Shown here: in pieces, positions 1 to 64,000 of the stretch
How positions within the stretch are numbered: position 1 is the stretch's first letter
Layout: each line of letters starts with the position of its first letter
From: Cyanophora paradoxa CCMP329
Lineage: Eukaryota; Plantae; Glaucophyta
DNA: 64,000 nt
Assembly: GCA_004431415.1 (NCBI GenBank)
Contig: QPMI01000610.1
Span: 186,001 to 250,000, forward strand
Direction of reading: 5' to 3'
The notes under the pieces: generated by a model
What the model was told of the DNA's origin: nothing
Databases searched by the model: none
Seen by the model: only the letters and a program-made list of their open reading frames with translations
Translations under genes and position numbers: made by a program

Positions 1-898
1 GCCCCCACCCGCGCCGGCCCTCGCCGGCGTCCCCTCCGCCGACCCAATGCGGGGCGTCGATATCGCAGCGGCGATCGGGCGGCGCTCCTCGGCCCCGACG
101 CCCATCCTCGCGAGCCCCACCTCCGGCCCCCTCCTCGGCGTGAGTCTCCCTGGGCCTCGAGCCCCCGCTCCGGATCTAGAGCTGCAGGATCCTGGCCTCA
201 ACCCCTCCCCCCTTGCCCCCCGCCCCGAATCGCCCCGAATTCGAAAGTGAATTTCCCTTCCCCGGACCCCGCAGCGGCGTGCACGAGCACGACCCCTTCC
301 GAGCGCGCGCCGCAGCGGGCCCTTTTTAATTAGCAACCGGCAGCTGCAGCGACCCGTCTTATGCTTCTTGGCGAGGAGCTGCCTTAGGTATGTCACACTC
401 CGCAAATCATGTCTTCGAATTCAACAATCAGCAGCTAAATACAGTTAGCTATAGGCTTATACTACCCGGAGTAACGCCGAGCAACGTTAACTCCCGGAGT
501 CCCACGCGCACGCTGTGCTCTCGAACGCCGCGCGCGCGGAGCTTCCGGCTGACACTGCGGAGGGGGAGCGCGGTCGCCATGCCAAGAATGCCGATGCATA
601 TGCACGAGGTTTGTATTGTCAACCGGGAGGTTTTCGAGCGCGCTGACTCCTGTCGACGTCGCTGCAGCTGCATGCAGCTGCGTATGCAGAGGGGCCGCTG
701 CCGCCGGCCGCCGCCGCTGCCTATCGCGCGCGCGCTTTTTCTTCGCAGCTGCAGCGCGACGCATCGTGGTGCTGCATGCGCAGCTGCGCATGCAAGCGAA
801 ATTTTGCCTCAATTTTTAATTAGCCGCAATTTTTGCGGGGGGGCGTGCACGGGGTACGGCACTGTTTGGTGGTGGGGGTACAGGTCTTCACCGGCAAG

Positions 899-3076
899 AT
901 GAAGCGATCGGCACCGGACGGCGGGCGCGAAGACGGCGTCAAGCGCATTGCGGATCCGGAGGGGGCTGGGCCCAGCGACGCAAGCCCCTCCGCAGCTGCC
1001 GGCGAGTGGTCCCAGATCGCACCCGACGTGCTGGCTGCGGTCCTCGCCCTGCTGCCCGTGCACGAGCGGTGCCGCGCCAGCCGCGTCTGCAGGAGCTGGC
1101 GCGCGGCCGCGCTGCTCACGCAACACACCGCGACACTCAAGATCTGGTGCGGTCGATGTGGACGCGTACGTCGACGCGGCTCTCGCTCATTCGAATCCAA
1201 TCCCTCGCAGGGTCCTGCCTGAGGGCAGCGACCAGGCGACGCTCCCGCTGGCGCAGCGCGTCGTGCCGAGGCAGCGCGTCCCGCCGGGCTCCATCGCCGC
1301 CCAAATCGCCGCCGAAGACGCGAAGGAGGAGCCGACGACGGCGCCGCTCACCGCCGGCGAGGCGGCCGAGGCGCTGCGGGGGCCCATCCCGGCGCTCTCG
1401 ACGGAGCTGGAGCTCTTCTTCGCGGGCGCGGGCGCCTGGCGCGCCGAGGCGCTCGCCGCGGCGCTGCCGCCCGCCCTCCGCCGGCTGCGCGTCGTCGCGA
1501 AGCAGGCGAGCGACGCGACGCGCACGGGCCTCGTGCGCGAGCTGCGCATCGGGGAGCGCCCCTCGCTGCGCGAGCTCGCCGTCAAGGACTGGATCGTGCC
1601 CTCGGGCCCCCACCTCGTGCGACCGGCCCCGCGCGGTTTCACTCGGTTTGGCACTCGAACGCGGGGCCCGCGCAGCCGCTGCGCCACGGGGCGCTGGAGG
1701 TCGTGGGCGGGACGGCGGCGGACCCGACGGCGGCGCCGCTCCTCGAGGCCTTCCCCTCCCTGCGCCGCATCGACGGCCTCTTCGTCATGCGCGGCCGCGA
1801 CGGCGAGGTCAGGCCCCCCGCCGAGCCGCCGGGACGTCGGGCCGCTGAGGCGCGCGGACGGCAGAGCGTGGCGCAGCTGGCGGCGCTGGCCCGGGCCGGC
1901 GTCCGCTGCAACCGCCTCGACGTCCGCGGTGTGCCCGCCCCGCCGGCCATGCCGTTGGGGGCGCCCCCGCCGCGCCTCACCTGAGCGCCGCGCCGCGGCT
2001 AGCCACCGACCTCTCGGGCCCCGAGGCCGCCGCCGCCCTCGCCGTGTTCGCCCCCGTACCCCCCTCGGGCTCCCTGGAGATCCACAGCTGCCAGCTGCCG
2101 GAGGCGTGGCCGGGCGGCCTCCCGCCCGGCGTCGAACGGTGCCCCCTCCCCCGCTCTCCGGGGCCTCCGTGGCTGACGGGCGCCACCGTAGCATCCGGCT
2201 CTACAGCTGCGCGCTCCGTACCCCCATGCTCGATTGGCTCCTGAGTGCGTACCTCTTCATTCCGAAAAAAATATCGCGCACCCTCCTTGTGTAACTCGCG
2301 TTCGTTCTAATCTCGCGTACCTCCCACTACCCCCCTCCTCGTAGGAGGGCGGCACGTCTCGACTCTCCGCGAGCTCCACTTGGACCGCTCTCTCCGGTAC
2401 CCCGAGCTGGCCCTCGGTGCGCGGCCTTGTACCCCGGTCGATGTCGACCTCGGAGTCAAAATATCAGCCGTGCGCGCAAGTTGGGGGCTGACCGCTCTGT
2501 GTTCAGCGGAGCTGGCGGGGGCGCTGGAAGGGGTACCCCCCTCGTGCCGCGTGCGCCTCTGCTGGCCCCTCTGCTCCCCCTGGGATGACGCGGCCTTCTC
2601 CGCGGGTTCGACCCCTGCGCGCCCCTCTTTCGAACTTGCGTACCCCCCGCCCTAATCGACTTCTGCGAAGGCCTGGAGCGCCTGGCGTCCTCCCGGGAGC
2701 TCCTCTCCAAGGCCCGCCCCCTCCCGAACCTAAAACTAGCATCGGGGCCGGGCTCTGAGCGCCGGCAGGTGGAGTTCTTCTACGCGGGGCGCGTGCCGGG
2801 GGCGACCCCCGCCATGGACAGGGCCTTCTCCCGCTACCGCGCCGCCCGCGTGCGTCCCCGGGGAGGGCGATCTCAGCGCTGCCCCCCTCACGCCCCAGCC
2901 AGGAGGCCGCCCTCGCGCCGCCCCCGCCGCCCCCGCCGGCCCCGCCGGCCCCGGGGCAGGGCCAGGGCGCCCGGGCCGGCGCCCCGGGCAGCGTCCTGGA
3001 TCAGATCGTGGGGCGCCTCGCGGCGCGGATGAAGGAGCGCGCGGGCGCCGGCCCCGAGGAGGCCGGCACCATGTGA
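899..3076 (+). CDS. F-box / LRR-like protein (multi-exon, 3' end approximate)
   Basis: ATG at 899. N-terminal F-box WSQIAPDVLAAVLALLPVHERCRASRVCRSWRAAA, then LRR-like segments (LRRLRV, PSLRELAV, FPSLRRIDGL). Plausible last exon ...VLDQIVGRLAARMKERAGAGPEEAGTM-TGA. Confidence 0.7.
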
Positions 3077-3654
3077 GGCTCCGCAATATGGCAGCTCTGG
3101 GGGCGAGATTAGAACTGTTGCACGACCTGAACCTGTTGTACACGCCCCCGTAAGACACAAGAGCAGGTGGGTGATCAAATCTAAAACCGGCTACAAGCAT
3201 AAGCAGCTCGAAGACTCATTGACTGCAGCTCTCAAATCATGCATGAGTCGGGTCAATTAAGGTTGAGGCTAAGCATAGCTAGGCTAGCATGCTGCTACAT
3301 GTACGTATACATACACATGTGCATACAGAACACATGTACAACGTTCAACGGTTAACGTTCAACGTTACTAGTTAACAAAGCTTGACCTCGGCCGGCCACT
3401 TCGAATATCGATTCTTTCGTAGAGGCCTAGGGTTCTCTCTGATATTGATTGCAATTGTGTTGTTCACGACGATGTCGACGTCACGGCTCACGTGCATGCG
3501 GATCGGAGGCGTCGGGCTAGGCACGCTCTAGCCCTCGCCCGTGCAACCGACACCTGCGCATGCATGCTCCAAGGCAGAGCCGGTGCCAGCTGGCTTCACG
3601 ATCAAGACTTCAAGATCATGGGGCGGGGGCTACGGCTCTGGAACTGGCGCGCGG

Positions 3655-6600
3655 CTACATCTGGGCGCCGCTGGCGTCGGCGACGAGGCAGAGGCAGTGC
3701 TGGAAGAGGTCGTCGAGGGCGCCCCAGACCCCCCGCTGCGAGGAGGAGGGGGAGGAGGGGCGGTCGGCGCGAGGCGTGTCATTCGGATCAGGGGCGTCGG
3801 CTCGGACCTGTGCGTCGAGGGCGGCGGCGGCGGCCTCGCGGAGGGCGGGGACGGCGGGGATGAGGTCCCCGTGCGCCCGCAGGAACACGTTCAGGTACGC
3901 CTGCCCGCGCCCCGCCTCGATCAGCCCGGCGCCCCTTAGAACAAAGGGCGGGGGCGGGGGGGGGGGGGGCGGGCCTGGACGAGCTCGAAGTCGCGGCGGC
4001 GCTCGAGGTGGGCGGCCGCGAAGGCCAGGAAGTCGACGAGCGCCGTGCAGGCCTCGTCCTCCGGGGGCGCCGGCAGCGAGCGGATCTCCAGGTCCACCTG
4101 CGCCGGGCCCAGCGCCGACAGGTGCCCCACCACCGCGTCGTCTGCCCGGCGAGTCAGCGGGCGCAGCAGGGCGAGCTGGGCGAGGGCTGGAGGGGGGAGG
4201 GAGCGCACAGGGCCCGCCGGCCTCGGCGCAGTCGCGGAGGATGCCGGCGAGGCGGTTGCTGGGGAGGAGGCTCCCCAGCTTCCCCACCCGCTTCTTGCGC
4301 TTGCGCGCGCTCTCATCCTCGCCGGCGCCGTTCTCCTCGCCGGCCCCCGCGGCGCCCGAGGGCCCCGGGGCGACGCCGAACTTGGCCTGGAGGCCGGGGA
4401 GGGTGGGGAGGAAGAAGGGCGCCGCCTCCGGCGCCTTGGGCCCCTCCCGCGGCCGGTTCCGCTCCTGCGCCGCCCGCCTGGCGTCAGAGGAAACCGAACA
4501 GCGGAGGGAGGGGGCTGGGGCGGGCCTTGATGACGTCGATGTCGGCGAGGGTCTGCCAGCGGGCCCGGGGGGCGCCGGAGAGGGTGACGTGGCGGCCCTC
4601 GGCGCGGCGCAGGGCGGCGGAGACGACGGCCTCCGAGGCGAGGGCGCGGGGGAGGCCGTCCCCCACGTCCCCCTCCTCCCCCTCCCCCGCCTCCAGGCCC
4701 CCGCCGCCGCCTTCGTCGTCGTCCTCGCCGGGGGCGCCCGAGGCGGTGGGGAGGGGCAGGGCGCGGGGGTTCGAGAGGTCGGGCGGGGGCCGAAGGAAGG
4801 GGGCGGAGAACTGGAGGCGGTTGGACCAGAGGTGGATCCCCGTCGAGCCGACGTGCGTCGTCGCGAGGTAGTCGTTCGCGGGGCTCAGCGCCAGCGACGT
4901 CGCCGCCGTCGCCGTCCGGAACGCGTCGATGGGGCGCCCCGCAGGCAGGTCCCACGTTCGGATCTGGCCCCGCACCCCGCCTCGGAGGGGGTAGAGGAGA
5001 GGCGGGGCGGGGCGAGGGGGGTACGTACGGTCGAGTCGGTGGAGGAGCTGATGAGCCACCGCCCGTCGTCGCTGTAGCACTGCGCGGGCGGGGCGGAGCC
5101 GGCGTCGCACGGGTACTCGGAGCGCACGGGGGTACCGCCCCCGCGGGGGCGATACGGCGGCGCACGAGGTCCGTGATGAGGTTCGTGTGGCCCGTGAAGC
5201 GCCGCGCCACGCGGCACGAGACCTGAGGCGGCGCGCCCCCGTCGGCCCGGCCCGGCGGGGAGGGGAAGGGGGTGCGCGGCGGGTTGGGAGGGGGTACCAT
5301 GTCGTAGACGCGGATGACGAGGTCCTCGCAGGCGACTGCGAGCAGCGTGCCCTCCGGCCCCAGCGCCATCTGCGCCGTACCCCCGTGAGGCCCGCCCCGG
5401 CTCGTCCGAGGGGTACGCGGGAGCGCACGCGGACGACCGCCGATCCGAGCTTGACCTTCGTCTCCAGGGCGCCGGTCTTCGCGTTCCAGATCTGGGGCGG
5501 GGTACGCGTGAGGCCGGCTCCGGGGGGGGAGGGGCCGCTCAGGTGAGATTCAGGTGAGGAGGGGCGCACCCGGAGGGTCCCGTCGTGCCCGCCCGTGACG
5601 AGCTGCTTGTTCAGGTCCTCCGCGCAGATCCCCGTCACGGGGCCCCGGTGCTCTGCGAGAGAGGCTGAGAGGGCGAAGGCCGAGGGGGGCGGAGAAGGGA
5701 GGCGAGCTCGCTACATGGTCTAGGCTAGCTAGGCGGCAGCGGCGGGTCAGACAGTACGAATACGTTGAGAGTAGCGCTCAGGAGATCGCGCTCAAAAAGA
5801 AGGTGGCATCACGCCCGCCGGAGCCTTAGGTTTGAAAGGAAAGGACCAGGACTAAAAAAGGCTAGGACCCCGAGAGGCGGATCAGACAGTACGAATACGA
5901 TGAGAGTTGCGCTCACAGAGCTCGCGCTCAAAAGAAAGTGGCATCACTTCCGCAGAAACCGAGGTCACAGCCAAAAGAAAAAAAACCGCATATCCCGCCC
6001 CGCCCCGCCCCGCCCCGCCCGGCACCCGGCCGCGGGTCAGACAGTACGAATACATGTGAGTTGCGCCCACGGGGGGTCGCGCTCGGAAGAAAGTGGCATC
6101 CCTCCGCGCGGCCGGTACCGGTCCTAACCCCGCCCCACCCCCCCAAAGCGGCGCGCACGCTTGTAGGTGGCCCTGTGGATGCCGCTCTGCAGATTGTAGC
6201 GGTCGATGACGCCGCCGGCGCTGCGGCGGAGCGAGCCCGCCCCGTCAGCAAGCAAGCGGGGCGCAAGCAAGCAAGCAAGCGCGGCGAGCGGGGCGCACCT
6301 GCCGACGTAGGCGAAGTTGCCGCACGTCGAGAGCGCCACGCACTGCCGGCCGAGCGAGCGAGTCAGAGAGCCGGAAGGGGCAGAGGAACCGAGCGGGCGG
6401 GCGCGCGCCTTGACGGGGGTGCCGTCGGTGGTGGGGAGGCGGTGCTGCCCCAGCGCCTTCGTCTCCCAGCGCCACGTGTACGCCGCCGGGTGCCCCTCGT
6501 GCGCCGTCACGATGTTCGCCCAGTCCCGCTCCCGCAGCGAGCCTGGCCCCGCGGTCGGTCAGAGGCCGGCGAGGGGGCGCGCGGCGGGGCGCGGGAGGGG

Positions 6601-8126
6601 CGGACAGGCGTCGAAGGCGACGACGGGGGGCAGCTTGAGCTCCTCCTTGGGGACCTGGGCGATGCGCGCCTTCTTCGCCACCCGCCCCTGGCTCAGCTCG
6701 CAGCTCTGCGACTCCTGCGCGCACCGCGGGGCGCCGGTCAGCGCCCCCGCCCGCCCGCCCCCCGGCGGGCCGAGCGGGGGCGGCGCGCCTGGATGGTGCA
6801 GAAGAGGCGGAAGGAGCGGTCGAGGCCGGCCGAGAGGAGGTTGTACGAGTCGGTGCCGTAGTAGCGGAGGCGGGTCGGGGGCGCGCTGTGGCCCGAGCGG
6901 CCGCGGAGGGGCCGCCCCGTGCCGTCGGCCTGGTCGAAGAGCCACATACGGAGGGCGTTGTCGGCGCCCGAGGTGAGGAGCACGGGCTCGCCGTTGAGGA
7001 AGCGGACGCAGGCGACGGCGGCGTCGTGGCACTCCTTCATGCTCGCCAGCAGCCGCCGCTTCTCGAGGTCCCAGAGGTGCACCCCGCCGGCCGTCGTGCC
7101 CGTCGCGAGCACGGCCTGCCCGTCGGTGCGGAAGGAGAGGGAGGTGACGGGCCCCTCGGCCTGCGTGAAGCTCATGAGGGTCTGGTCGGCCTTGAGGTTG
7201 TGCACCACCGCGCGGCCGTCCGCCAGGCCGACCCCCACCACGTCCACCGCCGGGCTCTGCTCCATGCACCGCACCTGCCGCCGGCCTCAGCGCGCGCCGG
7301 CGGCCGGGGCTCGCGGGGGGGACGGCACCTCGACGCCCCAGCCGGCGAAGGAGTAGACGAGCTTGCAGGAGCGCACGTTCCAGAGCTGCAGGGGCCCCTC
7401 GCGGCTGCCCAGGACCACCTGCGCCGGCGTTAGGCGCCGCGCGGAGCCGGCGGGGGGCGCGGCGGGCCTTGTTGAGGTACGTCGCCGGGTGCAGGATGCA
7501 CGAGGGCGTGAACTTGGAGCCCAGCTCGACGCTCGCGACCTCCGACTCGCCCGCCACGTCCCACGCGATCAGCCTCCGATCGTCCCCGACCGAGAGGACG
7601 TGCGCGCCGAACGTCAGGAGCAGCCGCACGGTCCCTGAGTGCCCCCGCAGCGTGTGGACCTGCGGTGCCGGTCAGCGGGGCGCGCGGCGGGTCTGGCGCG
7701 TACGCGCACCAGCGTCGAGCGCTTGAAGGCCAGCACATCGTTGCCCGACGCGACGAATGTGAGGTCACCCTCCGCAGCTACCGCCGCGACCCGCTTCGGG
7801 AGCTGCGGGCCTGCGCGGGCGTGAGGCTCGGGGCGCGGCCGCCGATCGTGTGGCAATCAGCGCACCAACACAAACGATGTTGAGCTTCGCGCACTGCTCG
7901 CGAGGAGCGCCGGGCGGGCGGTCAGATCGCGATCAGCGAGCAAGCGCGGCGCGAGCGGCTGGCCCGCAATGCTCACATTGAAGATTTGGAAGGTCTTGTC
8001 GATCGCAACCGTCACGAAGTCCGCCGTGCCTTTCTGCTGGACGAAGAAGGGCACATCGTCCGTGATGTGGCCAAGGGCGCGGAACGGGGCGAAAATCTGC
8101 GATCCCGCGCCCCTGTCCTTCGCCAT
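3655..8126 (-). CDS. UTP21: U3 snoRNP/SSU processome WD40 protein UTP21 (WDR36), about 20 exons
   Basis: Spliced translation gives N-terminal SQIFAPFRALGHITDDVPF, HPATYLNK, TSGADNALRMW, R-GHSAPPT, ERNRPREGPKAPEAAPFFLPTL and C-terminal DFELVQAYLNVFLRAHG...LFQHCLCLV, all typical of Utp21. Confidence 0.95.
5741..5819 (-). ncRNA. Intronic box C/D snoRNA, copy 1 (LSU Um guide, snR51/SNORD41-like target)
   Basis: Minus strand: GGCGGG stem, box C-like GTGATGC, guide CGTATTCGTACTG, one spacer T, box D CTGA, CCCGCC stem. Guide is complementary to conserved LSU rRNA CAGUACGAAUACG. Confidence 0.85.
5877..5953 (-). ncRNA. Intronic box C/D snoRNA, copy 2
   Basis: GCGGA/TCCGC terminal stem, GTGATGC, the same 13-nt guide, CTGA. 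Confidence 0.85.
6031..6108 (-). ncRNA. Intronic box C/D snoRNA, copy 3 (more divergent)
   Basis: CGCGG/CCGCG terminal stem, degenerate box C GGGATGC, guide GTATTCGTACTG, CTGA. Confidence 0.75.
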
Positions 8127-8296
8127 GGCCGGCTGGCCGTCGCTAAGCTTCGCTGGCTGCTGCAGGAAACTGCCCGGAACGCTGCTGCAAAATGTCCCTC
8201 GGAGGAGTTGAACGCTGATCTCTAGGCTCGAGGGGACCGCGACAGCGCCCCAGCTCCAGCTCTAGCGAGCCGTAGCGCCGCACACAGCCCATTGCG
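8127..8296. promoter_or_regulatory. Probable bidirectional promoter (UTP21 / F-box gene)
   Basis: 170 bp between divergent start codons at 8126 (-) and 8297 (+). Confidence 0.5.
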
Positions 8297-10352
8297 ATGG
8301 ACGGGGCGCCAGCAGCTGGGATTCATGCGCTGCCGCGCGAGCTCCTGTCGGCGATGCTCAGCTACCTGGACGTGCGGCAGCGCGCGGTGGCGGGCAGCGT
8401 GTGCAAGGCGTGGCGGGCAGCGGCGTTGGAGCCGCCGTATTCGTCCGAACTGTCCCTCGCGTGCGTTCGGCTCCGCCTCCGCGCGTTCGTGCGCGGCGTC
8501 GTGGCGCATCGCTCAAGCGCCGCGCAGGGTCTTCGGAGACGTACCCGATGGATGCGCGCGCGGGGCGGCGGCGGCGCTCCTGTCGCACCTCCTGTCGCTC
8601 CTGTCGGTCGAGACCGGGCCGCCGCCGTGCCCGGCGCTCACGGCGCGCATGGTCGCGGTGCTGGCGACGGCCCCGCGGGCGCTCTCCGTGGGGGCGGCCG
8701 CGGGCGTGCTCGGGGGCCCGATGTGCGCCGGCCTCCTCCGCCTCCGCCTCGCCGTCCTCCTCCGGCCCGAGGCCGAGGCCGAGCACGGGCAGGCGGACGC
8801 CGACCTCGCCGCCTTCTGCCTGGAGGCCGCCCTGCGCGCCGCCGCCCCGTCCCTCCAGCACCTCGACCTCCACTTCCCCGCCGCCGACACCTCCACGTAC
8901 CCCGGCCTCTGGAGCTCGGGTACCCGTCCCCCCCCACCCACCCCCACCCCTCGCCTGACTCCGGGCGCAGGGCCGCTGGATCAGATCTTCGCGCGCCTGG
9001 CGCCCGTCTTCGCGGAGCGCGCCGCGCGGCTGCGCTCCCTCGCCCTCCGCGGCAGCGACGGCCCCGTCCACCTCCCCTCCCTCGACGAGGCCCGCGTACC
9101 CCCGCTCACCCCGAAGCGCCCGTACCCCGCCGAGCTCGAGCCCGGGGCGCGCGCAGGTGCCGGCAATGCCGGAGCTGGAGTACCTGGGAGCGCTGGTCCA
9201 GAGCCCGAAGGCGGGGGCCCTCGCCACCCGCCTCCCCCGCCTGCGCCGCCTCTGGGGGGTATCCCTTTACGCCGATCCCGAGGGGACGGCGGCCCTCGCG
9301 GCCCTCGGACTGCGCTGCCGGCACCTGCGCGTCGCGGGGGCGGACCTGGGGCGGGGGGGCGCCCTCGCGGCGGCGGCCGCCCTCTTCCGCCCGGGAGACT
9401 TCCCGCCCGATTCGGGCACGCCGGCCGTCGTCTTCGGCGGCTGCGAGCTGGCCCCTGGCCTGGATTGGGACGACGCGTACTTCGAAGGCGCTCTGAGGCG
9501 CGCGCCCCGCAACTTAGGAGCCGCACTCCTCCCGCACCTCTCCCAGACTGACGGCGGCGCAGCGTCGAGGTGATCGACTGCTACGCGAGCGAGAACTTTC
9601 TCCTCTGGCTCGGGGGTACGACGCTCCTGCCCGTCGCCCCGCGCCGCTGAGGGGCGTGCAGAGCGCGCGGCTTCCGCCTCCTTCCTTCGCATCGAGTGCG
9701 ACCTGCAGCTGGCGGAGGATGCCTCGGCCGGTGCGGCCCGCCGAAACTGAACCCTGCGAGCTCGGGGTGAGGCCCGCCCGCCAGAGGATCTCGTCGACGT
9801 CCTGCGCGCGCTCCCCCGGGGTACAGGCGCCTCCGCCTCCCTCGTCGCCCGCAGCTCCTGGCAGCCTCAAGAGGCCCGTACCCCCTTTCACTCCGGAACG
9901 CGTGCGCCCTCGCGCGCAGACGCTGGCCCTCCTCGAGGGGGTCCTCTCGGAAGTGGAGCTCATACGGGCCTGCAAGGCGCTCCCAGCCCCGCCCCGGGCC
10001 CCGCCGCCCTGACATCCCCCGGGGATGACGGCGGGCGGGCGGGTGCAGGTGGAGATTCGAGCAGGTTCGCGGGAGTCCTGGGAGGCGTACGAGGTCTACC
10101 GCGCCAGTCACGTGCGCGCCGCCCGCGGCCCCCTGCCGCGATCCTGAGCTCAGCGGCCTCCGCCCCCCGTTCAGAGGATCCTGCGAGAGCGGGAAAGTTC
10201 CAACGCCGCCGACTTCCTCCGAGTGCGCCCCGCCCCGCCCCGCCCCGCCCCGTGCCCCCGCCTCGTGCCCCCGGCCGCCGGGCGAGGACCCCGCCGAGCG
10301 TGCCGCACGGCAGGCGGCGTTCGAGGCGGTCTTAGCAGGACTGCAGCGTTGA
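8297..10352 (+). CDS. F-box / LRR-like protein (multi-exon)
   Basis: N-terminal F-box IHALPRELLSAMLSYLDVRQRAVAGSVCKAWRAAA. LRR-like PSLQHLDLHF, RLRSLALRG, MPELEYLG, LPRLRRLWGV. Last exon ...QAAFEAVLAGLQR-TGA. Confidence 0.75.
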
Positions 10353-10609
10353 ACGCGATGCACGCCGTACGGCGGCCACACAGACGCACGCCGCAGCCGG
10401 CGTCTTGGGCCTGCAGCCTTGGGTCCGGGCCCTGCAGACGACGCGCCCGGCCCCCTGCCGCCGCCCCCTAGTGTGCGATCGCTGGCACGTGCAATTTATG
10501 CAAAACGCATCGCGGGCGGAAGACAGATGCGGAGGCCTAGGGCTGCGTATCTCGATAGCGGCTCGCCCTGCCCTCCCCCCAATGCCGGCACCCCCGCCCC
10601 CCAAGCGCA

Positions 10610-11030
10610 ACGAAGCATGACTGCCCCTGCCCCCTACGACTCGCCCCCCAATGCCCTTGCCCCCTAATCGCGATTCCTGCATTAAGCATGGAGGATACAG
10701 AAACAGATCTAGAGGCCCCGGAACCCCTCGACTCGCTGCCCTTGCCCTTGATCGACTCGCCCGCTCAATTGCAAGTGTGCAAGCGCCTGCCCCATGCGTA
10801 TACGTATACTATGATAGGATGCGATCTATGACACGTTCATGATCACGTTGTACTGCCTCGAGATTCCTACAAATTCTGACATTAGAGAGCATCGAGTATC
10901 GGGTCGCGGGCCCGCCACCGGTATGCCGTACCTCCCATGCCCCTACCCCCTCGAATGCAATCAATGACATGGTGTTATGTATCGCGATTCCTGCATGAAG
11001 CTACGAAGCATGGGGGATACAGCAACAGAG
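10610..11030. repeat. Degenerate local duplication between convergent gene ends
   Basis: ATCGCGATTCCTGCAT is exact at 10667-10682 and 10981-10996, each followed by AAGCATGG-GGATACAG-AACAGA-like sequence. Confidence 0.6.
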
Positions 11031-11213
11031 GTGGCCCGCGGCCGGGGCCGCCGCGGTCACTGGTCACCGATGGGCGGTATCCTGATGGCGGGCAGGGAGG
11101 GGACGCGCCTGCCGAGGGGCGGCGGGAGCATCACCACCGCCGGCACGGCCGCCGCGGCGCTGCGGGGCCGGGCGCGTCAGAGCGCCGCGGACGGCCGGCT
11201 CGAGGCGGGCGGC

Positions 11214-13552
11214 TCACGCGTCCGGGCCGCCGGGGGTCTCTTCTCCACGCGTCCCATCGCCCTCGGCGGCCCCCGCAATCTCCGCAGCGGCGGCGGCGGG
11301 GGCGGCGGCGGGGGCGGCGGCGGCGGTGGGGGAGAGGACCGACGGGGCGCCCGCGCGGCGTGGGGCGGCGGCCCTGGCGCGGGGCTCAGGGGCGCACGAA
11401 GGGGCGGGGAGCGCCGCCGGGCCCCGCGCACCGCGCCGGCGAGGGCCGCGAGGCTGACAGTGCTCTTCACCGACTCGGCCGTCATCACGCCCTCCTCCGC
11501 CAGCGCCGCCGCCGCCGCCCGCCCGTTCGCGTGGTGCGGCCGCCGGGCGGCGTGCCTGCCCGCCGCGCGCGTGGGCGGAACGGAGGGGCGCGGCGGGGGC
11601 GGGCGGACCGGTCGGAGCCGTGGGAGGAGGCGGAGGAGGACTTGGGGAGGACGGCCCCCTCCTTGCTCGCCGCCCGCGGCCCCGCCGGCGCGCTGCGCAT
11701 GCGCCGCGTCGGGCGACCCCTCACCGGCGCTCGCGGGGTCGGGGCCGGCGGGGGCCCGGACCTCTGCGTCGTGCCGGGCCGGGAGGGCGGCATCTTGCCG
11801 GCGGCGGTCGCGCAGCGCTCGGCGAGGGAGGAGCCGAGGGGGCACGGGTCCGCCAGGCATGCCCGCACGTCCACGTCGACGGACGCCAGCATGTCCTCCA
11901 GCGGCAGGTCGTTGTCGTCTGGGGGGAGGGGGGAGAAGGGTACCGTTCGTTCGAGAGAAAAAGGCGGGGGTGGGAGGGGAGGGGGGTACCGTCGCCGAAG
12001 GGGTCCTCGAGCTCGGTGGCGATGCTCTTGAGGCCGTAGAAGACGAAGGAGAAGACCGCCATGATGAACGGGATCTGCCACTTCTGCTCCGGGGGTTACG
12101 GCTTTTTCAGATGCGTCGGGGGTACGGGGGCGCGAAGGTACGGGGGTACGAACCCGCTTGGCGTCGGAGCCCAGTATCGGCAAGAACACGAATGGGAGGG
12201 CGACGAAGTAGATGAACAGCGAGACCTGGAAAGGGGGGGGGGGGGGGGGGGGGGGAAAGAGGGAGGGGGATCAGTGGGATGGGGGAATGAAGAAGGGGTA
12301 CAGGACCGCACCTGGAGCATCTGGACGTAGGGGAAGGGTACGGGCGTGTCGCAGATGGCGTCGAGGGTACCGAAGCGTGTCAAGAGGTTCGAGATCTGGG
12401 GAAAGGTGATTCGGGGAGCAGGGAGCGGGCAAGGTTCCCCCAAGATACCATGGGGTCGATGTTTCGGAGGTGGGCGTTCTGGATGTACCCCTGCTTGTGG
12501 AGGCTGTGGATCTCGGCGCGGAGCCAGCCGGAGACGAGGACCGGCTTGCTGCCAGGGTACGCCTTAAAGCACTCCATCTCCGCCGGCGTGAGCCACTTCT
12601 CGATCTGGGTACTCGCGGGATCAGTATCGGGGGGGGGGGGAGTTGGGTGGGGTACGGGGCACCAGGCTGAGGTCGTCGCACTCGCCGCCGGAGTGCACGT
12701 GGATCGTCGCGGCGGTGAGGTACGCGGCCGCCAGGCGCACCTGCCCCGGCGTCGGCGGAGCGGGGCGGGGGGAGGAGGCGGAGGGGGTTACGGCGTTGGC
12801 GCGGGCGCGGGGGGCGTCGGGGAGGGAGGGGTCGACGAAAGAGATGAGCTGGGTGGCGAGGTCCCGCGTGAGGGAGACGAGGTGCGCGTAGCCCGTCCGC
12901 CCGTCCCTGCGCCCCCGGGGGCCCCGCCTCGCCCCAGGACCGGCCGGAGCGGGGGCGGGGGCCCAGCGCGGCGCGGGGGCGCACCAGAAGCGCTCGTAGG
13001 CGATGCGGGCGCGGTACACCTGGGGCCCGGCGCGTGAGGCGGGGGCGGCGGGGCCGGGGCCGCTGCGGCCCCCTGCCGCCCCGCGTCGGCCGGGGGCGCA
13101 CGAGCAGGAAGCCGAGGGCGACGGCCGAGAAGGAGTGCATCGTCGTCGGGATGCCGATCCCTGCGCCTCGGTCGGCCGGCGCTCCCGTGGCGCCGCCCGG
13201 CCGCCGGCGGGGCGCGCGCACCCTCTTTGACCGAGGGATCGCGCGGGATCCACGAGACGATCGCGCCCCAGGCCGCCGCCGCCATCGTCTGGTACATAAT
13301 GATCCTGCGCCCCTGCCGCTCGGCTGCCGCCGCCCCCGCACAAGCCCCGCCGGCCGCACCTGTAAACGCTCCCCTTCCATCTGCGCATGTGCGACCCGAA
13401 TCAGCGACTGGCGGAGCGCGCGGCGAGAGTTAGTGGGGCAGACCGCGCGAAGATCCAGAGCGTGTCTAGCCAGGTGCTGCAGGGCGGGGCGAGGTCAGCG
13501 AGACAGCTGCAGCGCCAGGGGAAGGGGCGCACCTTTGCGAGTAGTGGATCAT
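11214..13552 (-). CDS. Bestrophin-family anion channel (bacterial/algal type), 3' end approximate
   Basis: Spliced MIHYSQSTWLDTLWIFARWKGSVY..., GFLLVYRARIAYERFWDGR, TPVPFPYVQML, IATELEDPFGDDDNDLPL (acidic bestrophin motif). Confidence 0.9.
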
Positions 13553-14010
13553 CGCGCCGCGGCACCTAGGCTAGCTGCCCACGGGCACGAGCACAGGATC
13601 CCGTGCGGCACCAAGAGCTGCTGAGCAGTCTGCACCTGCTCAGCGCCGCTGATCCCAATCTGGCTGACGCGTTTGCCTGTACCAGTGGTTTCCTGCTTAT
13701 CTACCAGGCCCTTTTTGTTCAGCTCGCGTTGCTGGGGCCAGCGGTTAAAAAGCTTGCAGGTCAACCTGGGTACAGCATCTTCTGCGCCTTCTTCCGAAGG
13801 TTCGTCGGCAGCCTCTGGCGCGAGCGTTGGGGTGCTCGATGGCGTTCGATGGCTAGAGGGACGCTATTGGCGTGCCCGGGAGAGCGTTGACAGGAGAGAA
13901 ACTTCCGCGAGCCTTAGTGCTCGTGCAGCGGAACCTCTCTGGCCTCTCCTTCCAGGCGGCTAGGCGATGGCTTGTTGCGATAGCCTCGCTCACGCGCGCG
14001 CATGCGCAGG

Positions 14011-14681
14011 ATGAAGCTCGCTGTTGCATTCGTCCTCGCGATTGCGCTCTGCGCGGTCGCTGTCAACGCGAAGTCGAAGTACGACGATGTCAAGGCGAGT
14101 ACAGGGCCATTGCGGGTCCGCCTGGCCTGTCCCGGGCCTGACGGGTTCGCAGAACCTGTCCGTCGGCGTCAAGTTCAAGCCCGAGAAGTGCGACAAGAAG
14201 ACGAAGAGCGGCGACACGCTGAAGATCCACTACACCGGCACGCTGACAAACGGCGAGAAGTTCGACAGCTCCGTCGACCGCGGCGACCCCTTCCAGTTCA
14301 CCCTTGTGCCCGCCCCCGCCCGCCCGCCCGCGGGCCCCGCCGCCCTCGCCGACGCCCCCGTCCTCGCAGGGCCGTGGCCAGGTCATCAAGGGTGGGCCCG
14401 GCGCACGCGGCCGGTCCGACCGCAGCCGCACCCGCGCTGACGGGATGCGCCCTCGCAGGCTGGGACGAGGGCCTCACGAACATGTGCATCGGCGAGAAGC
14501 GCAAGCTCGTCATCCCCTCCAACAAGGGCTACGGCGAGCGCGGCTCCCCCCCGAAGATCCCCGGTGCGGCCCCCGGCCCTTTCCAGCTCGCCAGCACGCC
14601 CCGCCGGCTTCCCCTCGCGACCGTACTCGTGCAGGCGGCGCGACTCTCATCTTCGAGACCGAGCTGATCGACATCCTGTGA
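14011..14681 (+). CDS. FKBP2: Secretory-pathway FKBP peptidyl-prolyl isomerase (FKBP2/FKBP13-like), 5 coding exons
   Basis: Signal peptide [88 protein letters not shown]. Confidence 0.93.
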
Positions 14682-14902
14682 GGGCGCACCCCGCTGGCGA
14701 GGTCGGCGCGGGTCCCCTCGGATGCCCCCGCCTCTCGCCCCCGGCGACACCTGCTTCCCTCTTTTTAATGGACTGAAAAGAGTGAATCGACACGCACGCG
14801 CGCTCCCGCCGGGCCGGCCGCGGGCGCCGAGAGGGGCGAGAGCTGGAATCATACGTTGGAATTCAGGCGCTCGGATGCGAGGAGAAGCGCCAGTCTGGGA
14901 GG

Positions 14903-16733
14903 CTACAGGGCTGGGGCGGCGGCGAAGAAGGCGGCGGCCCCCGCGATGCGCTCGGGCCGCAGGTTCAGCAGCGCGTCCGTCTCCGCCTGCGCGCACGACG
15001 AAAGTCAGGGGAGGAAGGGGCGGGCGGGGGAGGAGAGGGTGCGGGGCGGGCCAGGAGGTTGGAGGGGTCGCCGAGGACGAGCGGCCGCCCCGCCGGCCCC
15101 CGCAGCGCGTGCTGCGCCACCGAGAGCCCGCTCAGCGCGTAGCACGTGTGGTAGAAGTCCGGCGACCTGGGGGGGTGAGGTTTCAGAGGGGTACACGGGT
15201 GTTCGAAGGGGGGCGCGGCGCACTTTCCGGGCTTGTCGCGGAGGCCGCCACCGCTCTCCGGCTGGCAGCACGCGAGGACGTACCCCTGCAGCGCCAGCTG
15301 CGCGGGCCGGCTCGACGAAAGGGGGGGGGAGAGGGAGAGGGGTACGGCGGGCCTGGTCGAAGAGGGCGTCCCCCGCGTCGCCGTCGGCCGCCGCGGGCCG
15401 GCGCCAGCGCTCCGCCCGCGCCCGCCGCGCCAGCCGCGGCGCCTCCTCCTCCTCCTCCTCCTCCCAGCCGCCCCCCTGCTCCTCCCCCTCGCCCTCCGCC
15501 TCCTCCGCCTCCGCGCCCCTCCGCGCGGTCTCGGGGGCCGCCTCCACGTGCAGGATCGGGAAGAGGGCGCCCTGGGGTGCGGCGCGGTCAGGCGGCAGGG
15601 CGAGGACGACCGGGAAGGGCGGGGGCGCGCGCCTGCCAGTAGGAGTAGCAGGAGTCGACGAGCTTGTTGGTGCGGCCGTGGAAGCCGCCCTCGAGGCGCA
15701 TCTGGCGCCCGGCCGCCCAGCGCAGCAGCCGCGCCCGGTCCACCGCCGCCTCCCGCCCCATCACCCGCAGCGCCGCGAAGCCGCAGAACGTGTACCCCCC
15801 GTGCGCCTCGTTCCCCGGCTCGCCGCCGAGGCCCCCCTCGAAGGTCTGGCAGCTGCGCGGGGCGCGCGGGGCGCGCGAGTCGGTGTGAGGCGACTGTGGG
15901 GAGGCGGCGGGGCGGCGGGCGGGGCAGGCGGGGCGGGGCGGGGACCTGGCGACCCAGCGGTCGGTGCCTTGGAAGAGCTCCCAGCGGTCCGCCCTGTCGA
16001 GCCCGAGGAGGGAGTAGACCGCGGCCGCCGTGTACACGCCCCTGTGGCCGCCTCGGCGGGGGCGCTCGCAGGGCGCCCGGGCGACGCGATGCGGCGCGGC
16101 GCACCGCACGTCCGTCTCCCCGTCGTCGTGCATGCGGAACGAGCAGTCGGCGCTCTTGATGCTCCGCAGGAAGCGCAGCAGGCCGGCCCTGCGCCGGCGC
16201 GGATTCGAATGTGCGAGGAGAGACACGCCGGCCGGCGGCGCGCCGCACCGGTCGATGCTGGCGAGCGCGGCTTCCGTGCCGATGACGAGGAGCGCGTTCA
16301 CTGCCGCGAACGTCGGCGCGAGGTGCGGGACCTGGCCGGGGCCGCCTCCGAAGCCGCCCGTCGGGTGCTGGCACCGCCGCAGAAAGTCGATCACGCTGCG
16401 CCCGCGTGAGCGATACGCGAGCGCCGCGCGGCGCATTGCGCACTAGGACACTTGGTCGCTCGTCCGCGGCACGGCGTCGAGCAGGTCGAGGGCGTGCAGG
16501 ATCCAGTAGCAGAGCCAGGGCCGGCTCGCGTCGAGCGAGACGAAGCCGGCCGGCAGGTTCACGAGCCCCTTCAGCAGGAACTTGACCGTCTCGTCGCGCT
16601 TGAGGCGGAGGGCGCGCGCGAGGGTCGGGTCTTGCGCGAGCTCCGCGTACAGCGACGAGACCGTGCGCTCGAGGCGGCGCTGCTCGGTGGCCGTCAGCGT
16701 CGCCGCCGACTGAGGGATCGCCAGCGTGTCCAT
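14903..16733 (-). CDS. FNTB: Protein farnesyltransferase beta subunit
   Basis: LDASRPWLCYWILHAL, GGFGGGPGQVPHLAPTFAAV, GETDVRGVY, EAHGGYTFCG, GRTNKLVDSCYSYWQ, GLRDKPGK..DFYHTCYALSGLS. Confidence 0.96.
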
Positions 16734-16856
16734 CGCGCCGGCCCGCGAGCTCGCAGCGCGGCCGAAATGCCCCGCCTGGGATTCGACCCCCAAGGTCCCG
16801 CCCCGCGCAGTGGTAGCACTCGCGCATTCGAACTCGAGCTCATCATTCTTCGCAAA

Positions 16857-19800
16857 CTACAACGCAGCCACGGAGGCCGAGGAGGGCGCAGGGGGAGGGA
16901 CGTCGACGGGGGCGGCCGCGGCCGTTGGTGGGGCGGCCGAGCTCGAAATGGAAGCGCCCTGGGCGGGGGGCCCCGGGGCGAGGGCCGGCGGCTCGTCCTC
17001 CTCGTCCTCCTCGTCGGGCGCGTCGAAGGGCGTCACGCGGTCCGCCGCCAGCGTGCGGCCCCGCTGCCGCCGGAACTGCAGAGGGGGCGAGCCCCGTCAG
17101 AAGGGGCGGTGGAGGGCGGCGGGGAGGGGCACGCGCCTCGAGCAGCTCCTCGTCGCTGTCGTCCCCCCCGCGCTCCTCCTCCGCGGCAGGGACCGGCGCG
17201 GCCGCCGCTGCAGGAGCCGCCCCGCCTGCGGGCTCGGGCGGCTGGGGAGCCGCGGCCGGCGGCGGAGCGGGGGCGGGGCGGGCGGCAGCGCGGGCGCCTG
17301 CGACGGCTTCGCGGGGGAGGGCCGCGCGGGGGAGGACTCGTGGAAGAGCGGCGGGCGGGGCACGGAGCGCGCCCGCTGCGGCGTGCCCGCCGCCGCGGCC
17401 GCCCGCGGAGGGCGGCCGGCAGGGAGCGGTGGGGCGAGCCGGCGGCGGCGGCTGCGGCGGCGGCGGCGGCGGAGACGGAGGCGGCGAGGGAGTGGACAAA
17501 GGGGGAGGTGAGGTTGGAGCGGCCCGGGGAGCGCCCGAGGAGGCCCCCGGGGGAGCGCAGGAAGCTGTCCAGGATCCCCTCGCCGGGCCCTGCCCCCCCG
17601 CGTTGAGGAGGGCGAGAGGGAGGAGGGGGCGGGGGCGCACGCGTCGGGCTGATCTCGTCCCCGGGCGAGGCGCCCGACGCCGAGGCGGCCGGCGGGGCTG
17701 TCGCCGGCCGCTCCGGCCTGCGAGGCTCCCGTGAGCGGCGCAGCGGGGCGAGGGGCGGCGCGGCGCGCACGAGGGCCCTGCGGGCGGCGCGGGGCCGGCA
17801 GAGGCCTCGGCGGGGCGGCCGTCCGTGGGCGGCCGCGAAGGGGACCCCAGCATCGGGTCGAAGCCCATAAAGTCTACCGCGGACGACAGGCGCGTCAGGG
17901 GCGCCGGCACGAGGCGAGCGCGGGCACGGGCGCGGGCGGGGGCACCGGCGAGGTCGGGGGTCTGCGGGAGGCCCGGGGTGGCCGGCGGCCCATCGAAGCC
18001 TGGCGGGCGGGGTTAGTGAGGGGAAGAAGAGGGGATGGGACGAAGGACGAGGCGCACGAATGGAAGAGAGGGAGGGGGCGGAGGGGGCGGAGAGGGCGGG
18101 GCGGCTGGCGGAGGGGCCGGGGCCGGCCGGGGCGAGGGCCCCCGCGAGCCGAACATGCTGTCGTAGATGTCGATCGAGGGGGGCGCCGCCGAGGCCTCGG
18201 GCGGCGCGAGGGCCGAAGGGCGGCCACGGGCGGCGCGGCCGGCGGGGCCGACGGCGCGGGGCCGCCGCCGCCTCGACGTGGGAGCTGAAGGGGACGAAGC
18301 GGGCGAACCGAGCTGCATCGGGAGGGGTGGCCGGCGCGGCCCCGCGGCCCGAGGCAGAGGTGGAGGAGGAAGAGGAGGCGGAGGGGGAGGGCCCGGGGTG
18401 CCGGGGCCGGCGGGGCGGGGCGGCGCCGGGCGCGAGGGGGACGGCTGCGCGGAGGAGGAGGAGGGGCCGGGGCGGGCCGGGGAGGCGGCGGCGCCCGGCT
18501 GGGGCTCGGAGGCGAGGACGGTGTCGAACCAGCCGACGGAGATGTTGCTGCTCTCGTCGTGGAGGGCGGCGGCGGCGGCGGGGGTGGCGGGGAGGAGGAG
18601 GGCGGGGGAGGGGGCCTGGAGGGCGCCGCTGGAGGGCGCCTGCGCGTGCTGCCCGCCGATGATGGCGACGGGGGCGCCCTGCGAGTCCTCCCCGAAGAGC
18701 AGGCCCTCGTCCCCCGTCGGGAGCGCCAGCGCCGCCGTCGGCAGCACCGCCGCCAGCGCGCCCACGTCCCCGGGGCGGGGCATCGCCGCCTGCCGGCCCC
18801 GCAGCGCGTACTCCTCCTTGAGGATCTCCTCGCGGAGGGCGCCCTCGACGAGCGTGCGGGCCCCGCCCTGCACGCGCCACACCGTCGGAGCCTCGCCCTC
18901 CCACGTCACCTCGTACGAGGTCGAGTCCGCCCTGGGCGCCGGCGGCCCGATGAGGCCCCCGCCCAGCCGCGCCAGCCCCGGCGCCAGCGTCCCCGGCGGC
19001 GGCAGCGGCGCCGCCGCCGGCACGGCGGCCGGAAGCGGCGCAGGCGGCAGCGCGGCGGCGATTGAGGCGGCGGCGGCGGCGGCCCGCGGGCGCGGCCCTT
19101 CGGGGCCGCCGGCCGCGGGCGCCGGACGCCTGCGCGCGGGAGGGAGGGGGAGCGAGATCGGGGGTTCAGCGTGACGAGGGGCACGGGCCGAAGGCGCCGG
19201 GCCCCGAGGGGAAGCCGGCCGAAGGGCCGCGGAGGGGCGCCGGGCTGAGAGGTATGAGCGGGAGGGAGAGCGGAAGGGCGCGGTCGGTGACTCGGGCGCT
19301 GGCGCCGGGACGGCGGGGGCCTCGGGGCGCGCGGGAGGGCCGGCTCCTGGGCGGGCGGCGAGGCGGAGCGGCGGCGGGCGGGGGCGCGCCCGTGGCGGCG
19401 GTGACGGCGGGGAGGACCGCGGCGAGGAGAGGTTCGCAAGCACCTCCGGGGGCAGCGGCGCCGGGCCCCGCTGCGGCTCGGGGGCCCCGCCGCGGCGGCC
19501 GGCGCCGGCGCCGGCGCGGAATCGGAAAGGGGGAACGAGGGCGCCCTGACTCCACGGGCGCCGGGAGGGGCTCCGCCGTGGAGGCCGCGCCGGCGGGGGC
19601 GCCGGGTCGGGGCGGCGTGCGCCGGGGCGGGCCGGAGGAGCGCGGACGCGTGCGTCACCTCGAGGGTCGGCACGAGGGCGGGGGGAGGGGCTGGGAGGGC
19701 GCCGGGGCGGGGGCGGGGGCGCGGGTCGCGCGGGGAGGGTGGTAGGGGGTGATGGGGAGGAAGGAGAAGTCGGTGGGATGTGGGGGGTGCTGGGCGCCGC

Positions 19801-22800
19801 CCCCGCGGGCCGCGAGGGGTCCGAGGGGGAGGCCAGCAGCCGCTCGATGTCCGCCAGGGCCGCCGGCGGGGCCGCGGACTCCGGCGTCTTGGCGGCGGCC
19901 GGCGGGCCGGCGTGCGGGCGCCCGGCGGGGGCGCGGAGGGCGAGGGGCCGCCCGGGGTGAAGCCGGCGAGGTCGACGGTGGCGAAGAGGGTGCCCGGGGA
20001 GAGCAGGAGGGGCATGCTGGCGAGCGCCGTGATCGCCGAGGGCGAGAGGGGCGTCCCCGGCACCCCCGCCGAGGCCGGCGCCCCCTGCAGCGGCGTCCTC
20101 GAGCCGCCGGGCACCGCCAGCGCGCCCGGCCTCGCCGCCCCCGCCGCCCCAGCGGCCCCGCGCCTGCCGCTGCTGGCGCCGGCGCCGGGGCTGGCACGGC
20201 GGTGGCGGCATCCGTCCCGGCGGCGGCGCCGGGGCCATCGGCGGGAGCGCAGAACCAGGCAGGGGCGCGGTCGGGGGCGGAGGTGGGGGCGGGAGGCGCC
20301 CGGTGGGGCGCCGCCGGCCTGGAAGAGCACGCGGGTGCTGCGGAAGCGGCTCGCGGCCGCCAGCGCCGAGGCCGAGGGCGCGCAGGGGACCGCCCCCGGG
20401 ACTGTCGGGGCCGGCGCCGGGGCGGGGCGGCCGGCGCCGGCTTGGCAGCGGCCTCGTCGGGGAGGGGCGGGGGCGGGAGGGCGCCGGGAGGCGGCGGGGT
20501 ACGGGCCCTCGCCGGAGTCGGCGAGGCGGCGGCCGACGCTGGTCGGGTCGCGGCCGTCGAGGAGGGCCCGCACCACCGCCGGCTCCCGCCCCGGCAGCTG
20601 CGCACGGTCACGCGGCGCCGCTCGCTGGGGGGCGGGCGGCGGGGCGGCAAAGCGCGCACCCAGCCGACGACGGTCGCCGCGAGCCGCGCCCTCGAGTCCT
20701 CGTCCAGCACCAGCGTCGCCTGCTCGGGCCGCTGAGGACGAAGCGAGGAGGAAGAGAGGGGGTCGCGGGCGGGGCCGCACGGCGAAGGAGCCGCCGAGCT
20801 GGCGGCGGAGGATCTCGAGCTCCCAGTCCTCGAGGGGCCGCCGGCTCGCCACGTCCCAGTCCTTGCACGGGTTCGGCGGCGCCGTCCGGTGCCACATCTT
20901 CTTCAGCCGGTTCATGATCCGCCACGGCTGCTTGTTCGGCACGAAGTGCTGCGGCGGGGGTAAGAGGCGTGCCGCACGGCTCGCGGCCGGCGGGGGTAGG
21001 CGGGCCTGGGAGATGGCGGGGTAGTTCGTTCCGAAGCGGAGGAGGCCGTACGCTACCAGGCTGCCGGGGGTACCGTTCCAGATCGGAAGGGGGGGGGAGG
21101 GGGGGGGGGTTAGGGGCAAAGGTGATCGCACTCGTCCTCGGCTTTGGTGAAGCGCTTCGCGAGGAGCGGGCGCTTGGAGGGGACTGCGGGGCGGCCGCGT
21201 CAGAGGCGGGCGGCAAGGGCGCGAAGGGGCGGGAGGGAGGGAGGGGTACAGGGACGGAAGAAGCAGTCGGGGTCGAATCGGGGCAGGAAGCGTTGCAGGA
21301 AGCGCTCGACCTCGGGCGAGGCGCACAGAGCCGTCCCCGTGAGGTCCGCCAGCTCCTGCGCCGGCGTCGCGGCCCTCAGAGTCGAACGCGGCGGACCCTC
21401 GCGGGCAAGAGCGCACCTCGACGGCGGCGACGGCGCCGGCGAGAGGCGGCACCTCCAGCACCGAGGCGACGGCGGCGCTGCCGGCGGCCGGCGCTGGGCG
21501 GGGCTAAGCGGAGGCGGCGAGGCGGGGAGCCGGGCGCGCGGGCGGGGCGGCGGCACCGATGGCGAGGGCCGTCTTGTACTGCACGGTGGCCTCCTTGCGG
21601 CGGCTGATCTCCCGCAGGAGGTCGGCGCGCCCCGCGAGCAGCGCCCGCCGCTCCCCGGCCTCCAGCGGCCGCGCCTCCGCGAGGCACTCCCGCTCGTCCT
21701 TGTCCGGCTGGCACCCGGTCACCTCGCACTCGCTGGCCCCCTCCCACGCCAGCCGCCCGCACGTCTGCAGCAGCAGCTGCACGTGCTGCTCCCCGGGCCG
21801 TCAGGGGGGACGAACACGTAGCGGAAGCGGGGGCGGGGCGGGGCGGCGCCTGCTGGAGCTGGAGGTGGAGGGTGGCGAGTTGGGCCGGCGCGAACGGCTC
21901 CGCCTGCGTCGCCTGCAGGCTCGGCAGCGAGACCGGCAGCCGCGCGTGGCTCCCCAGGCCCGCCTCTGAGCCCAGGCGTGAGAGACGAAGAGCCGGGAAG
22001 GGGAGGAGGGTTGGCCGGCTCACGGGCGTTGCGGAGGCGGTGCATGCGGGTGTCGGGGGGCAGGCCCTCCAGGAACAGGTCCCGCACCTCCTCCACTGCG
22101 GCGCCCGGGGTCGAGGGGGGTACGCGGGGCGCGGGGGGTACCGCCGCACGCGTGACGGGCTCGTCGACAACGGCCATCGGATCCACGTCCTCCTCTTCCT
22201 CCTCCTCCTCCGCGCCCTGAGGGGAGGGGGTACGCGTTAATCCCAGTGGTACAGGGCGACGGGAGGGGCGGGTACGCGATCACCTCGAGGGCGGTTGGGG
22301 GTACGTAGTCGTCGTCGTCGTCGTCGTTCAGGTCGATGTCGGCGGCGGCCGCCGCTGCCGCTGCGGCGAAAGCGCCGTCGTCCGCCCCGGGCACGCCTGG
22401 CATCTCACCGAAAGCCTCTGCGGGTGCGGGTCAGAGGCGCGGGGGGGCAAGAGAAGGGGGTACGGCGCGCCTGCGATCATCGCGGAGAGCCCCGGGACGG
22501 GGGAGGAGGCGGCGGGGGAGGGGAGGAAGCCGCCGGAGCCGGGGGCGCGGCGCGGGGTGCGGGCCTGGGGGCCCGAGGGCGGGCCGGAGCCGCCGGAAGC
22601 GGGACCCAGCCCGAAAGAGGCGGCGTGGGGCCCCAGAGGCGTCGCCACGGACGAGCCGGTCGGCCCAGGCGCGCCGGGGCCGCTGCCGGGAGCGGAGGAG
22701 GAGGAGGGGGCGGCGTGGAGGGCGGCGGTGTCGCGCATGGTGGCGTGCAGGGAGGCGAGGAAGCGCGAGTACTGCTCGTCCGCCGCCTCCCGGCTGTTCT

Positions 22801-23900
22801 CCCCGTCCTCCTCCCCGTCCTCCTCCCCCTCCTCCTCCTCCTCCTCCCCGCCCTCCTCCCCGCCCTCCTCCTCCGACCCGGAGCCCGAGCCGCTGCTCCC
22901 GCCGGCGCTCTCCTCCTCCGCTTCCGTCGCGCCCTCCCCCGCCGCCGCTCCCTCCGCCGCCGGCCCGCTGGAGCGGGGCGTCCGCCGGCTGCTGCCGCCG
23001 GCCCCGAGCTTGCGGGCGCGCCGGGAGGGGCCGCCGCGCCCGCCGAGCGGGCCGCCCCGCCTCCTCCGCTTCCCGCGGGGCCTCTGCGGCGACGCCGGCG
23101 GCGTCCCGTCCCTCAGAAGGCCTGCGCAGGCCGCTCAGCCCCGTCGGAAGCGGCGCCCCGAGCCCCAGAGGCGAAGCGCGCCGGCGATCTCGTCGATCTG
23201 GATGTCCTGCAGCGAGTGGTGCGCGCGCGTGCGCTTGCTGATCCCGGAGGCCGGCTCGTCCAGCTCCCCCAGGCCCTCCTGCCGGCGCCGCGTGAGCAGG
23301 GCGCGCCGCCCGGGGCGGGGGGAGGCCGCACGAAGAACTCGGCGAGGCTCCGCTCGCCAGAGTCGGAGGAAAGCTGGGGCGGGGCGGGGCGGCGCGATCA
23401 GACGGGCGAGCGGGATGCGGCGAGGGGAGCTCCCACCACGTCGACGTCCCGGGCGCGGCCCCCCGCCCCGCGCGCGCCCGCCGCCGGCGTGGCTTCCTCC
23501 TCCTCCCCGTCCCACTCGCTCCCGCAGTCCTCCCTGTCGGCGAGCTGCTCGAGCTGCACGAGCCAGTGCGGTTCGCTGCTGCGAAAGCGCGCGAAGCGAG
23601 TCAGCGGCGGAGCGGAACAGGCGCGGGCCGGGCGGTGGCGGGAAGCTAAGGGAGCGCTCGCCTGGGGGGAGGCACAACATGGGACTCGATGCTTTCCTTC
23701 GGCGGCTCGACCGGCAATGCGGCGGGGCCCTCCGGCTCCGCGCTCTCGGCAAGCGAGCGGAGCGCCCGCCGGGCCGATTTCCTCGCGCTGCCGCGGGAGC
23801 CGGAGCTGAGCTCGCCTGCATCCGGTGACTCTGCATCCTTCTTGCGCTTCGCGCGCGCCGATGCAGGCGTCCCGCGCGTCGACGAGGCCGTGCCGCGCAT
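16857..23900 (-). CDS. GON4L: GON4L/YY1AP1/DUO3-like chromatin/transcription regulator with a SANT/Myb-like domain and a long low-complexity tail
   Basis: Family motifs in order: ISKRTRAHHSLQDIQIDEI, EYSRFLASL, DDDDDYVP, QLQQHVQLLLQT, FTKAEDE-LVAYGLLRFGTNYPAISQHFVPNKQPWRIMNRLKKM...PPNPCK. C-terminal exon structure is uncertain. Confidence 0.75.
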
Positions 23901-24188
23901 GCTTGCGGCGGCGAGGCGGGCTGCCTATAACGCTCTTTTACAACCCATCTGCGTGCCGCAGGCGCCTCCTATCACGCGCCGCCGCCGCACGGGGGGTAGA
24001 GGCAGCGTCTTTTGACCTTCCAGACGCCGGGTCGACGCCGACGAGGGGCACTTTCTTCCCGAGGGCACCCCGTGCGACAGGACAGCAGACAACCCGCGGA
24101 GGAGCGCGCGGTATGTCCTCGCATTGCGGCAGAAAGAAAAATCGGACGCCTGACCGAGTCGCAGGCCTTCGAAGTTAGTGGCGCCAGA

Positions 24189-26516
24189 ATGGTGGAGGCC
24201 GTCATTGCGAATCTCGACAAGCACATCGCAGACAACACCGAGCTCGCGGTCAAGGTCCGCATCGTTTGGGCACGCGTGGGCGCCCTGCGCTCATCCGGGC
24301 CCGCTCGCAGCATGGCAAGCTCACGGAGGCGATAGAGAACCTGCTATCCCTCGAGAAGCAGACGCGCCTGGTGCGTCCGGGGTCCGCGCCGCCGCCAATG
24401 TGCGGGACGTACGCCTTGGCCCGGCCAGCGAGCGCGGAGCTGCCGCTTGACCGTCGAGCGCTCCCGCCGTCCGCGCGTGAGGCGAATGACCTTCTCCGCT
24501 ACGCAGGCCGGCGAGCTGGCGCCCACTTCTAAGCTCTGTGTGACCATCGTGTCCCTGTGCCATCAGAACAAGGACTGGAAGCAGCTCAATGCACAGATCG
24601 TTGTCATATCAAAGAGGAGATCGCAGATCAAGCAGGCGAGCCACGCGGCGCCCGCGCGGCGGTGCTCGCTTCTGACCGCTCCGCCCGGCGGCCTCAGGTC
24701 ATCACCAACACGGTGCAGGAGTGCATGAAGTTCCTGGACGACACGCCGGACATGGAGACGAAGCTGGCGCTCATCGACACGCTCCGGACCGTGACAGCGG
24801 GCAAGGCGAGCGCGCCGCCCCTCCGCCGCGCCGCACCGCGCCGGCCGCGCCGCTAACGGGGCGCGGGCCGCCGCAGATCTTCGTGGAGAACGAGCGGGCG
24901 CGGCTGACGAAGGTGCTGGCGAAGATCCGGGAGGACGAGGGCAAGATCGGCGAGGCGGCGGAGATCCTGCAGGAGGTCCAGGTCCGACCGCCCGCGCGGC
25001 CGCCCGCCCCTCGCCCCTTTTCTTTTTCCCGGCCGACGGGCGGCCCAGGTTGAGACCTTCGGCTCGATGGAGAAGCGGGAGAAGGTGGACTTCCTCTTGG
25101 AGCAGGTCGGGCCCGCCCCGCCCCGCAGGTCGCCCCCGTCCGAGCCGGGGCCCTCGTGCAGGTGCGGCTGACGCTGGACCACAACGACTTCATCCGCGGG
25201 AACATCATCGCCAAGAAGATCCAGCCCAAGAACCTCGCCGACAAGGAGTTCGAGGCCCGCCCGCGCCCCTCCCTTTCTCCCTCGGGTCGGCCTGCCCCTG
25301 AGCGGCGCGCAGGACCTGAAGCTGCGCTACAACCGCCTGATGATCCGCTACCACTCGCACTCCAACTCGTACCTCGACATGGCCCGCTGCTACCACGCCA
25401 TCTTCAGGTCCGCCCCGCCCCCGCTGGCCCCCCGCCCGCTCTCGCCGACGCCGCGCGGCGCCGCAGTTCCGTCGGCGTGCAGGCGGACCCCGCCCAGTGG
25501 TCCGAGGTGCCGCCCCCCCTCCCTTTCAATCCCGCCTCCGCCCGACGCGCCGGCGCGCAGGCGCTGAAGCGCGTGGCGGTCCTCCTCGTCCTCGCCCCGC
25601 ACGACAACGAGCAGGCCCGCCCCGCCCCTTCTCCTCCAATCCCCTCCTCCGCCCTCGTCTGACCCGCCGCGCCCCGCCGCGCAGAGCGACTTTGTGAACC
25701 GCGTGTACGAGGACAAGAAGCTCGCGGAGCTGCCCGCCTACAAGCGCGCCCCTCTCCCCCCCTCCCCCTCCTCCCATCTCACCCTCCCCCCGCCGCAGGA
25801 TGCTTGTGAAGCACTTCCTGACGAGCGAGCTGATCAAGTGGCCGCTGCTCGAGGAGCTCTACCGGGCCGAGCTGAACGGCATGGACATCTTCGCGGGGGA
25901 CGCCGGCAAGGCGCGCTGGGCCGACTTCGCCAAGCGCGTCGTCGAGCACGTGCGCCCTCCCCTTACCTCGAGCCCGCCCCATGCATCGAGTTTGATCGAA
26001 TTCGATCCGCGCCTCGTGCCGCAGAACATCCGGGTGATCAGCAAGTACTACTCCCGCATCTCCTCCGCCCGCCTCGCCGAGCTCCTCGCCCTCTCCCCCT
26101 CGGTCCGCTCCCGCGAGGCAGGGGGGCGGGAGCCGCGCACCCCCGCCCCGCCCCGGCTGAGCCGCACCGCCGCCCGCAGGAGATGGAGCGGAACGTGTCG
26201 GATATGGTCTCGTCGAAGGCGCTGTACGCCCGCATCGACCGCCCCGCCGGCATCGTCCGCTTCCAGAAACCCCAGGTGCCCCCCGCTGCGCATTCCCGCC
26301 CCCGCCCCCTCCCCCCGCTGACGGCGGCGCTCCGCCCGCCTGCGCAGGAGCCGAGCGACGTGCTGAACGCGTGGTCGGGCAACATCTCCTCCCTCCTCGA
26401 CCTCGTCGAGACCTCCTGCCACCTCATCCACAAGGCCCGCCCCGCCCCGCCCCGGCCCCCCCGCCCCCAGCTGACGCGCCCCGCAGGACCTCATGACCCG
26501 CGGCATCGAGGCGTAG
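24189..26516 (+). CDS. RPN5: 26S proteasome lid subunit RPN5 (PSMD12), 16 coding exons
   Basis: [100 protein letters not shown]. Confidence 0.97.
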
Positions 26517-26607
26517 GCCCCGCGGCTCGCCCACGTGCACGGCCCCCGGCCCGGCCCCCGCCGCCTTCCCCGCGCGCAAGCGCTGCCGGCGTGCGCGCGT
26601 GGATCTG

Positions 26608-26612
26608 TGTAA
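26608..26612 (+). terminator. Candidate TGTAA polyadenylation signal (also at 57201 after CBL, 62717 after the PDE, 33074 after the channel)
   Basis: TGTAA is the chlorophyte-type poly(A) signal and occurs downstream of four plus-strand stop codons. I did not find it after the minus-strand genes I checked. Confidence 0.35.
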
Positions 26613-27303
26613 CTGTATCGTTGCGAAAGCGACGTCTTCGAGGCCTAGGGGCCTAGGGCACCGGCGCGGCGCAGCGGCCCGCGCCGGCGGGGCGGCAGCT
26701 CCCCGGGGGCCGTGGGGCAGGGCTAACTATAGCTAGATAGCTAGCACTATAGCTAGCGCGCAGCGGCCAGGCGGGACGCCGCCCCGGGGGCAGGGCCAGG
26801 CTAGCGCTCTACCTAGCGAAGAGCTTGCGATCGCGAGGATCGTCAATAGAAGGTACGGGGCCGCTAACCAAGTCACACGTACCCCCGTTGGGCGAGTTTT
26901 CAGCTTTCTGGATCCCGGAATCGAAGCTGGTGCATGCGCGCGGCTTGCACTCGCGCGGCCTTCTTAGCATCGGCATCGCGCAGCCCACTGCCAGCAGAAT
27001 TGCGCCCCGCCCGCGAGTGGCGTTCCTAACTTGGTAACGCCCGTGCACCAAAACTGGCGGGGGCTGGCCGCTCTCTTTCCAAGGCTCATTAGCTCTCGGC
27101 CATTTCAGTAGATAGGCGATCAGCCTGAGCCCGCATCGGCTACAGCGCGGCGGCATAAGCGTACGGTCAACGTGACGGGCCTCGCTCTCCAGCGCGCAGC
27201 ACGCCGCAGGCATCTGCGCTATCGAGCGCACACCCAGTCCCTTGCAAGCGCCCACACTTAGCGGCGTCCCTGCGGACCCGGTGGCGCAGGGCAGCCCGCA
27301 GCG

Positions 27304-30300
27304 ATGAGCGTCGAGCCGGGTTCGGCGCAGAAGGCGGCGCGGGGCGTGCGGATCGCCCCGAACGAGGTGGAGCGCTCGCCGGACAGCGAAGTGGAGCTGG
27401 TGAACCTCTCGGATGACCCCCAGCGCAAGATCCCCCAGCTCGAGCTCCCCGCCAAGCGCAAGGACGGAGCCGCCGGCGCGGCCGCCGCCGGCGACAAGGA
27501 GGCCCCGCAGGCCACGGCGCGCGGGAACAAGCTGAGCTTCGCGGAGAGCCTGCGGCAGAGCTTCCGCCGCAAGAACCCGGCCGACAAGTACGTGCCGGGG
27601 CCGGAGACGGTGCGGGGGACGTGGGCGCAGCACGCGATGAAGACGGCGAGCCGCCTGTCGAGCACTGCGGCGGCCTCCAAGGATGGCGAGCGCGACTCGG
27701 ACGAATGGAGCGACGAGGAGGAGCAGGACGAGGCGGCGCGCGCCGAGGCGAAGGCCGCGCTGCTGGCGGAGGCGGCGCGGCAGGCCAAGCCCTGGAACCG
27801 GCTGAAGCGGCGTCTGCGGGTCGAGTTCGTGCTGCGGCCCGACGACCCCCGCGTGAAGCGCATCGTCTTTATCGTCTTCTGCTTCAACCTCTGGAACCTC
27901 GGTGCGGTCCCCCGCCCGGGGGTCCGGCACGCCTGGAATCCAGCGCCCCGCCCTGGGACCCACGGGCTTCATAGGGCGCCCCCTCTGAGGCCCCCTCCCC
28001 TCGCAGCGATCCTGCCCTTCCGCTGGCTCTTCATCGGCCTCTCCGCGCCCTCCGACTACGAGCCCTTCGAGATCGCCCTCACTGTACTCGACCAGATCGG
28101 GTCCGCCGCCCCCCAGCCCCCCCCCCCCCCCTTCCCCCTCACCTGAGCGGCCTGGCTCGCAGAGACTTCGTGATGTATTACGAGTACTTCCTCCGCTTCC
28201 GCACCGCGTACCAGGCTCGCTCCCAGCAATGCGCCGTACCGCTAAACGGCCGAGCCAACGGGGCGCGTGCAGGACGACACGACGATCGTGCGGGACACGG
28301 CGCTGATCCGGCGGCGGCTGCTGCGCTCCAGCGAGACGTGGATCGACACCGTCGCCGCCCTCCCGCTCGACTTCTTCGGCCTCCTCGCCAACTACCGCTA
28401 CTACCTCCTCCTCCGGCGAGCCCGGCCCTCTGGCTCGCTCAGCTGCGCCGCGGCTCACGGGCAGGGCGGGGCAGGGCGGTGCGCTTCCTGCGCATCCCCT
28501 CCCTGTGGCGCGCCTTCTCCGTGTGGGAGAAGGGCTCCTCCATCGGCAACTGGCTCCGCCTCCTCAAGATGACCCTCGGCCCGCCCCGCCCCGCTCCGCC
28601 CCGCCCGGCGCCGGCATCTACCTCCTGGCTGACGCCCGGGGCGGCGCAGGGATCGTGCTGCTCATCCACTGGCTCTCGGTCATCTACTACGCCATCTGCC
28701 TCACCGAGGGCTTCGGCCAGTGCGCGCCGGCCCGCGCCCCGCTTCCGAGCGAGCCCGGAGCGAGCTCCGGCCGAGCGCTGACGCCGCGCGGCGCCCTGCG
28801 CGCAGCGGGGAGTCGTGGACGATCTCGGCGGAGAGCTGGGTGCTGGATTTCGTTGACGCCCGCTTCGCCCAGTCCGTCTACAACATCGGTGCCCCCCCGC
28901 CCCGCCGCGCAGGCAGTTTCGATGCTGACGGAGCGGCCGGCGGCGCCCCTGCCACAGTGTCGATGCTGATGGGGAGCGACCTGCCGGGCCCGCCGGCGAC
29001 GCGCGCCGAGCTCTACTTCTCCATCGTCGTCAAGCTCACCGTCCGCCCTCCACGGCCCCCCGCGCGGCGCGCGTGGCTGACTCTGCCTGCTCCGCCCCGC
29101 CCCGCCTTTGCAGGGCTTCATGGCGGTGGCGACCTTCGTGGGTAACGTCTCCCTCGTCCTCGCCAACCTCAACGCCGCCGAGGCCCGCCCCCTCGCCCGC
29201 CCGCTCGCTCTTGCACTGGGCGGGGCGCCGAGGCGGGCCCCGCGGGCGCGCAGGTGATGTTCAAGCAGAAGCTGGACGTGATGAGCGAGTACATGCAGTA
29301 CCGCAACCTCCCCGACGACCTCCGCCGCCGCGTCCGCGACCACTACGACGGTGCCCGCCCCCGCCCGCCCCGCGCGAGGCCGGCGCGGCAAGGGCGAGCC
29401 GGGGGCGGGGCGCAGTGGTGTGGATGCGGCAGCGCGGGCTCGACGACTCGGTCATCCTCGAGGACCTCCCCAAGCACCTCAAGGTCCCGACCCCGCCCCG
29501 CCGGCCCTGCTGGCCCCGCGCCCCGCGCCCGCGGCCGGCGCCGACGCCACCGGCGCCTTGGCAGCGGGAGGTGATGGGGCACCTCAACCGCGAGCTCCTC
29601 TCCAAGGTGCCCCTCTTCCAGAACGCCGAGCTCGGTGCGCCCGCCCGGCCCCGCCTCCTTCCCCGCCTCTCCTTCCTGCCGCCCCGCCCGAGCCTGGGGC
29701 GTCGGGGCGCAGGCTTCCTGAACGAGCTGGTGACGCGGCTGCGGCCCGTGCTCTACGGCCCCGGCGAGGTCGTCTGCCACCAAGACGAGGCCCGCCCCGC
29801 CCCCCGCCCCCGCCTTCCCCCGCCCCCGCGAACCCCCCCGCAGGTGGCGCACGAGATGTACTTCGTTTACAAGGGCCAGGTCCGCGCCGCGCCGCGCCAC
29901 ACAACACAGCCCCTCCGCCCCCTCACCCCCGCCTCCTCCCTGGCAGCTGCGGGTGACGCTGAACAACGGGCGGCTGACGCTGGCGACGCTGCGGGACGGG
30001 GACTTCTTCGGGGAGATCGAGCTCCTCTACGAGATGAAGCGCGTCGCCGAGGCGCGCACCCAGCGTCCCCGCCCCCAGCTCCCCCCCGCTGAGGGCCGCT
30101 CGGGCAGGTGCGGGCGGAGACGCACACGGACCTCTTCGTGCTCTCGGCGGGGGACCTGCACGAGGTCCTCGCCGACTTCCCCGAGATGCACGCCATCCTC
30201 CGCGAGGTCGCCCGCAAGCGCCTCACCGGTCCCCGCCACGCCGCCCCTCTCTGTTGCTGCTCTGCATCGCCCCCGCTGAGGGGCTGCGGGGGCGGGGGCA

Positions 30301-32704
30301 GACACGCACAAGCAGCGGATCAAGGCGATGAAGCGGCCCTCGCAGGCGGACCTCTTCGGGAAGGGGGGGATGACGGGCCGGGCCGCCCAGCAGCTCATGC
30401 CCCGCTCCCGCAACATCGTCTCCGACAAGGCCACCCGCGCCCGCCTCGCCCAGGTCCGCAGTCCCTTGCCCTCCTCCGTTGTCTTTCTTCCCCGCCCGAC
30501 TCTTCCCCCGTCGCCCCCCGCAGCTCCAGTGGTCCCTCCGCATCATCCGCCGCTTCGTGCGCGCGTGGGCCGCCAAGCGCCGCAACCCCTCCCGCATGCC
30601 CTTCATCGAGATCCTCAAGCGGTGCCCCCGTCCCCGCCACCGCCATGGACCCCCCTCCCCGCCGACTCGCCGCACCCGCAGGCGGCACTCGTTCGACGAC
30701 GACTCGGTGGTGCCCGGCGTGCCCCTCAAGTCCATCTCCCAGGTCGTCGCCGCCGTCCGGGTGCGCCCGCGTACCCCCCCCCTCCCCGCCCCGTCCCTGT
30801 ACCCCCCCTCACGCCCCCCCAGATGGCGGCGAAGGCGAAGTCGCCGAAGGACCCGAACGGGGGCACGTGGGGCGAGGAGCAGCCGTGGCTGGCGCTGCGC
30901 AAGGGCGGCTTCGCGCGGCGCCGCCCGTCGCTCCCCGCCCGCCTGGACGGCTCGCGCTACCTGGTCGCCCAGCGCGCCCTCGCCGAGATACGGCGCCAGG
31001 CCATCGTCGCCGCCTCCGCGGGGCCCGCCCCCGCCGAGTTCACCCCCGTCCTCGAGCTCGGGGCCGCGGGGGCGGGCGCCCCGGGCCGCCCCTCGGTGAA
31101 CGCGGGGGGCGGGGCGTCGGCGAAGGGCCGCCGCAGCCGCCGCCGCACGATGCTCCTCCCCGAGGAGGCCATGGGCCTCGTCGCCCGCGGGCCCGGCCTC
31201 CCCCCGGCCTCCCCCGGCCTCCCCCCGGCCCGGCCCCGGCGCCCTGGGCCTCCCCCCGACGTCCGCGCCCGCGTCGAGGCCATCGCAGCCGCCGCCGCCG
31301 CCGCCGCCGCCGCCGCGAACCCCTGGCTCATCGCCCCCCTCTACCAGCCCATGGAGCCGCCCAGCCCGCAGCTCCACGCGCAGCTCCCGCCCCGCCGCGC
31401 CTCCGGCTCCTCGAACCCCGCCGTGGGCCCCTCGCCGCGGCGGACGCCGGCGCACCTCTCGAACCAGACGAGCCCCGTGCTGGGCCCGGCGAAGCCGCCC
31501 TCGCAGGTGTCGCCGCTGCTGGGCGCGGCCAAGCCGCCCTCGTTCGGCGGCTCCTCCTCCATCCGGAGCCGCAAGGGCCAGGGCCTCTCCGTCCAGGTCC
31601 ACGACGCCCCGGGCGGCCCCGGCGGCTTCGGCGCCTCCTTCCCCCCGCCCGCCGCCCTGCCCCCCGCCGCCCTCTCCCCCGCCGCCGCCTCGACCCCGGC
31701 CTCCTGGTCGGCCGGCGCCCCGAGCCCCGCCGTGACGGGGCCCGCCTGGGCCGGCCTCGCCTCCCCTCGGGCGGCGGCGCGGGCGCCGGGGTGCTGCCGA
31801 CGCCGCAGCCGGAGAGGCGGGGGCCGGAGGAGGGGGAGGGGGCGTCGCAGGGGCGGCGCTCGACGCGGTCGGGGCGGCGGTCGCAGCTGGCGGGGGAGGG
31901 CGCGCTGCTGCCCTCCGAGGCGGAGGGCCTGCGGCGCCTGGAGGAGCACATCCTCCAGCAGGAGGCCGAGGAGGCGGCGGCGCGCGCCATCGCCCAGGCC
32001 GAGGGGCGCCGCGGCCAGCGCGCCTACCACGGCGAGCCCCCGCCCCCCTCCCGCCTTCCCCCTCGAGCTTCTTCCTGACGGGCGCGGGGCAGACGTGCTG
32101 GCGCAGGCCGAGGAGGTGCTCCGCGCCGGCGGCGACGCCGGCGGCGGGGCGGGGGCGGCTTCATGGCCGGGTGCGCCCCGCCCCGCCCCGCCCCGCCCCG
32201 CTCGCGCCTTGCTTTCTCTCGAGGATCTGACGCGGGGCGCAGCCTCGCCTCGTACGGCCCGGCTGCCGGCTACGGCGGCATGGGCCACCGCGCCAGCGTC
32301 GCGGGGGCCGCCAGCGGGGCCCGCCTCCCTCCCAGCGCCTCCATGCGCCGCTCGGTCCGCCCGCCCGCCCGCCCGCCCGCCCGCGCCCACCGCCCACCGC
32401 CCCGCCCCCTGCGTCCCTCTGATGTCTCTCTGCGCGGCAGATGATCGCGGGGGCGGGCGGGGCGGGGGCGGGGCGGCGGAGCAGCTCGATGGCGATGGGG
32501 ATGGGGATGGGCGGCGGCGGGGCGCTGGACCCGCCGGCCGCGAGCATCGCCGCCGCCATCGCCCAGGCCGTCGCCTCCCAGTACCAGCAAGCGGCGGCGG
32601 CGCAGGCGCAGGCGCAGGCGTACGCGCAGCAGGCGGCCCAGCAGGCCCTCGAGGGCGACGGCCTGGGGCGCAGGGCGAGCCACGCCCGGCCCCCGAGCCA
32701 CTGA
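27304..32704 (+). CDS. Cyclic-nucleotide-binding-domain 6-TM cation channel (CNG/HCN-like)
   Basis: FLRFRTAY, IDTVAALPLD, S4 RAVRFLRIPSLWR, C-linker KQKLDVMSEYMQYRNLPDDLRRRV, ILEDLPKHLK, KVPLF, CNBD EMYFVYKG...GDFFGEIELL...RVAEVRA, then a long low-complexity tail. Confidence 0.92.
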
Positions 32705-33418
32705 GCCAGCGATCGCGAGTCAGCGTGACCGGATCTGAGCGACAGATCCGCGAAGCCCTTCGAATATTTCCTTAGCAATATCTGCCCGACACCGCCCCCG
32801 AGATTTCTATTTCCTTTTCGCGTGGCGCGCATTTCGTATTTTGCATTTGCGTATTGGTTGCAGTGTGGTGTCCCATTCTCTGCAGTGGTGTGCGTTCTCT
32901 GCAGTGGTGTGCGTTCTTTCTCCCCCATGTCCAGTTCATGCAGCCCGATTTGTGCGTAGTCGATACACTGAGATCTAGCTGTAGGCGTTTATAGAGCGTG
33001 CATTAATAGAGCGTGTTGTCGTGTAGCGAAGCTACATGAATGCTGTCTCTGACAGGGGTCGGCACTTTATTACTGTAACTATAAGAATAATGTAAACGTA
33101 GATCCCGATCCGATCATGAATATATAGCCCCCAACGGACCAGCATGCAGAGGGTAGCGGGTAAACATATAGGCGTGGATCCGATAACTATGTAGGCAAGA
33201 AGCCTCGTCGAGGGCGCCGGCCTAGCGGCGCCCCAATGGGCCCCGCGGCGCCCAGCAGCAGATTTTGCAGGTGGTATTATAATATAATTAATTATACGTT
33301 TCCAGCTGCGCAGGGCGGTTCACAGCTGCGGTCATGATCATATGCATAGCGCACAGCTGCAGTAAGTTGCCAGTAACACACTGTGCCACACTCTCGCGTC
33401 ACATTTTCTGAATCGATA

Positions 33419-35830
33419 TCATTGATCATGAATCGGCCAGCGATCCCAGAACATGTTCTTGATCGCGCCGCTGGCCTCCGCGAACGCGGGCTCAAGCATC
33501 CCCCCATTCTTAAGTTCCACCCTCACCAAGACCTGCGGCGGAAGGCCCCGGAGAATCTGACGATCGCGAGCGGTCGGACGGGGGCTGCCGAAATCAAGCG
33601 GGGATCCGGAATTCGAAGGTACCTCGTAGGGGCGGGCGGAGGCGGGGCCCGGGCCCGGGCCCTCCAAAGAGCAGCAGACGACGAGGCGCTCGAGGGCGGG
33701 CAGTGCGACGACGGCCTCCGCTTCGGCCTCCGAGAGGGGGCGGTCGTCGAACGAGAGTTTCAGAGAGTAGAGCGCCCGGCGAGCCCCAGCGCTCCGGAGG
33801 AGGGCGACGACACCATCCAGCGCAGCGGGCGTGTCTGCAGCAACGTTAACGGTCATATGCCTGAGATCGGGCTATAGGCTATCGCTAGAGCAATATTAAT
33901 ATTTGTTAGTTATAGAGCCCTGGAATTGAATATATATCGGAAAGCTCAATTGCGAGGGCGAGGCTCACCGATATAAATGGTCAGCCGGAGCCGCTCCAGG
34001 TGGGGGAGGCCGGACAGTGCCTCTGCCAGGGCTCCGAGGCGGGGTGCAACTGGGGGGGCATCGGCGGAACCGCCAGAGATCCAGACCGAAAAATCCCGCA
34101 TGCTTGTAATCCGGCCAAGAGCCGAGACAAACGAGACATCGACACGATCAAAATCAAGCTGCAGATTCGAAGAGCGCGTTGGAGTATGCCAATCAACATG
34201 TGTGCACAGAGAATTTTTCATGTTAATTCCGCGAGGGCAGAAAATTATATATATCGTTTATAATTATACATATAATTGAAACGTATACGTAGCACACCCA
34301 CAGCGGCCTGAAAGTTTCCAGGTGCGGGAAGCGGGTCAGCGCCTGCAGCGCTGCAGCTGCATCGAAGATTAGAGTCTCAGGGTATGCGTCAGAGGTTGGT
34401 TTCGGAAATCCGCCTTGCCTGCAAGCGCATTCGCAGATAATTTAATACAAGAACACGCGTACGCGCACCTAATGAGCGAGGACTCATCAAGGAAAGTTAT
34501 GCTCTTGAGGCTCTTGCCCGCAGCGCCGCCCGCCAGCGCCACCAGTCCAGCAGTGACGTCGACATCGACTTCGTAGTAGCTCCACGCAATCACCAGCTGC
34601 TCCAGCTGTGCGAGGGTCGAGAGCGCCGCGAGCACTCCCGGGACGTAACAACAGTCTGCGGTGAGGCAAACGGAATGCAGGCGGGGACAGGAGGCCGCGA
34701 TAGCTGCCGCAACATCCGATCCAGCACCAATCGACTTGCAGAAGGAAAGGTTCAAATTCTGCAGCTTGCTGAATGGTGCGAGAGCGGTGCTCAGGTCGGA
34801 AGCCAGTGGCCACGGCACCAAATCCGATCTATCGGCATCTGAGCTGCTGTACTCGCAAGTGAGGCCGACGCTGAGGCTCTCCGGATCCAGAGCGCTGGCG
34901 GTTCCATCCGGCGGCCGCAGCGCCCGCAGCACCCCAAGCAGGTAGCTGCCGAGGAAACCTTTCTCGACATCACCCATCATGGTTTCGAAAGCTTCTCCCG
35001 CGCGTACTTCAACAATCACGTTCCGTGCACGCGGCTGCCTCGCGATCGCGATCGGGACGCCGACGTACGCGTCGGCGCCATGGCCATGGCCATGGCCAGC
35101 TGGAGCGCTAGCGCTCGCTATAGCGCTGCGGCTGTACGATTGCGAAATGCAAGAGAGGAGCTGGCATGCTGATGCGACTGTGCGCCTGTGACTGATCGTT
35201 GCCGCTCTATCGCTCTCAATTTCTGAAAGCTGCGGACTGATCGACACAGTGGCGTCGTTGCTGAGGCGAAGCTTTCGCTCCTCGAAAAGTAGGGATACGG
35301 CGCTGTACGTCCGGTCTCCTTTCCGCTTCCCCCCGCCTGCACCCAGATCGAAGTACGCCCACTCCGTGTCCTGAATTATCCGCCGCCACCGCCTGCGGCA
35401 CAGATTTTTGAATAGATGAGACTCGCGATCGAGCGCTCGCGATCGAGCTCGAGCGCTCGGACCTGCAAACACGACGCAGTGGCCAACTCTCCCGAAGCCC
35501 AAGCGCCTTGAAGACGTCGCCCATCACCACGTCAGGCAGCGCATGGAGCGACAACAGACCTGCGCATGCGGAAAAGAGCGAGTTTTGCGATAAGTGCGTG
35601 GCGAATTTCGCGATACGTGCGTGGCGAATTTCGCGAGAAGTGCGTGGCGTACCCACGGCGGCCGCTTGCGGTTCTAGATCCTCATCGCGAGGTCGCTTCT
35701 CCGCGCGCGCTCGGGCTCGAGTTGTATAGTTCTGCGAATCAAAATATCGATGTCAATCTCATGATCACGGAAATATCGTGCGCCGGGCTGCGCAAATTCG
35801 CACCTTCCGGCTCTCAGCACGTCCCGACAT
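33419..35830 (-). CDS. F-box / LRR-like protein, 8 exons, lower GC than its neighbours
   Basis: Splices into one frame: MSGRAESRK-NYTTRARARAEKRPRDED...LHALPDVVMGDVFKALGLRESWPLRRVCRRWRRIIQDTEW...FSKLQNLNLSF, CPRLHSVCL, LPHLERLRL, LPALERLVV...IKNMFWDRWPIHDQ-TGA. Confidence 0.8.
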
Positions 35831-36233
35831 CGTGAAAAAGAAGAGATTGTGGCTGCCGGCGTCGATCGACGTCGCACTGGATCGGAGTCGAAGGGATATA
35901 TATCAGAGAATTAAATAGAGAGAGTTTAAAAAGAATAGATCTAGAGAGAGAACAGCTAGAGAGAATAATTATATAACTGAATTGAGAGAGCTCGAGAGGT
36001 GTACGTGGGGGCTGCTAGCGCGGCTAGCACGGCCCAGCATGCGCAGGCCGGCGCCGGCAGAGCTGAATTTGAAGTGAGAGACTCCGGGAAATCCCCGAGC
36101 TCGCATGCAAGACGCGCTTGTGCTTGTCAAATGAAAGACATGAAAGAAACAAAATGGTATGATCATCGAATTGATATAAATGATCATGAGATGGGGTCGA
36201 GGGGAAAGGGAGAGAAAGTTGCCGGGCAGAGGG

Positions 36234-39200
36234 CTAGCGCTGCATCGGGGGCTCGCGCGGGGCGGGGGCGGGGGCGGGGGCGGGGGCGGGGGCGGCGCAG
36301 ATGCGGGCGAAGGCGGCGCGGATGCGGAGGGCGTTGACGAGGACGGCGAGGGAGGAGAGGCTCATCGCCGCCGCCGCCGCCGGGGGCGCGAGCAGCACGC
36401 CGGCCCCCGGGAGCAGCGCGCCCGCCGCCAGCGGGATCCCCACCGCGTTGTACGCCAGCGCAAGCGCCAGGTTCCCCCGGATCTAATCGCTCAGCTCAGA
36501 TCTAGAAGGGCGGACTAGATCTAGATCTAGAGCGAGGGGCGGGCTGGGCCTGGATCGGGCGCACGGTGGCGAGGGTGGCGCGGGCGAGGAGGAGGGCCTG
36601 CGGGACGGCCTCCAGCTCGGGCCGCAGGAGCAGCACCTGCCCGTCCGAGCCGGAGGCAGGGGCCCGCAATTAGAGAGCAAGATCTCGAGCCGCCCGAAGA
36701 GATAGAGCCTGGGGCGAGAGGGGGGGGGGAAGCTCAAGGGGGGGGGGTACCTGGGAGGCGGCCGCCGCGAGGTCCGTCCCCGACCGCAGCGCCACCGCCA
36801 CGTCCGCCTGCGCGACGGGGGCTCAGGCGGGCGGCGCCGGCCGGGGTCGAGATCGCCCCGCCCCGCGCCGCGCCGCGCTGGCCTGGGCGAGGGCGGGCCC
36901 GTCGTTGACGCCGTCCCCCACGAACGCCACCGCCGCCCCGCCCGCCTGCGCGAGAGGCGAGCTCGAGCTCGGCGGAGAAGAAGGCCGGGCGAGGGCGGGG
37001 CCGGGCCGGGCGAGCCTGGAGGTCGCGGATGGCGGCGGCCTTGGCGGCGGGCTCGCCCCGCCCCGCACCTCCTCGGGGCGCAGGCCGACGCGGGCGCCCA
37101 GCGCGCGCGCCGCCGCCTCGCTGTCCCCGCTCAGCACCAGCAGGCGGAGGCCGGCCGCCCGCAGCCGGGCGAGGGCGGCGGCGGCGTCGGGGCGGGGCGG
37201 GTCGGAGAAGGCGAGCAGGCCCAGGGCCGCCCCGTCCGCCGCCACGAAGCAGACCGCCGAGCCGGCGGCCGCCGCCGCCCGCGCCGCCGCCTCGAGCGAC
37301 TCGTCCACCGGCACGCCCTCGGCCCGCAGCAGCTCGCGGCTCCCCACCTGCGCCCCCGATGAGGGAGCGGATCGGAGTCGAGGCGGGACAGGAGGCCATA
37401 GGCGCACGAGGACGCGCTGGGAGGCGCCGGTCGGCTCGTGCACGCGGGCAGCGACGCCGAGCCCCGCCGCCGCGCTCTCCGAGTCGGCGGCGAGGGGCGC
37501 CAGGCCGGCCGCCCGCGCTGCCTCCACCACCGCCCGGCCTGCCCGCCCCGGGCCTGAGCGCCGACTCCGCCCGCGCTCTGGAGAGGGGCGGGCACCGAGC
37601 GGGTGGAGGGAGGCGGCCTCGGTGGAGGCGGCGAGCTGCAGGAGGCGCCGGCGGTCGGCCCCCGGCGCGGGGAGGGCCTGGGTCAGCTCGGGGCGCCCCA
37701 GGGTGAGGGTCCCCGTCTTGTCGAAGACCACCATGCTCACGCCGGCCAGGCTCTCCAGCACTGCGTCCAAGGTCGAGGCGGGGCGGCGGGCGCAGCAGGA
37801 GAGGCGGCGGCACCGTCGCCGCCGCGGAAGATGATCTGCCGGCGGGCCGCCTCCGCCGTCGCGACGAGCAGCGCCGCCGGCGTTGCTGCCGGGTGTGAAG
37901 GTGAGAGGAGAGAGGCGAGGGGTGAGGCGAGCTGAAGTGGGCGGGGTCGGACCGAGGCCGAGGGCGCAGGGGCAGGCGACGACGAGCACGCCGGCCGCGA
38001 TCCGCAGCGCCGCCACCAGCGCTGCACACCCGCGTCGAAACTCGGGAGGGGCGGGGCCTGCCGGGGCGGCGCACGGTACGGCTCGAAGAAGGCGGGGGCG
38101 AGGGCGGGGCCGCGGGCGGCCCAGAAGGCGAAGGCGGCGGCGGCGACGGAGAGGACGGCCAGCGTGAAGGGGGCCACCACCCGGTCCGCCTGCGCGCGAG
38201 TGAGCCCTCGCCCGCCGGAGCCGGCGCCGGGGGCCGCACGAGGCGCTGGACGGCGGCCTTGCGGGCCTGCGCGGCGCGGACGAGGGCGACGAGCTGCGCG
38301 AGGGCGCTCCCCTCGGCCCGCGCCGTCGTGCGCACGACCAGCGGGCGCCGGAGGCGAGGAGGGCGGCGGGGGCGGAGACGGGGTCGCCGGGGCGCCTGGG
38401 GACGGGGAGCGGCTCGCCGGTGAGGTGGCTCTCGTCCAGCAGGCCCTCCCCGGCCTCCACCACCCCGTCCAGCGGCACCTGCCCCGCGTACGGCCCGCCC
38501 GCTCCCGTCAGCCCTGCCCCAGGCGCGCGCCCGTCTGAGATCGAGGCTCGCCTGCTCTCCCGGGAGCACTTTGATGAAGGCGCCCACGGGGACGCTCTGC
38601 GCCCCGACGACCGCCTGCCGCCACGCAAGAGGCTCAGCGGGCGGGGCGGGGCGGCGGGGGCGGGTGGCGGGCGGGCCTCGTCGGCGCCGGCGAAGCGGGA
38701 GGGGGCGCCGGGGCGGGGCCGGAGGAGGCGGGCGGTGCGGGGGACGACGGCGGAGAGGGCGTGGAAGGCGGCGGCGGCCTCGCGGCGGGCGCGGGCCTCG
38801 AGGGCGCGCCCCGCGAGCAGCACGGAGAGGAGCATGACGGGCTCGTGGAAGAAGTGCTGCTCCGGCACCCCCGCCGCCACCGCCGCCCCGCTGCGCACGC
38901 GGGCCGTGAGCCGAGTGAACGCTTGTCGTGGCACCTGAGAATCGCTCCAAGTTTCATTGGGAGGCGCCCATGAAAATCCAGTCACCTGCCGAGGAGGGCG
39001 GCGAGGACGCCCGAGGCGACGAGGGAGTCCATGGTGACGACGCCCCGCGCGAAGCCGGCGAGCCCGCCCAGCACGATCTCCCGCCCGTTCCACACCGCAC
39101 CCGCCGCCACCCCCGCCTGCGCCCCCGGCGAGCCTGAGCTGAGGCGAGGGAGCCTGGCCCGCCCCGCGGCCGAGGGCGGGTCCACCTGGAAGAGGGGCGA

Positions 39201-40085
39201 GTGGAGGGGCGCGAGGGCCTCGGCGGCGGTGCCGCCGAGCAGGTGGCCCGCGTGGGGCGCCCCCGCCAGCGCGAAGAGGGCGGCCGCCGCCGCGAGCTGG
39301 AGGAAGGAGGCGCCCCCCTCCTCGCCGCCGGGGGCCGCCTCCTCCCCGCCCTGCAGCACCCGGCAGCCGAACCCCAGGCGCTCCACCGCTGCGAGAGAGC
39401 ACAGGGTCGATCAGGAGAGCTGCGGAATTCGACTCCGAATCCGAACTCGAACCTCGGACGGCCTCCTCGGGGGTCGCGCCGCCGCCCGCTGCGACGGAGA
39501 CGGCAGCCTCCGACGTGGGGAGGCTCACCTGCGCGCGCGGCCGCGCCGTCAAACGGATGCGGCCTCGGGAGGCAGCCAGGTGCAGGGCCGGCGCAGCGCA
39601 GGGGTCACCGCGGCGCTCAGGACTCCCGGGAGGGCCAGGAGCTCCCGCTCCACTTTGGAAGAGCACCCGGCGCACCGCATGCCCTGTACGGCGAGCCGCC
39701 ACGTCTGCGAGGTCGCCGCCGGCTGCGGCGCGGCTGTCGATGCAGCCCCGCCGGCGCCGGCGCCAGTCATCCCGGCCGCGTCCGGGGCCTCCGATCGCGG
39801 CGAGCAGATTAGAAACCGTCGATTCGCAATCTTGTCGGCTGGTCGATTGCATCGCCTTATCTGTAGAGCCTCGCCGGCGCTCGGGCGCCGGATGGCGTCG
39901 TCCCGGCGTCGGCGTGCCACGTTCGCGCCGGGGACGGCTCTGCACACGCTCCGTGCACCGTCCCCGATCCACGCACGTAAAGCCGGCGCCCGCGCGTACG
40001 CGGACCTGCAGCGGAGCGCGCCGCCAACGAAGGCGCCTCCACCCGCCAGCGGCACCCCCGCCAGGAGGGCAGTGTTGCGGCGCAT
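36234..40085 (-). CDS. P1B-1 copper-transporting ATPase with a transit-peptide-like N-terminus (PAA1/PAA2-like)
   Basis: HMA GMRCAGC, DESHLTGE, ACPCALGL, FDKTGTLT, HP motif, GDGVNDGPALAQAD, YNAVGIP, MSLSS. Confidence 0.93.
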
Positions 40086-40569
40086 CCTCCTGCGTGCAGT
40101 CCGCGACCCTGCAGATAGCCGGCTGAGCAGGTTGCCTGGGTACGCGGTTTTCGATCGAAAACTCGGCCGAAGGTAAACTTTGACCGAATACTCACTACGA
40201 GTCACTAGAACACACCCTCCGCCGTTATGCCTCCTCAAGCGCCCGTGTCGGGCGCAGCCCGCCGCGGAGCACCGGCGCGGGACGCAGCTGGACGCACAGC
40301 CGCTAGCTACACCCCCCGGGAGTATCAAATCGCCCAAAGTCGCGCCGCCGCGATCGCGGGTGCGGGCCCCGCCGACGCTCCCGATGTTCGAATGACACGC
40401 TGCAGGCCGCGAGCGCGGCAGGCAGCATGCACGTGAGGCCTCGGCGGCGGTGATACGAGCGGTTAGCCTCGCGCTCACCTAGCCCGCGCGCGCTCATGTG
40501 CACGCTCGTACGCAGCGAGCCGCGTTTCGGCTGAAATCTCAGGGGAAGTCGGCGGCCGCGGGGGCGGCG

Positions 40570-43500
40570 ATGGCGCTGCAGGCGGCCGGGCCGTTCGAGG
40601 GCTTCGAGGAGGAGGCGGCGGAGCCGGACGCGATCCTGCCGCTGCAGCGCATGCCGGGCGGGGCGCGGGAGCGGCTGGAGGAGCTCGTGCCGAACCTCCC
40701 GCGCGCCCGCGTGCTCGTCTTCATCGACCACGACAACTGCCAGAACGCGCTCCCCGCCCTCCTCGACGCCGGCTCCGCCCTGCAGGCCCGCCCGCGCGCC
40801 CGCCCCGCGCCCCGCCGCGCCCCCACTGACGACGCCCCGCTTGCAGCCTGGGAAGGCCTTCGTCCTAGCATTCCACGGGCCCGACGTGCCCACGCGCCGC
40901 CTCCTGCAGCAGGCGCGCCTCCCGTACCCCGGACCTCGGCGCCCGCCCGCATCCGCGCCCGGGCCCCGGCTGAACCCCCGGCGGCGCAGCTGAACAACAA
41001 GGGGTCGGTGCGGGAGGTGCAGTCGCGCACGGGGGGCAAGAACGCCGCCGACGTCGCGCTGACCTTCCACGCCGCCGGCCTCCACGTCCTCATGCCGTGC
41101 GCCCGATGCGGCGCCCCCGGCCGCCCCCGCCGCCCCCGCCCGCCCACCGCCCCCGCGCTTCGTGCGCAGGCCGGAGGCGGCGTTCCTGATCGTGTCGGGG
41201 GACAAGGCCTACGCCGAGCTCGCCCAGCAGCTCACCGCCGCCGGCCGCCGCGCCGACTGCCTCAACGCCCAGCAGGCCCGCCCCGCCCCGCCCCCCGCCG
41301 TCTCTTCTTCCTCCTCCTCTGATTGGCCCGGGCCTCCAGACGCACCTGGGGCGGTACCTGTACCCCTACCTGCGGGCGGTGGAGAAGGGGCTGCCGATGC
41401 TGGAGGGCCGCGCGGGGGGCCCCGAGGAGGAGGCCGCCAGCGGCGCCATCTTCCAGCGCGCCATGGACAAGGCGCGTGCCCCTTTCGAGAATTGGGGTAC
41501 CCCCGCTGATTCATCCCCCGTGCAGGTCCGGGAGCGGCTCGGGCGGGAGGCGCCCTCGCACAAGGACAAGCTCATCAACATGGCGCGCACGTACCCCTGG
41601 CCGGCCGCCCCCGCGGGCGCTCACCTTCTGCCCCGCAGATCAAGTTCACGCTGACGCGCGACGAGCGCATCGTCGTGCCCCCTCGCCTCGTCCTCCACGA
41701 GCTCGTCGAGGTACCCCTTCCCCCCCGGCCGGCCCCCCCCCCCCCCCTCCTCCCCCCCGGCTCACTCCCCTGGCACCGCGCAGAGCGGGGACGTGCGGTT
41801 CGGGGAGGACGAGTCGGCGGAGTACCTGAGGCCCTGGGCCCGCGGCTTCCCCCGCCCCCCCTCGCCCCCGTCCTCGCCCCCGCCCCTGCCCCTCGCCCGC
41901 ACCCACGAGGAGGAGCGCCCGATCGGCGCCGCCCCGGAGTCCTTCGGGAGGCGCCCGCAGCCCTTCTCGCCGTACGCCTCCTCCGCCTCCCCCGCCTCTG
42001 CCGCCCCGCGGCATCCCTACCCCGCCTCCCTCGCGTCATCCTCCTCCGCGCCCTCGTCCGCCCCGCCCCTCTCGGACCCCTCCGCCTCCTCCTCCTCCGC
42101 CGCCTCCGCCTCCGCGTTCTCGTCCGCGCCCTCCGGCCCCGCCCTCTTCATCGGCCGCGTGCGGATCGCGTCCCCGTCCCCGCCCCCGCCCCCGCCTCCG
42201 TATCCGCCCTCGGCGCCGCCGGAGCGGCCGGTGCCCACGGGAGTGGAGCTGGAGGCGATGGTGGACGCGGCGGCGGAGCGGCTGCGGTCGCTGCAGGCGG
42301 AGGGCCGGCTGCTGCCGCCGAAGCGGCGGGACAAGGCGGAGAACTTCGTGCAGAACGCGCTGGGGGCGCGGCTGCACGCGTACGCGCTGCGCCCCACCGT
42401 CGACGCCGTCGTCGGCGCCCTCGTCCGCCGCGGCCTCCTCTCCCTCGGGCCCGGGCCCGGCCCCTTCTCCTCCGCCTCCTCCTTGGAGCAGCACTCGAGC
42501 CCCGCCCCGTCCCCGGCGCCGGCGCCGGCGGCGAGGAAGGAGGCGCCGCCCGCCTCCGCCTCGGCGGCCGGCCTCTCGGAGGCGGTGGCTGCGGTGACGG
42601 GCCGCCTGCGCGCCCAGAGCGAGGAGGGCAAGCTCCTGCCCCCGCGCCGCCGCGATAAGGTCCGAGCGATTCGATCCGATCGGACCCGACCTGACGATCC
42701 GACGCGGGCTGACGGGGCGGCAGCTGGTGAACTTCGCGCTGAACGCGCTGGGGCAGGGCGAGGAGGCGCGGCCCTTCGCCGCTGCGGTGGTGGAGGAGAT
42801 GGCCCGCCGCGGCATCCTCCTCCTCGAGGGCCACGCCGTCTCCTACCCCCCCAACTCCCCCGTCCACCCCCCGCCCCTCCCCCTCCCCGCCCAGCCCCGG
42901 CCCCCCGCCCCGTCCCCCGCCCCGCCCTACGGCGGCGGCTTCTGCGCCCCTCCGCCGCCCTCCGCCGTGCCCCTCTGGAGGGACCAGCAGCCGGGCCCGG
43001 CGCCGCCCGCGCCCCTTCCCCCCTCCCACCCCACGTACCCCCCTTCCAAGCCGCCCTCCTACCCCGCGGCCTTTTTCCCGGAGGCCGCTTCCCGCCTGCT
43101 CGAGCCCCCGGCGTCCCCGGCGCCGCCCGCGGGCGCCCACGAGCCGCCCAAGTCCCAGCTCCCCACCGCCGCCGCCCAGTCCTACTACGTCCCCGTCCCC
43201 GTCGCCAGCGCCGCCGCCTCCACGTTCGGGGGCCTCGAGCCGCCTCCCCACAGCGGGCCCGTCGGCGGGCCGCCCGCTTGGTGCGCCGGCGCCCTCGCTG
43301 CGCCCGTCCCGCCCGTTCCGACGTGCCCGCGGGCGCAGGGCGGCGCCGAAGCAGGGGCCGACGCTCGGCGACTTCGCGAAGGGGCCAGGGCCAAAGGCGG
43401 CAGCGGGGGCGGGCGCGGGGGCCGCCGTGGACGAGAAGCACGCCAAGGCGGAGCTGCACGAGCAGCTGCAGAAGCGCGGCGCCAACCCGCCCTCCTACCG

Positions 43501-43899
43501 CCTCACCGCCGACGAGGGTGAGCCCGCGCGCGCGCCCCGCCTGTCCGATGCACCGCTTGCTGAGCGACAATGGCGCAGGTCCGCCCCACGCGCGCGTGTT
43601 CACCGTCGAGTGCTACATCGACGGGGCGGTGCGCCGCCGCGCCGCTTCTCCCGCTCCGCCCGAGTGAGCCCGAGCCTGACGCCGCGCAGCTGCGGGGAAT
43701 AGGGAAAGGCCCTTCGAAGAACCACGCAGAGCGGGCCGCCGCCGCCGACGCCCTCGCAAAGCTATCAGGCGGTGGTGGCGGTGGCGTCGGCGGCGCCGCC
43801 GTGCCGCTGCCGTACGGCTCGGAGAAGCTCGTCCCGAGGTCCCCGGCGGAGGGGCAGGATTTTCAGTCGGCGTACTCCATGCCCTTCTCGGCGCGGTAG
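40570..43899 (+). CDS. PIN/NYN-like nuclease + three winged-helix-like repeats + C-terminal dsRNA-binding domain, 12 exons
   Basis: VFIDHDNC...FVLAFHG...GKNAADVALTFHAA.LHVLMP...FLIVSGDKAYAEL (PIN). Three repeats of P-x-[HKR]-x-x-D-K-[LA]-x-N...V-x-x-[LM]-x-x-x-G. dsRBD AKAELHEQLQKRG.NPPSY...GPPHARVFTVEC...GKGPSKNHAERAAAADAL. Confidence 0.85.
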
Positions 43900-45060
43900 C
43901 CGCGCCCAAGCGGGCCCCGCGGGGCACGCACCCGTCGCGTCCCCCACGGTCCTCATCGAGAAAGGCGACGATTTGCATAATTTTGACCGAGGCGGATTTA
44001 TTCCCTCGGTCAAAATTATGCGAATCGGGCCGCCAACTCGCTCGGCTTCTTCGACTAACAAGTACAAATCGAAAATGGCGCCTCCATTTTGGATTTGTAC
44101 TTGTTAGTTGGAGAGGCGCGAGTTGGCTGCTCCCTCGATGGGGAGCGTGCGGGGCGCGGCGGGCCGCGCCCGCCCCCGGCCCGCGGCATCGAGTACGCGG
44201 AATTCCTCCTCCTCCTCCTCCTCCGTATCCTCCCCCCTTCTTCCAGATCCTCCCCTTCTCCGGGTCCTCATCCGCCGCCGCTGCCGCGCGGCACCAGCGG
44301 AGCGTTGCGCCGACTCGCGCTTCTCGGGTTCATCTGTCAGCTTTTCGGGTTTCCCGCCCTAGGCCTCCATCCGCTTCTGGTCCCCCGCCCTCCGGCCTCT
44401 CCGGTTCGACGCCTCCCCGTTTCGACGCCTACAGATTCCCGGTCCCCCGTCCTCCTTCGCCGCGCCACCGCTCGCCTCGCGGGGAGGTCGCTCGGAGGCC
44501 GGCCCGGGGGAGCTCGAGGTCGACGTTGCAGCCCCGGCCCGATCAGTCCGCGATCGCAGGGGCCGGGGGACGCGTCGCGCCTCGCAGCGCCCTCGCCGCT
44601 TCAGGAACCGTTGCAAGGCTCGTCGAGCTCCCGGAGCTGTCTTGCCGGTACCCCCGTGCACGACAGCGACGAGGGGCGTTCCGCGAGTCCCAACTATAGC
44701 CACCGCTATAGCTACTTGCAACTGTTCCTGAAGTGGCAATGATGCTTAGAGATGTGTTTTTGTCCTTTCTTTCACTTTCGATTGTATACTGAGATGAGGT
44801 CCGTGTCGCATCGTTGATCGATGTTTCAAAGGAGCGGTTATTTGTACGTTTACGTAGCCATGTATAGCCTAGTAGCCTACAGTAGGATCAGGATGTCTCA
44901 GGGAGAAGCTTTTGCGCAAATCGGCAATGTGAGCGCTAGCGCTAGCATTTGCAAATAATTGGGGAAGGACCTCCTTCCCCTTCCCCCACTTGGGGGTGCT
45001 CGGGTGCCCACCCTAAGCCAAAATGAAATGTCCCGACCTTTCAAAACCCGGGTTTTCTCG

Positions 45061-45143
45061 CCGGATCCTGGCAAGGCATGACCCTAGAAGACCGGAAACG
45101 TGTTCCGGGAGATCCGGGTCTTCTTAGGTGGACCAGGAATCGG
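45061..45143. repeat. Imperfect inverted repeat (foldback)
   Basis: CCTAGAAGACCGGA (45083-45096) pairs imperfectly with TCCGGGTCTTCTTAGG (45113-45128); outer CCTGG/CCAGG arms. Confidence 0.5.
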
Positions 45144-45699
45144 CAATAACACGTTTTCAAAAAATACGATCTAGCGCCTCACCAAATGGCGGTATATCTA
45201 CCGGACCAAGTGCGCCTGAATGCGCCTAATACGCCCGACGATTCATGTCATACATTCCGAGACCGTAGAGGCACAGGGTGGCCCGCTAGGCCGCCTCAAG
45301 TACCTGTTGTACCGAGCGCCGAAAAAAAGCGCTCCTGAGAGTTTTCAGCCGATCGAGACTCGAGCAGGGGGGAATGGATGCCGATATCGTGTTGCAGTAC
45401 CCGGCAGGCTAGCCGACTAGCTAGCTGAGCTCCGGCTAGCTGCGCATGCCTTGCAATGCGGCAACAGCTCATCAAGCACTTCGGAACGTGAAAGAGTGCA
45501 GGAAGAAGACGCCCGCTACGCCGCCTGCCCCGCGCCTGCCGTCCGCAGATGCTGCCCCGCGCCTGCTGTCCGAAGATCTAGATGCGACAGTCTTGCGCCG
45601 AAAGGTGCGCTCGCGCGCCGCCCGGCAATCTCGCGCCGGGCGCGCACAGAAGCCGACGCGTGTCGTCGAACAGCTCCTCTTGCGCAAGGTCCTCTCTGC

Positions 45700-46285
45700 G
45701 CGGCGGCGCGGCTCGTCGGGCGGGGCGGAGGCGCGGCGGGCGGCGGCGCGGTCGCCGGGCGGGGCGGAGGCGCTGCGGGCGGCGGCGCGGCGCGCCGCAC
45801 GGGGAGCAGGCGCGGCGGGCGGCTGCGCGGCGTGCCGGGCGGGGCGGAGGCGCGGCGGGCGGCGGCGGGGCTCGCCGGCCGCGGGCGGGGCGGAGGCGCG
45901 GCGGCCGGCGGGCGGCGGCGCGGCTCCGAGGCTCGCCGGGCGGGGCGGAGGCGCGGCGGCCGGCGGCGGGGCTCGCCGGGCGGGGCGGAGGCGCGGCGGG
46001 CGGCGGCGCGGCTCGCCGGGCAAGGCGGAGGCGTGGCGGGCGGCGGCGCGGCTCGCCGGGCGGTGCGGAGGCGCGGCGGGCGGCGGCGCGGCTCGCCGAT
46101 CGGGGCGGAGGCGCGGCGGGCGGCGGCGCGGCTCGCCGATCGGGCGGAGGCGCGGCGGGCGGCCGCGCGGCGCGCCGGGCGGCGGCGGGGCTCGCCGGGC
46201 GGGCGGAGGCCGGCGCGCGGCGGCGCGGCTCGCCGGGCGGGACGGCGGCGCGGCTCGCCGGGCGGGGCGGAGGCGCGGCGGGAGG
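45700..46285. repeat. GC-rich minisatellite, about 40-bp unit, roughly 12-14 degenerate copies
   Basis: Consensus GGGCGGGGCGGAGGCGCGGCGGGCGGCGGCGCGGCTCGCC, repeated in tandem. Confidence 0.9.
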
Positions 46286-46986
46286 CACGTCTACGCCTAA
46301 CGAGCATTAGCTGCAGTCTGCAGATGCTGTTTTTGTTGCATTAGGCCACATGGCCACCTCGCACATCCCAAGACGCCGTGACGAGCAGGCCTAGGGGGCG
46401 GCGGCGAGTCGAGTCAGCACTATCTCTATCTCGGCTAACCGTTGAACCTGACCTTTCCTACTCAACCGTTAGAGGTCCTTCCCCTCCAACAGGGCCACTG
46501 CGACAGCAGTGTCCCTGTTCCGTTCATATTGTGCACGTAAGCACTGAATTTCGAAGGATACACATTAGCCTGAGTTAAGCAACGGAGCAGAGTCTTGGCC
46601 ATGCATATGGGGCCCGGGGTCGACGTCTGATATCGATATCGATATTTCCAATTACGAACCTCGGAAACGTTAACGCGCCGCTAATGATCGAGATCAGCGG
46701 CTGATTCAGTACTAGTGAGCCTTGCAGCATATCCGCGCCGCGATAGCAATAAGATAGAAAATACGATAGCAGAATACCAACAATATTGTATTTCTATACT
46801 GTGAACACACCGAGAATAAATAGCTGAGCGGGGTAACTTCGCAACTTGGCGACGGAGCGAGGGTACCGGTGGGTGCGAGGGCGGGGCCTCGGGCCGAGGG
46901 AGGAAGGTCCGGGGAAGGACGCGGAGGGCCCGGGTGCAGGCTGCCGCGAGCCGAAGGCGGGGCGGGGGCGCCGCCCGGGGCTATAG

Positions 46987-48345
46987 CTAGTCCGGGAGGA
47001 GGTGCATGAGGGCGACGTTCTGGCGCGGCTGCCCCGCGAGGAACGGCTCCCGGCAGGTCGGGCACAGCCGCGGCGCCACCCGCCCCACGCACCCACCGCA
47101 CAGCGTGTGCCTGCCCCCCCGCCCCAGGGTCGCGATCGGCCTCCGGTCGAAGCTCGAGGGCGTGGGGCGCACCCGCAGGGGAGGCTCTGGGCGATGCGGC
47201 GCTGCGCGCGGCTGTACCCCTCCATGCAGATGGGGCCTGCAGGCCACCGATCAGGCCGCGGGCGGGCGGGGCGGGGCAGGGCGGGGTAACGGCGCACATG
47301 AGAGGGACTCCTCGGGTACCGCGATTGTCCCGCTGGCCGCGGGCGGCGCCGAACTCGTACCCGCTCCCGGCCGGGCGGGACCGGGCGGTCCCGGGGTCCC
47401 CGGCGCGACGATCGGCGGAAGCGTGCGCGGGGCGGGCCTGGGTACGTGGTTCGGGTTCACCGCGGGGGGACGCGCCCCCTCGAAGTAGGGGGGAGGGGGG
47501 AAGCCGAAGGGGGACGAGACGGCCAGCGGGGCGCTGGGCGGGGGGGAGGGGGCCGGAAGCAGGGGGAAGGTGCAGGCCGGAGGGGCGGCAGGGGTGCCGG
47601 CGCGGTGCGGGGGGGAGGGTGTATGGGGGGAGGGCCGCGACGGGAGGGGCGGAGGGACCGGAGCCGGAGGCGAGGCAGGGGGAGGGAGGCGGACCTCGGG
47701 GGAGACCGCGCCCCGGGCGGAGGGCGCCGGCGGCGGGGGCGGCGGGCTTGAGCTCGAAGCCGCAGCCGAGGCGGGGGCGGGGCCGGCGGGGCGGACGGGC
47801 TTGCGGCGGCGGGCGAGGCGGGCGAGGGCGACGAGGAGGACGATGACGGCAGCGCCGGTGAGGCCGCCCCACGCGGCGACGACGTACGGCTGCGCGAGGA
47901 AAGCGACGGAGGCCCCGATGTAGAGGTGCGCACCCAGCGGCACCGGCAGCAGCGGCCGCTCCGCCTCCCCGCCGGCCCCAGCGCCCCCCGCCCCCGCAGG
48001 CGGGGCCTCTCTCAGGCCTCTGCGTCCCCCGGAGCCCCGGTCGGCGGGCGCCCCGCCGCCGCCGACCGCGCGGGTGCTGTCGCCGTCGCCTGCAGCTGCT
48101 GAACTCGAAGCAGCTTCGACGGCGGCGCCGGCGGCGAAGAACAAGGCTGCTACGGCGAGCAGCAGGATGCGCCTTGCTCGCCCTCGCCCACGCCCAGGCC
48201 TTCGGCCCGGGCCGCGCGCCGGCCGCGAACACGGGTCCGATGCTGCATCTGGAGGCTGGGCGCTACAGCTGCAGCCGGCGCCGCGCGATGTATCGCAGGG
48301 CTGCCGCTGTTCTGTGTCGCGCGCGGCCCGCGCGCTGAGAGCCAT
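46987..48345 (-). CDS. Membrane-anchored RING-HC E3 ubiquitin ligase (start uncertain)
   Basis: Hydrophobic segments ILLLAVAALFFAAGAAV, LYIGASVAFLAQPYVV, WGGLTGAAVIVLLVALARLARRRK; Pro-rich linker; spliced C3HC4 CPICMEGY...LPCGHTLCGGC...CPTCR...NVAL. Confidence 0.85.
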
Positions 48346-48882
48346 CCGCGATGCTAGCGGGGCATGACGTTCGAAACCCCGCGACCAGCTGCCAGCGCCC
48401 GAACCCCGAGCGACGAGTAGCAGCGGGAGCTGCTGATTCCGAGCGCGGGTCCGCCTCTGCCCCAAGCCGCCACCTGCGCCAAGCTCAGCTAGCCCCCGCA
48501 ACGGCTCGGGATCAGAGCATCGTTAGCTGAGAGCTGTACCGGTCTTGCAGGTCGCGCGGTCAGGCCGCGAGACTCCGGAAGTGAAGTCGGAAGTCAGGTC
48601 TGCCGGGTACAGCTCATAAGGGCTTCGTGGGCGGGCAGGCAATTCGAAGAAGGCGGTGAATCGAAGCACCGGTGGAGCACTCGCGGCGTCCGGGTGCGTG
48701 GTCTCCTCGCCCATCACGCCCAGGTCAGATCAATTCTTGCGTCGCGGCTGAGTCACCGGACCTGCAGCGAGCGACCGGCGAGCGCGGACGCAAGGCCGTG
48801 ATACATCGGATTCGGTCGCGAAGGTTTGAGCCGCGTACACATTCGCTCGCACGTCGACTGTTTTCAAACTTGGCGCGCAGAC

Positions 48883-51028
48883 ATGGGGAAGAATTCGAAG
48901 CCTGCGTGCTACGCCGTGCTGCGTGGGCGGACGACCGGCATCTTCTACTCGTGGTGCGTACTTCGCATCAGCGGCGCGGCGCGGTGTTCATCGAAGCCGC
49001 AGGCCCGAGACAGAGGCGCAAGTCAAGGGCTTTCAGGGCGGGCACCAGCGCGGATTCACGTCTGAAAGCGAAGCAAGAGCATGGTTGCACAGCCAGGGTT
49101 GGACGGACGCTGCTGCCGCGCATGCGCAGCAGCCGCAGCCCCACCATTGGCATGCGTACGCGCAGTCCAGCCAGGCGGCCCGGAGCGCGCACTTTGCCAG
49201 CGCCGGCGTTCAGCATTCGAGCCCCAGCGCCAGTTCGAGCTCCACGTCCTCGTCCTACCCGGCATCTCCCGCCAGCGTCTCAGCAGCGGCCCCTCCCGAG
49301 GTCCAGCTGACGCCTTCGCAAGTCGGGTGAGCGCGCCCAACCTCTCCCGCCTCTCCGTCTCCGCCGAGCGCGCGCGGTAGGCCCGGATACAAGGTCCCGC
49401 GGACGTTCAAGATGGCGATGGAGGAGCCGGGGGGGGAGGAAGGCGCCGCCCCCGCCCCCGCCCCTGCCCCGCCGCCGGCGCCCACAACGCGAGGCGGCCG
49501 CGTGTCGGCCGAGCTTTCACCCGACGGTGCCGCCGCCCTCGTCGTGATCCCCTTCGACATGTGCGCATGGACGGGCCGCGGCCTCGCGTCCCGTCCGCCG
49601 CGGCCTCACGCCCCCCGCCTCCTCCGCCCGTCGCAGGAAAGATATCTTCAAAGACCGTGTGCCCGGCCGGTGCGAGTGTCCTGTACCCTCCGCACCCCCG
49701 CACGCCGCGTGATTCCGCCGCTCGCGCCGCCCAGGGAGTGGGTCCCGGCCTCGAAGGCGTGGCGTGTACCCAGGGCGAGCTTCGGCCCGCTGCGTCTATT
49801 CCTGGACGAGGTCGGGGGGCGCGCCTCGCCCAGGCTCCGGACCGCCGTGCGCCACGCCCGCCTCCCGCGGACTGCGCGCGCCCGTCCCGCCTCGACCCGC
49901 CCCGCAGCTGGAAGCGGCAGGCGACAAGGCGCAGATCACAGTTGAAATCCAGCTGGAGCCGGACTCGCCGCGCGCGATCGTCAACTGGACGCCCTTCAGC
50001 CGCGCCCTCGTCAACCTGGTCAAGCGCGTCAGCCCCGACCTCCGCTCCTGGGTACGCCGTAGTCACCTTCTCGCGTACCCCCGCGTCTTCCCCAACACCG
50101 TACCCCCAGGTGCCCGAGCAAAAACACTGGACGGTGGCCATCGCTGGCATGCCCTCCCTCGCCGAGCACCTCCTCGAGGCGCCCCCCGTACCCCCCCCTC
50201 CTCCCTATCGTATCCGTACCCGCCGCGCCGCTCGAACCCCGCGCAGGGCGGGTGCAGCCCGTTCCTGGATGGGAGCGCGGAGGTCTTCCACCCCTTCGTC
50301 GTCTTCGCGGGCGAGGTGGAGAGGGCTCTGGAGGCAGCCGCCGCCGCCTCGACCGTTGCCGTCGACGACGGCGACGACGACGACGACGGGGGCGCCGCCC
50401 CCGCCGCCCCGCCCCTCGCCCTCCCGGCCCCTGCGCCGGCCGCGCCCCTGCCCCCGCCCCCCCGGCCCGCCCCGGCCCCGGCCCCTGCTTTCTACGCTCC
50501 CCCCGTGCCCCCGCCGCTCCCCCTCCGGTCCGAGGGCGCGGCGTACCGGCCCCCGAACCCGCCGCCTCCGAAGCGGGCCCGCGTCGACCCGCACCGCCCC
50601 GCTCCCCCCGTCGAGAGGCCGCGCTGCCCGGATTGCCGGCTCGATCTCAAGCCGCGCCACGCCTGCCGCTTCTTCGGGTGAGCACCCCGCCATCCGCCCC
50701 GCCTGCGCTTTCCACGAAGCGACCGAGCGGCGCGCCGCGCAGGTTCTTCGAGTGCCAGGGGTGCCGCCACCGCTGGTCCAGCGGCTACGTGTGGCGCACG
50801 GAGGGCCAGTACGAGAAGCAGGACTGCCGCCGCTGCGACCACTACGGCCTCCCGGACGAGGAGACGGTGCGGCCGCTGGAGAGGGGCCTGGGCGGGCCGG
50901 GCGGCCCGCACGACAGCGAGCGGTGCCACCGCTGCCAGCGCGGCCTCTTCTGCACGCCGGCCGCCTTCGGCGACATGCCGCACGAGGCTTCCCGCATCTC
51001 CCACCTCCTCAGCCGCCGCCACTACTAG
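48883..51028 (+). CDS. RNase H1-type hybrid-binding domain + two HARP-like domains + 3CxxC zinc finger, 9 exons
   Basis: One continuous spliced frame: YAVLRGRTTGIFYSWPETEAQVKGFQGGHQRGFTSESEARAWL; IPFDMKDIFKDRVPGREWVPASKAWRVP; TPFSRALVNLVKRVSPDLRSWVPEQKHWTV; RFFGFFECQGCRHRWSSGYVW...QDCRRC...PHDSERCHRC. Confidence 0.85.
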
Positions 51029-51408
51029 ACCAGCCTCCACCCGGACCTACCCGAACTGTTCCCCGCGCGCGCATCTCGTGATGAACCTTAAGCTTGCCTT
51101 CTGAAAACGCATCGATATCGTTTTTTGGGGGGCCACGGAGTCCCGTTACTCGGGACGGACAAACACAAGCCTACGACTCATATAAGAATACCGAAAACAC
51201 AAATGAAAACGTGCCCTCGATCGACTGCTCGCGTTGGCGGCGCGCGGTACCCGCGTCGACGCCGCCCTGCCTGGCTGCCGAGAGTCCGAGATAAGGATAC
51301 CGAGAAGGAAAAATAACACACGCTAGCATCTACAGAATCTACATAAAGCCGGCGACTGGCCTGGCCTCGACGCCGGCGGAGCGCGCGCGCTTCTTAGGAT
51401 GCGGCGCG

Positions 51409-54400
51409 TCAGCGGCGGTCGTGGGAGCGGGTGCGGCGGGCGACGGGGGTCGCCTGCGTCATCTTGAGGCGCTCGATGACGCCCTTGACGCCGCCCTTGG
51501 GGCCCATCGCGCCCTCCCCGCTCTCCTCCTGCGGGGCCGCCTCGGGGCGGGCCGGCGGCAGAGGCGCGGAGGGGCGGGGCGGGGCGGGGCGCACGGCGTC
51601 TGAGTCCTCGTCGCGCTCGTTGCCGGCGCGGCCGAAGAGCTTGCGCGCCTTGCCCTTGCGCGCCCGGGCCGCCTCGGCCTCCTCCGCCTCGCCCTTGTGG
51701 ACGGAGCGGCCCTCGGGGATGGCCGAGAGCGGCGCCTCGCCCTCCTCCTCGCACGCCGCCTCCTCCTCCTCCTGCGCCGCCTTCGAGCTCGAGGCGCCCT
51801 TGCCCATCAGCTTGCTCGCCAGCTTCCGCGCCCGCCCCATCAGCGCCTCCCCGACCCCTGCCAGCCGCCCCGCCGTCAGCGCCGAGCGAGCGAGTGGGCA
51901 GGCGGGGCGGGGCGGGTGCGGGCCCTTCTTGGAGGGGGTAGCGGCCTCGGCGGCGCCGGCCCTGCCCTCCGACGCGAACGAGTGCGCGCTGACGCTCTCC
52001 TCCGTGGGCGGGTCGCTCGAGAACTCCGCCGAGGAGGCCAGCTTGCCGTCCCCGGACTCGGTCGCCGACGCCGCCGCCGCCGCCGCCGCCTCGGCGCGGG
52101 CGCGGCGGGCGCGGCCGCGGGCCTTGGGGGCGGAAGGCTCGGCGGAGGGGAGGGGCCCGCGGGCGGCGGCGGCCTCGGAGAGGGCGGCGTCGCGCTCGCG
52201 GCGGAGCGCCTCGACCTCCTCCTGCCGCGCCCGCTCCCGCCGCGCCGCCGCCTCGTTGTCCAGCCGCGCCTGGATCGCCCCCCGCTCCAGCTCCGCCACC
52301 CGGCTCCGCAGCCGCTCCCTCTCGGCGTCGGGGGCGCCCCCCAGGGGCCCCTCCCCCGAGGACATGACGGAGCGGGCGCTGCCGGGGTTCCCGCTCGCCT
52401 GCCGCAGCTCCCGCACCTCCGCCGAGAGCTTCGCGATCGTCGCCTGCAGCTTCTGCACCTCCGCCGGCGCCTCGCCGGCCGCGGGGGCGTCGCGGGAGCG
52501 GCGGAGGGCGTCGGCCTTCAGGCGCTCGGCCTCGGCCTCCTTGGCGGCGGCGCGGGCGGCCGCCTCCTCGGCGAGGCGGCTGAGCTCCTGGACCCTCCCG
52601 TTCAGCGTCGCGTTCGCCGCCCGCACGTCCGAGAGCTCCTGCGAGAGCTGCGCGTAGCGCCGCGCCGCCTGGCTCTTCGACTTCTCCTCCTCCCGCGCCC
52701 GCGCCGCCGCCGCCTCGGCCTCGCGCGCCGCCGCCTCGCGCCGGGCCTCGGCCTCGCGCGCCTCGCCGGCCGCCGCCTCGGCGCGAGCCTCAGCGGCGGC
52801 GAGGGCGCGCTCGAGCTCGGAGGCGCGGGCGCCGGCCCCGCGGGCGCCGGTCTCGGCGGCGGAGGCGGCCTCGGCGCGGCGGGCGAGCTCGGCGCGCAGC
52901 TCCTCGATGCGCCGCTCGGCCGCCGCCATCGTCGCCCGCAGCGGCTCCAGCTCGCCCGCCTCGCCCCGCGCACGCGCCAGCTCCTCCCGCGCCGCCTGCG
53001 CCTCCGCCGCGTGCCGGCTCGCCGCGCCCCGCTCCGCCGCCGCCTCGCGCTCCGCCGCCTGCAGCTTCATCTCGAGCTCGGCGGCGCGCCGCTGGAGGGC
53101 GGCCTGCGCGCCGACCGCCTCCTCCGCGCGGCCGCGGGCGGCGGCGAGGGCGCGGGTGACCTCCTCGTGGGCGGCCGCGTGGGCGACCTTCTCGCGGCGC
53201 CACGTCTCCCGCGCCTGCTCGAGGCGCGTGCGCTCCTCGGCCGACTCGGCCGCCCGCTGCTCCCGCTCCGCCGCCAGCTGCGCCTCGAGCAGCTCCACCT
53301 GCTCCATCAGCTCTGCCCCGCCCGGCCTCAGCGGACGCGGCGGAAGAGCGGAGGAAAGGCGGGGGAGGCGCCGCGCACTCGCTTTCTCCTCGTCGGCCTC
53401 GAAGGAGCCGCGGGGCAGGGTGGGGATGCGCTCCTGGGAGGCGCGGATGGCGCCCTCGAGCTGGCGGCGCAGCACGGCGAGCTTCTTCTCCATGAGGACC
53501 TCGCCGAGCTCGGCCTCCTCCTCCATGCGGCGCCGGTACGCCGACTCGAGGTCGCGCAGGCGCTTCTCCATCTCCTCCGCGCACTCCTCGCGCACCTCCG
53601 CCTCGAGGCGCGCGTTCTCGCGCAGCGCCTCCGTCCACTTGAGCCGCAGGTCCTCCACGACGGCCCGCAGCTCCTCCTCCTCCACCTCGTCCGTCTCCAG
53701 CTCCAGGTCCTCCGCCCCCTCGTCCGCCCGCCGCTTCCGCCCGCTCGCCCGCGCCGAGAGGCTCGCCGAGGGGCCGGCCGGCTTGCGGGCCGAGCGGGGC
53801 GGGGCGCCCAGGCCGGGGACGATCTGGGCGGCGAGGGCCGTGAACTTGAGGGCGCAGAGGGTCTCGTCGTAGTCCTCCCGCCGCGGGTTCATGTTCATGA
53901 TCATCACCGTCCGCCCGAACCCATTGAACGCGTCCTGGAAGAGGTGCGTCAGCTTGCTCTGCCGGTACGGCACCACCTGCGCCCCCCCGCCGGCCCCCGT
54001 CAGGCGCCGCGCGGAGGAGCGGCGGCGGCGGCCCCGGGCGCGGCCGGCGGGGCGCACGCGGGGGGCGTCGGGGTGGAGCTGGTTGTAGCGGAGCGCCTCG
54101 ATGCAGCGCGAGAGGTTCGAGAGGGAGACGTTGATCGCCTTCGCCTCCTTCAGGCGCGCATCCGTGTTCCCCGTCCGCTTCGCCCGCTCGCTCCCCGCCA
54201 GGTCCACGAACGAGAGGCGGCTGCAGCGCTCGATGCGCTCCGCGACCGCCTGCGACGAGGCCCCCGCGCGGTTGAACGCCTGCGCCGCCCCCCCGTCAGC
54301 CGGGGCGGCCCGGGAGCGCATGCGGGGCCCCGCCCCGCCATGCCTGGGTGAGCTTGAGGGTGAAGACGGAGTGGGAGCGGGAGGAGTCGACGTTGAGGAC

Positions 54401-55665
54401 GGTCTCCGCGACCTTGCGGTTCCGCTGGCCGCGCTCGAGCAGCCCCCGCGCCTCCTCCACCGTCCGCACTTCCCGCTCCACGATCCCCTGCACGTACACC
54501 CGCCCGTACCCGTCCTCCTTCAGCTTCAGCCCCGGCCGCCGCGCCCCGACGTCCGCCGTCACCGGCGCTGCGCGGCCCCGGCGGGGTCAGACGGGTGCGA
54601 TCAGAAGCTCGCGGGGCGGGGCGCGCCGTCGGCGAGCAGGTCGTAGATCGTCTCGTTGTAGATCTCGCAGTACGAGACGTGCAGGCCGTACTCCGCGTTC
54701 CAGTCCAGCCGCGGCGCCGACGGGTCTGCCGTCCCGCGCCGGGCGCCGCGTCGGCTCCTTGACAGGGGCGCGGGGCGGGGCCCGGAGGCACGCACCCGGG
54801 TGAGGGACGCGGGACTTGGCGGCGCGGATGTGGTCCAGGATCAGGCCGACGGCCCGGGGCAGGATGCCCGGGTCCTCCTTCGACCCCTGGATCGTGTACG
54901 TCTTGCCTGCACCGGCGTGAGGCCGCGCCGGCAGCCCCGCGCCCCGAGAGGCCGCGCCGGCAGCCCCGCGCCCCGAGCCCCGCACCCGAGTTGGTCACGC
55001 CGTACGCGAAGCAGAGCGCCGTCTCGCCGTTGAAGAACGAGTGCACGAGCTCCTTCGTCGTGCTGTCGAAGAACCGCTCCTGTGGCACCTCGGGTCCGAA
55101 AATCTGCACCGCCGCCGCGTCGGACGTCGGGGTTGCCGGCGGCGGATTCGGTTGCGGGCTACCTGGTCAAAGAAGAACGCGTTTCCGTTCTCCGAAGCCT
55201 TGCGCGCGAGCGATCCCTGTTTCGGGCGGCTCAGGGTGCGTTCACGGGCGGCCCGCGGCCCGCGGACCTCCGGCGGCTTCACGGCGACCGACTTCTCGTT
55301 CATGTTCTGCACAATCGTATCGTCCTCGCGCCCGCTATCAGGAGGACGCACACGCAGGTACGTCTGTGCGGCGCCGACGCGGGCGGCGTCAGCAAGCCGG
55401 AGAGCCCCGTAATTGGCCACGCCCGAACCTTGATGGCCTCGTTGGGCCCACTCTTCTTGATCTCCAGTTTAGCGCCATCCAAGCACAACGGTGCGATGGA
55501 TTTCCCTGCTCCAGCAACAACCTGCTTCCCCGGGGTGAAAGCTAGCTTCCGAACGCCGTTCCCGAGCCTGCGCTCCCAGCTCAGTGGCGCGTCTCCGCGG
55601 CCGCAGTCGAGCAACGCACTCTTCGGACTGGCCAGCAAGAGAGTTAGTAGAGTCTTGCATAACAT
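51409..55665 (-). CDS. Kinesin-6 family motor (KIF20/KIF23/MKLP-like) with a long coiled coil; start approximate
   Basis: YLRVRP, P-loop AYGVTNSGKTYT (kinesin-6 type), SYCEIYNE, SSRSHSVF, DLAGSER, VPYRQSKLTHLFQ, DYDETL, EAEVREECAEEM. Confidence 0.93.
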
Positions 55666-55941
55666 CCTTGCGAAAAGTGTTGAACTCACTGTGCGCGGGT
55701 CAGGACAGCCGAACAAGCGGGGGGCCGGCCGGGGAGGGTTCCTACCTTGTCTTGAGGCGCTTGCGCGCGCTGCTTGGCTCCGCAGGGTCCCTGTTCTCCG
55801 CCTCCATTACCTGCTTGGCCGGGCGGCCTGCGACCGTTGTTCTTTGTTGGGGTACGCCACTTTGTTGGGGTACGCTACTCAACAGACAGCGCTTCGATCG
55901 GACGCGCTGCGGACGCGCTACGGGTCTCAGCATGTAGATAG

Positions 55942-57123
55942 ATGGGACCAAAGGCATCGCGTGAGCTCGGCAGGCCGGAGCTGGCAAACCTCTGCCATGG
56001 GACGCACTGTGCGACCTTGTCTTGATCGAAAGTCCTGCAGCTGCTCACGCTGATTCCATGCTGTTTCTATTGCGTAGTTTGCCCAGAGGAAGTCAAGATC
56101 CTCTACCAACACTTCAAGGTTCGCCTTCCCGGCTTTTGGCACAGGCGACCGGTGGCGGACGTCTAGGGGCGCCGGCTAGCCTCTCGTGATTTCACTCATG
56201 TCTTATGGCTGCGCAGGCGATAAGCGGCGCGCTTGTTGACGACGGGTGAGCTTTCTACGATTCTCGTTGGCGTTGGATCTGCCGCCGCTGTCTGTTGATG
56301 GCTTATCTGCAGGCTTATCGACAAGGATGAGTTCAAGGCCGCGCTCGGCATGAACGCGCACAACAATCTCTTTTGTGATCGGTGCGCCTTTTATGAGTTG
56401 CCGCCGCGCTGTTTTGGTCGGCCCTTTCAGTCAGCTCAAACTCTTTCTTTGTTCTGCGCCCCGACAGCCTCTTCTCTTTGTTTGATTCGAATGACGACAA
56501 GCGCATCGACTTCGCGGAGTTCCTTTCTGTCTTGTCCGTCTTCTGCCCCAAGGGTTCGATGGAGGAGAAGATGAAGCGTGCGCCTTCCCCTTTCTCTCTT
56601 GCTCCAGCCGCTCTTCTGAACTCCGTTTACTTTTCTCGCCTCAGTGTCCTTCAAGATCTATGACTTCGGTGCGGACACGTGACGGGCATGAGCCCTGGCG
56701 CAGCTCTGACGCGGCGAGCAGACGGGGATGGTTGCATTACGCGCGACGAGCTCCTCGCCATGCTGCAGGCGTGCCTGTCGGAGAACCGGCTGCGATTGAC
56801 GCCCAGCCAGGTGTGCCCGGCGCGCGCCCTGCCTTGCTGGCGCCCACGCCGACGCCGCGCTGTAGATCGACGAGATACTAGACGCGACGTTCCGAGAGGC
56901 GGACCTCGACGGGAACGGGCGCATCGACTACAACGAGTACCGCGAACTCGTGCTCAGGCACCCCAAGATGTTGAAAAACATGAGTGCGTCCCCCCCCCCC
57001 CCCCCTTCCCTCCCCCCCCGCGCGCCCTGTCCCCGTCCCGCCCCCCTGTGAGGTGCAACGGCTGACTCCCCCGCCCCACCCCGCGCAGCTATCAATATTC
57101 CCACCCTAGCGTCCCCCACATAG
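55942..57123 (+). CDS. CBL: Calcineurin B-like (CBL) EF-hand calcium sensor, 9 exons
   Basis: Spliced MGPKAS...THFAQEEVKILYQHFKAISGALVDDGLIDKDEF (extended first EF-hand loop), NLFCDRLFSLFD, LSVFCPKG..EEKMKLSFKIYD, TFREADLDGNGRID, HPKMLKNMT. Confidence 0.92.
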
Positions 57124-59056
57124 CGCTAGCGTTTGAAAAGTCCTTTCCCTTTCGTGGCGCTCGCCTTCGGGTTGTACATTTGCTGACTTGTAGATGGCGC
57201 TGTAATTTTCCCGAAGCGGCGCATTGTTTTTTAATGTACGCGCAGCCTAGCAGTAGGTTGCTTTTCTGTAGAGTAGGCTCGGGCCGCACGGCCGCCCCTA
57301 GTCCCTAGTTCAGATAGAATGTTGCTCTTCGCTTCCAATATCAACGTAAGAGTAGTACCCGCAGCAGCTGCAGGCTGCTACCGGCTTTCCCATGCTTGGC
57401 CCGAGACCTGGAGGCTGCGCCTCCGGATCCACCTTGGGGGTTGTGCTGTTTTCCAGGTCGCGCGCGTCGCCCGCCTGGGCCGCCAGTGGGCCGGCGCCGC
57501 CGCTCTCCGGATCAGCGTTTGCTGAGTCGCCGCGCCCGTCGCCCGGCGACTGGTCATCGCCGTCTCCGATCGACTCGCCGTGGCGCGCGCCTATACTACA
57601 TATGCATGTGCATGTCCGGCCGCGGAATATTAATTGGATCCGCCGCCGATCCGGATCCGATCCTGTACAAATACTGGTATACGGCGTATACGTACCAGTA
57701 CCGGTTTATATATCCCCCGTACTATCGATATCCCACGCGTATACGTACGGGCGCCGGCCATGTACATGTACATGTACTAGTCACTGTGCCGATCGCGAGC
57801 GCCCCGCATGCGCATGTGCGCACCACATTTACTTATTTATTGTGCCCATGATCCTTCGCCCTTAATGGGAAAATTTTAAGAACCTTGAGCGGCCGCGCGC
57901 GCGCCACGTGCACGTTCACGGTCACCGGGTGCGCGGCCGCAGTACCGGTGATCATGATCATCAATGATCATGAGAAAGGCGCCGGAGCTCTCGCTGCGCA
58001 TGCTGGAGCTCCGGCGTCAGCTGCACTGCGCATGCGGCAGGCTGTCAGTGTGTCCCGGAGTCGACGTCCTGTGAGAGCACGCGATACGTATACTATGATA
58101 CGTGCGCTCCTCGAGCTCCTTCCAGCCGTTTGCCCCGATCCCGGAGTCGGATCCGGAGACGCCAAGCAAATTAAAAACGTGCCGCAGTGCCGCGTCGAGG
58201 TCGAGCCTCGCGCGGCCGGCAGCTTCACGGAATAGCTCCAGCGCTAGCGCTCACGCTCACGCGCACCCGGCCAAGCCCGCGGCCGCGGCGCCGCCGGGCG
58301 CCGGCCGCAGAATGCACAAACTCGTGACTGAAATCGACAGACGCACGCGTATACGTACGTATACGTGGGCGGGCCCTCACCTCCGGCGCCCAGCGCCCCC
58401 CCCACCGCGGCCGGTACCTCGGCCTCCTCAGGGCCTCATGATCAGGGTGCCGCATATGCGCGCAGTACGTGCGCATGCATGCGCATGGGCATGCGCATGT
58501 CAATTTTGCAAGCGCTAGCTCCTTAACTTCAACTTGGCAAGGATATCGCTTTCCGGCAGGCTAGCGCTGCATGCGCGGCGTTGCGCGCAATGCGCAGCTG
58601 CAACTCGAGCACACGAGCATGCATGCATATGAGAGGTTTATCGGCTTTTTTCCTGCGGTGTTTTTTTCACTGCAAAAAATTACGGTACCGGGCTGGCATT
58701 GCAGACTGCAAGCTTGCGCTATCGCTCTTCTCGCCCCGGACCGGTGCGGAAGCATTTGCGGAGCTGCGCATCCAATTTCCGGCTCAAAGTCTCAGCGGGG
58801 ACGCTAAGCCGGCGAGTAACGGCAGCACCACTGCGACAGTCAAGTCGACTTGGCGAACACGATCGGCTCGCGAACGTCGGCGGAGTTGCTTCAGCCGCTT
58901 CCGGCGGCAGTGCGCGCCCGCGCGACCTATAGCTAGCAAACACGAACAGCTGCAGGCCGCGGATCGCACCGATTCAGAGCCCCCCGCCCGCATCAACGGG
59001 CACGCTTCCTCGCGGCAAGCCTGTGTCCGATGCCGGCCTGAGCAACCGTCGAGCGA

Positions 59057-62000
59057 ATGGCTTTCAAGCCCCGCCCGCAGCGTGACTCGGCGGCCGCGGC
59101 GGCGCAAATCTGGCCGGCCGAAAACGAAGATGGGGATGAGCAGAAGCAGGGGCCGCGCGCGCCCTCCGCGGCGTCTTCGATGCTCTCGGTGCTCGCAATC
59201 AACGCGCACACGGAGCTGGTGGACCGCGGCGGCGACGCCGGCCGCCGGGAGGAGCCCGAGGCCGGCGGCAGCGTGCGCGCCGCCGGCGTGCGCGCCGCCA
59301 GCGCCAGCCCGCTCCTCGGCACGATGAACCTGCAGTCCACGTGCGCCCGCACCGCGCCGCCTCCGCCGCTGCTCTACAGGCTGAAGCGAAGGCTCCCGTC
59401 GCTGATCGTGACGCGCGGGCGGGGCGGCAGGGCGGGGCCCGGAGGGGAGACGACGTCGATGCGGCGGCGGCGCTCGTCGGTGGCGGGGCTGCCGGCCGAG
59501 AAGCTCGACCTCCGCATGGTCCCCTACCTGGGCCTGCTGCGCCGCTTCGCGAGCCCGGGGGCGGAGCGGCACTACCAGTCCTACCTCGCCGCCCGCTGCA
59601 TCGAACGCCAGCGCCGCCTCCTCCCCATCGCCTGCGCCGTCTACGTGCCTCCCCCCGCACCCGCTCCCCCCTCCCTCCTCCTCCTCTTCCCGCGCGACCG
59701 CCGCGGGCGCAGGCGGCGGCGCTGGTGACGTTCTTCTCGGGCATCGCGGCGAACGCGGTGAGCTTCCGCAGCGACGGCGTCCTCCCCACCAGCTTCGCCC
59801 TCCGCTTCCTCGGCGTCCGTACCCCCCCTCGCCCCCCCCCCTCCCCTCGCCCCCCCCTCCCCTCGCCTCGGGCCCTCGGGCCCACGCGCGGGGCAGCGGC
59901 TCGCGCACGCGCCGTGCGTGGTCGTCGCCGTGACTTCCCTCGTCATGGTCTACGCCTTCCCCCGCCGCTACGCCACAGTCATGGAGGCCCGCCCCCGCCC
60001 CCGCGCCGGCGCCCGCACGCCGGCCCCGGCCAGGCGCGGGCTGACCTGGGCGCGGGGGCCGGCAGCCCCTCCTCGGGCTCTTCTTCTTCGGCGTGCCCGT
60101 CGCCTCCCTCTACAACACCCTCGACGTGCCCCGCCCCGCCCCCCCGCCTCGCCCGCCCCGCCCGCACGGGGCCGAGGCGGCGGGGGCGGCGGGCCCAGCT
60201 GGTGGAGCCGCTGCCGGTGACCTTTGCGATCATGACGGCGGTGGACGCCTGCGTCCGCGTGATGGCGCTGCTCCCGCCCCGCGCCTACATCGTCTCCTCC
60301 GCCGCCGTCCACGCGGTCGCCTGGACCGTCTGTGCGCGTCCCTCGCCCCGCCCGGACCTGCCCGGCGCCCCCCCTCGCCCTCCCCCCGCTGAGTGGGGCG
60401 CGGGGCCAGACCCGCCGCTGGGGATCATCGGGCGGGGCTCGCAGGACGCGTTCACGACGCTCTTCTCGCACGCGGTGCTCACGGGCGCGCTGCTCGCCGT
60501 CTCCGCGTACGGCGCCCGCGAGGAGGACGTCCGCCGCCGCCGCGACTTCGCACGCGCCCAGTCCCTCCGCGCCGAGGTCCCAGAGCTCTTCCCCGCGCCC
60601 CCTCGGGCCTCGCCTCGCCTCGCCGACGGGCCGGGGGCAGCTGGCGCACGCGGCGGAGGAGCGGGAGGGCCTGCGCGAGCGCAACGAGCGCCTCCACGAG
60701 CAGCTCCTCTCCCTCCAGCGTCCGCCCGCCCCCCACGCCGCCCTCCGCAGCGCCGCGCGGCTGAGGCGCCCCAGGCGAGCGCATGGGCGCCGCGGCCGAC
60801 CTCGACTCGCCGCTGGCGAAGGCGCTGCGGGCGCTGGACGCGCTGCGCTCGGACGCGCGGCTGCGGGCGCTGGGGGGGTGGGCGTCGGGGGCGCTGGACG
60901 GGGCGATCACGGGCCTGCTGCAGAGCCGGGACGTCATGGTGCCCGACCTCGGCCTGCAGGTCAAGCAGGGCACCCTCCAGGTCCCTTGAGCCCGCGCCCG
61001 CCACCGCCGCTCCCCGCCGGCCGCGGCTGACGCCGGGGGCGGGGCAGCTGGACCGGGAGACGCGCCTCTGGCTCTTCAACGAGGTCGCCGCCGCCCAGTC
61101 CGACGGCGCCAGCGACGGCCCTGAGCCGGCGCCCGAGGCCGACGGGGCGGCCCCCGCGCCGGCGCCGGCGTCGGAGGCGGAGGGCCCGCGGCTGGAGCTG
61201 TGGGGCGAGGCGGAGGCGGTGGCGGCGCGCGTGCTGCCGCTCGTCGGGCGCGAGCACAGCCTCGACGTCTTCGAGCTCGACCGCGCCACCGGCGGCCACG
61301 CCCTCCTCGCCGTCGGGCGCGCACCCGTCCCGCCCCCCTCCACCTCTTCCCTGACCCCGGGGGCAGGCTGGCGGCGGCGCGGGCGCTGGGGGTGCACGAG
61401 AGCCTGCCCCTCCGCATGGACCGCTTCGCCGCGTTCGTCGCCCACTGCGAGACCCGCTACCCGGACAACAACCCCTACCACAAGTCCGGCCCCCTCCCCC
61501 TCCCCCCCGCTGCGCGCGCGGCCTGAGCGCCTCGGCCGGCCCGCAGCCGGCGGCACGCGGCGGACGTGCTGCTGAGCATGGCGCACATGCTGGTGCAGGG
61601 CGGGATCGGGGACCTGCTCACCGAGGAGGACAAGCTTGCCGCCCTCCTCGCCGTCATCATACACGACTTCGAGCACCCCGGCACCAACAACAAGTCCGCC
61701 CCCCCGCCCGCCCGCCCGCCCGCCCGCCGGCGCCCGGGCGGGCCCTCACGCACTGGCAGCTTCCAGGTGGCGACGAGCACGCCGCTGGCGCTCCTCTACA
61801 ACGACCGCTCGCCCCTCGAGTCCCACCACGCCTCCGCCGGTGCCCCCCGCCCCGCCCTCCCCCTCCTCCTGCGCCCGAGCTGATGCGCGCGGCGGGCGCA
61901 GGCTGGCGGGCGATGCGGGCGCGGGAGCACGACTTCATGGAGGGCGTGCCGAAGGCGGCGGCGCGCGACGTGCGCCGCGCCGTCATCGACGTCGTCCTCG

Positions 62001-62703
62001 CCACGGACATGGCGCGTGTACCCCCCTCTCTTGGCCTCGCCGCAGCCGCTCACGCCCGGTGCAGGCGCAGCACTTCGAGATCCTGGGCAACTTCAGGAAG
62101 CGGGCCGCGGCGGGGGCGCTGGGGCCCCCCGAGGGCCCCGCCTCCTTCTCCGCGCGGGGCGGCCCCTCGCCCTCCCCCCGGGCGCAGGCGAGCCCGGGGC
62201 CGGCCTCGCGGGACCGGGACCGGGAGCGGGAGGGGCCGGGCGGGCAGGGCCTCTCGGCGGAGGACCGGCGGCTGGTGCTGGCGGTGGCGATGAAGGGGAG
62301 CGACATCGGGCACGCCTTCAAGCCCCTCGCCGCGCACGTCGCCTGGAGCGAGGCCGTCGCCTCCGAGTTCTACGCCCAGGGCGACCGCGAGCGCCTCCTC
62401 GGCCTCCCCGTCTCCCCCTTCAGTGCGCCCGCCCGAGCCGCCGACCGTCGGGCACCCGAACGAGAGCGCTAACCCGAGGGCGGCGCAGTGGACCGGGAGA
62501 AGGCGAACATGGCGCAGTCGCAGCTCGGCTTCCTGGACTTCGTCGTGCTGCCCCTCCTCAACGCCCTCGCCGCCTCCTTCCCCCGCCTCGGCGAGACCGT
62601 CCTCGCCGGCGCCCGCGACAATTACGCCCACTGGAAGGCCCTCGCCGACCGCGCCGCCGCCCCCACCCAGGCCGCCGCCCCCGCACCCGCCGGCGCCCCC
62701 TGA
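59057..62703 (+). CDS. Class I 3',5'-cyclic nucleotide phosphodiesterase with an N-terminal multi-pass membrane domain
   Basis: [68 protein letters not shown]; about six hydrophobic segments at 59600-60510. Confidence 0.94.
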
Positions 62704-63617
62704 GCGTTGAGATAGATGTAACTGCATCCTTCCGATCCATTTCTTTCGCTTTTCGCTTGCAATTGCGATTTATTGATCCCTTTACCCCGTCTATATCCAT
62801 TCCGCAATTTTTGTAGACGTGCAAATACGCTCACCAGTGCAGTATCGCTACTAGTACTTTCATTTCGGTTCACGCGTGGCCTGCACCCTTTGATCATGAT
62901 CATGATCATGATCATGAATGGTAGTTCTGTCAAGCGGCTACGTCAAGCTTACGAAGACAAGGTCGCTTGAGAAGTCAAGCTTACGCATACGAGCCATTGC
63001 ATGATCGCCTAGTCGCGACTCGCGAAATCGAGCTTTTCGAATAAGCCTTAAAGCCTTGCAGCCTGGCAGCCCGCCCCGGGCCGGGGGGCATGCATATACA
63101 GAACGCATGCTCAAGGGGGCCGGGCCCGCCCCATGCCGCAGTGTGGGCCCCCGATTTAAAACCGGGAATTCGAACGGTGCCTATAGCTAACAGAGGCTCA
63201 GCTGCAGCGGCTAGCGCTAGCAGCAGCGCTAGCTGCTCAGCGGCTGCAACAGGAAGTCGAAAACCTAGGCCCTGCAGCTGCATGCGCAGGCTGCCGCAGT
63301 GCAGTGGGCAACAGCAATTGAATTCTTTTCGAATTATGATTCCGAGAATACGTTATACAGACTATAGCTAGCTATAGCTATATAGCCGGTCCGCTAACCT
63401 CCGTGACTTAACTGTGCTTAATTTAGAGAGCGATCAAGACAAAGCTACGAACGGACAAGGCTAAAACAAAGCCACGGGAGGGGCCGGATGATGAAGAGCG
63501 GGCGGAAACAGCGATGGCGCCGGTCGCGCACTACCTAGGCGCGGCCGCTCAGCGTGCAGGCGAACTAGTGCCACGAAGATACGAATGAGGACGGGCCGGC
63601 GGGCCCGGGCGGGCGGG

Positions 63618-64000
63618 CTAGAAGCTCTCGATCTTGGAGATGACGCGGCCGTTGCGGATGACCTTCTCGTGGGCGAGGGCGGCTCCGCCGGCGCCGGCGC
63701 CGGTGCCCTCGGGGAACTGGAGGCGGTAGTGGCTCTGGACGTCCCCGGGCGAGCGCTGCCAGCTGCCCAGCGAGATCGAGTGGTTCTCGTTCCGGTACTT
63801 CACGCGCTGGAAGGCGCAGAGCGGCCGCTCGAGGTACGCGTCTCGCGGAGAGGCGAAGGGGTCCCGCGCCGAGAGCGCCGGGCCCGCCTCCTCCTGCGCC
63901 CCCGCGCTCCGCGACGCCAGCGCTGCCTGCGCCGCGAGGAGGCTCGAGCTCGGCGCGAGCGTTACGCGGCCCGGCGGCCGCGCAGCTGCAGGCGAACGCA
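63618..64000 (-). CDS. 3' end of an unidentified gene (partial)
   Basis: Coding-like frame ...RDAYLERPLCAFQRVKYRNENHSISLGSWQRSPGDVQSHYRLQF...KVIRNGRVISKIESF-TAG. No family recognised. Confidence 0.55.
   Translation of the reverse strand, partial: RSPAAARPPGRVTLAPSSSLLAAQAALASRSAGAQEEAGPALSARDPFASPRDAYLERPLCAFQRVKYRNENHSISLGSWQRSPGDVQSHYRLQFPEGTGAGAGGAALAHEKVIRNGRVISKIESF

Follow-up and report, generated by a model that had tools for sequence, protein, structure and literature searches.

The forward strand of the window, which is the whole 64-kb stretch of Cyanophora paradoxa DNA that was analysed, carries a gene whose 12-exon coding sequence runs in a single frame from an ATG at 40570 to a TAG at 43897-43899. 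The exons lie at 40570-40785, 40847-40912, 40990-41096, 41170-41275, 41340-41471, 41526-41582, 41639-41710, 41784-42659, 42724-43280, 43339-43517, 43579-43628 and 43690-43899, and together they make up 2628 nt, or 875 codons and a stop. Their product combines an N-terminal PIN-like nuclease domain, three winged-helix repeats separated by proline-rich linkers and a C-terminal double-stranded RNA-binding domain (dsRBD). A sequence-only reading of this DNA had already joined 12 exons into one frame. In the public EukProt protein P0001 (tig00021348_g20565.t1), residues 82-956 are the product of the exons listed above. The extent given to the gene in that reading holds for the 12-exon region, but the public model begins 81 codons further upstream, at an ATG at 40227, and has 14 exons and 13 introns in total, with its upstream exons at 40227-40359, at 40406-40461 and from 40516 onward, all on the forward strand. 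Joining the 14 exons reproduces P0001 exactly. Depending on whether the ATG at 40227 or that at 40570 is the start codon, the region 40227-40569 would encode an N-terminal extension of 81 residues or be 5' UTR.

The four sequencing runs from which contigs were obtained are evidently RNA, as their contigs skip introns. These spliced contigs support 11 of the 13 introns, namely coding introns 1-7, 10 and 11 (nine of the 11 within the 12-exon coding sequence) and two 5' introns at 40360-40405 and 40462-40515, with one contig in which 40358|40405 are joined and which stops at 40461, and another that begins at 40515. Five of the 13 introns are of the GC-AG type. A GT donor at 40925 as the end of exon 2 is ruled out by the RNA contigs, the real end being a GC donor at 40912; a GT-based alternative frame for exon 6 is likewise ruled out by the contigs in favour of a GC donor. 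The proposed transcript is borne out at 11 introns, with no bridging contig, among the RNA contigs listed, for intron 8 (42660-42723, junction 42659|42724) or intron 9 (43281-43338, junction 43280|43339).

It might be supposed from these two introns that the single polypeptide is an artefact of the gene model, with intron 9 (or 8) retained and a PIN-winged-helix protein that ends before the dsRBD. Retention of intron 9 would lead to a stop at 43519, and no short protein fragment that bridges exons 9 and 10 came up when such fragments were sought, the search returning only RNase III proteins. Against this, both junctions are used in the public model, the two introns are canonical GT-AG introns of usual length (64 and 58 nt), and the removal of intron 8 is needed to complete the third winged-helix repeat, which then aligns with the second and is modelled with a pLDDT of 91. 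The dsRBD exons also lack a start codon, although they are spliced and their RNA depth is similar to that elsewhere in the gene. There is no ATG in the dsRBD frame between the stop at 42740-42742 and the end of exon 10, and the single Met encoded by the spliced dsRBD exons lies five residues from the C-terminus, thus without a usable ATG in its frame the dsRBD cannot be a separate protein. It is the public annotation, together with the frame logic at intron 9, that links the PIN exons to the dsRBD exons, and an artefact of the gene model appears very improbable.

The N-terminal domain (about 40711-41275, forward strand, exons 1-4; P0001 residues 129-239, at about 40711-41255) is a PIN-like domain of the PIN_11/PIN7 type, and carries the DHDN, AAD and SGD motifs noted in the sequence-only reading. 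It belongs to the NYN clade, which includes MARF1 and VPA0982 and is defined by a PIN-like fold that lacks the helical insert. It scores 36.1 bits against Pfam PIN_11 (PF18479), the best-scoring Pfam family, which is above the gathering cut-off of 26.6 and covers positions 4-115 of the 118 in the profile. It also scores above the cut-off for NYN (PF01936; 25.4 bits, cut-off 24.2) and below the gathering cut-off for PIN7 (PF18475; 27.3 bits, cut-off 34). An AF2 model of the domain (mean pLDDT 87.5) has its best structural matches in the NYN domain of MARF1 (5yaa, Z 11.4 with 124 residues aligned, and 6fdl, Z 10.8), the third match being 2qip at Z 9.2 and the next, a HAD domain, close at Z 9.0; Foldseek gives a probability of 1.00 against NYN domains. 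ZNF451 ranks first among the structural matches in the ESM Atlas (TM 0.56) and, together with the PIN_11 score, this confirms a likeness to ZNF451 that the sequence-only reading had proposed. In its original description PIN_11 was confined to Eumetazoa, in fusion with C2H2 zinc fingers (PMC5499597). P0001 departs from that description in its host, Cyanophora paradoxa, and in having no zinc-finger family in the Pfam scan.

The candidate active-site residues are D134, D136, N137, D196, S220 and D222 (P0001 numbering). In an alignment of 34 family sequences N137 and D222 are invariant, conservation is 90% or more at D134, D196 and S220, and the column of D136, read by eye, holds Asp or Glu in every row. 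The conserved residues match in position D178, N181, D246, S270 and D272 of MARF1, the NYN domain of which has four catalytic aspartates (D178, D215, D246 and D272) at the ends of strands 1, 2 and 4 and the start of helix 3, and in which Asp-to-Ala mutations in the active site abolish RNase activity (PMC6217404). This subfamily does not conserve the position of MARF1 D215, which follows strand 2, and instead keeps a second acidic residue within its DxD/EN motif; the geometry of the active site of the Cyanophora domain is an assumed one.

It is possible, if fairly unlikely, that the PIN domain is catalytically silent and that the protein serves as an RNA scaffold or adaptor, in which the dsRBD would bind the duplex whilst the winged helices and the PIN surface recruit partners. 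Inactive PIN domains usually lose their acidic residues, yet all of the family-wide acidic residues are retained here, as are the Asn and the Ser. On the other side, neither PIN_11 nor PIN7 has a known nuclease activity, the functions of both are given as unknown by Matelska et al. (2017), and the PIN-like region of ZNF451 is reported to mediate protein interaction, contacting p300 (PMC5499597).

Following the PIN domain are the three winged-helix repeats, all on the forward strand, at about 41433-41840 (P0001 278-352; exons 5-8), about 42228-42458 (P0001 482-558; within exon 8) and about 42552-42864 (P0001 590-672; interrupted by intron 8). Repeats 2 and 3 are 50% identical (E 1e-15), far above chance. 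The suggestion that the repeats resemble the tail of bacterial PIN7 proteins is upheld by an hhalign comparison with a profile built from 15 PIN7/PIN_11 tails, none of them from Cyanophora, which gives probabilities of 94.6% (E 6.7e-8), 91.2% (E 1e-6) and 93.4% (E 2.5e-7) for repeats 1, 2 and 3 respectively. All three can be classed as a PIN7-type tail after a PIN domain, the "PIN7 C-terminal winged-helix tail" being a working definition drawn from the alignment and not a curated one. The repeats have in common with PIN7 proteins the tail motif RPxRxxxLxNxIxSxF...G...G.v.Y, and no Pfam model was detected for the tail domain. The AF2 model of repeat 1 consists of three helices and a beta-hairpin and matches the cullin WHB domain at Z 7.8. 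Repeat 3, the one of the three that folds confidently as a winged helix, has a helix-helix-helix-hairpin topology (pLDDT 91.4, pTM 0.81), and its top structural matches are all winged helices (SelB at Z 8.2, MCM, GntR, LexA and cullin WHB).

Two more specific identities were considered for the repeats. LOTUS/OST-HTH is rejected at the level of sequence: its profile (PF12872) gave no match at E values up to 1 in 18 repeat or tail sequences and the full protein, and no LOTUS entry was found in a profile search of PDB sequences or among the top structural matches, although the winged-helix fold itself is common to the repeats and OST-HTH/LOTUS. A Z-alpha identity is rejected as repeats 1-3 lack the pattern of helix-3 Asn and Tyr with a wing Trp, and Z-alpha structures appear solely among generic winged-helix matches, at Z 5.7-6.2. 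Searches of PDB sequences with the PIN and repeat 1 region and with repeats 2-3 gave nothing useful.

What the winged helices bind bears on the role of the whole protein. Their helix 3 is acidic and hydrophobic, not basic, therefore protein binding fits as well as nucleic-acid binding; this adds to the case for a scaffold with a silent PIN domain, as does the finding that some LOTUS winged helices bind proteins and not RNA (PMC6217404). Alternatively, the substrate could be DNA or an RNA:DNA hybrid, as met for example in repair, at R-loops or in transposon intermediates, with the winged helices as the DNA binders. The matches of the winged-helix model to the DNA-binding proteins LexA, GntR, DtxR, FtsK gamma and MCM are consistent with this, and PIN-like nucleases include DNA flap nucleases (PMC5499597). 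However, the winged-helix matches are generic, at a commonly met level of Z 6-8, and the nuclease domain itself is closest in structure to NYN-clade RNases. Further, a canonical dsRBD such as the one found here recognises A-form RNA, and a DNA substrate is considered decidedly unlikely.

The dsRBD lies at 43442-43764 (forward strand, exons 10-12; P0001 846-912) and matches the alpha-beta-beta-beta-alpha profile of Pfam dsrm (PF00035) over positions 1-66 of 66 with an E value of 8.7e-17 and 61.9 bits, the cut-off being 23, with a single-exon fragment of it alone giving E 0.0013. Of the NCBIfam RNase III model TIGR02191, only the C-terminal dsRBD part (positions 149-219) is matched (E 2.4e-15). 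As in RNase III, it has a GPxH loop and an S-K-x-x-A-E helix start, and its closest database relatives are bacterial-type RNase III proteins, with up to 51-56% identity, so the description of this domain as RNase III-style was correct. A Pfam scan of P0001 gave neither of the RNase III catalytic families, PF00636 and PF14622.

Among 1.84 billion representative proteins, which were searched exhaustively, the PIN domain has 33 relatives and a dsRBD is present in none of these, in agreement with the earlier statement that no protein of this architecture was known. No ortholog that combines PIN, winged-helix and dsRBD domains was found in any other organism, thus the architecture is known from one species, Cyanophora paradoxa, and conservation gives no support to function. 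Word-indexed homolog searches for long proteins returned P0001 itself and nothing else, and an ESM Atlas search by features returned nothing usable. Within Cyanophora this PIN type is expanded and occurs in varied fusions that include a tandem-PIN form, a dynamin-like GTPase and a beta-helix; variation in fusion partners is often seen in conflict systems. The PADLOC defence models matched neither this protein nor eight bacterial PIN7 proteins, and around two bacterial genes that encode PIN7 with a winged helix the gene neighbourhood was neither conserved nor informative. One of these two genes adjoins an NYN gene, with type III CRISPR genes a few kb away.

It seems somewhat probable that the gene encodes a modular, metal-dependent endoribonuclease that is brought to structured or double-stranded RNA, for which we infer the catalytic activity, metal use, substrate, winged-helix ligand and biological role as follows. 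In the PIN domain, which is of the minimal-NYN branch (PIN_11/PIN7), D134, D136, D196 and D222 are predicted to hold a divalent cation with the assistance of N137 and S220, and the domain is predicted to cut RNA. The winged helix would be the ancestral partner of this nuclease, as it follows PIN in bacterial PIN7, and would here have been triplicated on flexible proline-rich linkers, whilst the C-terminal RNase-III-type dsRBD would anchor the protein on A-form RNA duplexes. The targets are likely to be RNAs that contain or neighbour double-stranded segments, candidates being viral or transposon dsRNA, the products of RNA-dependent RNA polymerase (RdRP) and structured precursors. By analogy with MARF1 the cut would probably fall in single-stranded stretches beside the duplex and not in the duplex itself. 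The NYN domain of MARF1 cuts ssRNA, and dsRNA weakly (PMC6217404), and "dsRNA-recruited" is therefore safer wording than "dsRNA-cleaving". The antiviral or transposon-control role, independent of Dicer, that the sequence-only reading put forward is a tentative one. RdRP genes occur in Cyanophora, as do exonic small RNAs in abundance (PMC3700990), and dsRNA would hence be present in the cell.

Beyond the coding sequence, and beginning 35 nt past the stop codon, is a nested twin-hairpin element (43934..44160, without an assigned strand) that consists of the inverted repeats 43969-43992/44004-44027, which are 96% complementary, and 44045-44078/44084-44117. The RNA fold of the element has an energy of -162 kcal/mol (z = -18). 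Both hairpin motifs are unique within the window, and an Rfam scan of all 64 kb gave no match. An RNA contig from the gene extends to 43970 and another begins at 44039, and the element may lie in the 3' UTR.

A bolder proposal, which is speculative and rather unlikely to hold in full, is that the protein is a dsRNA-directed nuclease, without an RNase III catalytic domain, that functions in glaucophyte RNA silencing or in antiviral or anti-transposon defence. It might then, for instance, trim or destroy RdRP-made duplexes and so feed the abundant pool of unphased exonic small RNAs, self-regulation via the two hairpins might occur, and the PIN expansion in Cyanophora would represent an undescribed innate-immunity toolkit. 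If the protein is active it would give access to the RNA silencing or surveillance of glaucophytes, with their abundant exonic small RNAs, although we know of no genetic tools for Cyanophora paradoxa.

Several known systems come closest to the Cyanophora protein. The same plan is seen in MARF1/limkain b1 and the bacterial LabA-type NYN plus OST-HTH (LOTUS) proteins, which also have an N-terminal NYN-clade nuclease, winged-helix repeats and further RNA-binding modules, and the nuclease fold of MARF1 is the best structural match of the Cyanophora PIN domain. The RNase activity of MARF1, which controls retrotransposon RNA, requires its winged-helix array (PMC6217404). The analogy with MARF1 that the sequence-only reading drew is apt at the level of design, but the Cyanophora nuclease belongs to the PIN_11/PIN7 "minimal NYN" subfamily, its repeats are not detectably OST-HTH, and it has no RRMs and instead has a dsRBD, which is absent from MARF1. 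It represents a second, independent assembly of the MARF1 plan, of NYN-type nuclease, winged-helix array and RNA binder, from different parts, and with a dsRBD as the RNA binder it leads to a clear and testable prediction of substrate.

The PIN-like domain of ZNF451 (PIN_11, PF18479) has the same DxDN, AAD and SGD motifs, whereas the Cyanophora protein occurs in a glaucophyte and has winged-helix repeats and a dsRBD in place of zinc fingers, so that PIN_11, described as animal-only, now extends to a deep-branching alga. Bacterial PIN7 proteins (PF18475) have in common with it a PIN domain and the tail module, and PIN7 clusters in the ESM Atlas align over both domains, but they have a single tail and no dsRBD, and the Cyanophora PIN domain falls below the PIN7 cut-off. 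The winged helix that comes after the nuclease in PIN7/PIN_11 proteins can now be defined as an accessory domain, and through it PIN_11 is linked to bacterial PIN7. With RNase III and Dicer-type enzymes the protein has in common the type of dsRBD and the logic of a nuclease tethered to dsRNA, but in place of their catalytic domain it has a PIN fold, whose active site differs from theirs and which would be expected to favour single-stranded RNA.

The PIN-dsRBD gene, at 40227-43970 on the + strand of a window of about 73% G+C, is eukaryotic and interrupted by numerous short introns (46-77 nt). Its exons were taken from three-frame translation and then checked against four public sequencing runs labelled 'RNA?', which are RNA in practice as their contigs omit exactly the predicted introns. 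The sequence-only reading had spliced 12 exons (40570-43899) into a single frame, and this stands, with exon concatenation and a check of frame and identity showing them to be identical to residues 82-956 of P0001, the public model tig00021348_g20565.t1, whilst a 14-exon model accounts for the whole of P0001. This record (EukProt, Cyanophora paradoxa, 956 aa) was retrieved via a query with the uninterrupted window ORF covering exon 8 and was used for all full-length protein analyses; Pfam matches of single exons are weak (PIN_11 E 0.037, NYN 0.16, dsrm 0.0013). The transcript, for which RNA-seq had been proposed as a check, is backed at 11 of 13 introns by spliced RNA contigs (coding introns 1-7, 10 and 11 and two more 5' introns), with introns 8 (42660-42723) and 9 (43281-43338) having no spanning contig among those listed. 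RNA contigs place the end of exon 2 at 40912 and exon 6 at 41526-41582, each ending at a GC donor. GC-AG introns make up five of the 13 in the gene (40360-43689), all five supported by spliced RNA contigs, and the GC donors are CAG/GCCCGC, CAG/GCGCGC, AAG/GCGCGT and ATG/GCGCGC.

It could be argued that a single polypeptide with PIN, winged-helix repeats and dsRBD is an artefact of the gene model, yet this is very improbable. Repeat 3 (P0001 590-672) is complete only when intron 8 is removed, and once completed it aligns with repeat 2 (482-558; 50% identity, E 1e-15) and folds at pLDDT 91. Intron 9 is 58 nt long with canonical GT-AG ends, and its retention would bring in a stop codon at 43519. 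Although the exons of the dsRBD are both spliced and expressed, no ATG occurs in their frame beyond the stop at 42740, its sole Met being 5 residues from the C-terminus; lacking a usable start codon they therefore cannot encode a separate protein. Taken together, these points are good, though indirect, evidence for a single polypeptide. The presence of a PIN domain, three repeats and a dsRBD in the gene is confirmed, and the interpretation of these domains is supported.

In Pfam, residues 129-239 of P0001 score above threshold for PIN_11 (36.1 bits, cut-off 26.6) and NYN (25.4, cut-off 24.2) and below it for PIN7 (27.3, cut-off 34). When PIN and repeat 1 were searched exhaustively with HMMER against 1.84 billion representative proteins, just 34 came up with E values of 1e-3 or below, the relatives being three Cyanophora paralogs, the animal ZNF451-like PIN, bacterial PIN7 and unnamed metagenomic proteins. 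An AlphaFold2 model of the same region, made with these 34 sequences as alignment (pLDDT 87.5, pTM 0.72), has as its best solved structural relatives the NYN domain of MARF1 (5yaa, Z 11.4; 6fdl, Z 10.8) and further VPA0982 (2qip, Z 9.2), with ZNF451 the top match in the ESM Atlas; thus both the N-terminal PIN domain and its proposed likeness to ZNF451 are borne out. In the alignment N137 and D222 are invariant, conservation is at least 90% at D134, D196 and S220, and position 136, read by eye, is Asp or Glu in every row. Judged by sequence, the conserved residues appear to be counterparts of MARF1 D178, N181, D246, S270 and D272, which are required for its Mg/Mn-dependent RNase activity (PMC6217404). 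No position in the alignment conserves an equivalent of the aspartate that follows strand 2 in MARF1.

The proposed resemblance of the repeats to the winged-helix tail of bacterial PIN7 proteins also holds. A local profile of repeats 1-3 matches many PIN7-type tails, in every case at a distance of 30-50 residues from the end of PIN, the alignment giving a common motif RPxRxxxLxNxIxSxF...G...G.v.Y. Against a profile built from 15 non-Cyanophora tails only, repeats 1 (278-352), 2 and 3 each match on their own (94.6%, 91.2% and 93.4%). Repeat 3 is predicted, at pLDDT 91.4, to form three helices followed by a beta-hairpin, and its leading structural matches are all winged helices (SelB, Z 8.2; MCM; GntR; LexA; cullin WHB), with Z scores in the tool's 'common' range, which are thus evidence of fold and none on function. 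A Pfam scan of 18 repeat and tail sequences matched no family, and a LOTUS identity is unsupported, as OST-HTH matched none of the 18. The dsRBD (846-912; 43442-43764) is a canonical, full-length Pfam match (E 8.7e-17) of the RNase III type, as first described, its closest relatives being bacterial-type RNase III proteins.

Beginning 35 nt past the stop codon is a nested twin-hairpin of 227 nt (43934-44160), in which near-perfect hairpins at 43969-44027 and about 44034-44130 are enclosed by an outer stem, with a predicted RNA fold of -162 kcal/mol (z = -18). Apart from GC-simple sequence, no other long inverted repeats occur in the 64 kb, and an Rfam search of the whole window gave no match. 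RNA contigs end at 43970 and resume at 44039 across it. It may be the remnant of a fold-back transposon, or it may be a structured dsRNA element within the gene's own 3' UTR. Further downstream, the very GC-rich stretch at 45450-46340 is probably a tandem repeat: it is repetitive, and on either strand several frames give repeated Arg/Ala/Gly-rich units (e.g. ...GGAEARRAAARLAGR...).

The protein is most likely a metal-dependent endoribonuclease, kept by its dsRBD on RNA that is structured or double-stranded. The winged-helix array would add contacts to RNA or partners, like the LOTUS array in MARF1. As NYN nucleases prefer single strands, cuts would be expected beside duplexes and not inside them. 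It may plausibly act in silencing or defence, given the diversified PIN type of Cyanophora, together with its RdRPs and abundant exonic small RNAs (PMC3700990).

A PIN_11-like domain is also found in P0002, P0005 and P0010 (Cyanophora paradoxa tig00020510_g9937, tig00020510_g9940 and tig00021036_g17298), in what looks like a lineage-specific expansion; judging by gene numbers, two of these three paralogs lie near each other on one contig. Its fusions there are a two-PIN protein, a protein of 2424 aa that carries a dynamin-family GTPase, and a right-handed beta-helix protein. On metagenome contigs of 1.2-1.4 kb, P0015 and P0017 join a Di19-type zinc finger to PIN_11/PIN7 and the same winged-helix tail, which is a further undescribed architecture. 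P0024, a 600-aa PIN7 and winged-helix protein, directly follows a separate NYN-domain gene on a gammaproteobacterial contig (L001:4845-7803), about 5 kb from the type III CRISPR genes Cas10 and Cas_NE0113.

The suggestion that no described protein shares the architecture of P0001 has survived searching, with the dsRBD absent from all 33 PIN-domain relatives in the exhaustive search of 1.84 billion representatives and a word-indexed search of long proteins returning P0001 alone. Among known systems, PIN_11 has been described as eumetazoan and linked to zinc fingers and PIN7 as bacterial, both with unknown function (Matelska et al., PMC5499597). The combination of PIN, winged helix and dsRBD is not described in Anantharaman et al. 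(PMC2848206), where NYN is paired with OST-HTH and some fusions of OST-HTH to dsRBD are reported.

Follow-up and report, generated by a model that had tools for sequence, protein, structure and literature searches.

The locus examined here, which lies in a window of 64,000 nucleotides from Cyanophora paradoxa CCMP329 (contig QPMI01000610.1, positions 186,001 to 250,000), raises the question of what a protein might do that strings together three kinds of nucleic acid-binding domain and carries neither a motor nor a nuclease. HARP domains recognise the substrate in SNF2 fork remodelers such as SMARCAL1, the hybrid-binding domain (HBD) is the usual tool for probing R-loops and 3CxxC zinc ribbons, as found in ZAR1, RTP4 and Shiftless, are poorly understood RNA binders. 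We propose, with about even confidence, that the locus is one nuclear gene for an enzyme-less protein of ~549 aa, in which an HBD, a pair of HARP domains and a ribbon together form a reader of hybrid junctions.

The initial annotation had described eight introns that splice in frame, and this is borne out by our splice check. The model consists of nine exons and eight GT-AG introns of 49–97 nt each (Table 1), and the joined exons give 1623 nt, 540 codons and a single terminal stop. The public counterpart, EukProt EP00741 Cyanophora paradoxa P021308 (tig00021348_g20568.t1, 549 aa; hereafter P0001), corresponds to our exons by exact substring mapping onto the window except at two donors. Compared with our model, exon 5 of P0001 is 36 nt longer, extending to 49846 with a GT donor at 49847 in place of the in-frame donor at 49811, and exon 7 is 9 nt shorter, ending at 50178 with a GC donor in place of the GT donor after 50187. 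Both alternative donor choices preserve the reading frame, and the longer form of exon 5 agrees with the family consensus. P0001 is an ab initio prediction made with Augustus, and Cyanophora gene models need curation according to their authors (PMC6704402). Full-length searches and folding were done with P0001, our own model was searched exon by exon and its joined 540-aa product was used only to check the reading frame and to compare the repeats with each other.

Table 1. Coordinates of the gene and its domains in the window (position 1 is the first nucleotide of the 64,000).
Feature	Position	Strand	Details or basis
Coding region, start to stop codon	48883..51028	+	Frame check; exact P0001 mapping
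Exon 1	48883..48953	+	N-terminal half of HBD; Tyr10 at 48910, Trp24 across intron
RNase H1-type HBD (Cauli_VI)	48910..49087	+	Residues 10-52; split by intron 1 (48954-49002)
Exon 2	49003..49326	+	C-terminal half of HBD (to ~49087), then Ala/Ser/Pro-rich linker
Exon 3	49381..49560	+	Linker and strands 1-2 of HARP repeat 1; in-frame ATG at 49412
HARP repeat 1	49502..49846	+	Residues 173-240, exons 3-5
Exon 4	49637..49669	+	Helix of HARP repeat 1; invariant Lys197, Arg203
Exon 5	49735..49846	+	Strands 3-4 and second helix of HARP repeat 1
Exon 6	49908..50051	+	First part of HARP repeat 2
HARP repeat 2	49935..50178	+	Residues 250-311, exons 6-7
Exon 7	50110..50187	+	End of HARP repeat 2
Exon 8	50247..50677	+	Pro/Ala-rich linker, then first zinc knuckle
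Acidic run (exon 8)	50364-50393	+	
Basic PKRARV motif (exon 8)	50568-50585	+	Possibly nuclear localisation signal
First zinc knuckle (exon 8)	50625-50666	+	Cys438, Cys441, His449, Cys451
Three-zinc ribbon	50625..50953	+	Residues 438-525, 12 conserved Cys/His ligands; split by intron 8 (50678-50742)
Exon 9	50743..51028	+	Main body of 3CxxC zinc ribbon and stop codon

The N-terminal domain is an RNase H1-type HBD, as had been suggested from the DNA alone. Residues 10–51 of P0001 match Pfam PF01693 (Cauli_VI) with 52.4 bits, the cut-off being 21, over profile positions 3–44 of 44, and in the exon-wise scan the two halves match complementary stretches of the profile (positions 3–16 and 19–44). The domain is shared with eukaryotic RNase H1, and comparison with the HBD of the human enzyme (3bsu) gives an E-value of 3.9e-7. 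Equivalents of Tyr29 and Trp43 are kept and Lys59 is replaced by Arg, Phe58 by Gln and Lys60 by Gly. Tyr29 and Phe58 also count among the hybrid-binding residues of human RNase H1. The human domain prefers hybrids at least 25-fold over double-stranded RNA, and binding is lost in a W43/K59/K60 triple mutant (PMC8677849). Because of the Gln and Gly at the positions of Phe58 and Lys60, a hybrid preference of the Cyanophora HBD is not assured, and judging from these replacements it may be weakened. A further difference from eukaryotic RNase H1 is the missing RNase H catalytic domain with its Asp/Glu/Asp/Asp active site.

The two middle repeats lie where the initial annotation had placed them and both carry R-x-W-x-P-x-x-K-x-W-x-V. 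They are true internal repeats: their alignment scores 55, compared with 22.6 ± 4.4 for shuffled sequences, none of which reached 55 in 2000 trials. They are also divergent HARP domains, too divergent, in contrast to those of SMARCAL1, for the Pfam HARP model (PF07443), which finds no match at E ≤ 1 on P0001, on its residues 168–312 or exon by exon. In the exon-wise Pfam scan the middle repeats went unmatched owing to the introns that interrupt them; a phmmer search of the PDB with exon 6 was also without a match, and DUF5710, which had been put forward as a candidate, is absent from all Pfam scans of exons, P0001 and relatives. The HARP assignment of the repeats, already suspected earlier, is carried by the relatives, by profile membership and by the predicted fold. 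The Pfam HARP model matches 28 of 32 aligned relatives at E ≤ 0.01 (best E 7.7e-10), with P0022 (34.1 bits) and P0028 (27.1 bits) above its cut-off, and residues 168–312 of P0001 score 47.3 bits against a family profile built without the Cyanophora sequence, for which the best of 1000 shuffles reached 4.3. Searched against the PDB, the family profile finds only the SMARCAL1 HARP domain 4o66 above noise (E 0.018), with the motif F..K..R.(Y/W)D...K.W in register.

The AlphaFold model of the repeats (pLDDT 86) consists of two beta-beta-alpha-beta-beta-alpha units. This predicted fold matches the N-domain of T4 UvsW (1rif_A, Z 6.9), repeat 1 superposes on the damage-recognition domain of archaeal and eukaryotic XPB (Z 5.7–6.6, rmsd ~2.0 Å, 53–59 residues) and repeat 2 on SMARCAL1 HARP (4o66_A, Z 4.4, rmsd 1.7 Å, 45 residues), Z-scores of 4.4–6.9 being in the range where, according to the tool's own warning, common small folds can score. 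Other fold matches, at Z 3.5–4.8, are N-domains of tRNA-splicing endonucleases, eIF1 and ribosomal protein S16. Taken as a whole, the predicted tandem can be superposed on the N-terminal regions of SNF2 helicases from phages and bacteria (TM 0.54–0.61 over 120–129 residues), and the UvsW N-domain has itself been described as a HARP domain (PMC4666394). A tandem HARP pair, the sequence motif and the fold, predicted in the case of Cyanophora, are common to this protein, SMARCAL1, the phage and bacterial SNF2 helicases and UvsW. In contrast to SMARCAL1 and the SNF2 helicases, the Cyanophora protein is without an SNF2 or helicase motor and its HARP pair is flanked by the HBD and the ribbon. XPB differs in that it has no detectable sequence relationship to the repeats, and no helicase is attached to them in Cyanophora.

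The C-terminus is a predicted three-zinc 3CxxC ribbon that is closest to the RNA-binding domain of ZAR1, in agreement with the 3CxxC finger and extra CPDC proposed at the outset. The match to Zn_ribbon_3CxxC (PF13695) reaches 21.4–22.6 bits exon-wise and on P0001, just under the cut-off of 23, and PF17180, with a cut-off of 27, scores 20.1 bits on P0001 and matches 16 of 35 relatives at E ≤ 0.001. ZAR1 (9jko) is the best solved match (profile E 0.0011, Foldseek probability 0.99), with Shiftless next (Foldseek probability 0.85), and a 3CxxC ribbon is shared with ZAR1/ZAR1L, RTP4 and Shiftless. In the family alignment, the CxxC pairs 459/462, 483/486 and 516/519 are fully or almost fully invariant, as are Cys438, Cys441, His449, Cys451, His511 and Cys525; the CPDC, at 50625–50636, represents an extra CxxC that is conserved family-wide. 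Unlike ZAR1, RTP4 and Shiftless, the Cyanophora family has a conserved CxxC-His-Cys knuckle added at the N-terminal side and a His/CxxC/Cys site at the C-terminal side, which brings the ligands to 12. The Cyanophora ribbon differs further in being fused to HARP domains and in scoring just below both Pfam cut-offs.

The core of two HARP domains and the ribbon defines an undescribed protist family, of which the Cyanophora protein is the glaucophyte member and to which a green alga, a diatom and an amoebozoan also contribute. The N-terminal modules are swapped across the family and comprise the HBD, a full and apparently intact RNase H1 and fingers of the GRF, JAZ or CCCH type. GRF is found in 3 members, JAZ/zf-met fingers of the double-stranded-RNA type in 12–13 and Torus/CCCH in 8. 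The commonest are zf-C2H2_jaz, a zinc finger that according to Pfam binds double-stranded RNA, and CCCH/Torus. GRF fingers bind single-stranded DNA in APE2, NEIL3 and TOP3A. P0020, on an unrelated metagenome scaffold, has the order HBD, two HARP domains and ribbon in one uninterrupted open reading frame, and P0068 combines HBD, CCCH and HARP. P0003 consists of HBD, RNase H, GRF, HARP and ribbon; its RNase_H match scores 120.5 bits and the five active-site residues of RNase HI are all aligned, indicating an RNase H domain that is apparently intact. For P0023, a feature search of the ESM Atlas was uninformative, the sole match (0.78) belonging to a 3CxxC/JAZ cluster. Among the papers searched, which lie outside subscription journals, none joins HARP with 3CxxC or 'hybrid binding domain' with 'HARP domain', and none on the family itself came to light. 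The scattered occurrence in Archaeplastida, stramenopiles and Amoebozoa poses the question of an ancient origin versus transfer.

Neither a catalytic RNase H domain (PF00075) nor an SNF2 domain is matched by Pfam in P0001, as the initial annotation had stated, and a scan of P0001 and 35 family members gave no match to SNF2, Helicase_C or ResIII. As the most likely mode of action, we hypothesize that three nucleic acid-binding modules, strung along disordered linkers, would allow the protein to dock on branched structures in which RNA is paired with DNA, for example at the ends of R-loops or at RNA-primed junctions. A-form duplex would be contacted by the HBD, the point where single and double strands branch by the HARP pair and a single-stranded tail by the ribbon, and the bound protein would mark or shield the structure or recruit other factors, with no cutting or remodelling of its own. 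The idea of a hybrid or junction reader is strengthened by the relatives, since P0003 has a complete RNase H1 upstream of HARP and ribbon and others carry GRF or JAZ-type double-stranded-RNA fingers. The family as a whole probably recognises R-loop-like structures.

A role on RNA only is compatible with much of the evidence, ZAR1-type ribbons, JAZ and CCCH fingers all being RNA binders. In this case, the protein would be a regulator or antiviral sensor, with the HBD on double-stranded RNA, the ribbon on RNA as in ZAR1, RTP4 and Shiftless and the HARP-fold units on structured RNA, and would govern the fate of mRNAs or sense intermediates of viral replication. The solved structures nearest to the ribbon (the ZAR1 RNA-binding domain and Shiftless), the prevalence of zf-C2H2_jaz and CCCH/Torus among the N-terminal modules, the matches of the HARP-like fold to the tRNA-splicing endonuclease N-domain, eIF1 and S16 and an HBD without an aromatic residue at the position of human Phe58 all speak for it. 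However, in P0003 the HARP and ribbon module is joined to what appears to be an intact RNase H1, an enzyme that requires an RNA:DNA hybrid, several relatives have GRF fingers, expected to bind single-stranded DNA, and the basic PKRARV is similar to nuclear localisation signals. Moreover, DNA-junction readers give the best fold matches, and the tandem resembles the N-termini of SNF2 helicases. On balance, we consider an RNA-only role rather unlikely. The same likeness of the tandem to SMARCAL1, UvsW and XPB could instead indicate a DNA-only binder of forks or gaps in replication stress, for example one that competes with or assists SMARCAL1-type remodelers, the HBD then being degenerate or a general duplex anchor, as its alteration at two positions important in human RNase H1 might suggest. 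We regard this as improbable, because the HBD is conserved enough to score 52 bits and the N-terminal modules of the family (HBD, JAZ, CCCH, RNase H1) are mostly readers of A-form duplex or RNA.

A reading of a different kind is that two genes have been wrongly joined, a small HBD protein encoded by exons 1 and 2 and a HARP/ribbon protein starting at the ATG at 49412. Intron 2 links two low-complexity stretches, exon 2 if unspliced runs straight into a stop codon, the alternative start lies in frame within exon 3 and no transcript was found for the public model, which is ab initio. Yet the same HBD, HARP and ribbon order in the single open reading frame of P0020, from an unrelated organism, the related arrangements of P0068 and P0003, the strong GTGAGC donor and preserved frame of intron 2 and the mere 54 nt that separate the two parts make such a misjoining very improbable. 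An origin from a mobile or retro-element was rejected, as the homologues have ordinary cellular gene neighbours and no Rfam family matched around the gene.

A single gene for a reader of hybrid junctions is the interpretation that we retain, with the three domain calls and the lack of a catalytic or motor domain taken over from the initial annotation. Its link to a 'GC-skewed, R-loop-prone genome' is not supported, because relatives are present in a diatom, a green alga and an amoebozoan and because the composition of some members, rich in N, K and I, is what AT-rich coding sequence would give. Neither is there support for the sensing of reverse-transcription intermediates, given that the homologues sit among ordinary cellular genes. 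More tentatively, and with a good deal of doubt, we suggest that two HARP domains and a three-zinc ribbon may constitute an ancient, unrecognised eukaryotic targeting module that is motor-less, recognises where RNA:DNA hybrid structures branch and is coupled interchangeably to an HBD, a complete RNase H1, GRF fingers that bind single-stranded DNA or fingers for A-form duplex. If true, this would make the Cyanophora protein a non-catalytic sensor dedicated to R-loops or primer junctions and a member of the first motor-less HARP family. The union of HBD, HARP and ribbon with neither motor nor nuclease suggests that a HARP domain can serve as a structure reader in its own right, and the combinations seen in the family, together with the apparently active RNase H1 fusion in P0003, tie the 3CxxC ribbon to RNA:DNA hybrid biology. 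The family would also offer compact, testable reagents, among them a putative natural hybrid-junction binder, and an entry to the handling of R-loops in protists.

The gene was modelled, by sequence reading and a scripted splice-site test, as nine exons with 540 codons, a single terminal stop and eight GT-AG introns of 49-97 nt. Apart from donor choice, the encoded protein is identical, residue for residue, to the public 549-aa protein P0001 (EukProt EP00741_Cyanophora_paradoxa_P021308, tig00021348_g20568.t1), which maps exactly to our exons except at two donors. In the public model exon 5 is extended by 36 nt, and the 12 additional residues match the family consensus following the first middle repeat; exon 7 is 9 nt shorter, with three residues fewer, and ends at a GC donor, 9 nt 3' of which lies an in-frame GT donor, the choice of donor being predicted. 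Both alternative donors keep the frame, so the statement of the initial annotation that all eight introns splice in frame is correct. Gene models of C. paradoxa are BRAKER1/Augustus predictions which, according to their authors, still require curation, and the genome has a GC content of 67.6%, its genes containing on average 9.2 introns with a mean length of 86 bp (PMC6704402). Within the window, GC content is about 0.57-0.82 (2-kb windows) and the genes contain many short introns. Our spliced model was searched exon by exon and joined by script to check the reading frame and to align the internal repeats; P0001 was used for full-length analyses.

Features of the studied gene and its surroundings (window positions)
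Feature	Positions	Strand	Remarks
Studied gene	48883-51028	+	
HARP repeat 1	49502-49846	+	P0001 residues 173-240
Intron 5, public model	49847-49907	+	GT donor at 49847
Intron 5, alternative	49811-49907	+	in-frame GT donor at 49811
HARP repeat 2	49935-50178	+	P0001 residues 250-311
Intron 7, public model	50179-50246	+	GC-AG; GC donor at 50179
Zinc ribbon	50625-50953	+	
Kinesin ORF	51409-54321	-	C-terminal part of motor domain, Pfam Kinesin E 6.7e-32
Long stop-free ORFs	46712-48501	both	several frames, Pro/Ala/Arg/Gly-rich, no Pfam match

The initial annotation had assigned an RNase H1-type hybrid-binding domain (HBD) to the N-terminus, HARP-like (SMARCAL1-type) domains to the middle repeats and a 3CxxC-type zinc finger to the C-terminus, and all three assignments are borne out. 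Exon 1 (17.8 bits) and exon 2 (20.9 bits) each match one half of Pfam Cauli_VI, the two halves being complementary, and residues 10-51 of P0001 reach 52.4 bits, where the cut-off is 21. The domain aligns with the human RNase H1 HBD (3bsu, E 3.9e-7), and its identity is certain. Tyr10 and Trp24 correspond to human Tyr29 and Trp43 and are kept, while human Phe58, Lys59 and Lys60 are replaced by Gln39, Arg40 and Gly41. In human RNase H1, the HBD favours hybrids over dsRNA by a factor of at least 25, and binding is lost in a W43/K59/K60 triple mutant (PMC8677849). The exact substrate preference of the Cyanophora domain is not certain.

The two middle repeats align with each other with a score of 55, compared with 22.6 +/- 4.4 for shuffled sequences, none of 2000 shuffles reaching this value. 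Pfam recognises neither repeat in exon-wise or P0001 scans of the Cyanophora protein. Of 32 tandem segments aligned in the family, 28 are matched by Pfam HARP (best E 7.7e-10), whose cut-off is surpassed in two full-length members (P0022 with 34.1 bits, P0028 with 27.1 bits). Against a profile built from 31 relatives alone, the Cyanophora segment scores 47.3 bits (best of 1000 shuffles, 4.3). The sole meaningful PDB match of the family profile is the SMARCAL1 HARP domain 4o66 (E 0.018), and in the alignment of the two the conserved Phe, Lys, Arg, Tyr/Trp-Asp, Lys and Trp residues coincide. AlphaFold2, run with a 32-sequence alignment, predicts two beta-beta-alpha-beta-beta-alpha units (mean pLDDT 86). 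Superposition of this predicted structure pairs repeat 1 with the N-domain of T4 UvsW (Z 6.9; 63 residues at rmsd 2.2 A), described as a single HARP domain in PMC4666394, and with the damage-recognition domains of XPB proteins (Z 5.7-6.6). Repeat 2 fits SMARCAL1 HARP over 45 of 67 residues (Z 4.4, rmsd 1.7 A). Among ESM Atlas structures, the whole tandem resembles N-terminal regions of SNF2/HepA helicases from phages and bacteria (TM 0.54-0.61, 120-129 residues). The Z-scores lie in a moderate range, with unrelated small alpha/beta domains just below them, so the fold backs the sequence evidence and cannot stand alone. The combined evidence identifies the repeats as divergent HARP domains.

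The ribbon of P0001 scores slightly below both Pfam cut-offs (21.4 vs 23 and 20.1 vs 27), and Zn_ribbon_3CxxC_2 is matched by 16 of 35 relatives at E <= 0.001. It resembles the RNA-binding domain of ZAR1 both by family profile (9jko, E 0.0011) and by predicted fold (pLDDT 77.6), for which ZAR1 is the top Foldseek match (probability 0.99); the next related protein, Shiftless, follows at rank 4 (0.85). Across the family, twelve Cys/His positions show little or no variation (438, 441, 449, 451; 459, 462, 483, 486; 511, 516, 519, 525), potential ligands sufficient for three zinc ions. The additional CPDC noted ahead of the ribbon proved to be the first pair of a family-wide conserved knuckle, CDCG in most members. 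As initially read, RNase H and SNF2 ATPase domains are absent, and the Pfam scan of P0001 found no other catalytic domain. Interdomain stretches are rich in Ala/Ser/Pro or Pro/Ala; they also hold a run of acidic residues and the basic motif PKRARV, a putative nuclear localisation signal. Most members carry a conserved R-S-x-C-G-x-A-K-R-R-x-L-T-x-x-Q-x-x-W between the second HARP domain and the ribbon (alignment A4), which might serve as nuclear localisation signal and partner-binding motif; Cyanophora has the PKRARV-type basic patch instead.

Exon 9, searched with HMMER against 1.84 billion representatives, returned 37 proteins at E <= 0.001, many of which are 400-650 aa long and have both repeats ahead of this ribbon; a word search added 22. 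Besides the glaucophyte, named sources are the green alga Cymbomonas tetramitiformis (KAK3234754.1), the diatom Seminavis robusta (CAB9500866.1, 'expressed unknown protein') and the amoebozoan Clastostelium recurvatum (Trinity transcript); other members come from metagenomes and sequencing-run assemblies. Database names within the family are purely automatic. A homologue, on contigs as long as 32.8 kb, is flanked by ordinary cellular genes (ThrE, GMC oxidoreductase, ClpP, BCD1, bestrophin); the family is thus cellular and does not belong to a mobile element. The three domains are all known. In the literature searched we found no description of a tandem-HARP architecture that lacks a motor, of its coupling to a ZAR1-type ribbon, or of the family itself.

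Downstream of the studied gene in Cyanophora lies a convergent kinesin gene, the two stop codons being about 380 nt apart; beyond its motor part, the kinesin ORF encodes a long, coiled-coil-like tail rich in Ala, Glu and Arg. That eukaryotic genes are neighbours does not indicate a common function. Rfam families were not matched within 44000-56000, nor Pfam families by the long upstream ORFs at 44-48.5 kb; the stop-free ORFs are typical of DNA above 70% GC and are no evidence of genes.

The N-terminus is variable, with zf-met/JAZ-type C2H2 fingers in 12-13, Torus/CCCH fingers in eight, GRF ribbons in three and the HBD in three of 35 members, as well as in P0068, a relative outside this set. 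P0003, a 640-aa protist protein from an ENA metagenome contig, combines HBD, RNase H (120.5 bits), GRF, one HARP domain and the ribbon, and is identical in alignment to E. coli RNase HI at all five active-site positions (Asp10, Glu48, Asp70, His124, Asp134). To our knowledge, this RNase H1 architecture has not been described previously. All modules that precede the core of HARP domains and ribbon recognise nucleic-acid structure: A-form duplexes in the case of HBD and JAZ fingers, RNA in that of CCCH fingers and single-stranded DNA in that of GRF fingers (APE2, NEIL3, TOP3A); in one relative the module is an enzyme that destroys RNA:DNA hybrids.

The simplest reading, to which we give about even chances, is that the HARP and ribbon core recognises a branched or junction feature accompanying such duplexes and that the protein of Cyanophora would serve, without catalysis, as a reader of hybrid-containing junctions. 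The main rival, a role confined to RNA, would suit the RNA-binding ribbon, JAZ and CCCH modules and the loss of one aromatic residue from the HBD, and we hold it possible, if rather unlikely. A role at DNA forks only appears improbable, and more improbable still is a mis-joined gene, given that P0020, from a metagenome scaffold, has the same order of HBD, two HARP domains and ribbon in one uninterrupted 581-codon ORF, independent support for a real fusion over an annotation artefact. The proposed link to a GC-skewed genome is unsupported, since family members are found in organisms whose composition is ordinary.
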